Positions 1-64,000 of a stretch of 64,000 nt of DNA are shown piece by piece. The DNA lies in the NCBI GenBank assembly GCA_976226885.1, contig OZ320314.1, forward strand, positions 66,836,001-66,900,000, read 5' to 3'. The notes below the pieces were generated by a model. That model was not told the origin of the DNA, ran no database searches, and was given only the letters and a program-made list of their open reading frames with translations. Made by a program: the position numbers and the translations under genes. The DNA is from Iphione sp. A-MEVVRFRX5 (taxonomy: Eukaryota). Position 1 is the first letter of the stretch, and every line of letters starts with the position of its first letter.

Positions 1-3000
1 AGGTCATAGCAGAAACGAGGGGCCTGGGACAAGACGATTATATATGAGTCGGGGCCGTTGGAGTATAGGGGTAGGACGTGACTGACCCTGCCCGATGGTT
101 CTTGTCCACAACAACACCTGTCTAGGGTCCTTCATGCAGCGCACACCTCACCCCGTCCCCACCTCCCAGAGCGCTCCCGACCCACCTCCCCAACACCTAA
201 AGCCCAGAATCGTTGCTTTGTGATGACCATGTTTGGATTGAAGCTCGCGTCAACAGGTTGTGGCGAGACGATCCAGACAACATGCACAAACTGGAGGTCC
301 GACCACTGACTATCGGTCGTTTGCGATAACGGACCGATCAGATGGTCGTTATTCAGCTTTGGACAGAACATGTTCTGAAATGTCCTGTTATCTACCATAA
401 GCTGTGCAGAACAGTAGACATTAAAGGTTGCGGGGGGGGTATTTTCAGATGTCAGTCACAGAATCTCAATAGAAATCATACAGGAACGACCTGATAAAAG
501 CGGGCTATACTTAAAAGTCAACTAGAAGTAACAATATCAAAGTAAAGACTCCCCTGATCATGGGGATACTTTATTTTTCATAATTTCTTGGTTTATTTTT
601 GTCTGAGAATTCAAAATGCGTGGATGACGGTTCTGTAAACATGGACTGCCACGTCAGCTGTTTCCCATTGAAGTCGGTATACATTTGCTATTTTAGGTCC
701 AAATGGATGATAAAATTGGTTTCAGCAATTTAAATGGGTAACAGCGTGCCCACTTTGCGTTGACACACCGGAGACCTAAGGTTGGAAACCACCCATTGGG
801 TCCTATGGGCTGAGGCAGATACTGGTGTATATAATCACTTTCCTACCGTACGGAATGTCATGTCTGACTAAATCCTCCCTCATGTCGCGGCAATAGCGGC
901 ATGCGATACGAAGGTATATTCACGGTGTAGCACTGAAACAAATACGAAAGCTGCCTTGTTGAATGCGCAAATCGATAGGTGGAATTCAAGGTTTACCGCC
1001 GTTATTACTAAGTCTCGGAGAATGCGGACACGACAAGTGCCGCTGGATATTTAGAGCTCAGCCCCCCTCATATTGGCATGTTGCATGCTTGCGGACGGGT
1101 GTGGCTAGTTTGGGGTTCAAAAGTTTACAGATTTTATTAGCGTGACAACGTAAACGCGCACCGTCCGCATTGATGCGTTAAACATCCCCGAGTTTTACAC
1201 ACAGAACCTGCATGAATGTACAATATTGACCACATCCTGTGGAAAATGAGGAGCAAGATAATTACTCCAACCGAAACAAACATGTACATCTAGTTATGTT
1301 TCTAAGGATAGCTTCGCCATAGACTGTCGGCCAGATATACCTTCGGAATTACCCTTTGTAAGCTTTATGATGCTACATTTTCAGTATTATGTGCACGGTA
1401 AAGAAGGCCATTGAAAAAAAATGCATTAAAAAAGAGAAAGGCTTATTTTTGCGTCATTACTTGACCGCCCCTATCCAAGCCTCTATTTGCGAAGATCCTG
1501 AAAGTATATTGTGGGAGTTACTGTGGCTGGCTACTTGAGGTAAGTAGCATTGGATTACTGGAGGCCTATAATTATACAGGTGTTATTTAGTACTAATTCC
1601 AGCGGGAAGGTATCCAGGGCTTGGTTCATGACTAATTGACCCATATGTCACAGTAGACGCCACCACCCAACTAACGTTGGGAGGAGCTCCCGTGTGTCGT
1701 TAGCAGGCAACCAAGACGTCATCTGGGACCTGACGACTGTGCATCCTCCTGCTGCACACGTTAACGTGTGTAATCATACATGTGCGTGTGTATGTGTGTG
1801 TGTTTAGGCGTTGTTATGTACATGCATGTTATGGGAGCTGTCGGAGGGCCTTGATATTATCATCTGCTTTATCTCAATGTTATACAGAACAGCGCGCTTA
1901 ATAAAAAGTGAAGGAAGGGCGTGACTGTTAAGCAGCCATAAAAAAGACATATTACACGCTATTGTGAAAAAACAATCTCTATTTTTGTAAAGATCCTCTT
2001 ATCATGCAATGTGGGTGTTTCTTTTTAGCGTTAATTTTCTGCAATACCGCTCGCCTCATAGTAAAAGTTTCATCGAGAACAAATCACGGATTCATTACGT
2101 AATTAGGAAGGCTTAAAAGCCATTATTGGTAGCTTTCATCTTAGTTGGCTGGTAGTAATTGATACGATCTTCCCCCCATACACTGACACGGTAGGGCCCG
2201 AGCGGCTGCACTCGAGTTTCGTGAACACAATGCTTGATACGATCAGTGGTTTGGAGTGGGGGTGGTGGCGGACTACCAGACTGTGTCTCCAGGCGGATGA
2301 CGTTGATCATTTAAGCCGGAAGGTTACAGCACTAATGGAGGGGAGCCCCAGCTGCCAGCGCTAGTCTGTAGATGGCGCCACTGTTGACGCGACGCGCCAG
2401 GGAAGGCGGTGGGGGCCGGGGCCGACCACCGCCTCGAGGCCAGTGTCCGTTCTCATCAGCGAGTAGAGCCGAAGCCATCGTATGCCCCGATCGTCCTATA
2501 TCCTAATGTCGCGGAACGGGCGACGCGCTTGAGCCATATGACGGTGATGACGAGGGCAGGCGAAGGCTAGAGATGAGCTCAGGGTACTCTCGGAGAGGAG
2601 GCTGCTAGGCCACCACTACTCTCCCTGCCTCATAATATTAGCATTTGCCACATCGTACACTAAAACAGCCACATGCACATGGATGCTCAACGAAGGAACC
2701 CAAGTTGATCGGAGTTTGATCAGCTAACGTGGACGTTGCTCCATGCCCAAACTGTATCGTCCATAGTACTGACGTGTACTGGGGGACCCATCACTTATGA
2801 ACTCTTTGAACAGACAACTTGCAGTCTTTCGGTATTTATTGGGTCATCGCTATAGAGTAGTATTGGAGGGATAGGTATAGACAATGGATGTTTGCGTTGT
2901 TCTGAGGTAAACTGCGAACGCTGAGTGTATCGATAAGCATGTACAGGCACTTGTGTAGATAACAATTTGTCTCAGATCTTTCCTTCTGTAGAAAGGATAC

Positions 3001-5644
3001 TCTGCTCCCAGTAAATGTATCCTGGTGGACAGAAGTCTGTCGATTGGTGGAAGACTAATTCATCCCCGGTCGTTTGCTTCTGTTACAGTTTGTATGTACA
3101 TGTATATGTAATGTATATGTACAAACGGCCGTAATACATGTAAATATATACTGCTTCGATCGCCGCCCTTGAACCCCGATCCGTGCACCACGTACCACCG
3201 TTCCCATTTACTGCACCACCCAGCATGAAGGAAACGCCATTTTACCTCGGTGCCGTCTTTCCTCCCTGCCCCGTTGGGTGTTCTGTATGTGGGTTTTGAA
3301 ACACGTCAGGGAAACATGCACTACACTATAGCGCCACCTGCATATTGCCTCTCTGAAGGCTTTCCTTCAGGAAAGCGTATACCGCCCCCCCCCCCCCCCG
3401 CGCTGCTGTCCTTCCACCCCCTTGGAAATGATTACGCTGAGGAAATCAATTTACTGGCTATAAAATATTCATGGTACGAGTAATAGAGCTACACGAGTTG
3501 CATGTATGGGGCGGCGAGGTGTATATGCAGCGGAGGCGGCCGTCACCAGCTGTACACGCAGTACGCTAATATTGAATATTGAGTTATGGCGCCTCTTCCC
3601 ATGCCCGTCTACGAGCACATCCGGCAGCCACACTCCCTACCGAGCCACTCAGGGTGACCTACTTCCATGGACAGACGGCCATGGGAGACCAGCCACCTGT
3701 TCTGGCCAGGGAATCAGCTGCTCCTGTAAACGGACAGATCTATCACCGAGATGGCTGGCCTAGCATGGCGCATCTGACAGGCTACCCAGGGAAACAGACA
3801 GGAAGTGTAGTCGCTAGCACGGACAGTATGGCACCGTAGGGGGAGGTCCCTTGGGGTGGGGTTCGGGGGGGGGTGCAAGGGAGAGGGGTTGCCGGGGCAG
3901 TGTATTGAGCCGTTGTGCTCGTTCTGAGAATATGGCGGAACAGCAAGGCACGATGGTTATCAGAAGGTTTGTTGTAAATAGGGGGACTGGGAGCGTATGC
4001 AGGCTAGCGGAGGCCATGGCCCATAGAAAAGTAGAAGTAGCATATAGAGCAGACACACGAAATAGGAAATTGCGAAAGTGTGATGTTAGAGATTGTGAGA
4101 GGGGATACCACAGACATATAGGTATATAGGGGGCATAACACACAATCTAGCAGTGGCACAAGGAGGGGGACGATCCATGTGCACAGCATACGAGGATGGC
4201 AATTGGAGAGAACCCACCATAGTCGCATTGTATCCGTGGGGTGGGGCATATCGCTGAGTGACAAGCTATGAAAGGGGACGCGACTGACATGGTATGAAAG
4301 TCGGGCTCTGTCTGGCCCGGTGGGCTGTAGAGATGCGCTCTTCGTACAAGAAGGGTGTGAATAATGTCTGTCTATGGACTACAGATGCTTTGGCACCCAG
4401 GAAACGAAAATATGAAATACAAAACACTCATTGGTAAAGGGCTTGACGTTACTCGATGTATAATGGAAGCGGCTGTGACACAAGGGGCAGTGGTTGTTAG
4501 GATGCATCCGCTGAGAATACCCAAGTTGTTCGTCAGGGTGGTCCGCCATCGATGACCTGATTTTAGTGATGCCTCCGAGAACTGAGGATCATCATATTGT
4601 GTACATGTAGGTTATATGCTGAATGCACACGCTCGAATATACATACACATACGTATAAGCCAAGGATGTAAATGCGAAGGATGTACATGTATTTGTTTAA
4701 TGTTGCATGTAATACTAATGGAAACGGAAATGATGGATCTGCCCATCCTTCCCCACCCCAAAAGTGTGCAGCACGAGTATACGCATAAAAAGACGTTTTC
4801 TACCAGTGCATTAAGGGCATAGAAGTATTATGTACATACAAAGGGCGATGAGACATTACTGAAACTTATGTGATTTCTGATATAATAATCTTTAAAAGGT
4901 ACTGAATCTACCCATATTTCAGACAGGCGTATGAAAATGTGTTAATATATTTAGGTATACTCGTACAGATGCAGGCTCTTCGTATCTCTCGCTCATTCTC
5001 TCCTGTCCCCTCCAGGTATTCGGTAAATAATAACATGAGATGATTTTTGAAAGTTGAGTTTGGACGGCTGTAACAAGCTGACCTTGTGAGGTAAACTGAA
5101 TGGAGGTGGATGATCCCAAAGAAGACGGCCCCTTAGGCTTGACCTCAGAGGTCACACTATCCAGCAGCGGTCTGCAAAACATCAGCTTAACCGTTAATGG
5201 AAAGAGTCTCAAGGGTGGTGTCAATTGTTGTGGATAATTCATTTTCGTCGGTGAATTTCGCCCTGACTGGCCCCTCTCCAGAATCATCCATTAGCAGATG
5301 CCGTCATGAAATGTATAAAGATTTCATTCCAGGAATGATTCCCGGCCTAATAAAGGAGTCCTGTCGAAATTGCAAGAAGTAATGGGAATTGGCAAATAAA
5401 GTTTGTAATAGGAGACTGAAGCTGTTGCTCATTCGGTTTAAATTTTGTTTCGAAATTGACACCGGCGGCAAAGTCACAGTTTCTTTCATCACAGTATCTT
5501 TTTTTTAGTATTTCTTCATAGTCCTGATATGTCATTGGTCTGCTAGCTGCAGTTGGAAATATCTACCATTTATGAATGATACGAGACTCGGACCTAGCGA
5601 CAGCTGCTCCAGACAGGACCACTAAGCTTATCGTGTTCATAGTT

Positions 5645-5734
5645 ACGTACACATGTACATGTATACATTTACAAACGTACACATGGACACGTATACATTA
5701 ACAAACGTACACATCGACATGTATACATTTACAA
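5645..5734. repeat. 30-bp tandem repeat x3
   Basis: acgtacacat(g/c)(t/g)aca(t/c)gtatacatt(t/a)acaa at 5645, 5675 and 5705. Confidence 0.9.
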
Positions 5735-6540
5735 AAATATATGGCAAAAGAACTTTGGCTTCCATAAAATGAAGAGCGGTAAATTCTTTTCGTATTTCAT
5801 TCAGTGAGTTCGGGGTGGATCCTTGAGGTAGTTTGGCTTTGGGTCTGGTGAGCAATCATTAAGTCGACAGTGTGTGTCCTTACATCATCCCGCCAGCAAG
5901 TCCTTTTTCGGGAGGATAATTGCCTCCGGCCTCCGAATGCTTGTGATTGTCGGTTATGTTACCAAATTGGAATTGGGAATGAAAGCGATCCGTCAATCTT
6001 ATTTTGGCTGGTTAACATATTACCGGCCATCAGTGCAGCCAGACGACTCAACCCCCTTATCGTAACGAAAAGCGCATCTTCAAGAAGGGTTACTTGCTTA
6101 CATGTAACATATTTCACTCTCTCTATCTCGCTCTCTGTCTCTGTCTATCCGCGTGTCTGTCTGTTTCTGTCTCTGCCCCCCCCCTCCTTTCCTGTTTGGT
6201 TCATTCACTTAAAAATTTTTGTCAAACATTTGGTGTAGGCGGTTCATTCACACTCGGAAAATGAAGGCTGCCACACATCATTCCATCAGATAACCCATCT
6301 TCCGGACGATCATGATTCACACATCAGTGATAGGTGCCACAAAATATCGTACAATGGCTTTTCAAGATGCTTTACATTAATTCCTGACAACTTTTATTTA
6401 TACTTTTGTAACATTTACAAAGAAACTACTTGTATGCGTTATACATTTGCATGAACACGTATTGTAATCGCAAGATTCGACTCAGTGGTTCCGATCATGT
6501 ACCAATTCACATGATGATAGATCCTTTTCCCCCTCCATTC

Positions 6541-6830
6541 TTTTTATCCCCCGCCTCATAGAGGGGGGGACATTAGGAATGCTGCTGGCTGGTGTCCCGA
6601 CCATCCGTCACACTCTTGTGGGTCTCAAACCCTTCACTCAAAAAAACTGATTTTAATATATGATATTGGTATATATGGCCCCATGGCACTGGGTAATTTT
6701 GGTAGTAATTCAAATATTTTGAAGGTGAAATTATGCCAATTTTACTCTTTTGCTAACACACCTACAAACATACATACCTGGTTTAGGGGTTCCTAGGTCT
6801 GACAATGCATATACATACACACTTAGTGCT
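6541..6830 (+). mobile_element. Possible Helentron-associated (HINE/DINE-like) non-autonomous element remnant
   Basis: T-run start followed at once by the hairpin tcccccgcctc-ata-gaggggggga, resembling the 5' ends of HINE-like repeats as I recall them. 3' end not defined. Confidence 0.35.
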
Positions 6831-7004
6831 CAGTCATGCAGAACCGAGGGTTTGTAGCAGTCTGGTGCTCAGTGAGGCAGAACTGAGAGGGCTGTGCCCG
6901 GTCAGGTAGAACTGAGAGTTGTAAACCTGAAGGAATTAAACAAGTCTAGCCAACTACCCCCAAAACAAGCTGCCAATCAAGGTGGTTGTAAGGAGAGAGA
7001 GACA

Positions 7005-7006
<2 letters not shown>

Positions 7007-7038
<32 letters not shown>
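7007..7038. repeat. (AC)n microsatellite
   Basis: Direct reading. Confidence 0.95.
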
Positions 7039-7040
<2 letters not shown>

Positions 7041-7487
7041 ATTTTCTCTCTCTTTCTCTCCCCTTCTTCCCCCCCTCCCCCCCCATCTTTATGGGCAGTT
7101 GATGGCGGGGGACAATAGACCTCACACGTCCACACTCTTGTCTTTGTTGACTCTCTGTAGAGCGGGTCTCTCTCTTTTTTCTGTTAGTTCTCTGTCTTCG
7201 CTTCCTTTATCAAGCTGCTTAGCTTATTCTGTCTGTAGCTCTCACGTTCTGTACTGCTTCTTACAATGCCTGAGAGCTTCGTCCCAGTTACGTGGGTTTC
7301 ATGTGTATCTGTTGTACTTTTTACAGTGTGGTGTGCTTAAACAATGCACCCCGCCATTGTGTGCATGAATTGATGAGCTGCATATGGTTACTAAATGTCT
7401 TTTACTAAAGGAACTATGCCTTTATGCATCCATTTGCAGGATAACCTGTCATTTCCTGATCGGAGAAATGCTAACACATCCAATGGA

Positions 7488-7700
7488 GTAAGGGGCTGTT
7501 CATATGTAGCCGCATTTTCCTATGTCTGCGGATCCATAGCCATAGAAAAATACCCATTCTATAATAATCAAGTAAACTCTAAATATGTTGCCGCATCTGT
7601 TCTGTTCTACACCTACGGATCCATAGGTGTAGGCAAGGAATCCATCCAAGACGGATTTCGCACAGATACGGATCCTGTTGTCCATAAGCAGTGGTGAAGA
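7488..7700 (+). mobile_element. Dispersed repeat copy (CGGATCC-rich MITE-like), related to 27040-27290
   Basis: aggggctgttcatatgtagccgca matches the reverse complement of ~27262-27285 (aggggtatttcacatgtatccgta); internal ~85-bp degenerate duplication. Confidence 0.4.
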
Positions 7701-8050
7701 GACATTAGGTATCATATGTGAGTACCCCAGGGGGTGTCCATGGTCGTGGACCCATAGACAGGTTTTTTGTACGGCTACCTACATGTGAACAACCCCTAAC
7801 CTACATTTGCATGTGAATAAACTAATTGAAAGTCATGAATACTAATGGATGCGTTGTTGGAAAATGGGATTATGTGAAACCTGCCCCAGTCTATTACGAA
7901 TTTAGGGTTTTCAGGTAGATGGGAAAAACGTGAATTTTTTTCGATATCATAGAAATATGAAAGTTTAAATTTATTCCAGAAAAGCGAAATTCAACCGATA
8001 ATGTGGTTGATAATTATGGACGTTATCTGTGTAATTTCATGAACAATATA

Positions 8051-8116
8051 CTTAACGGAGTCATGGACTGGATGAAATACTACAGACTTTTAATGAATGT
8101 AGACAAGACAAAATAC
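8051..8116 (+). mobile_element. Decayed LINE reverse-transcriptase fragment (CR1/L2/Jockey-like)
   Basis: Translation LNGVMDWMKYYRLLMNVDKTKY fits the W-x(4)-L-x-[LM]N-x2-KT motif after the YADD box of non-LTR RTs. Short and isolated. Confidence 0.4.
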
Positions 8117-8140
8117 ACAGACATGTCATCCTTAACCAGC

Positions 8141-8145
<5 letters not shown>

Positions 8146-8224
<79 letters not shown>
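8146..8224. repeat. Compound (AG)n(CAGA)n microsatellite
   Basis: Direct reading. Confidence 0.95.
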
Positions 8225-9309
8225 ATGACCATTCTTTATTAATAAGGCTTGCACAGTAAATACATGTATACAGGAGAATGGTTTAAAGACTCCAGCAATC
8301 AAATGTAGGTGACAGTTGGACAATTTCCAAGCCTCCCAGCAAAGAGTCAGTTGTTCTAGAAGGGCTGAAATTACTTGACAGTACGCTCTCCTTGCGCTGT
8401 GGACATAGAAATTACTATCCGATCCTCTAGTGTGTTAAGAACTATTCAAACAGTGAAGGACTGCATGACAAAGCACTACACGTTTTAGTTTAGAAAGGTT
8501 CAAAGTGGGGATATTTGGGAGGGCAACCACACTGCCAGCTACTGTGAAGGATGAACTTGAGCATGATTGACATTAAGTGTATAATTGTCTGTATGCCATC
8601 CCATCAGAGGGAATATAGGACTCCCTGGCAACGTAATTGGAAGTCATTGGTGAAAGAATTCACACCCATATGATTCGATTAAACGATTTTGTTTCCAATT
8701 AACATAAATGTTATGGCACTAGGAAATTACCCTGGACCTGGCAAGGATGTAACGATACGAAGTCGATATCTGCCGACGATTACGAGTGAATTAGTTATCT
8801 GTTCGGGTGAAAGTCCCGCCAAGTACACTTTGAAATATCAGTGACAGCTAAGTAGACTAGGAGCAACATTATCCCCCAGGTCCCGCACCCTCTCTCTCCA
8901 TGGCATATAGTTTCTTGTAATAAAAACTAAAAATACAGTGAATGCAAATTCTACACTCAAGTAACACTAAACAGTCCAACCCTCATACATTTATTATGGA
9001 CTAGGAAATCGTCCATTATCTGATAAGAAGGCGTCTGAGTCAGTATCTTGAGTATAAATGTGCAGTTCTCTTATCATCAGTACACTGTATTTACCGGCAT
9101 GCCCTTTACCGCTTGCCCTTCTCTATTACAGAGGGTAACGATCATAACATATAAAAAGCCTCCTTACTGCGTCCAGATGAGTGCCAGTACTGCTTTTAAA
9201 TTGACTGCCTATTTTCTATTAGGGCCTGGTTATGACTTTCCATTTCTTTCTGGAAATGGAGGTGTTATTTCTGGATTTAAATCAAAATACCAAAACTCAT
9301 TACAGCTGA

Positions 9310-9624
9310 TCAGGCCTAAACAAATAATTGCCGTGTTTCCGGTAACCCGGCTGACCCTATATTAGCGACTACTATGATTTTTTTTCTATTTTTTTTGAAT
9401 AACTTTAGAATGAATGATGATACAGACATGTTCTATACACCAAATTGTTCCTTAGGTTATTGGCTTTCATTTGAGACAAGTTTTATTTAACCACTATAAT
9501 AAGCATTACCATACACATCTGTTGCTTTCAGGATCCTTTTACATTGAAAAAAATAGAAAAATAAAAAAAATGTGACCTATTTTTTTCAGCTTGTTACTGG
9601 AAACACACTTTTTTTTGGGCCTGA
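9310..9624. mobile_element. MITE-like element with imperfect TIRs (315 bp)
   Basis: Left tcaggcctaaacaaataattgccgtgtttccggtaac versus reverse complement of the right end tcaggcccaaaaaaaagtgtgtttccagtaac; AT-rich interior; no clear TSD. Confidence 0.6.
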
Positions 9625-11296
9625 GTAGTATTGAAGATCAGCCTTGCACGATTGTTTACAGATATTTATATACTTCAAGGGCACCCCTTACCTATACATG
9701 TATACTAAAAAGATGTATATTTTGATTACTGCACAAGGTTACAATACTACCAGTTTTCACAACAATGTCATGTACATGCACGAAAAAGCTTTTGTATTGT
9801 AAGATTGAATTAAGGTCGTTCAGACATATTTGTATACATTAAATACAGGAACCCTATCGAACATCACACTCTAGCAGTTACACATCTGAGTGATTCTTTT
9901 TCGAAATAAAGTAGGAATGAGCTCATTATTTGACGCTTAAGTAATTTTGAATTCATATTAGTGTAGAGGGCAGATCCGGGAAAAACTAGATCACAGGGGG
10001 GACGATGCTATGGGAGAGAGACCAACATGTTACCAAGATACCAAAAAAACTTAAATGTGTATAAAATGACTCCTAGCGCATCCGAGTTATGACGGACCAA
10101 AACAGTGCCTAAATCCGTCTCCTATACGGGTCTGAACTGTACTTTATTCAGTCTTACTGCTTGACATTTACCTGAAAGCGCTTGTGTTTATTTGACAGAG
10201 TTTATATGTATTTCTTTCTTTATACGGAGCTGTATTGGTCTTGAAGTTTTTAGCATGGAAGGTGGATTGGATTTCTGATATACACAGTCGATTATGTTAA
10301 TCGTCGAAACGTTGACCCATTGAACTCTGTCTGGGAGCTAAACCCTCGCCGGTGCATGTTTAATGGAATGTTTCAGTGTACATGGTCAGCAAATATATGG
10401 TCCTGCAATAGGCGGTCTTTCAATTTACATATAGTCAATAAGTCATGATCTCACATCTGTAACCTGGACATATAAAAATCCTTCACGAAAGCACGATTAA
10501 CATGCACGTCTAACAATTGTCATTAAACTATACATGTATGTATTGATTTCAAAACGAGACGATTCATAAAACGCTCCCTTTTGCAACAAGTTTTAAGTTT
10601 GTTAGACTTGGAACACTAAAATATTTACGTTGTATGCAAAAAAAAATGGGGGCCTGAATTTTGAGGCACATAGCTCGACTCATTTCGGACGAGGACATTG
10701 TCGAGCTCATTTACCCTGGGCGCCAGAGCTCCAATTCGTGCAGGTTCACAGTTGTGTATTCGGTGGAATATTTTCTTTAGCGATGTTTTTTTTTCGGTCC
10801 ATGTTCGCGGTTTGTCAATCCACGTCATTTGAGGCTGGTCGGCATCCACAAAGTATTTAAAATCCCTGGGGTGCCTCCCCTTTTGGCCCTGGAGCAAGGT
10901 GATTTTCAGATGGCTCAGAGGGCGCTCGCCCTGCAGAGGTGTGCTGGATCAAGGAAAAATCCAAAGTTCATGTAAGACGCCCTTCAGTGGTGTTCATTAT
11001 TTGCTGGACTGTTGCGGGAGGGATTAATGTCCGTGCTCGCGAATAGGCGGTCAGTCTGATTGTTCGAGTGTCCTTTTGTGTGTTTTTCGTGCGGGATTGA
11101 ATGGCTGAAGTCGATGAGGTCATTGATTGACAGCTTCTCAGATAGATTCACATCTGGCATTAGGGGGTGGGAGGGTGGAGGTGCAGTAAGACACTACGGA
11201 TCGGGGAGATCCCTGATGAGATGCACAAGATGCTGGTGGCGACAGTAGTTTTAATGTAGTTAGTGTACCGACGTAGCCCTGTTTGCAGGCACGAAC

Positions 11297-11320
11297 CAGC
11301 AGCAGCAGCAGCAGCAGCAG
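11297..11320. repeat. (CAG)8 microsatellite
   Basis: Direct reading. Confidence 0.95.
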
Positions 11321-13244
11321 CACTCCGGTAGAGAGCAGATCAAGCATCTCCTCACACCTTCATATCTGGTACACTTTTTGTCCCGTCGGTACAGAAAGAT
11401 AATAACACATACGACAATACCCCTCCTGAATCCAACGTTCGAAAGCACTAACGGGAGGCTCGGATGACATACTGAGGTACTTACCAAGGGTACGGCATCG
11501 GGGGGGGGGGGCGTCCATTATATCATTCTTTCATGTGGTTCTCTGGTACTGATGGCGATCCATCATGGCTGTTTATTACGTATGCTTCAATAGTGCTCTA
11601 AAAAGTTTCCAATAGAATTATGACGGTTACTTTCAATAGTTGAATTGCATTGTTTCACCATTTCAGTAAAAACAAATGAGGTTGCACCTATACCTTTGGT
11701 TTGTGTGCCGAACTAAGTCCTTTCCATATTGGGAGCAAGTAATTCAGAGATTATAGTTTTTCTTTGTTTGTAAGTTGCTGATTGTGAGCATATACTTGGT
11801 ATCATCCCTAGCAGTTTAGCGCATCGGGAAACGATAGTATTTATATTTATTCCTTTGGTGGAACCTGGCAATGCTCTTGTCCAACCACCCAAACATATTT
11901 GGGTAACCTATGGTTCTATAAACTTTTGAACCATTATATACATATGTATATATGTATATGATTATGGAATATGAACACCTCCTACTTCTTAGACTTTTTG
12001 ATGAGTATGAACTCTTTCCGATGAGATAGAAATTAACTTAAGAGCCAAATCCAATTCACCCTCTCTGCAGCCCTTTAATTGCCATTTTCCATGGTGTGTA
12101 TGCAGGGAAACATAGACGGCTTAAGACCTCTTCATGTCAGCTCTTTCTTCCATGGGGCAGTAAAATGTCAATATACAGTTTAAAATGAGATGTCAGAATT
12201 CCTGGGATCATCCGTATTACAAGATTGGGTACCAGTTGTCTTTTGTCTCTTTACCTCCTCAAACTGAAATCTACAAGTAGGCCATTATTAGTCTGAGTTC
12301 AAAATATGGTATCTGGCTAGGCTAGAGTGGTTTTCAAAATGCGCACATATGTGCATGTGAGTGGTATAGGATCAGATTTCATTAAATGCTTTATATATGT
12401 TAATGTATTTTTTGTGGACTGGATTTCAAACAGAGGTACGGTTGCGTCCAGTTCGGACGCCTCATCTCGTTTTAGCTGTCATAAGTTAATGTAGGTTTAG
12501 TGTGTGATTTATAGGTGGATAGGAGGAAGAGGGGGAAAGAGGAGAAAGGTAAATTCTGCCTACCTAGTTGTTTTATGCGGTTATACCTCAAAAAAGGGTC
12601 ATGTTCTGCTTATGCTTAGGTTTTGTTCATAAGTATCTCGAGAAACGTTCCATTCTGCTTACGTTGACATTTCCATTAATGTATCTTGAGGAAAAAAAAC
12701 CTATCGAATCTGTTCAGGCATTTTTACCTGTCGTTTCATGGCCCTTTTCACGAACTACATGTATGTGTAAGGGGTATCTTTTTCTAACCTACAGGTAAAA
12801 ACAGAATATATACCTACCTACCATGTACATAACTGAGCACATTGAATGGGGATAACATTAAAACAGCATATGTACCTTGGACCATGCATATCGTACTAGG
12901 GGCAGATGTAAAAACTGTGTTAGTATAACTAACAGGTATGGTTTCAAACCTGCACCTTTTCAGTAATAATTACCCATTTCTCAGAACCTTTCATTGAATA
13001 GAATCCTGAAGCTAACCACCAGGAGTGTCGAAAAGATAATATCATTAGTACTGTCGTCCTCGTACTAAGTTTTCGTGTAAGAGAGTTGAAACCACACAGT
13101 TGACTGCATGTCATGTTGAGGTGATATGGCATTCATTCTGAGCTTCTGACTTTCCTCTCTCATCCTGTATTTGTCTCCCTGGCTCGAGTTTCTCTTCCAC
13201 TGGTTTTCTATAGTTCTTTCACTAGGTGCGTGTGTATATACATG

Positions 13245-13258
13245 TATATATATATATG

Positions 13259-13290
<32 letters not shown>
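13245..13290. repeat. Compound (TA)n(TG)n microsatellite
   Basis: Direct reading. Confidence 0.9.
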
Positions 13291-13291
<1 letters not shown>

Positions 13292-13699
13292 AGAATACCC
13301 TCCAAGTCGAGGTTGACGTATAAGATGAGGGGTTGCCGTGAAAAGAGGAAGTGTGAAATATAGAAACATGTACATAAGAGTTGGTTCTGTCACCTCCTTC
13401 ACTGCGTGAGGTGCTCTGATCGTAGGGCCGTCAGAAGACAGCCCTTGCTCTCCAGGGATACAGAGAAATCGTTAGTTCGAGATACCTCGTACTGTCTACC
13501 GTCCCACCTCCTTTCTTTCTGCTAGCAGCTACTGTCCACCTCCATGTTTTCCAGAAAGCTGCAGATGCTACTGGCTGTTGAAATAGGTCACAAATTTAGG
13601 TCAGTCGGCTGACCACACATGAGTCACCGGCCTCTCTCCTCTAACGGCATTCGTTATAATGAGGAATCATCATTGCCGTAAGAAGAGGTATTTCACTTT

Positions 13700-14520
13700 A
13701 TTAGGGAGGGATGGTCTCTCATTGGCCTGATCGTGCTGGCCTTTTAGATTCTGCTGCTGGGATACGGATAAAAGAGGCGAGGTTAGATAGCGTGGGCTGG
13801 TGTGTAGCAGTTAGGAGAGTGTTAGAGCTAGAAGAGCAGCAGCAGCAGTCGCAGCAGCAGCAGCAGCAGCAGCAGTTTTCAGCAGCATGGAAGTCACTGC
13901 CTGTTTCCTCTTATCCTCGCCAGCTGGTATGAGTGTGCAGCACGCTCGAACTTGCCGTCCGCTGATTGGCTGAAATGACGAGGATCATTAATATGTACAA
14001 GATGGCTGCTGAGTGTATACATAATTGATAAGGCCGTGCTGGCTGAGCACATTGCTATGTGTCAGTAATGGCTGAGAGTGGAGTACGAGAGGACTGACGC
14101 CTTGACTTCGCTCTCAGGGACGGAGAATTCATGGTCAGTAGACAGGGCACAATAGATTTGGGCATCCAGCATGTTAACGGCGATCACCGGGGCACCGTGT
14201 TTGTGAAGGTAGATGAGCAAGGGCCCACAAGCGGCGGCAGCGGCCGAGACTCGACGTTGGCATCAAGCTGCAGGTAGTGTCAGTGGTGGTGGAGGAGAAG
14301 GAGGAGCCGGGGCGGGCGGCCAGGCTAGACGACAACAAGTGCGGGCGGCTGAGTAGGGAGACTTGCCTCGTGAACTGGGGTTGGTGGGTCGGCTGGCACA
14401 CTAGCCCGGCCGGACCACGTACACGGGGCGCGGGATAAACCACGACAACGACGGCGACGACGGCAACAGGCCAGTATCGACCTTCTTCTCAAGCTTTGTG
14501 TCTTTTCATGTCTGTAGGTA
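13700..14520 (+). promoter_or_regulatory. Putative LAR promoter / 5' UTR region
   Basis: Inverted CCAAT boxes (ctcattggcc ~13718, ctgattggc 13962-13970), CAG repeat and a GC/CpG-rich stretch directly upstream of the signal-peptide exon. Possible non-coding-exon donor ctg|GTATGA at ~13927. Confidence 0.45.
13837..13875. repeat. Interrupted (CAG)n repeat in the putative promoter/5' UTR
   Basis: (CAG)4 TCG (CAG)8. Confidence 0.95.
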
Positions 14521-14570
14521 GAGGGCGCGGGTTGGTGGCAAGCCGCCTCGCGTAGCCAAGGCCTCTAGGT

Positions 14571-14664
14571 ATGATGCCTGGCAACCTACGCACACACTGG
14601 ATTCTATTCATCATCTCCCTCGTCTCCTTCGTCACGGCCGCCACCTCCGAGACTCAGTCTGATG
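14571..14664 (+). CDS. Lar: LAR coding exon 1: signal peptide (MMPGNLRTHWILFIISLVSFVTAATSETQSD)
   Basis: ATG at 14571; basic n-region, hydrophobic core WILFIISLVSFV and small-residue cleavage site (VTA/A); 94 nt ending in consensus donor GATG|GTAAGT (phase 1), compatible with the Ig1 exon. Possible upstream acceptor tcttttcatgtctgtag at 14517. Confidence 0.85.
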
Positions 14665-17600
14665 GTAAGTGTCACCTTACTCAGCCTTCCCATGTCATTG
14701 TAACTTAGTGTTTCACGTAACCTTTTTTCCTGCATGGAGGTCAAAGGTCATAACAAGACTAATCTTATAATACATATACACACATATATATACACCTCTA
14801 ACCAAATAGACTTAATATTCTGTAGGCGTTAACTGGATTGTTACAAACCTCTCTTGTATACTTCTTACAAGGCTATTCCTCGATGACAATGTCTTGCTGC
14901 CAGTGTACTAACCAGGTAGCATAGAATAACCATAACAACATGATTGTAAAGGTCATGGCCAGTTTGAATGTTTAAGCCAGTAACCTGTTGATTGAAAAGC
15001 AAGCCTTGGTGGATTAGGGAGTAAGTGATTTGTTATTCGCTGAACTTCAGTTGCATAAAGACTTTTATGTCGTGTCGCTCCTAGATATGACCAAGTGGTT
15101 CCTTTGTCAATATCTTTGTACCTTCTTTTCTGAGACTACATGTACTCTGCCAGATCCATCATAAATTGTTACTTTACCCTCATCGGCATCATGCAGAAAA
15201 CGTCAACTTCAAAATAAGCTTCGTGTGGCCACGATATGTCAATACGAACAGTGTCAGCATGACAAATCTTGCGCATGAGTCGTCGTGCATAATCAGTCAT
15301 GCGAAGAAAGATAGATTACTTGTACTTTCCTGCCGACAACTGTAGCTGTGGATTAAGAACGCTGATTGTCGTTGTGTTCAAAGCAATCTACCCCCGACGG
15401 TTTCGTAGAAATTGTTTCTCAAGATTACCGAAATTATCCTTTTCATTTTTAGTCTTTTAAGTAGTTGAAAATTAAGGAAAGAGACATGAAATAACGTCCC
15501 TTAAGTAATATGCCAATTAATATTGGGAGTGTTCGCGATTTTCGTATGATAACAACAATCCTAGCTGTAACGAAAATACATGTTCACCTACCCATGTTCT
15601 CGATGATCTCGTGCGGGTTCTGTTCAGGTTTTGTTGCCGGGTTGTGTGGCATGCGTTGCATTGCCCTATTGCAACGAACAAACCCGCCACTCCCCCCCCC
15701 CCCCAAGCCTCGTCCTCCTCCTCCTTCGCCCCTATCAACCACCGCCATCTGAAGGGAAAATGTACGATGAAAAGTACAGCAAGCAAAGCAATAACCGAGT
15801 TTTTGTAACTAATAAAGTTCATTTACAGTCCAAAGAATATGGCTTCATTAAAAAAAGAAAGCCGATTTTTCCCCCCAGTGACCACCACAAAGCAAATTGT
15901 GCCCATCAATATAAGGAAGTCAGCCATATTGTTCCACGTTCCGTCGCAACGAGAGTAAAAAGTAGCTCAACGACAGCGGTAATCACCCAAACGGGCGCGG
16001 TTTATTTCATATCGGAACCGGACAAATGAGCAAGATGGATGCGTTAAGCTCCCTAATGGTGTAGCAGGCAGAGAGCTGTCTCCGCCCAAGCTCTTAGTGT
16101 GTCATACATCAGGTCTTCGACGTAACGGGGCTCACGAGCCAACTCGCTGCCCAGCTTGTCAGTGGAAGAATATAGGGAAGAATGTAAAGAATCAGCCTGT
16201 CGACGGTCTCCTAAAAACAGCTGCTAGAAGCAAAAAGGCAGTAGAGAGGGAAGTTCTTTCATTGAGCTGTCAGGAGCATTTGTTCGATAACTTGGGTGGT
16301 GGTTTTTGGTAGTTGCGGCTTGTGTCCATCAGCAATCACGATGAGACGGGTGTAATGGCATCTCGAGCCGTTATGTTCAGAGATAACCTTGCCACCTCCA
16401 GCAATTAGAGGGTGGAAAGATTACCTGAGCGTCGCCTATCCCTGAAACAAAGTGAGAAGGTTGCCTCTCTGTCCTCATCTCTGATGACAGGCTGCAAGAC
16501 GAGTAGCTGGCCAGTTCTACTTCTGGATGAGTCACTCATTTCTTGGCGTGTGAACGGTTAAGTAACCCGCAGGTCTGTTACCAGAATTGACACATCTGCT
16601 ACCCTATCATAAAAGTCATTGTTTACGCAGCATGCATACCTGCGCTGTCACCGAGTTGGGAGTCTAACCCAACTGTTCTCACCTGTCACTAAACGGGAAA
16701 GTTACCCGCCCACACTCACCTGCCAGTATGCAAACGCTTACCTGACCATACACACCTGTCTATTAGTTTATTGTTTCTTTCCTTCTGTGAGGGATACCAT
16801 TTTTTTCCTGAGTTCCTTCTCTCTACAAAATGGGTGTATCAGTTACACGACTGTGTACAAACTGACTACGAGTTTATTTTTTCTTTCTTTCAGTGAGGAA
16901 GACCCCCCTATTCGCTGAGTTTTTGTTCTGTACTAAATGACTGTCTACAATATGTTCAAGTCATTCTTGCTTGTAAAAGTTGCCCGTATTAAAAAAAACT
17001 ATACTTCTCAGCGTAGCTTTTTAAATTTTTTGTTGTTGTTAACATACTGTCCTTTGCTGCAGGGTTTTGAAGGTAGAATCTTGTTGCCAGACTCAGAGCG
17101 AGCGGACCTCGAGAGGAGTGTTGAGGCGCCCTTGATACATTAGTCTGCCGCCGTCTGGCTCCCACTACCCTTGCGGCTTATGGCAGACAGCCCCGGCCCC
17201 CACCACCTCCCCGGTCAGTCCCGAAGGAGCTCTAGCCAAGCGCTACCCTCACAAGTTGCTCCCGTGTAGTAGGTCGGCTATTTCTGGCTACACGAAATCC
17301 AAACAGGCCTCAACCTAAACCCATATAATGTGCCTGGCGAGAGGCCGTGTTAGGGACAGGAAGATCCGATCTGTTCACTTGAAGCACCAGATGCCGCTTA
17401 GCTTTACTGTTTAGAGTACCGCTCATTTTGACACAGTTAGGGAGTTGTGCTACGTCTACTTGCATGTCGTATTTTTCCAACTCATGGAAATAATATAGGG
17501 GAAACAGTTTCAGCAGTCAAACCCTTAATACTAGCCTTATGACCGTGTTTCCATGAACGTGTGGTACATGTACATGCATGTAGAAAAGTACGGTATTATG

Positions 17601-17847
17601 TTAACAGACAGGTAAATTTGAAATGAGCGAGCAGTGATTGTAAATTTCATACATCCATGCACCAGTAGCACATGAAAGAGTTTGGATCTTGTTCAGAAGC
17701 TGAGATACATTTATAAAAGTAGCTCAATTTGCATTTGAGTTAATAAAAGTACACACTTTACACAGTTTTGTCTCTGTTTCAAGTAATTTGCACAAAACAT
17801 GAACATACATGTGCTAAATGGTCCATTTTCAAGAAATTTACACAAAG

Positions 17848-18107
17848 NNNNNNNNNNNNNNNNNNNNNNNNNNNNNNNNNNNNNNNNNNNNNNNNNNNNN
17901 NNNNNNNNNNNNNNNNNNNNNNNNNNNNNNNNNNNNNNNNNNNNNNNNNNNNNNNNNNNNNNNNNNNNNNNNNNNNNNNNNNNNNNNNNNNNNNNNNNNN
18001 NNNNNNNNNNNNNNNNNNNNNNNNNNNNNNNNNNNNNNNNNNNNNNNNNNNNNNNNNNNNNNNNNNNNNNNNNNNNNNNNNNNNNNNNNNNNNNNNNNNN
18101 NNNNNNN
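17848..18107. other. Assembly gap (260 N)
   Basis: N run. Confidence 1.
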
Positions 18108-20494
18108 CATACACCCATGCACACACCCCTTGTTGTCGGAGGTTGCGGGGAAAAAAGAAGTTCTATTGGTATATGCATCAGTGAGTGGTGAGTTTGAAAA
18201 TCTAAACGTATTTGCTTCCTTTTGAACTTTTACTCTACATATGTATACCCTAATGAAGTGCAACAGAAACCCATTGTGTGCATCGTATTCCTTTTACACG
18301 AAATTTGTGTAAGGACAACGGGCAATATGGGGATGGAAATATCCGACGTTTTCATGGATTCGTTATTGGTCCACAGATTTATTGTTTGAAGAGGTTTTAA
18401 ATGAACAACAGTCAAATATCAAATTAGTTCGTTGCGTGCCTCAAGAGAAAGGGATGTGTAAATATAAGTATTTAGAAATTTAAAAAAAAATCTAGCTAAA
18501 TCTTTAATCTATGACCTCCATAACGGAAGAAAGGTTACATTATATTTGTATTTGTATAGTGTGCTTTGACATGTTTTGCGGCTCGTATTGATCGCTGTAT
18601 TGAACTTTCAGTGCACCCTTCTGTTGAAGGCAAACTATCGCTCTTCTGCAGTGAGTTGATTGCTGTTGAATGTAGCAGGTCTATTTAAGTATAGATGTGC
18701 TGCCTCTATATTCCTCTCCTTAACACTGACTGAACGTGGCATTTCAGAAATGATAATGGCAGGTCAATATCCAGTCAACGTCCGTCGTGACAGGGGATGG
18801 TGGCGGCAGTGAAAGGGCACCCCGACCTCTTGAGACTGGTAGCCCCGCCTGTCCAACCTAATCGCCCATCCTATCCGCCGTTCCTATCCGTCGACCGACC
18901 TTAACAGCTTATCCATTCCATACTCCATCCGCGTTCAACCAGTCGACGTCTTCCGGGCATATCACCATGTTTAACTTATTTCCTTTGCGTTTTGAATCTG
19001 GGTCCTCCATCTGCTTTCTTGTTTTCCAGCTGCGTCCTTGAGCTGAAACATGCATTCCTAAGACTGAAAGGTCATTGTCATTATTAATATTTGTGTAAGT
19101 ACGTTGCATATCTGTGTACATGTATGGGACTGTATAAATAAATGTAAGATACAGTGTTATAGGTGGGTTTTCCATATACATATACCCGTTCCTACGGTTT
19201 TTTGATCTGTAACCATGAATCACGTAACAATCCAGGACATAGGAATATACCTACTGCCTACCCATGTGTCAGAACATAATGTATAGTAAATGTGAATGCC
19301 AGCCCACGGTTAACGGATTTTACCAGTTGTGGATCTGTAACCAGAATACAAAAGTATAGGATGTGAGAGGGGTGGAGGGAGTGAAGGAAGTAGGGAGGCA
19401 TACAGAACATGGGCCGAAAATGCTGTTTTGGTCACGTCTCTGTAACTGAATTTGTTACATGGAAAGCCCGTCATATAGTCATAGAGACAGACAAACAGAT
19501 GGACAGGAAATGGACTGGAAAGAGAACACAGGCGAGACTGGTTAATAAGCTAACCAAAGAGCATCATTCCCTCTGGTTTAAGCTGGACGTAGTACTTTGC
19601 CTAATATACATGTACATCGCTAGCCCACTTGCAGCCAAGGCCATATGCTAGCAACTGAGTGTCTAAAATGCATTCATAGAGCTCTGGCAGAGAATGCCTC
19701 ACTGCACAACATGTAGTTCAGGGAGCCATGGGAGCCCCTGTGAGGGGTCTTGCTTGCTGTATAATAGCCCCCAAAGAAGCCTTGGGGTGGCCGTTGTCAC
19801 GTTTGACTGAGACTGCTCTGTGACCAGATGTGGCTGGCGTTGGCTTGCTTCCTAATTGGCTTCATTAGCGGCTGGGCCTGTGTCAGTGGCGCCGCCTGTC
19901 GTGTCTACGTTAGTGAGCAGTCCGCCTGCCCAAAGGTCACGAGCAGATCGGTCAATTGACCCAGCTGCTTGTTACCTGCGCTGACAGCGGCGGTCAGGTG
20001 GGCAGGCCAGATATATTGACAGTCGATGACGTTTGTAGGACATGGATGCTTCTGGGATAAGAACGTGGACAAAGCCATTCAGTGGGCATGTGATGTAGAA
20101 TAGAAATACGGTCAGGTAGGAGTATGGCTTTCTCCAGTTCCTCTCACAATGCACGCCCATTAATTAACACAGTCAGCTTCCTGTTTTCGGAAAGGCCATC
20201 AGCGCCCCAAGCATATATGTACTATAGTTGGGCATGAATAGCCAGCTGGTCGAAGGACCTGATATACTGGTGAAGATGAGCATGCTTATTACCGGCGTAC
20301 ATAAAATGAGTCATGCAAAAGTAATCTTGCACAAAAGTGGCAGATTTGTTTATTTTTTTAACATTTATTTTCTGGCTGTATTTTTATGCTAAATTCTATG
20401 TCATTCTATTTGATGGACAGATATAAGTAGATAAGCAGACGTTGAGGAAGATAGACGCGGCACAAGGACAGCCAGATAGGTTATTGGGGGCATA

Positions 20495-20701
20495 NNNNNN
20501 NNNNNNNNNNNNNNNNNNNNNNNNNNNNNNNNNNNNNNNNNNNNNNNNNNNNNNNNNNNNNNNNNNNNNNNNNNNNNNNNNNNNNNNNNNNNNNNNNNNN
20601 NNNNNNNNNNNNNNNNNNNNNNNNNNNNNNNNNNNNNNNNNNNNNNNNNNNNNNNNNNNNNNNNNNNNNNNNNNNNNNNNNNNNNNNNNNNNNNNNNNNN
20701 N
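20495..20701. other. Assembly gap (207 N)
   Basis: N run. Confidence 1.
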
Positions 20702-21439
20702 GGGGAAACACAAGAGAGAGACTGACCTGCCAAGTGCAGGCACCAGTAGGCACCACCTGCTAAATTAATAATAGCTCAGTAGGCAACGACCGTGGGACTA
20801 GTATATCTATGCTTGTGACGTATACGATGAGCCCTGATTTATGCTGTCACTCGCTAGCTCAGTGGCGATGACACTGGAGCTCCAACATCGGTGAATATTT
20901 ATGATATTATACCACAGACCGCACAAACATACACCATTGGGCCTTGGGTAAATTATTATACCATAGACTGCATAGACATACATCATTGTGCCCAGGGTCA
21001 ATTCCAACTCGTGTATTTTAACTGGCATTTATGTAACTATCATCCAAGGGTATCCAGCCCTTTATAACATGAAGAAATCCAGCGAACTTCATTCAAATAC
21101 TTCGAAATCTCTTAGTAGTCCACACTAAGACAGAGGTTTTACGGTCTTGAGGTTTTAGTGGTTGAGAAAGCGAAGGGCATGGCATTAGCAATTAAATGTC
21201 GGCGGCAGGTCGTTTGCTGCGGTGGACGATTAGAATAATTAGTGCTCGCCTGTCATCATGAGGATGATTTGAGATGTGCCCTGCACATTTTCTCTACGAG
21301 AAGACTTGGCTCCCGGAGAATGATTTAAGGCCGTTGCACTTTCCTAATTCACTGCAAGAATGCAGCGCTTCTTATTGTAGAGGAAAGGTACTCATTACCA
21401 TTACGTAGAGAGAAATATGTCTACCATAGCAGGAGGGAG

Positions 21440-21910
21440 CAGTGACAGAACCAGGTATTGCTTTGCCCAGGTCTGCTGGGGTCGTGTCAGCGCCGACTGC
21501 CTGGCTGGCGCCCGACTCATTGCTGCTCCTGCTACTGCTGGTGGTGCTGGTGGCGGAGGCGCCGGCTGTAGCAGTGTTCAGTAGCACTATGCGCGGCGCG
21601 AGTGCGGCGGCCGCCTCGCATCGATCGTGCACACCTTTTCATCGTTGGCCGTAGCGGGCGGACAGCCGGCAAACGCTCGGCACGCTGCCTCGGCCGCCCT
21701 GTGCCGGCCAGCGCCGCAGTGATTCACCTTTAAAACACAGCTAGCGTTGCAATATTTGCCGTTTAACTGGGCGGAAGTGGGAGGCGCCTTGTCGAGTGAT
21801 AGATATATGGCTGCCCCGACCGGTAAGGTGAACATCGCAGAAACGAAGGGCGGCGAAAAAAGAACTGCTACCAGCAGCGTCACCTGGAGATTCAGCAGCG
21901 TGACGGCGGG
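21440..21910. promoter_or_regulatory. CpG-rich island in intron 1 (possible alternative promoter or enhancer)
   Basis: High GC/CpG density, gggcggaagtg (GC box + ETS) at 21769-21779, strong downstream donor at 21823. Confidence 0.35.
21807..21822 (+). CDS. Candidate alternative first coding exon (MAAPT, phase 1)
   Basis: ATG GCT GCC CCG ACC G|GTAAGG: strong donor in phase 1 at the 3' edge of a CpG-rich island with a GC-box/ETS motif. No transcript evidence. Confidence 0.3.
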
Positions 21911-23026
21911 TACGGGGAGCACTTATATCGAGAAATATATTGTACGGAGACACACAAACATGCACACACATGTTGGCTATTCTAAGGCTCTTAGGCCCTA
22001 TTGGGCTTTTGCATGCGTCCCCTGGCGTGTGTAGTTGTGTCCATCGCCATGCCTTATTATTTGAATATCACGCTGGCCCACCCACAGGGATGTCTGTTGA
22101 GCCTAGGTTGAATTTGACTGGAAAAAGTTTGAAAACTGCCATATTCGATAGGAATAGCAGCAAAATGTAGGAGCAAGAACGCATAACTTGAGAGGTACAT
22201 GTACCTGCCCTCTTGCCGCTTATGAATTATGGGGCAATTCAAACTGCAGAGTCTGTTTACAGGTTACTTGTGCATTGTGTTTTAGCTCCAGGAGACACAC
22301 GAGCGCAGTATTCCAGTCACAATGCCACATTAGTTCAGACAATACCGAGTTTCTTCATGTTTCCTCTGCATCTGCAGTTGTTTGAAATTTTTGTCCAATA
22401 CATATGACGGATTTCTGGGATTAAAATATTGGTTGATATTCATATTTGTAGGAACTGCTAAGCGAAATTGGGATAAAGCAATGTGCCTAATCATCTTAAT
22501 GTTTGTCAGTATTGCCTTTGATAAAGTTAACCAAAATGATATGCCACCATAGCTATTGTTACATTTCTCTGCAAGCAAGATTTTAAAAAAACCAGCTTAC
22601 CACACTCAACCCCTCCCAGGCTAGCGTCTGTTCCCTTCCCCCACGCGAGGCCACCTCAACTGAGCGTGTCCCTTATACGTTGCCATGGTGATGGCCGAAT
22701 GCAGGCTGTGGTTGCCATGGAAGATTCCGCAGTGGTGAGTGAAGGACGAAGGTAGATTGGTCTGTAGATGCCGACTGGTGCCCAGCCCCAACCTGGGCTG
22801 TTCGGAGCAGATCCACCCCCCTGCACCTAAGTGGTGCGTGCTAGTGGGTCCGGGACGCTAGACATTGCATGTTGGGAGTGCATGTGTTGCCCTGGGGTCG
22901 CCCACACATGGTGGCCATCGCTTTAAGATATGCTTTTGGATCTAATATATTATCTATGTGCAGTCTTATCGTACACGTGTCTTACTCCTTTGAGAATCCC
23001 CGTCGCGGTGCTTTTAACCTTTCTAG

Positions 23027-23092
23027 TTCTTAAATTGTTAAAAGTAAGCCTTACTGCACATTCACGTAACGCCGAGTTACAGAAATTAGATG
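23027..23092 (+). CDS. Candidate 66-nt cassette exon (VLKLLKVSLTAHSRNAELQKLD), or 3' part of an alternative first exon starting at ATG 22930
   Basis: Acceptor cttttaacctttctag|, donor GATG|GTAAGT, phase 1-1, no stop. The frame is also open from ATG 22930 through a hydrophobic stretch. AT-rich codon usage argues against coding. Confidence 0.3.
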
Positions 23093-25961
23093 GTAAGTCC
23101 GATCTAGCTCGAGTTGACGAAGATCAATCGATTTTCCGGGTGACTTCGGCTCGGAGTTAGTACGTGAGGGGTTAGCCTTGGGCTAAGATAAGAGAGCGAG
23201 AGATGAAAGGCCGTCCTCATATGTCTATCAGTAACTCTCGGTATTAAAGCTAACGGTCATTGGCGGCAGTCCTCGCCAGGTGAACGCCTCGGTTGAGGGC
23301 GTCTGTCTCAAGACTACCGGTGCGTTCACCTCCCTCAGACAGCAATGTCCTATCAAGTGAGCCGTTCCTTTTGTGAAGCCGTGAAGCAACCGTGGAAACG
23401 GGGAGAAGAGAAACTAGGCTGCCTTTCTCCCGCCTATGACCTCACAAAGCCTCACTGAGGAGTCGAATTGCTGCACTAAGCTGAGAGAGATTTTAGAAAT
23501 AGTTTAGAACAGAACAAATAGAAGATTCCTGTTACGGTGTAACCTTAAGCTATAGATGTTTATTTATGTGCATGCATACGTACATTGATGAGCAAACGAA
23601 CATGTTTTAATAAAGTGAACTTGAGGCATATTGGCGAGTATGTTATCTCAACACAACTTGTAAAATGTGTGTGGCTGGCCGCGCAGGGTCTTGTCTAACA
23701 TTATTATGTCCCACGGTCTTTCCCATTGGGTAGATTTAGCTGGCCCTGTGGTGGTCAGATCTGACCCCAGTAACTATAAATCAGCGCCCTAACCTTGGGT
23801 AATCCTGAAATATGCCGCCCATCTTTAGGACAGCGGAATCCTGGAACGCCCCAAACCTGATTATCGGAGAGCCTGGCCTCGTGTGGGCCCGTCGGTTTCT
23901 TCGGGTGAAGACACTTTTCCTCTCTCTGATAGAACACCTCTCTCGGTCACGGATTCATTTAATACCGTAATGCCAAGCATAAAACATTCCCTATTTGCGG
24001 TTGTCATATTCCCTTTAGGAAGTTTTGTTTAACTCGCAACATGTATTTCACACTTTTTTCCCAAGTTACTATAAAGTGTAGCTTAAATTTCGATGAGACA
24101 TTACATTATCAAGATTAAATTGTGTGTGTGGGGGGGGGGGGTCGGGGGGGGGGGTCAACGAGAATGGTAAAGTCTATCGACAGGTCTGATTTAGTGTGTA
24201 TCGGAATACTTGATGTTGTCTCTTAAAGCGTGGGGGTGAAGGAAGATTATGCGGTAATAGCAGCCCGCCAGAGGCGCGCTACATCGGCAGCTGCCGTGGC
24301 CTCCATTTCCTGTGACAGGAAGTGGGTCGACCGTTGTGTCGGCGAAGGAAGCGGTTTGCCGCCAGCCCCGCCGTAGCTCTCCTCCAAAGAAGTGGGCACC
24401 CGGAGCTGGTCCTCGGTCCCTGGGAATGAGCTGCATTTCTGTCCACATCGTCGCCTTCCTTCAGTTGAACCGTCGTAGCGCGTCGTCTCGTGTCCTCTTG
24501 GCAGCTGCTTGGAGAGCCGCCCTGGATGCTATCCAGGTAGTTACACCACTTGGTCCACTGAGCTAGCCAAGACCACCCTCAAGGCATGGCGGATTCATGC
24601 GGGGAAATTAATGGATTGCTTCCTTGACTAGGGGTTCTAGTTGACAGTGAAGGAAAATGCGACGATAATTCCTTTTAATGTGGACCAGTGACAAGTCTTT
24701 TCTCTTTCTCTCTCTCTTGCTGCCATAGCGATGGCTTGTCTAGGTAGTGCTAGGTAGAGGAGGTTAGGGAGACCCCTGCACTCCTGTTAAGTCTACCTAT
24801 GGAGAGCAGTGGCGGGGACAAAAGTAGTGTTTACATGCTGCCGGCTCGCTAATGGCTTTACTCTCGGTGGGCGCAGCAGCTGATGCACTGTGCTGACCAT
24901 GCATGTCACATGGATGCCTCTCACTTAATGGAGTCGATCCATCAGTCGGCGAGCTTTCTGACAGACCATCCCACCCTCAGTCGTGGACAGCTAGCAGGCA
25001 CCAGCCATTCTCGACCGATCGCCGCAGCCTCGCCCGCCCAACGGGTACACCTTTGTAGATGACAGTGTAAACGGCGGCTGCGTGCTTACATAACTAATAA
25101 CATAAAACCAGACGGCAAGGCCAGGGCGCTTGGTCACGTGCCGGTGAGAAGTAGGGGCTGCTATTGCTCTCAAAGTCAAAGATACATTTATATGTACATA
25201 CAACGATGCTTTGTAGCAGTGCATGTTACCCCACTTAGTAGCAGCTCTAGGATGCTGAATGCCTGGGAAAGGCACGTCAGGATGGGCTTTTGAAGTTCTT
25301 TCTGCACGACATAACGGGCATTATAGTGCCGTACCGGTTGAAGGCATGCTAAATAAAGGATGCCAGCTTCGTCAACAGTGTTTCTTTGACGATTTAGTAC
25401 ATTCATATACATGTATACATTTTGTATTGTGTATATGCGTAACTATGTTGGTTTGAAATAGAGGGACCCAACATGCACCTCTACTTGCGGTCCCGTGCTC
25501 GGGGACCAAGGGACTGCTACATGTCGCAGTCGTAGCTGTATCCAGTCAGTTAAAACATATTTTGTTCAGTGACGCTGCTGTACTTAACAGAATATATTAA
25601 GCCACATCCTTTATAATGAGATTATACCATACAAAACAGAGCAGCTCTCCCTAGAGGTACCTCCCAGTTCGAAAGTATGTAGCTCATCTAAGAAATATAG
25701 AAAAATAGAGAAAACTTGCTCTTTTACGAATAGGCAATGAACCATTTTGCGCCTTTTTTCAATAAAACATTGCGACGGACACACGCATAGTAGTAGGACT
25801 GTTAACAGCAATTTTGAACAGGAAAGAGAAACAGGGATAAGACTGCAGGTCCATCTGGCGGCTGTTTGGTGCAAATGTCCTTGTAGTGTACATGTATACA
25901 TATGTGTACTTGGCCAGTGGAGGTATGTTGGCCCGACATATATATTCACTATGCTCCTCCT

Positions 25962-26024
25962 ATTGGACTTCATTACATTTTCTGCTGCCCAGTCATCCAG
26001 CCCGGCAGTCTTCACGTCCACATA
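25962..26024 (-). mobile_element. Possible decayed CR1-like RT fragment
   Basis: YVDVKTAGLDDWAAENVMKSN resembles YVDD...LDxWAxxNxMxLN. Spacing is compressed, so the match is weak. Confidence 0.22.
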
Positions 26025-27039
26025 CATGTATGTTCTTCCCTTGTTGCTGGTACTCTGTGCATCACCCCCGTCTGTACCACTGGAATCATTGAGCTGAGCC
26101 GGAATGCGGAATGGGCTGCAGCACAGCGGCCACCGACCCTGACCAAGGCAGCCGAAGAAGCCTGGCGCATACACGGTTGAGAATAACGTCGTTTGCTGCA
26201 GCAGACCTGGGTGATGATGCCTTGATTAGGTAGGCAAGCGAGCCCATGGGCTTTAGCTCCAAAGGGCAGCCGTGGCATATTCATCAGCTTACCATCTCGC
26301 GCCTTTCCTGTGACACTGCCCGTCAGGACTGCACAGGATTCGGGCACATACATGACCTACGCAATCCCGGCATCGAGAGCCTTACCAGACTTGTGCCTGT
26401 AATTGGTCGGGAAGTGTCCGGGAGCCAGCATTTAGCGAGAGCGGGGTACTTGGATGCCTTCTGGACCTTATTTCAGACTGCAGCCCCCGCAATATCCCTC
26501 CGTGTAGGTGTAGTGTGTGAGCTGGGCAAAATAGTCTTCTTTCCTGATTGTTACACTGTCTGTTTACAATAATCCAAGAGCTCAACTAAAATATACAGTT
26601 ACGGGTCCAGGAACAAGTTCCTTGACCAGATTAGCAAACTTTCCTTTTGAGAATAGATCGGAAACTTGGCTTATCGATAGAGTCTGATCGACCCGATTGC
26701 AGAGTACCATCTGAACTCCTAAAAACGGTGGTTCGGTGAGTGAAGTTATGGGTCGGTGATAGCTTATTAAAAAAGCTACTTTTATTGATAAAGATTCGTA
26801 ATCACTTATTACATTCGAGCTAACTGTAATACTAACTATACAGTACCGACTATTAGTTACCACCTTCAAATGGCAGTTATTAATGCAGGTACGTATCATA
26901 TACATGCACACTCTGCATACTGTACATTCAGTCTGGAGCATTTATCTGCTAGTGACTTATTACATTGTGTGTACACTTAAGGCTTATTCATGTGTCCATA
27001 TTTGTTGGTTTCACATCAGCATACAGGTGCGGATATTTT

Positions 27040-27290
27040 TCCAGTCTATACACATCAATACAGATCATCAGATGTATCCTTACTTAAGGATACACATACG
27101 GACACGTATCTCAAACCATCCGGAATGGATTTTGTCCGCATATGGATGCATATTCTATAGGAAGCAATATAGTAAAAGCACATCTGGTTAACATATGTTA
27201 GCAATTACAATAAGGAAACGACAGGGGTCTCTGTAAGCATCCGGGTGCAGAACTTATTTGTACGGATACATGTGAAATACCCCTATAGGG
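27040..27290 (-). mobile_element. Dispersed repeat copy related to 7488-7700, inverted
   Basis: Two separate blocks align by eye to the 7.5-7.7 kb copy in opposite orientation. Confidence 0.35.
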
Positions 27291-30200
27291 CAGTTTTCAT
27301 CCTTACACCTATGCATTTGTATGCATTTATATTGCGTAATCATTGACCAGAAGAGTGCATGGAAAAGCTAGGTGTTGGCCCTTTGCTTACATTGGCATTG
27401 TATTCTTTTCAAGGTATGTTGGTTGAAAATTAACAAAAAGGAACAAAATCTGTTAAATGTCATGCATTCCTCTGCAGATGTCCTAAATTGGTGCCAAATA
27501 TGATTTTTTTCTACAAATTTCTTGAATTTTCTGCGTAACTGCTAATTGTTTTTTGCATTTTCCCAATAAAAGCCTTGAAATTCTACAGCTATATAGTTTT
27601 ATGCTAATGATGAGTACATCAGGTACATTCTATACATGGAGCTCACATCCGAAACTTGGCCCTAGTCCCCTATTCAATACCCTTGCGTTTGCATGCATTT
27701 ACATGGCATTTATGAGCAATGCCCATTTTTTGGCATCACAGTCATGGAATAATTAAATGCAGTAACACTGCACAAATTTTAATGCAGTCTCAAGGTTTCG
27801 AAATACTCTTTCACTTCCATATAATGAGATACAGGATATTTACTCAACGTAGTACAACCTATAGCTTTCAAATAGAAAGCTCATATCGGTTTGCTGCCGC
27901 TGAAACTGTTGTAGCTTACAGTATCAAGCTGTATGTTTAAAAGGAACACAGGTTCGGAATATATGGCTTTTCCTCCGATGCACTTCGGTGTGATGAGTCC
28001 TTTGTTTTATCAGGATTTAAGTCTGCAAACTAAAAGAAATAAAAAAAACGGCCCAACTGGTTATGTATTTTCATCCAGATTAGCAGAAGTTGGGAGTTGG
28101 TCCCCTTGAAAAGGGACACCCCGGTAGTGAAGAATAATCCTGAGCCACATAGAAAAATGAAATGGAACTCCTCGAGTTTCCTAGAGCGAGATGCAGTGCC
28201 TTTGGGGAAAAAGGAATATTTTCCCATCCTGCATGAGAGAAGAAAAAGACGATAATGGAACGTCTCAAGCCTTCTGTTTTGTAAGTGTACGTGTTCTCCG
28301 AAACTCTTTTTAATGAAACACTGGGGACTGTTTTAGGGGATACAGAGACGACTGTACATGTAGTCAGGAGACTGATAGCTTTGAAGTCTGCTTTTCCAAC
28401 TTCATTCCCAATAATATGGGGTTTCTCAGAAGTCGGTCACAGTAGGCTCTCTGGTCACCACCAGAACCCCTAACTTGACCAACTCGACAACGGAAGAGAT
28501 CGCACCTTTTGAATTGTTTCCACAAATTTCTCTGTAATACGACCCAGCGCCCTGGTTATTACGACAGATGGGACTTTGGAGCTTTTCCCTATTAAATAAT
28601 TAGTCAAAACATGGCCGGTTGTGACTGACCATCGGAGAATGTAAGGGAGGAATAAATAAGTCATGTTTGCGGCCATATGAGCAGCAGCCCTGCTGTTAAG
28701 ACACTTGCGTCAACTTTTGCGCAGACATCAAATCAGTTACGATAGAGACAGGCGGGCAGAATGTCTTTTTTTTAATCATCCTTCCCTATTGTGCGTCAGT
28801 CAAGAAAATGCAAAGAGACAACTGCCCTGGCCTATGCTACGTCCGTTCTTTACACTTGCCTATAGGGAGAACTAATTCGACTAAAGCTGAATAAGTCATA
28901 ACGGACATATAGTACGTTCTACGTCATAAATCAGTGTTTTTGCTAGGGGTATGTATGTACCCGAGCGTCAGTAACCAGCATATGAGTTCTCACGCAAAAG
29001 CCACTATCTGTATCTCGCCAACAACTGGGTCCATGTCAGTCCATCAATCGCGACCTTAAACACGATGAGCAATTCGCCACGGCACCCTTATTGCCGCTAG
29101 TGGTTAGACGCTCCGTGCTGGCTGCCTGCGTCAGAAAGAGGGGTGTTGGGTAGATAGCAGAGAAACAAGCTGTCATATTCGTCATTATCATGTCAACCTA
29201 GATGACGAGGCCTCTCTAGGGATAGGTCATGGCCGTTCTTGTTGGAGATGACGACGGCGATATCCTGGCGAGTAGTGTAGGCGTTATGACAAAATGAGCT
29301 CAGCATAACACGCAAAAACTCTTAAAATCTATTCGCAGAACCCCCATCACTGTCAGCATAGATGACATGATTTACGTACGATATCAATCCACGGTTATTG
29401 ACTTCAGAAGAACTGAAATAGACTTTTAAATACATCCTGCCTTTCTTACTGCGTAGATATATTTTGTCTTATTACTGATGATTTGCCTTTCCCACACACC
29501 AAACTACTCTATAGCCACCGACAGGAAATCATCGATTCCCTAGTTTCTGTCTGCCCTCTCGCTTAGTCATATGGACACGTGCACTGTAGTGAAGAGAGAT
29601 GCAGACCTAGTGTAAACACTAAAACCTCATCAGTGTCAACGTAGATGACATTATTCATGTACAATTACAGGATAGGATTGTTCAGGGGAACTAATATAAA
29701 GTCATAAATAAGTCCTAGGTTTCTCCATAGTACAATGATATCTTTGACAAATATCCTTACAAATTATTACCTTTTTACACACAAGAATTTGTTGTGTAGC
29801 CACTAGGAGGGGAAGGGCTGGGGGGCATTATTGATGCCGTCGTTCTGGTCTGGCCCAGTCTCTTAGTCATGCATACACACGTGCACTGTAGTGAAGGGAG
29901 AAAGAAATTTTGTGTAGGGGGACGGGGGGAGGGGGAGGCGATTCAACGCCTGTTGCCCCTGCATGCTGCTGTTTCCTGTCTGCTCGTCCCGCTCGCCGTG
30001 TGTACAGCTAGCAGACATCGCCGCCCGCGCGCCCACGGCCGGCACTGATCAATGCTGCATGCCTGTGGCTGGGTTTGAGCCTTTGACGGCTTGCTCGGCT
30101 TACTGTCTCTTCCACCTGCATGGTACCTTTGTATTCACCATGGCTTCTCTTCTCATATACATGTACCGACAGATATAGACTCCTCCTATGGGGAGAGATT

Positions 30201-30576
30201 AGCTTGGCTAGCCTAAGGTAGTGAAGAGGGCCCCTACCTCTCTGCATACAACAAAAATGCGGAACCACGAGCGATTTAAACACCGCTTAGGTTACCAATT
30301 CTTACACAGGCCCGTAGGCCTTGGAGGCGTATACCTGCGGCTCAGCCCTAACCAGGTTAGCTGCATGTTGCATGGGGGGCTTTAGGAGTGCCTGTTCGGA
30401 ATGGGTTGTTTGCGCCTTAGCAGATCCAGGGAACGGTTGTATGAATTATTGCTCGCCAAGCTATTCATAGTGTTAATGGGTCCGATTTTGGCTGTTAATT
30501 TATTGAAATGGAGACTCATGTCTAGCCTGTTTTAGTAATACATGTACATGTATTGGATTACTAAGGCTTGTGTATA

Positions 30577-31262
30577 CAGTAGACTCCCTCGATTCCGGAC
30601 ACCCTTCGTTCTGCGTCAAATCGTCCGCATTTGAGACGCGTCCGCATTGGAGACGTGGCCAACCAACAGACAAGGGGTCAAACTTGGAAATGAAATCCCT
30701 TTCTCTCTCTCTCTCTACAAATTAATCCAACAAGTTAAGGTCCAAAAAGTACTGCATTTGACCAGTTAAAGTCCTAAAAGTCCTGAATTTGACCAGTTCA
30801 AGTCCAAAAAGTACTGAATTTGACCAGTAAAAGTCCTAAAAGTACTGAATTTGACCAGGAAAAGTCCAATAAGTGCTGAATTTGATGACTTTAAATCCAA
30901 ATGGAGCTGTGAGATACAGTCCCTCCAGGGTGTGAGAGACATCAGAGAGGTCACTGTTGACGCTCCCAGCGCGACAACACCTCGAGTTTGACGTTTTGCT
31001 GAGCGAATATCAAAGCAACAGCGACAACACGGGCTTCTGGGGGTCCGGCGGCCCCCGTTTGAAGTGATTTTAGCTGAATTTCTTAAGAATTGTCGCGCGA
31101 CACCTGCCGTCCGCAGGGAGGCGGCCCCCGACTTTTAGCGTCCGCATTGGAGACGTCAGCTCATAATGGTTAACTATGGGAACGCAGTTCGTTCTTCGTC
31201 AAATCGTCCGGAATTGAGACGCGTCCGCATTGGAGACGCGTCCGCAGGGAGGGAGTGGCCTG
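30577..31262. mobile_element. Tc1/mariner(pogo)-like MITE (686 bp) with imperfect TIRs
   Basis: Starts TA|CAGTAGACTCCCTCGATTCCGGACAC and ends GCGTCCGCAGGGAGGGAGTGGCCTG|TA (imperfect inverse); a ~51-bp block containing cgtccgcattggagacg repeats lies near both ends; internal minisatellite. Confidence 0.75.
30737..30891. repeat. 31-bp tandem array x5 inside the TA-type MITE
   Basis: Unit aaagtcc(a/t)aaaagtactgaatttgaccagtt at 30737, 30768, 30799, 30830 and 30861. Confidence 0.92.
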
Positions 31263-34200
31263 TATTGGATTACTAAGGCTTGTGTATAGTTTGTATAGCA
31301 AGCCTTGACTAAACGCCCAATATACTGTCTAACACCGCTACCTATTGCATGCAGAAATTTGCATCCACCTATTGACGACTACCTTGGCTAACCAATTCAC
31401 CATCTCAGACGTCACTTTGTTGTCTTCTATTCCTCATGAGCACACGCTTCAGTGAATATTGGGAAGTCGGGCTCAGGTTTCGAGGCCGACATGACAGGTT
31501 CGCCAGTGGCGCTAAGTAACTGCATCAAGCGGCGATCTGATGCAATCGACGCACCCATTCTTCTCTATTTTGTGACACATCACGTTCTGCCATGTCAGCT
31601 GCGCCCATCGTGGCCTAATACCGTTACATATCAGTCTAGAGCCCACCACCGTGTCAGTCCACCCCCCCCCCCCCCCCCCCCGAGGCCGAGGCCAGGAGAC
31701 CAGGCAGGCCAATGCTGACAGAGGAGGGCTTGGGCTTCCACAGGGGCGGCAGGCCGCGTCCGCACACCTGAGTCAGTCAGATTAGATCATCGGTGGCATG
31801 ATGTTGGTTGCCTGAGGTCACACACTGACCTGATGTAAGATGATAACTTTGAGAGCGGGGCTGTTTCAAGCTCCAAAGGATGCTCTTGTATTGAGCTGCG
31901 TGTGTGGGACAAGGGTCGTATATATTGCCGCCGTCCTCAGTAAAGAAAGCTTAGACAGACAGGACATCCGCAGGGACAGCTTTTATAAGCACTAAAAAGA
32001 TATGGCATTACAGCAAATGTAATGAAGGCACGACCCACCTGGCTTTATGGGAGTGATTCCAATATGATAATGGCATGTGAGCTGCTCTTACGACAAGAGA
32101 ATACATAAAGTGCACCCTGCCTTCTTCTGTAAGCTACCGTCGTGTGGCATACCGCTGCTCTATACATATAGTCACATCTGTAGGCGTGTGCCTCCAGAGA
32201 ACCGTCACGCTTAACCACGCAGCAAGTACGCCATTAACCTGCCTTTAACATGTGCATGTAAAATCAAGTGTTCAAATCATGCAGATGGAACGGGGATGAT
32301 GGCTGGCAGGGAAACATGTCAGGTGTGTGTCGGCAGGAATTTTTAATGGCGGGCCGATAGGACATGCACCTCCGTATGGAAGTCAGCCGTAGATGTCTAG
32401 CATTACAGGGAGGGGATGGTTGGCTAGTAGGCAACTGTGTGATACAGTTGTGCAGCCCCCCGTATCTACCGTCACACACATTGTTATGACTAAAGATGAC
32501 ATGCGGATATCGCATTGAAATAGCCCGTCATTGTAGCAATCAATCTATCAAACATGAGAGCTAGAACTCCCAGGTTGCTTAGCTGAGGCTTTCAGATTAC
32601 CAGACTACATTCTCACCTCACAACTTGTGCATTTGTTCGGCAACGCAAGCAGCTAATACATTTATATGTGCAATGTACATTTGTACGTATTTAGGTAACA
32701 TCACAATATCAGTAATGTTCTAGGCAGGCTATACAGTAGGTAAGAGGTAATACTATATATTTCTTTCTGAGGCACTACTTAACATATAATTTGAACCAGT
32801 TGAGATTCATACAAGGGTCGACGTTTCTTTCACTATGTATACATGCACGTGTGTATGCATACATGCATGTATATACAGTGTACACGTATATATGTAGTGT
32901 TATGCACATTAGAAAGAAGGTGTTATTTCCTTCATCTCCTTCCCTGGCTCCTCTTTCATATCCCCTTGTCTCATCCGCTCCGCCGACCACCCAAAAATAT
33001 AGATTGAGCTTCTCAGCCTTGTGTGAACTAGTATCCAGCTGATCGTTCAATTTGTAGGAAAAATCCAGTCTACCTTTATTTTCCAATAAGGAGAACCTAG
33101 TTTCAGTTGTCACTGGATGTATTGGAAGATGCGACAGTTAGCAGTGGAAAATTAGATAGCTGTATAGTCATCCGTAGCCTTCACGACCCGTTTCTCCTAC
33201 TCATCAGGCATTATGGCGAACCTTCATCCCAACGAAACCGAAGCCTGCAGCCAACATTCAGCCATTGAAGCCGAGCGTAAATCACGCTTGGCCAACTCGG
33301 CAGTTCTCATAAGAGAGTTGCTTGGTTCCCTCGAGCCAATCTAAATGCCTGTTGGCTTGAATAGCTCCCACCGTGGGCAAGATCAAGCTCTGTAAACCGT
33401 GGTTGTCGCCATTGCAATGCTCTTACTTCAGGGCTGCTCGGCAGTCTTCTTTACTGGCAGTCCGTACTTTCTTGTCAGGCTGCCTCTCGACTAGCTGTGT
33501 TTACTTATCCTAAGCTGAGATCCGGAGTTGGGTTTGTGGTACTTCACCACCTGCTTGGCCTGGGACCTGGACCTCGGGTGCAGTTACGGTCCCTTTCCTT
33601 ATCCATCATTTGGGCCCTGAACCACTTCCATTATCCATCAGTGTGTATGGTAACTGCCTTCGCCGGCCTTGAGTGATTGGGCCGGCACAGCCGCGCTCCC
33701 CCCTTCATCCCCGTATCCCACCTGGCTGTCCACTTGGGTGTCCGGCTCTTGCCACTCGCACGCTCACACCAAACAAACTCTCCTCTCCCGAGTGAGTTCA
33801 CACACGAACTCATCTAATCTACGGCAGAGTTTTATATGCGCACGAGTAGCAGGGACCAGCAGTAAAGGTTACTGAAGTGGTCCTCGTCGATGGTAACGTG
33901 CAGAGATAAAGGGGAGAATGACGGGCAATCGGAAAGCCAAGCGCTCATACATTGAAGCCTCAATCATGCCATCTCCTCCCGTGCCCTGCGAACTATCATA
34001 ATAAGGCGTCACCATACAGACACATGCACAGGTACGGCCGACTCTTTATTCCAATAGATTCAGAGAAAGAACTGCTCATTTATTGTGGTCAATATGCACC
34101 CCGTGGGGTTTTGTTTAGAGTTACTGGGCGTTACGCGGAGTCAGCCATGAGGTCTATGGTAGTCGATGTTATGTGACGTGTAGACAGATGGGAAGGACAA

Positions 34201-35571
34201 GGAGCAGAGAGAGCTATTTAGACAGAGAATACTATTTATGTGTTTGTGACTGTAATATACTGAGCATAGAAAGAAGCGAAATTGGAAACGTAAAAAGTCA
34301 AATTAGACTGTCCCGTATTTCAGCGCCGGCGCAAATTATGGTCGTTCGGTTACCGTCGTGCATTCCAATGTCAGTATGCAAGAAACGAGTAGGGCGCGCA
34401 AGTTTACAATCGTATAAAGATAAAAGGGTGCCGCTAACTTTCATCAAGTTGTAGTACATTGTACAGTTACATATCAATTAACAGTAAGTCGATAAATAGG
34501 CACGTGGAATAAGTCGCTCAGCGGCAGCTCCAACGTTTGATCTGTTGTTGTTAAGAGGCAGCTCGTTGGTTGGGCCGTGGTAACTCTCCATTACGACCAC
34601 AACAGTTGGGACCCTATGAATACATCTACATACAAAGGAGCCCGAGCTTTTGTTTACTGTCGTGAAAATGGTTTACAGCTAATGTAGAACTCGCATATAC
34701 AGAAGCCGGTTGCGTAGTGATCTAAGCTGTGTACGTTGAGCGGCCACGCCTGTTTCCACACAGCGCTTAGTGCTATGGCTCGATGGTGAGTAGTCTAGTA
34801 CCAGTGTAGTACTAGTGCTACTACAAAGACTGTCGTCGGCTCCAGATGGAGCGTTTCGATGGTAGATTATCGATCAGTTGGACTGTTGTGATTAGAAGCC
34901 GCCATGTTGAATGTTCACTCTGACAGAGAGACTTCAGTTGTCGGCACACCTCGGCTGCTCGCCAGCGGGCGTTGAAACATGGAAACTACATTACTGACTC
35001 CTAGCGGCGGGCACCGAAGCTTTGCCCCCCGGAAAAGTGGTCGGCAAAGCTTCAAACAAAGCAACATTGGTGCATTTCCTGTCTACTGACCGGCTCTATG
35101 GGGCTTGTTTGCTTTCCCTTGATACATTTTCCGCCTAAAAAGCCCTATGACATTGCACTCTCCCCATTGAGTCCAATAGATCAGATATATACAGGTCCAT
35201 CATCTGCGCGGAAGACTATTCTTTTTACAGTTAAACATCACCTGTACAGATGTAAGGCATCTTTTCGCCATCCTCTCTTTCTCATTCTCCGCTCCAAGAA
35301 GGGTCTGTTGGGTGGGCGTTTGCCTTCCGTCATTTTACTAACATTTTCGTTTCTTTGTATTGCAGATCATTGACGTACTAAAAACTTGTAATCACTAACT
35401 TTCCAGAATCATTATCTAACCAAGTAATGCGCTGCTATTCCGCCTTTCAGATCGCCATACTAAAATAATTGCCCCCCCCCTACTCTCCCCTCCTCACACT
35501 TCTAATTGGTCCGCAGACTTTGAACTAACCAGGGCCGTCGCCTGTCTTTCTCTTTTTTCCCCACCTTTTAG

Positions 35572-35718
35572 CTGCTCCGGACCCTAACCCTAATCCGGAG
35601 CCCAACCCGGATCCCGACCCCAATCCTGAGGCCATTCCGGCACCAGGGTCGGGGACCGGGTTAGGGGGGCCAGGTTCGACCAACTTCACCCACTTCCGCT
35701 ACATCCAGTACCTCACGC
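35572..35718 (+). CDS. Lar: Candidate additional or alternative LAR exon encoding an (X-Pro)n ladder plus Gly-rich linker (AAPDPNPNPEPNPDPDPNPEAIPAPGSGTGLGGPGSTNFTHFRYIQYLT)
   Basis: Branch point ACTAAC (35524-35529), long polypyrimidine tract ctttctcttttttccccacctttTAG, 147 nt (49 codons), phase 1-1, no stop, donor C|GTAAGT at 35719. Pro codons vary synonymously (cct/ccg/ccc/cca). Confidence 0.75.
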
Positions 35719-37043
35719 GTAAGTAGTCCGGTGGGTGGCGGGCGTGCGCCAGTGCCGCCAGCCAACCCCGCCCTTCACAGCCCCGCGGACCGTTCCACAA
35801 GAAGAACAAAATCCCAACTACCCCCACACACCTGAAAAAAATACCTCTTCATAGTAATACAATTGTTTTTGGCACATAAGTCATTTGGATCAGTTATGGC
35901 CCTTTTTCATACCAGGAGATCCTCTTGCTATCTGTTTCCATTGACAACAGGACGGCTATCTCATCCCCTCTGCAGGTGGCCCGGACTTCTTGGCGCCATC
36001 TTCTTGGCTTTTAAGGCGGGTTCGACTCGAGAACCCCATGTAGGTTAGTGAGGAGGACTTGTACCAGCCATAAGTCCAGCGAACCAATTTTGCTGCAGGT
36101 GATAAGACTCAAGAGTAGATAAAGCGCCGACGCCAGCAGTGTAATTAGAACCGTGGGCCGTGGTGATATAGCCTACATTTTCCTTGATACGATCGCCTTA
36201 TGTCTGCATTGTTTCGTTATTCACGTCAGGCAGTCTATTTGGTTTTTCCTTCTTTTGTTTTTGTCGTCATCAGTTGATAATAGTTCAATAGCGCCACAAT
36301 AGACATACCTCCGGTCCCGTTACTCAACTTGTCGGTGGTGTGCTTGAAGAGGACCAAAGGAAAGCAGCGTCAGGGCGCACACACCCCATTCCCGTTTTCC
36401 GTGCGCATCTTCCGGTCGCCGGAAGTGTACACGCGATCGCACAGGGCGTCACAGACGGTGGTCAGGTACACCGGTGTAGGAGTGCTTTGAACTTGACTGG
36501 CTCCTCCAGTGCTGCAGTGTCCGCGTAAGCATCAAAGAGGCTCCGTGGTGGCAGTGCAATTCGCTCTGTACACCTCCAAGTTCATACGTAGTACATGTTT
36601 AGAATGCGGGGTCTGTATCGATCGTAATAGTTGGCAATGTCAGCGGCTTTTGTAATAGCTCCTTTTAATCGACCCCACTAGTTTTGGGTCCTCCTTCTCA
36701 CTCACTCGATCGTTATGCATGATCACAGCCATTGATTTTTCGGTTAGTAGTTAGCACCAAAGGCCTTGTTGGAGGGTATTGGCTGTACATGGATTACGAG
36801 GCGTTATGGTTGTTGGACGCATAGCAAGAGGATCTCTCAGTGGCGCGAGTGGCTGGCTAGGGACTGAGACACGCCCGCCCGACCGCACGCGTGTAAAGAC
36901 ACGCCATTTAATATTCAACCATCGCTTGTGACATCATTTGCCAGAGGGAAGGTTGGTGGGGGAGTGTGCTGGAAACGACTTGAACCGATAGTACACTCAC
37001 TGCGGAATCCCCAGCCTCAATAGTGTTATGTCTACACTCAATT

Positions 37044-37097
37044 TGTGTGTGTGTGTGTGTGTGTGTGCGTGCGTGCGTGTGTGTGCGGTGTGTGTGT
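37044..37097. repeat. (TG)n/(TGCG)n microsatellite
   Basis: Direct reading. Confidence 0.9.
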
Positions 37098-37152
37098 AGA
37101 CAAACATGTACCAAGGAAGAGGTCGATGTCTGCAGAGCTCCCTTCCGAATAA

Positions 37153-37792
37153 GGCCCGGTTTCCTTATGTGCGGCGACCTGCGTTGGTATGCGTGTGCGT
37201 TTCAGTGCGGGAAACGCATCGGTGGGGTGCAGGCCCGGTTTCCGGACGGCAACGCAGAGGGGTGTCCTTTGACAACCAGTGCGGGCCAGTGCGGACCAGT
37301 GCGTTTTATGACTGGAAAATACGAAAAAACGGCAAAATACGGCCGAAAAGCGGCAAATTACATGCAAATTGTCCCGAAAAACGCTCATTTCATGCAAATT
37401 CGGCCAAAAAACGGCAAATTACATGCAAATTCCGCCGAAAAACGGCTAATTTCATGCAAATCGGCCGAAAAACGGCAAAACTGTGCGGAAAAAAACGGGA
37501 AAAAAACGACATTGTGCGGAAATGTGCAGATATGTGCGGTATCATCAGTCAAAAGTCAGTCAAATTCAGTCAAAGTCAGTCAAAATGATACAAACACCAG
37601 TGCGTTGCTGTGCGTGTGCGTGGAATTTACGGGAACGGTCCGAAAACCAGCCACGCAGCTCTCCGCAGCTCTCCGCAGCCGCAGCTCTCCGCAGATAAGG
37701 AAATCCTCTCATTAAAATAACCGTGACAGTAAAACCGGTGCGTTTACCGCACCGCAACGCACGCATTGCTACGCACATAAGGAAACCGGGCC
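37153..37792. mobile_element. Non-autonomous PIF/Harbinger-type MITE (640 bp)
   Basis: Perfect 21-bp TIRs ggcccggtttccttatgtgcg / cgcacataaggaaaccgggcc with further subterminal inverted similarity; TAA target-site duplication (37150-37152 and 37793-37795); no transposase. Confidence 0.9.
37340..37488. repeat. 30-31-bp tandem array (about 5 units) inside the Harbinger MITE
   Basis: Unit cggccgaaaa(a/g)cggcaaattacatgcaaatt repeated with variation; it explains the 230-aa pseudo-ORF 37023-37715. Confidence 0.9.
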
Positions 37793-38436
37793 TAACGTGC
37801 CAACTTACTACTACACCTGTATGCATACGTATACACATGAGGGGGCACATAGGATTTTTGTATTGATCTTGCTCAATGCACCGCATGTATGAGGGAACCG
37901 TAGTCGCTGTATTAAACACTTTTAGTGATGAACGACATCACACCTGGCTAACCAGAGGCACCGTCCTCACTAACCCGCAGGTGTGTGCGTGCATGCGTGT
38001 GTGTGCATGCGTGTGTGTGTGTGTGAAAAGTGTTTTCGGCGGCGAGTGTAGATCACCACTGGAACATTGAAGTCCCCATTGACAAAACAAAATATAAACA
38101 TATTCTATGACAGCTGTCTGCTTTTCCTTATAATTGATCACAGAAGTCAAGTGACTTGTTTTCTGATATGCTATAGTTCATCATTAACACAAACTGTATA
38201 TGTACAGATCTATATGCAACTTGTCTAGAGTTGTTCTATAAGCTCTCCCCCACCTTTCTTCCCCAGTTGCCCATCTTAACAAAAATTATTTTAACATCTT
38301 TGGGAAAAGTTAGCGTGTATACTGTACCAGTTTAAGTTTCTATTCAGTAGTGCCGTGGCCCGGCTGGCTACAGGTTGACAGGGAGGCTTGCATTGAGGAA
38401 ACTGATTCTAACCATGTTGTTTTTGTGTCTTTTCAG

Positions 38437-38736
38437 ATGCACCACGAATCACTCTGGCCCCAAAGGACCAGAAGGTGTCGGAGAATGGCATCGTCAGCTT
38501 CTTCTGCAAAGCGTCCGGGAATCCAGCGCCAGACATCCACTGGCGCAAGGGTGGCAAGCGCGTGTCGGCCAACCGCCAGCGCTACATGCAGGTTGACATG
38601 CCGCATGGGTCCGTGCTGCGTATTGAGCCGGTGAAGGCAAGGAGAGATGATAATATCTTCGAGTGTGTTGCCGACAACGGGATTGGTGAGCCGGCCACCG
38701 CCTCAGCACGCCTCGACGTCTACGCTGAAGGACAGG
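38437..38736 (+). CDS. Lar: LAR exon, Ig-like domain 1
   Basis: Acceptor ttttgtgtcttttcag|, donor G|GTACGT, 300 nt, phase 1-1. Translation has I-set Ig hallmarks: FFCKASGNPAPDIHW, SVLRIEP, DDNIFECVADNGIG, ASARLDV. Confidence 0.96.
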
Positions 38737-52560: not shown

Positions 52561-55500
52561 CTAGACCTTTTGGCCTGGTCTTATTCTGGGAATCTATATG
52601 TCTTCCGTCCCTCATCCCAGCGTCATTCTTTTTCGTGCTTCCTGTTCCAATATTAACTCTGTACCTTCTCTCTGGATCACCTACTACCGCCCCAGAACAA
52701 ACGCATCGACCCACCCGTTTTCATGTTATAGTCCCTGGAAGACGACGCGCGTGACGGTCATGCCTGGAATTTACCATGAGTGACTGCCGCCATAAAAGAA
52801 GCAAGAAGAGAAGCAAGCGCGCGCACACACACATACCTCCAAGCACTCTCCTCCCCATCCTTTTCTCTGTCCCTCTTTCAGTGTCTGTCTGTCTTTCTGT
52901 CTGTCTGTCTCCAACTCTAAGTGTCTCTCTCACTCGCTCTCAGGTTGTCCATTATCACTTAAACATGAGCAGCCGTCAGTCGGGTAGAAGGACATCAAGT
53001 CTACCTGACTTTGTTTTTTGTGACTACTCCTACCTGGGCCCTAACATACTTTTCAGTCACGCGGTGATTTGGAGGCGTCTGAAAGTCCCCCTAACCGGGT
53101 TATGCAAATGTTAACCCAATTTGCTAGGTGTGCTATTCGTTCGATTCCAATTCACACCCAGCTCAAGTAGGAATTCTATTTCTGTAGACACATGGCATTT
53201 GTGAGACGGGAAACTGAACGTGATTATCTACCTCGATGTTGGCTAACCGTGCACAAAGGCACGCGAACAAAAATGGTGTCTAAAGACATTAAGGTATGTG
53301 GGGAAGGATAGGAAAGTTCTGAATGGGAGGATGGAGCCAACTGGGGATGGAAGGAATGGGGCCGGTAAAAGTAACGAGTTTATGTACGCATGCTCCCGCC
53401 GAATGCCCATATAAATACTGCTTGAATAATTGAAGGCCAGCGCATGTGCTCCTTTTTCTAGGAAATCCAGAGCAAAAATAAAGCAGTATACATACGTGTA
53501 TACGAACAAAGGTTGAATAGTTGCCACCTCTGACGTCACATTGACGCGTTTATTAAGAGGAGAAATGGATCCCTCTCCGAGTTTACCCTCATGTTTGTAA
53601 TGAACTCTTTCGACCTTTGTTGTGTACTGGTCTAAACGTAGATGGTTGACCGGGTAGCGCGGCGTTGCCCCACCCCCACCCTCAGCCCCCTTTGGACGCG
53701 GCCGCACACACTAGTAGACTTCGCTACGAGGTGATTGCGAACGGTTGGCGTTGATGTTTGGATGGAGAACTCTAGTCGCCGAACTAATCAATGTTTAATG
53801 CTGCGTGCCTTTGCTGCGTGGTCCCACCGTCGCCAGTGGCAACCGATGGGTTCTGGCGGCCACTGAAAATTAACAATTTACGCACTAAAATCGAGTGGAT
53901 TTCCTGCTGCTGCCTATAGATTGGTTGCCTGACGGACAGGGATGAAGGAGGCTGCCGCAGTCAATTTTTTCTTCTTGTTTGTAGCAGATAGTATATCGCT
54001 AACCTGTCGCTGCGTATCTGTCACCTCCCTAGCCACAAACAAAGTTTTTGATACACATTCGAAAACAATGCATCCGTCTCATCTTTTAATTTTTGCTTTT
54101 CGTCGAGGACGTTGTACATGTATATGAAATGGCTCTAGTGCGATAGAAATGAGGAGGGTAAAATACATGCATAAGGAACACACATACATAAGGAACATAT
54201 ATGTAGTTAGATTTGAAAACTGTCAGCCTTTAGTGTTGAGTCCTAACTTGAGTCACAGGGGACTGTTGAGTTCCGTAATGAAAAGTACATAAAGGTCCCT
54301 ATTTTCATGGCCTTATAAAATGGCATTTTATTAGAATGCAAAGAACTGCGAATTAAAATTGATGAGGAGGTCGGGTGTTCCACCGAATCAAAGACGGAGG
54401 CAAACATGCACTTGAGGCGTCCTTGAGTGCAAAAGTGGAAAAGGCGTTCGTGTGTCTGTGCGTGCATTGGGCGGTGGTTATTGATCAGGGGCCGGCATGT
54501 ACATACACGCGTTTTAAAAGTGTTATAAAGAACGAAAGGAGTATGTGGACAAAGAGGTAAGCACGCCGACAGCCAGAATATGAAACACGATGGGCTACGG
54601 ATGCTATTAGCACCTGTAGCATCGACTAGAGCCGTCATTGCGGCGTTGGATGTCTGGAGTGTGCCGGGAGATCATGTACCTGTCGAGTGATGCGCCCCCT
54701 GACCTGCGCCTATCTGTAGTAAAACGAGAGAAGCGCCCCCGATGCCCCGACCGGCGCGCCGCCTAGATGAAACGCCCGGATATGCCCGACGTGTTGCGCC
54801 GAGCCATTAGCCGTCGATATGCGCTTGTGTCCGATGCAGCGATGGCTGGTCGTCGGCATCGGCAGCGGTAGACGGCAGCGGTGTGGCTGCTGATAAGACC
54901 GTGTGATTTACGGCGGGGCTAGCGGGCCGTTATCGGTTCAGGTGTCGGTCGGCGCACCGGCGGTTGGCGCTTGGGGCGGTGGGGGCTGGGCCTGCGCGAC
55001 GGAGGCGCCGCCCGACGGTGTGGGTACCTCGTAACCAACATGGTGACTGGCCGACACGAGATCACTGATCAGTCAGCGGTGGCTGCAGCTGACAGGGAGC
55101 CAGGAGCCGCAGGTTGCAGGCAGGAGAGGGGGAAAGGGGGGGAACCTCTGCATTGCCATAGAGACACACCCATGCACAATGATCTGCATAGAGGAATATT
55201 TCATTATTCAACCCCGTGACCAAAAAGGACGAGGGGATGGGCTTCAAGTTGACATTTATGTAGTGACTACGGCCATTCTCTGGTTGCAGGTGAATGGTAC
55301 AACACTGAAGTAAAACGATTTGTTTGTACATGAATACCATAATCAGCCTGGTGCCATTCCTCATTAAAAAAAACTGAAACTAGGGCATGACTTTGTGCCT
55401 TATGTGTGTGTTTTATAAGGTGACATGACATTTGATGGAATAATTGCTTGATTATCGGTCACATTGCCCATCAAGCCTCATTCTTTCCGACTGGTAACCT

Positions 55501-55638
55501 ATTCATCCATCCATCCTCCCTCCTTTCCCACTCCTTCCTTCCCCCCCTGCTTCCGTTTGTCCTCCATTTACCTTCTTTATCCTTCTATCCCTCCGTTCCA
55601 CCCCTCCTTTTACTTTCCACCGATCAGTTAATCGATCG

Positions 55639-55671
55639 ATCCATCTATGCTTCTATCCATCGATCCATCTG

Positions 55672-55704
<33 letters not shown>

Positions 55705-55706
55705 CC
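55639..55706. repeat. Degenerate (TCCA)n microsatellite
   Basis: Direct reading. Confidence 0.85.
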
Positions 55707-58700
55707 GCATCCCAACATAGGCTGTCCCCTTTTGGTTACAGATAAATACAGTTATATCCACATGCATATCATTGAATACGTATCTAGAAAGTCCTAGGTT
55801 CGAAACGAACCGCCCTCCCACCCACCAACGCAGTGCGTTCCAACCCCGGTCTCCGAAGGTAAAGGGAAATAGTGGAATGGGAAGTCCATTGGTGATTTGC
55901 TTATCTACAGCTGTAGACATAAAAGTCACAACCAGGAGACGGGATCGTTTCATGTCGTCCCATAATACGCTGGGCCTGGTTACCACCGTGGAGTTACTAC
56001 GGAGCTGACTCAGGTAGATACTGCCGCCTGGTATCAGTGGGGTGCCTGCTGTGACAGCCTTGTGGGCCTTCCACTGAGTGTCGGAGACTCATTAGCCAGG
56101 TGCAGACCTTCAAGCCTACGGAGGACGAGAGATAGATGTATATCGCACCTTATCATTACCAGCCACCGTACGGCACAAGTCGAGATAACACGCCCGTGGG
56201 ACTTTCATCACTGTCACGGCATGTCGCGGTGAAGAACTCAGCGCGGCCCCTAATGGTGATTTACTCGATCAAGTAATATACTGAAATATTGAAGCACTTC
56301 TGACGGCTTTCATGCTGAGGTGTCCCGCTTGCTGTAAATTCAACATGCATCTATGATCACAGTCAATAATGCTGCTGTCTGGGAGCTGTTTATAAGTGGA
56401 ATGTTTGTTTGAAAGTGCCTGTCGCTCCTTTTCCACGCCGGTTTGCGGCTTCACTCCATCATTGCCCACTGGATCGCTGTGTAATAGTGGGTCGGCAGAA
56501 GGGCCTTTGTGACAGGCTACCCGACTGATGGGACCGGAGGTATGTGGCGTGATGGGACACCCACCCCGCCCTCCACTCATTATTATAGAGTGGCTACAAA
56601 TGGAGTAGATTGAGGCAGCTGTGACTCCCATAGTGAGAAGAAGGAGGAGGCTTGACATGAGTGCTGGTCGTCTTAGCGGTAGTTATTACCATACAGTGCG
56701 TGCCTTCAGGCTAGTGCAGTTTGCAATATTTATAATCCCCGCCTCCACATATTTATCACCCAAGAAAAGTATAGAAAGAAGGCGACGTATTCTACAACAG
56801 GCCTTGGCTGATGCACCCTCTGTGTATACAACGGGTAGCTCTAACCAAACGGCCTGTGGAGTGGGCGGCCGTTGGCTGCTGGCACAGCCAAGGGCCAAGC
56901 GTGAATTGGAGACCTTCGCCAATGTAAGTGCCGCCTCGCTGTTAGCTTGATTACTGCCACTCTCAGGGGCCTGTCTGACGGCCAACCGCCTTGTCCAGCA
57001 GGGCAGCCTCAATGGCTCATCATATGTATGGGCTTCGTACATCAACTCGGGGAGGTCAGTGAGGCAATCGTTGTGGGTGTCTATACATGGCCGTAGATGT
57101 GGACGCTGAGACTTTTTATCAGTCTGTTACATCAAATCTATACCTGTCTCCCCATCCACATATTCCAAACTGTTATGCGGCCTCCTGATAACTCCGCTCT
57201 ACGCAAACCTGCAAGACTGGAAGGGTAAAGTCCCCCAGATCTTGAAGCGGTCCACATATCAGGGGCCTGATCACCCAGTTAGTCGGACAAACGAGGTAAT
57301 TCAGTTGCGGCTAGTTTGTCTCCGGCCTGATGTGCTGTAGCGAAGGAAGCAAGCGGCGGTCAGCGACCGGCGCTGGGGGCCAGCCAAGACATGGTCCTGG
57401 CCGCCAGGATATTGCCTGGTGATGACGTCTGCCGCCAGATGAGCTACAACGGCAACCGTGGGGCAGGCGAGCTCGGCGGCCCTGGAGGAAGACTATCAGC
57501 AATGGCGGCAATAATACCCTGCCGGCTGCGCACAGGAGGACAGAAGAACGTCTGGAGACGCTCCATTAGCTCCGGTCGAAATTCTGAATTTTAGGAGCAG
57601 CTTAGTCACAGGAAGACAATATCCAGTATTGTAATGGAATAGTCGTATGGTTGTAATGGAATAGTGGACGGAGATTGCTCGTAGGTATTTTCTGGAGATG
57701 AATTGGTTGACACAGCTAACTTACATGTAATTTATTTAGCGATCAGGTTTGTACGCGTATGTGTATACTACTTACAACGCCAAGGAAACCACTTTTTCTT
57801 CGTTTCAGTTGTGCTTTGACGGACAAATCTACATTCTTTCAGTATTGCCTGAAACATTTCCGTCCGATGGCGGTTTCTGGGCGATGCCTCCAGCTTCTTT
57901 GCACGGAGCGGCCAGCTTGGCAAGGCCGTTCGGTTGCAGTGCGCAAGTAGATTATTCGTGTGTCTTGTGCCTCTTGGAGCCGGCGGCTGGCCCGCACCGC
58001 TCACCTGACCGCTGACCCGCCCCCTGGGTCAGTCAATCTCATCACACCCTCCTACCAGCATAAAGCCGTCGCTCGACCCGTCCGAGAGATGGATTGAAGC
58101 GGGGTTGCTTTTTTTCCCGTAAGGGTGACGGTGGAGGTATTGGGGGTGGGGAGGGAGGTTAAAGGAGTTGGGTGTAGGATGGGTGCAGGTGTCTAGGGGT
58201 CTTTAGGCTGACACCACCCACAGACTGAGTTTATTGATCCAACGCGGGTAGGGACAGTACGGAGGCGGGGGATGTTGAAAGCTGCCTCTCTCAAAGCTCC
58301 AGATGAAGCCAGTTAGTTCCTGGCTGTCCGTCTCCTGCTGCCGCTTCACCAACTAGCACAGACTCCCTGAAGTAATCGTATTTGACCAGTGGACCGTGCT
58401 ATATGGTCGACGGACCAGAGCCATTCTCACATCGTGCACCATTGAAACGTCTGCAACGTGAACGAAACTGCCAAATAAAGTACGGAGCTGACAAACTACT
58501 TATTGAATTTCGGCAGACCCGTCGGGTTAGGCACCCGGTCCCAGCGCTCTCGCAGGGAGGATACTGTCACCCAGTCTTATTGGAAGGGCCCTCTGTCAGT
58601 GTTGGCGCTGTCCCTACAGGACTGGGGCCTCCTGTGAATGGCAACCTCCAGAGAGAAAGCCGGGGCGTCTACCTTTGCAGGTCCTTACATATTCACAGCA

Positions 58701-61700
58701 GCGACATGCTACACGGAGGCCGCCGAGGGTGTCAGATTTATTAGAGGACCCGGAAAACAATGTGCTGAATATTAACGATAGTGGATGGCCATGTCAAGGG
58801 CAGATGTCGACGGAGGGATAAAGTAACAAGTGAAACGCCTATATTATTCTTGGCGTCAGTGCCCTTTAACCTCCTTGTGGGTACCTACTCGAATTAAGAC
58901 CAACAAGAGCCTCCAGCATACTCATAAACACATACACCACCCACAACATCATATCTTAGTTATGAACTGTAATTAAACAAAATACATGTAGTTATTACTA
59001 TCTTATCTATTTACCCTTACCTAGTTTTTATACCCAGGAATGTCATTTCCTACATATTCTGCAAAAACGGTGTTGAACGTTTGAAGAAAAATTGTCATCT
59101 TGTAGTGAATACTGTACAAACAATATTACGAAGAGGGCTTTTCTCGCAATCATTAAAGAAAGTCTCCGTTTTCTTTAACTTGAGGAGTGGATGGTAATAT
59201 GAGGCACGACGCTGCCATTGTAAGAGAGCCTGAGTGAGGGCTTTCCGCGTCTCGATAATCCTTGCCAAAGCAGACAGACGTTTGACATGTGTCACAATGA
59301 CCCTTGTAAACAGGTGTTGAGGTACCACTGCCGATCTCTTCCGTGTCCAGCAGGATTAGATCATAAAGTAGACATTGACAGGTCGGGATGGATTAGTTTC
59401 TTGCCGATTTCTTCGTGGGTTTGGTGTGGCGGGGTGGAGGGTTTAGTCATTGCTTCTCCACGGCGGCTGCGTTTAAGACCATTCAGTTGTCGAACAAGAG
59501 AACAGAAAGTGAACAAATCCGAGGACTCTTTCTCCTCACAGGGTGCATCTGAGAAAGACGGTGGCATAAAGTGTGTTCCATAAACATCAAGAGAGAGAGG
59601 AAAAAAATTGCTGAGACCCATAAAGTGTTTATGTGTGTTCCCATTTGCAGCTTTCTTGAAGTCTGCTCATGTTATTTTTCATATGGTGGGGACTATATTG
59701 TTTCCTCGTGAACTAGAAAACCAAACGCCATATCTGTAGGACAGGAAAGCGAGGACACCGAAGGAAGTCTGATGCTGTGTACTAACTGTGCTAGCCTTAC
59801 GTTTAGGTGCTTTTCGACGTCAGACTGCCAGGAGCCAGATATGAGAGATTGAAGCGTCAGAACACATCATGACCAAGTGCTCGCCGACAGAGGCGCTCGT
59901 ACCAAGCATGAAATCAGTAATGCAGTGAGGCACGTTCGGATTGAGTGCTGGTGACTTGTATATCGACAGAGAAAAAATCGTTACCCACTCCAAGCCACCT
60001 CGCCTATCATATTATTAGCTTGTTTCTATAATTACCCGAGATTGATCCGTGCACTGTTCCGTGTGCCATCACACACAACATCAGCACGCGTCACGATTCC
60101 AGTCCAGGAGCATTGAGTTGAATAACAACTGGCTGGGCTATTAGTGAAGTTTATTCGAATGATCTATTGTCAGCGCGATATGGAGACGAAGAGGGTTGCG
60201 CTTTCTCCTTCGCAGGCTTGAGGAAGAAGATAAAATTCGTCTATAAAAAGCCCAGTGCTGTGGGTACATCGAGTGACGTGACCTGCAACTTGTTGATTTT
60301 CGTCATGGTGATACCACTGTATACGCCAAGCAGACTGTTGAGTGTTGGTTCGTTTTAGCGTCTGACTGATTAATGATTTAATATACATATGTAGATCAAG
60401 GAATCAGATTCGAGGGTACTTTCAAGGATAAGCACTACATGTATAGCTCCCAACGTCCGTCCTTTAAAAGCAGCAGTCTAGGTCGTTGGTGATATTTGAG
60501 GTTCTTTGCCTGAAAACCGAGGAAGCTCAGAAATGCTACTGTGGTAGGGCTTGTTTCCATATCTCTGTGTGTATGTGTGAGTATTGTGTCTTCATTGACT
60601 GGGACGACATATGAATCAATATCTGTATTTGCACCGCACCATTTTGTGCTATTGGAATTTTACTGCAAATCTCTTGAATTTGTGCATACTCCCGACAAAT
60701 GTCTTGAATTTGTGCAACTGTGTAGTTTTTTTTGCTACTGATAAGCAATTAAGCTAGTTTTTCCTATGTTCGAACATATAGTGGCCTGCTTCTAACCGAG
60801 GCCCAATCAAGAAAATCTTCTGTTATAACAAATGTCCAGCCTGCCAAGATATGTTTGTTAAACTTATCTGAATTTACAGCATGCGCATGACTAGGGGATG
60901 TGTTTTCTTACATTCGTTGATACTCCGCTAGGTCTTTTTGGTAAAAAAACGAACTAAAAACAGCTCCTGACTACAAGTACATATACATGTACTTGGAGAG
61001 CAGTCACCGTACTACCTCAAGAATTTGAACCCGCTAACCACACCATCCGACCATTCCTTCCACGGAACCACTTTTTAAGGACCATTCCTGTGTGATGCGG
61101 AACAACCATCGAACTAAACCACTACCAACACAGTGGGAATTACCTTCATTCACCAAGCTGTCGGGTCGTTTTTGTGCCCATGATGACTTTTTTTTTGCGA
61201 TGAATACTGCACTCGAGCCAGCTGTGTTGTGATTAGCTGCTGAGGTGTGTGCACGACATAATCCACCAGTGCACTGTGGCTACTACCTCTTATCCTACGA
61301 CCTGTAGGTCGGTCCACGTCTGGAGACCCTCAGTACAATCTGCTACTGTCACCCACAGCACAAAGGAAAGGCCTATACTGTATGTTTGTATTATATTGCC
61401 CCAAACGACTTGCTACGTGAACCTGTCGGAGTGACTGTCCTCCTCCCCCCCCTCCCCTCCCACCACCACCACCACCTTACTATGAGTCCTGTCCACAGCA
61501 GGCTCGCCCTCATTCGGTGCATATTGAAGTCATCTTAGCTATTCCTTTGAAACTTGATTGCCAGCATTGTCAACTCCACCTCCTCTCATCATCCAACCTG
61601 CTGGTAAATGTTGGGCTCGCCGGTTCGGTTTGTGTAGGGAGAAAATAGGACCCCTCCGTGGGCATGGTTAGCGAAGTATTTAAGTGGTGTTATTTCTCGG

Positions 61701-62217
61701 AATGACCGAATAACTGAACTGCTAGGTGTGCCCTCGCCCCTTCTCTTTCTCCCACTTGTGAAAGTTGTCTCATGTTTCCCCGACGTGCGGTTCAATATTG
61801 AGGCGGTGGAGGAGGACCGCCTCAGGACCAGGAAAATTAATGTTTAATATAGAAATAGGGAATTGGAGTTGGATGCCAGCTGCTCTGACATTGATCAATG
61901 ACCTAATGGGAGGACAAAGGATGACTGAGGGCCATCGCCCCACTCACAGCTTAAATCATCATGACGCAATGAACAGAGTTTATGCTTGTATCTTTTACTA
62001 GCAAAGGCGTATTTTCCGTTCGATTAAATATTTCATTGTGTAGTTACTGTTGAAAACGATAAGAGCAAAAAGAGTTTCCCCTTCGTGCATTTAATTCCGT
62101 TGTTATGGTTATAATGGATACGAGAAAGGTATTCGCCAGGCACGTACTACTCAAGGCCACACTGAAGTGTAAATCGTACGTCACACCGACTTGTTGAGGA
62201 ATGTCTGAACGTAAAGA

Positions 62218-62218
<1 letters not shown>

Positions 62219-62268
<50 letters not shown>

Positions 62269-62292
62269 GCACGCACGCACGCACGCACGCAC
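62219..62292. repeat. Compound (AC)n(GCAC)n microsatellite
   Basis: Direct reading. Confidence 0.95.
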
Positions 62293-62612
62293 AAAACACG
62301 CGCACGCATACATACCGTCGCACGTCCTCATCGTATAACCTCATCATGGCTGAAATTGTCCTCCACTAGAAACCACCTGATGCTCTGGAATGCATCATTA
62401 CGGCCAGTCACCGCCGTGTGATGGACGAAGCAAAGGCAGGCTTCTTGCCGCTAGGTGTCACCCACTACGTGTACAAACCACAATTTATTTTTTTAAAGGA
62501 GAAATAAAAGAGGAAGGGAGTCGGCCCGTATATGGAATAATTTGTACCTGACAAAACTACTGTCGTAGTCTCACAAATACTAATATAGTTTTACGTTTTT
62601 TTTCCATTGCAG

Positions 62613-62789
62613 CCATGCCGAGCGGCTACCCACGCATCACCGAGAGTCCAACACTGAAGGCCGTAGAGAAGGACCGGAATACAGTCATGTTATGCTCAGC
62701 GACAGCCAACCCCGACCCGACCATCATGTGGCTGAAGGACTTCATCCCCGTCGACCTCAGCGACCCCAGGCTGAAGCTCCTTCAGACTG
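62613..62789 (+). CDS. Lar: LAR exon, Ig-like domain 2 (N-terminal part)
   Basis: Acceptor tttttttccattgcag|, donor G|GTAAGT, 177 nt, phase 1-1; KAVEKDRNTVMLCSATANPDPTIMWLKDFIPVD is diagnostic of LAR Ig2. Confidence 0.97.
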
Positions 62790-62995
62790 GTAAGTTGGCC
62801 GCCCCTCCCGCCCGTCTGCCGGCATTTGGCACGCCTGTCTAGACGTGGAGCATAAAGAAACAGAGTTGAGAGATTAAGCTGCAGGCGGATGAATCTGGCA
62901 GAATTATTTCTTTATCAGCAACAAACCAAAAATGAACGTCTGTGAATGGCACGGTCATTTTCACACAGTGTACTTGATTGCTTTTCTCTCTGCAG

Positions 62996-63106
62996 GTTCC
63001 CTCCAAATCCGGCACAGTCAAGAGTCTGACGAGGGAAAATACGAATGTGTCGCCGAAAATAGCAATGGTGTTGCCTACTCGTATGGTGCCAACCTGTACG
63101 TCAGAG
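62996..63106 (+). CDS. Lar: LAR exon, Ig-like domain 2 (C-terminal part)
   Basis: Acceptor cttttctctctgcag|, donor G|GTACGT, 111 nt, phase 1-1; [37 protein letters not shown]. Confidence 0.97.
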
Positions 63107-64000
63107 GTACGTGTCACTGCGGCCCGCAACGGTTCAGCCCACAGAGGCTTTTCCCGACCTACAGACGTCCAGTCCCACCACCTAGGTGGTCTCCAGCTGT
63201 CAGAGCTCGTCATAGGCCCCCATAGATCCATCCAAGCCCCATCCCAGTCCACCAGCACCACCACCACTACCACCAGTACCACCACTGGCCACAGAGGTGC
63301 CACTCACAGGCTGCCTGACATAGGCCGATCCCAGCCAAACTGTGCAATGAGTTCACCTAAATGATCCTCCATACTTCACTGACACCAATCTTTATATCCA
63401 TGTGACAGCAATGGCTCTTTGCTCAGCGTCTTTCACTTCCATCACCTCCTGGTCCATCGTTCACCGTACTGGCCTGCTTATGTCCAGCCTGTTAAATCCT
63501 AGAGAACCCGCTGGGGGTGCCACAGGGAGGGGGGGGGGTCTCTGACGGATACTTTAGGGTGTAAATTACGCATATTACATATTCATATGTATACATATAC
63601 ATGTACATATATACCCTGGGACTAGTGACGAGCATGGTTGGGTTCCCTGTGTGTCAAGTGTTGTTGACCAGTAGTAAAAGGCTATGACTATGAGACCTTA
63701 CGTGACATACGAGTCCCTGACATTGGAATTTGGAAATGTGTTTATTGTTTGTTAGTGCCCCCTCCATACTCCCGTAACGGTAATAACATGTCATGTCGTT
63801 GAGACGTTGCCGTGCAACGTAGGGCCATGTTCACTCCAAAATAAAACCGTTGTGTCACTTGGCCAGCGTCGGCAAGTTGTCTTCTGGAGATCTCACGATA
63901 CCAGCGATTGTTGATAGATGCCGAAGTTGGTCATTGAAGCTGACAATTCACACACATTGGTTATACAGACGAAAATGGGTCGACACTGACAAATTAGGGG

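What the first reader, a model, noticed from the sequence alone, without database searches (positions are those of the whole stretch)
35572..35718. Hidden LAR exon encoding a dipeptidyl-peptidase-type X-Pro/X-Ala ladder ahead of the proteoglycan-binding Ig1
Seen: textbook branch point, polypyrimidine tract, AG and GTAAGT donor around 147 stop-free nt in phase 1-1; the ORF track misses it. It inserts A-AP-DP-NP-NP-EP-NP-DP-DP-NP-EA-IP-AP-GSGTGLGGPGSTNFTHFRYIQYLT between the signal peptide and Ig1. That is 12 consecutive X-Pro/X-Ala dipeptides (5 acidic), a Ser-Gly site and an N-F-T sequon. Known: such ladders are the stepwise DPP-IV-cleaved pro-regions of promelittin and other secreted peptides, and LAR Ig1 binds HS/CS glycosaminoglycans through a basic patch. 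I know of no such segment in vertebrate or fly LAR. Inference: a spliceable, protease-removable acidic pro-segment that could mask or tune ligand binding, i.e. a pro-receptor switch.
Basis: partly seen in the sequence, partly recalled or inferred. Interest (0 to 1): 0.85.

Follow-up and report, generated by a model that had tools for sequence, protein, structure and literature searches.

The report
Expanded N-terminal micro-exon of LAR
This is a real, conserved small exon that adds a short sugar-tagged, tyrosine-rich piece in front of the first ligand-binding domain of a worm's LAR receptor phosphatase; in this lineage it has also grown an acidic proline ladder, but the proposed protease-removable "pro-receptor" role rests on that young, lineage-specific part and is not supported.

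Summary
Window 35572-35718 (+) is a 147-nt, phase 1-1, stop-free segment with a strong acceptor and a GTAAGT donor, and it is the only such segment in the 23.8-kb first intron.

It is a genuine coding exon.
- A related genome (L001) aligns only at this exon and at Ig1 (both about 85.5%), with no indel and both splice sites kept.
- 18 of 22 in-frame differences fall on third codon positions; dN/dS is 0.065 at dS about 0.7.
- Five more distant genomes and 103 metagenome contigs carry a 42-66-nt version upstream of Ig1.
- One cDNA contig from a relative (P0262/L006) reads signal peptide, this exon, His, Ig1.
- Bivalve LAR genes have a 36-54-nt exon at the same place and phase.

The conserved core is an N-x-S/T sequon followed by [FY]RYIQYL and a junction His.

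The X-Pro ladder and Gly hinge occur only in the window and L001. They are under purifying selection there (dN/dS 0.054). So the DPP-IV "pro-receptor" reading concerns a young add-on and remains untested.

No RNA run was listed for this species, so cassette versus constitutive use is unknown.

The scan had not found this on other DNA.

The parts
14571..14664 (+). First coding exon of the LAR-type gene. It has an ATG after an in-frame TAG at 14553, a 31-codon signal peptide region ending ...TAATSETQSD, then one base (G) of a split codon. The donor is GTAAGT at 14665.
   Evidence: Read directly. The phase was computed from the coordinates.
35525..35571 (+). 3' splice-site region: CTAAC branch-point-like site (35525-35529), pyrimidine tract (19 of 20 nt) and AG at 35570-35571.
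   Evidence: The AG, the tract and a CTAAT at the same place are kept in L001.
35572..35718 (+). The exon: 147 nt, phase 1-1, 48 full codons from 35574.
   Evidence: The orthologous exon L001 5729-5875 has no indel and conserved splice sites, with 16 synonymous against 5 non-synonymous codon differences. dN/dS is 0.065.
35574..35645 (+). Lineage-specific ladder: 24 codons forming 12 X-Pro/X-Ala dipeptides, built of CCN-RAN hexamers.
   Evidence: Tandem Repeats Finder reports periods 18 and 12. The ladder is kept in L001 with 3 replacements and dN/dS 0.054. It is absent from L003, L004, L007-L009, the 103 metagenome contigs and P0262.
35646..35681 (+). Lineage-specific Gly-rich hinge (GSGTGLGGPGST) containing an SGTG motif.
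   Evidence: It is kept in L001 with one replacement (L to V) and absent from more distant orthologues.
35682..35718 (+). Conserved core of the micro-exon: sequon NFT, then HFRYIQYLT, then C, the first base of the junction His codon.
   Evidence: The same core, with a sequon, lies upstream of Ig1 in L001, L003, L004, L007, L008 and L009. It also occurs in 103 JGI contigs, 102 with a sequon and all with junction base C, and in cDNA-derived P0262.
35719..35726 (+). 5' splice site GTAAGTAG.
   Evidence: It is identical in L001, L003, L007 and L009; L004 has GTAAGTAA and L008 has GTAAGTCC.
38437..38736 (+). Ig1 exon, phase 1-1, with donor GTACGT at 38737.
   Evidence: There are 97 homologues with Pfam I-set and names such as Lar-like. 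dN/dS against L001 is 0.025.
62613..62789 (+). First Ig2 exon (context), phase 1-1.
62996..63106 (+). Second Ig2 exon (context), phase 1-1.

Best explanation
Window 35572-35718 is exon 2 of a LAR-type receptor tyrosine phosphatase gene of a lophotrochozoan animal. Other agents' notes call the animal an annelid.

The exon is an enlarged copy of an old micro-exon that sits between the signal-peptide exon and the Ig1 exon. Its conserved job is to put a short appendage directly in front of Ig1, the ligand- and glycosaminoglycan-binding domain. That appendage is an N-glycosylation sequon, the aromatic motif [FY]-R-Y-I-Q-Y-L, and a His made across the splice junction.

In the lineage of this window and L001, the variable 5' half of the exon grew by about 100 nt. 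The added sequence is a hexamer-repeat-encoded acidic X-Pro ladder plus a Gly-rich hinge, and selection now maintains it.

Shown:
- It is a conserved coding exon with kept splice sites and phase.
- It is included in mRNA of a relative.
- The ladder is lineage-specific but constrained.

Inferred:
- The core packs next to Ig1 and, with its glycan, changes the ligand-binding face, much as the meA and meB inserts do in vertebrate LAR-RPTPs.
- The ladder is an extended, protease-resistant acidic tail, not a dipeptidase substrate.

Whether the exon is a cassette or constitutive here is unknown.
For: - Related genome L001. It aligns with the window only at this exon (35566-35731, 85.5%) and at Ig1 (85.6%), plus two short non-coding blocks; the rest of the intron does not align. 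There is no indel, both splice sites are kept, and 18 of 22 in-frame differences are at third codon positions (binomial p = 4e-6). dS is 0.73 and dN 0.048, giving dN/dS 0.065; Ig1 has 0.025.
- More distant genomes. All have an exon of the same phase ending in ...[FY]RY[IT]QYLx + 1 nt | GTAAGT, 1.2-6.7 kb upstream of Ig1. Sizes are L003 51 nt, L009 51 nt, L004 57 nt, L007 60 nt and L008 66 nt.
- Metagenome scan. The degenerate pattern found 103 JGI contigs, against my own rough estimate of under 1 chance match. They give 24 distinct peptides and 51 distinct nucleotide versions. A sequon is present in 102 of 103 and the junction base is C in all 103, although the pattern did not constrain either. 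An Ig1 exon lies downstream on 22 contigs and starts AG|AT or AG|AC, so the junction codon is His either way.
- cDNA. Logan contig L006 begins with what I recognise, from my own knowledge, as the tail of a SMART template-switch oligo. It encodes signal peptide ...RNVTQYRYIQYLM-H-APKITVAP... (Ig1, Ig2).
- Bivalves. A 36-nt exon (Mytilus, in the public 'LAR' model P0250) and a 54-nt exon (Ylistrum) lie at the same position and phase, with an aromatic-Arg-aromatic motif.
- Structure. Two AlphaFold2 runs on P0262 give a short helix over TQYRYIQ. pLDDT is about 74-81 for the residues next to Ig1 but below 50-56 further out.
Against: - No RNA run was listed for this species, so inclusion here is inferred from conservation and from one relative's cDNA.
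- The functional part (packing on Ig1, effect on ligand binding) is inference. The AlphaFold models had no homologues of the micro-exon in their alignment, and confidence there is only low to moderate.
- Homology of the mollusc exons rests on position, phase, size and a weak motif match.
- The strong constraint on the ladder (dN/dS 0.054, no length change at dS about 1) shows it does something specific that 'acidic tail' does not explain.
Confidence: 0.8

Rival explanations
1. The ladder is a pro-segment removed two residues at a time by a DPP-IV-type dipeptidyl peptidase, which unmasks Ig1 (a pro-receptor switch).
For: - Twelve consecutive X-Pro/X-Ala dipeptides are present.
- L001 keeps twelve; its one change at a Pro position is Pro to Ala, which still fits the rule.
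- The ladder is under purifying selection, dN/dS 0.054.
- Stepwise DPP-IV cleavage of promelittin is a documented precedent (Kreil et al. 1980, listed in the references of PMC5778000).
Against: - The ladder is absent from every orthologue beyond L001, so it cannot be the exon's conserved function.
- It is not at the signal-peptidase N-terminus. ATSETQSD precedes it. Cleavage after VTA puts Pro out of register. Cleavage after TAA or ATS needs two or three steps past Ser/Thr (the -3/-1 rule applied by hand).
- A single Pro-to-Ala change has roughly a 1-in-6 chance among replacements at a CCN codon.
- From general knowledge, X-Pro repeats are usually protease-resistant rods.
Confidence: 0.07
2. 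In this lineage the added segment makes LAR a part-time proteoglycan. The SGTG in the hinge, with acidic residues upstream, would carry a glycosaminoglycan chain that could occupy the receptor's own Ig1 binding site in cis.
For: - SGTG at 35649-35660 follows an acidic stretch and is kept in L001.
- It fits the Ser-Gly-x-Gly attachment consensus (my own knowledge, not tested here).
Against: - No experimental or comparative test was possible.
- The motif is short and expected by chance in a Gly/Ser-rich hinge.
- It is absent from all other orthologues.
Confidence: 0.1
3. The exon is constitutive in this species, not a hidden or optional cassette. The ORF track missed it only because it has no start codon and is short.
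For: - Both splice sites are strong.
- The junction His, which exists only on inclusion, is conserved through both CAT and CAC codons.
- The one relative's cDNA includes the exon.
- No unusual conservation of the flanking 100 nt was seen: 34-39% ungapped identity.
Against: - The exon is phase 1-1 and a multiple of 3 in every species, so skipping is harmless.
- Mollusc models exist both with and without the segment: P0250, P0254 and P0270 with, P0252 and P0247 without.
- A conserved intronic block lies about 580 nt upstream.
Confidence: 0.5
4. It is a chance open frame in a hexamer or telomere-like repeat that merely looks like an exon.
For: - The ladder is a tandem hexamer array.
- It contains CCCTAACCCTAA at 35582-35593.
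Against: - There is a codon-position bias of substitutions, no indels at dS about 0.7, and conserved splice sites.
- More than 100 orthologous copies exist.
- A spliced cDNA from a relative includes the exon.
Confidence: 0.01

Closest known systems
Vertebrate LAR-RPTP mini-exons meA, meB, meC and meD (PTPRF/PTPRD/PTPRS)
   Same: Short in-frame exons in the ectodomain of the same receptor family. meA and meB reshape the Ig1-3 ligand-binding module (PMC8711739; PMC10883964). The ancestral form here is 36-66 nt, phase-symmetric and adjacent to Ig1.
   Different: - The position is new: N-terminal to Ig1. The known ones lie in Ig2, between Ig2 and Ig3, in FN5 and near D1.
- The motif is unrelated and carries a sequon.
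- Alternative use is not shown here.
- The window's copy is 147 nt, which is no longer 'micro'.
Mytilus edulis 'LAR' gene model (P0250, GCA_905397895.1) and other bivalve loci
   Same: An exon lies between the first coding exon and Ig1, in phase 1-1, with a GTAAGT donor and an aromatic-Arg-aromatic motif. Mytilus has FKEFRYLANLF and Ylistrum has DFYRFTNKIR with an NSS sequon. So a counterpart is already present in a public gene prediction.
   Different: - The motif is only loosely similar, so homology is inferred, not proven.
- There is no ladder.
- The junction base is A, not C.
- I found no paper describing it.
DPP-IV-processed pro-regions (promelittin type)
   Same: A run of X-Pro/X-Ala dipeptides with acidic X residues, downstream of a signal peptide.
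   Different: - It sits on a large receptor, not on a small secreted peptide.
- The ladder does not begin at the mature N-terminus.
- Cleavage is untested.
- The ladder is absent from orthologues outside the window/L001 lineage.
Acidic X-Pro repeat rods such as trypanosome EP procyclin and the TonB Glu-Pro/Lys-Pro spacer (from my own knowledge)
   Same: Tandem X-Pro dipeptides with acidic or polar X residues, encoded by short DNA repeats. Such segments are expected to be extended and protease-resistant.
   Different: The run here is only 12 dipeptides, at the N-terminal end of a receptor and not between two domains. No structural test was possible.

Membership tests
[quoted passage not shown] | N-terminal signal peptide followed by I-set Ig domains whose closest relatives are LAR/PTPRF-type proteins | tested here: met
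   The signal exon is at 14571-14664. Ig1 has 97 homologues with Pfam I-set and names such as Lar-like and LAR. The Ig2 exons are in the window.
[quoted passage not shown] | Fibronectin III repeats and two cytoplasmic PTP domains | not tested
   They lie beyond the 3' end of the window. No full-length orthologue could be retrieved because of the length filter of the homology search.
LAR-RPTP alternatively spliced mini-exons (meA-meD) | Short in-frame exon within the ectodomain | tested here: met
   All copies are phase 1-1 and a multiple of 3. Sizes are 36-66 nt in most species and 147 nt here.
LAR-RPTP alternatively spliced mini-exons (meA-meD) | Located at one of the four described sites (Ig2, Ig2-Ig3 linker, FN5, near D1) | tested here: not met
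   It lies between the signal peptide and Ig1. The described sites are taken from PMC8711739.
LAR-RPTP alternatively spliced mini-exons (meA-meD) | Regulated inclusion and skipping in mRNA | not testable with these tools
   No RNA run was listed. One relative's cDNA shows inclusion. Mollusc models exist with and without the segment.
DPP-IV-removed pro-region (promelittin type) | Uninterrupted series of X-Pro/X-Ala dipeptides | tested here: met
   Twelve in the window and twelve in L001.
DPP-IV-removed pro-region (promelittin type) | The series starts, in register, at the N-terminus left by signal peptidase | tested here: inconclusive
   ATSETQSD precedes the ladder. Of three plausible cleavage sites, one puts Pro out of register and two need two or three steps past Ser/Thr (the -3/-1 rule applied by hand; no signal-peptide predictor was available).
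DPP-IV-removed pro-region (promelittin type) | The pro-region is a conserved part of the precursor among orthologues | tested here: not met
   It is present only in the window and L001. It is absent from L003, L004, L007-L009, the 103 metagenome contigs and P0262.
DPP-IV-removed pro-region (promelittin type) | Demonstrated stepwise cleavage | not testable with these tools
   This needs N-terminomics or an in vitro digest.

The most novel reading that the evidence does not exclude
In this worm lineage the selectively maintained acidic X-Pro/X-Ala ladder would be a timed N-terminal 'fuse'. A dipeptidyl peptidase would trim it, or it would carry a glycosaminoglycan at SGTG. Either way it would mask the basic proteoglycan-binding face of Ig1 until removed, making LAR a pro-receptor. 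It would sit on top of a lophotrochozoan-wide fifth splice-insert site of LAR-RPTPs.
Probability: 0.07. Interest if true: 0.85.

Novelty: new variant of a known kind. Interest (0 to 1): 0.55.

Why it matters
LAR-family receptors use tiny exons in Ig2 and the Ig2-Ig3 linker as a code that selects synaptic ligands.

- **A further insert site.** This site lies directly in front of Ig1, the proteoglycan-binding domain. It carries a conserved motif ([FY]RY[IT]QYL, invariant except for one Thr-for-Ile in L008) and a conserved glycosylation sequon, and it is shared by many worm genomes and probably by bivalves. I found no description of it in the papers searched. It offers a concrete, testable handle on how ligand binding by invertebrate LAR is tuned.
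- **How a micro-exon grows.** In this lineage the exon tripled in size through a hexamer repeat that then came under strong purifying selection.
- **Gene annotation.** In these genomes a 42-147-nt exon without a start codon, inside a 24-kb intron, is easy to miss.

Tried and rejected
- **RNA evidence.** The look-up of sequencing runs on 35300-38800 listed no run, so read laying was never used and junctions in this species could not be checked.
- **Length-free search.** The search of protein representatives with the Ig1 exon was swamped by giant multi-Ig proteins and gave no full-length LAR. I therefore could not ask whether annotated full-length annelid LARs contain the exon.
- **First metagenome scan.** The pattern for THFRYIQYLT was too strict and found nothing. 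The relaxed core-plus-donor pattern worked.
- **Third homology search.** The search for homologous proteins on the N-terminal 45 residues of P0262 found only P0262 itself.
- **L002.** The contig ends 500 nt upstream of Ig1, so it was uninformative.
- **Alignment for folding.** MAFFT placed the short micro-exon peptides on Ig1's own QRYMQVDM stretch. The AlphaFold alignments therefore lacked micro-exon homologues, and the models are only weakly informative there.
- **Telomere-repeat origin of the ladder.** Considered, but CCCTAACCCTAA gave one hit against 0.33 expected, which is not significant.
- **Irrelevant call.** The bacterial promoter/terminator scan does not apply to an animal gene.
- **Literature.** Searches found no description of an N-terminal LAR exon.

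Full report
**1. The observation**

Window 35572-35718 follows ...ccccaccttttAG and precedes GTAAGTAG. The frame from 35574 is open for 48 codons. It reads a 24-residue X-Pro/X-Ala ladder, a Gly-rich hinge, NFT and HFRYIQYLT. The other two frames have stops.

The neighbouring exons fit.
- The first coding exon ends ...GATG|GTAAGT at 14664.
- Its ATG is at 14571, not 14573, and follows an in-frame TAG at 14553.
- The Ig1 exon starts at 38437 after ttttcAG and ends at 38736 before GTACGT.

All three exons are phase 1. Inclusion gives Ala (G+CT) on entry and His (C+AT) on exit, while skipping gives Asp (G+AT). Among the 14 GTRAGT sites of the 23.8-kb intron, this is the only phase-1-1, stop-free segment of at least 120 nt with a pyrimidine-rich acceptor.

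**2. Is it a real exon?**

No RNA run was listed for this DNA, so I used comparison with other genomes.

*The closest relative.* A search with the Ig1 exon returned exon-sized genomic ORFs from many related genomes. The closest, P0001 (97% at protein level), lies on a 4.5-Mb ENA contig, and I fetched 10 kb on each side of it as L001.
- BLASTN of window 28000-48800 against L001 aligned only four stretches.
- Two are the candidate exon (35566-35731, 85.5%) and the Ig1 exon (85.6%). The other two are short non-coding blocks.
- Inside the exon there is no indel, and the AG and GTAAGTAG are kept.
- Of 22 in-frame differences, 18 are at third codon positions (p = 4e-6). That is 16 synonymous against 5 replacement codons.
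- Nei-Gojobori values are dS 0.73 and dN 0.048, giving dN/dS 0.065. Ig1 gives dS 0.99 and dN/dS 0.025.
- The flanking 100 nt are 34-39% identical without gaps, which is unaligned background.

This is the signature of a coding exon under purifying selection.

*More distant genomes.* Five loci were fetched in the same way: L003, L004, L007, L008 and L009, with Ig1 65-76% identical to the window. Each has a small exon 1.2-6.7 kb upstream of its Ig1 exon, in the same phase and with a GTAAGT donor.

| Locus | Exon length | Peptide |
|---|---|---|
| L003 | 51 nt | DESGNLTHFRYIQYLT |
| L009 | 51 nt | GESGNLTNFRYIQYLT |
| L004 | 57 nt | NPNGNGTNSQFRYIQYLE |
| L007 | 60 nt | SATGTQNSTVHYRYIQYLL |
| L008 | 66 nt | TPQQDAPTNHTHQFRYTQYLT |

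*Metagenome contigs.* A degenerate DNA pattern for [FY]RYIQYL, four free bases and GTAAGT found 103 contigs in JGI metagenomes. By my own rough estimate the pattern has about 41 bits of information, so well under one chance match is expected.
- The contigs give 24 distinct peptides and 51 distinct nucleotide versions. Most are a 42-nt exon such as (G)RNFTHYRYIQYLT.
- An N-x-S/T sequon lies just upstream in 102 of 103.
- The free base before the donor is C in all 103.
- On 22 contigs an Ig1 exon follows 1-3 kb downstream and begins AG|AT or AG|AC. The junction codon is therefore His (CAT or CAC) in each case.

*Expression in a relative.* A profile search for N-terminal LAR fragments of 171-544 residues returned P0262, 221 aa, from a Logan assembly of run ERR9682774. 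It reads signal peptide ...EPDGRNVTQYRYIQYLM-H-APKITVAP..., then Ig1 and the first Ig2 exon. Its contig (L006) begins with tcaacgcagagtacatgggg. I recognise this, from my own knowledge, as the end of a SMART template-switch oligonucleotide, so the contig would be cDNA. Independently of that, the coding exons are contiguous on it with no introns. The exon is therefore spliced into mRNA exactly as predicted, including the junction His. After the first Ig2 exon the contig runs into intron sequence.

**3. How far back does it go?**

- In the Mytilus edulis genome, the public gene model named LAR (P0250) starts inside a 36-nt exon at L113 12408-12443: tttcAG|AT TTC AAG GAA TTC CGT TAC ... TTC A|GTAAGT. 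It lies 4.2 kb upstream of Ig1 and encodes (D)FKEFRYLANLF.
- In the scallop Ylistrum balloti, a 54-nt exon (L114 5501-5554) lies 4.8 kb upstream of Ig1. It has a strong pyrimidine tract and an A|GTAAGT donor, and encodes ENSSIRDDFYRFTNKIR.
- A Dreissena model reads ...DFDFFDYFDMFT-PAPRITNAPK. One Biomphalaria model reads ...NDSFEFRFPVVQS-PPKITMAPKD, while another Biomphalaria model and a Sinanodonta model go straight from signal peptide to Ig1.

Position, phase, size and an aromatic-Arg-aromatic motif agree with the worm exon. A common origin before the annelid-mollusc split is therefore likely but not proven. Krill, mite and fish N-termini in the same search have no such segment.

**4. What is conserved and what is new**

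The conserved unit is a sequon, one or two residues, [FY]RY[IT]QYL, one residue, and the junction His. The stretch before the sequon varies in length (0 to about 15 residues) and in composition.

The 24-residue ladder and the 12-residue Gly hinge occur only in the window and L001. The ladder is encoded by nine CCN-RAN hexamers, and Tandem Repeats Finder reports periods of 18 and 12. It is not drifting:
- Against L001 it keeps its exact length and 21 of 24 residues, with dS about 1.05 and dN/dS 0.054.
- The three replacements are Glu to Asp, Pro to Ala and Asp to Asn.

An AG at 35672-35673, in phase and kept in L001, marks where the ancestral-size exon would begin (45 nt). The 20 nt before it are now G-rich, with only 6 pyrimidines. 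The simplest history is a shift of the acceptor upstream together with hexamer expansion. This is inference.

**5. Mechanism**

*Shown.* The exon places a conserved sequon and an aromatic motif immediately before strand A of Ig1. Inclusion also changes the first residue of the Ig1 exon's contribution from Asp to His.

*Inferred.* The core docks beside Ig1 and, with its N-glycan, alters the ligand-binding surface. This is analogous to the way meA and meB change ligand selectivity in vertebrate LAR-RPTPs (PMC8711739; PMC10883964).

Two AlphaFold2 models of P0262, one with and one without the signal peptide, both give a short helix over TQYRYIQ. pLDDT is 74-81 for the residues adjoining Ig1 and below 50-56 further out. 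The alignments had no homologues for this segment, so this is weak support only.

For the lineage-specific ladder I favour an extended, acidic, protease-resistant tail. Its strict conservation says it has a specific role that I cannot name with confidence.

**6.

In favour:
- Twelve X-Pro/X-Ala dipeptides, kept as twelve in L001.
- Purifying selection on the ladder.
- A classical precedent in promelittin (Kreil et al. 1980, listed in the references of PMC5778000).

Against:
- The ladder is absent from every other orthologue, so it is not what the exon is for.
- It is preceded by ATSETQSD. Using the -3/-1 rule by hand, cleavage after VTA leaves Pro at odd positions, which is out of register. 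Cleavage after TAA or ATS leaves it in register only after two or three steps past Ser or Thr.
- Nothing can be said about actual cleavage.

I put this reading at about 7%. A second speculative reading, that SGTG carries a glycosaminoglycan chain, gets about 10%.

**7. Comparison with what is known, and novelty**

The gene is a LAR-type RPTP by its signal peptide and Ig1-Ig2 exons. The FN3 and PTP parts lie outside the window.

The exon works like the family's mini-exons but is not one of the four described. Its site, N-terminal to Ig1, is new relative to the literature I could search. A probable counterpart is already inside at least one public gene model (Mytilus), and the worm form is in a public cDNA assembly. 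The sequence has therefore been seen, but I found no description of it. I rate it a new variant of a known kind.

**8. Limits**

- The taxon is taken from other agents' notes on this genome (annelid). I did not test it directly. The closest named proteins are mollusc LARs at about 64%, and the closest unnamed ones are 70-97%.
- My recollection that many of the JGI contig series come from gutless marine worm samples is unverified.
- Cassette versus constitutive use in this species is open.

Noticed in passing
window 34868-34993 (L001 4980-5106): A non-coding block about 580 nt upstream of the exon is conserved with L001 (75.6% over 127 nt). It has islands such as GCTGTTGTGATTAGA and TGAAACATGGAAA and no codon periodicity. 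It may be an intronic splicing or enhancer element.
   Followed up: partly
window 39391-39450 (L001 10967-11025): A second conserved non-coding block (80% over 60 nt) lies about 650 nt downstream of the Ig1 exon.
   Followed up: partly
window 35663-35673: In-phase internal AGs at 35663-35664 and 35672-35673, kept in L001, would give 54- and 45-nt exons of the ancestral size without the ladder. The preceding 20 nt are G-rich, so use is doubtful but testable by RNA-seq.
   Followed up: partly
window 35649-35660: SGTG after an acidic stretch, kept in L001, fits the Ser-Gly-x-Gly glycosaminoglycan-attachment consensus (from my own knowledge).
   Followed up: no
window 35582-35593: CCCTAACCCTAA, two telomere-type hexamers, lies inside the ladder. 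In this frame (CCTAAC)n reads (Pro-Asn)n. There was one hit against 0.33 expected, which is not significant.
   Followed up: yes
window 35691-35717 vs 38577-38600: MAFFT repeatedly aligned the core FRYIQYLT with Ig1's own QRYMQVDM. This is a small resemblance that may be chance.
   Followed up: no
L009 16981-17019 (minus strand): A second motif-like stretch, RQQSEYRFIQYLE, lies on the opposite strand about 7 kb downstream of Ig1. It is unexplained.
   Followed up: no
L006 877-918: The relative's cDNA contig continues past the first Ig2 exon into intron-like sequence and a stop. This is a retained intron or unspliced RNA.
   Followed up: no
L114 5499-5503: The scallop micro-exon has a tandem CAGCAG acceptor. 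Both AGs are in phase, giving 54 or 51 nt.
   Followed up: no
   Followed up: no
L001 does not reach that far, so it was not evaluated.
   Followed up: no
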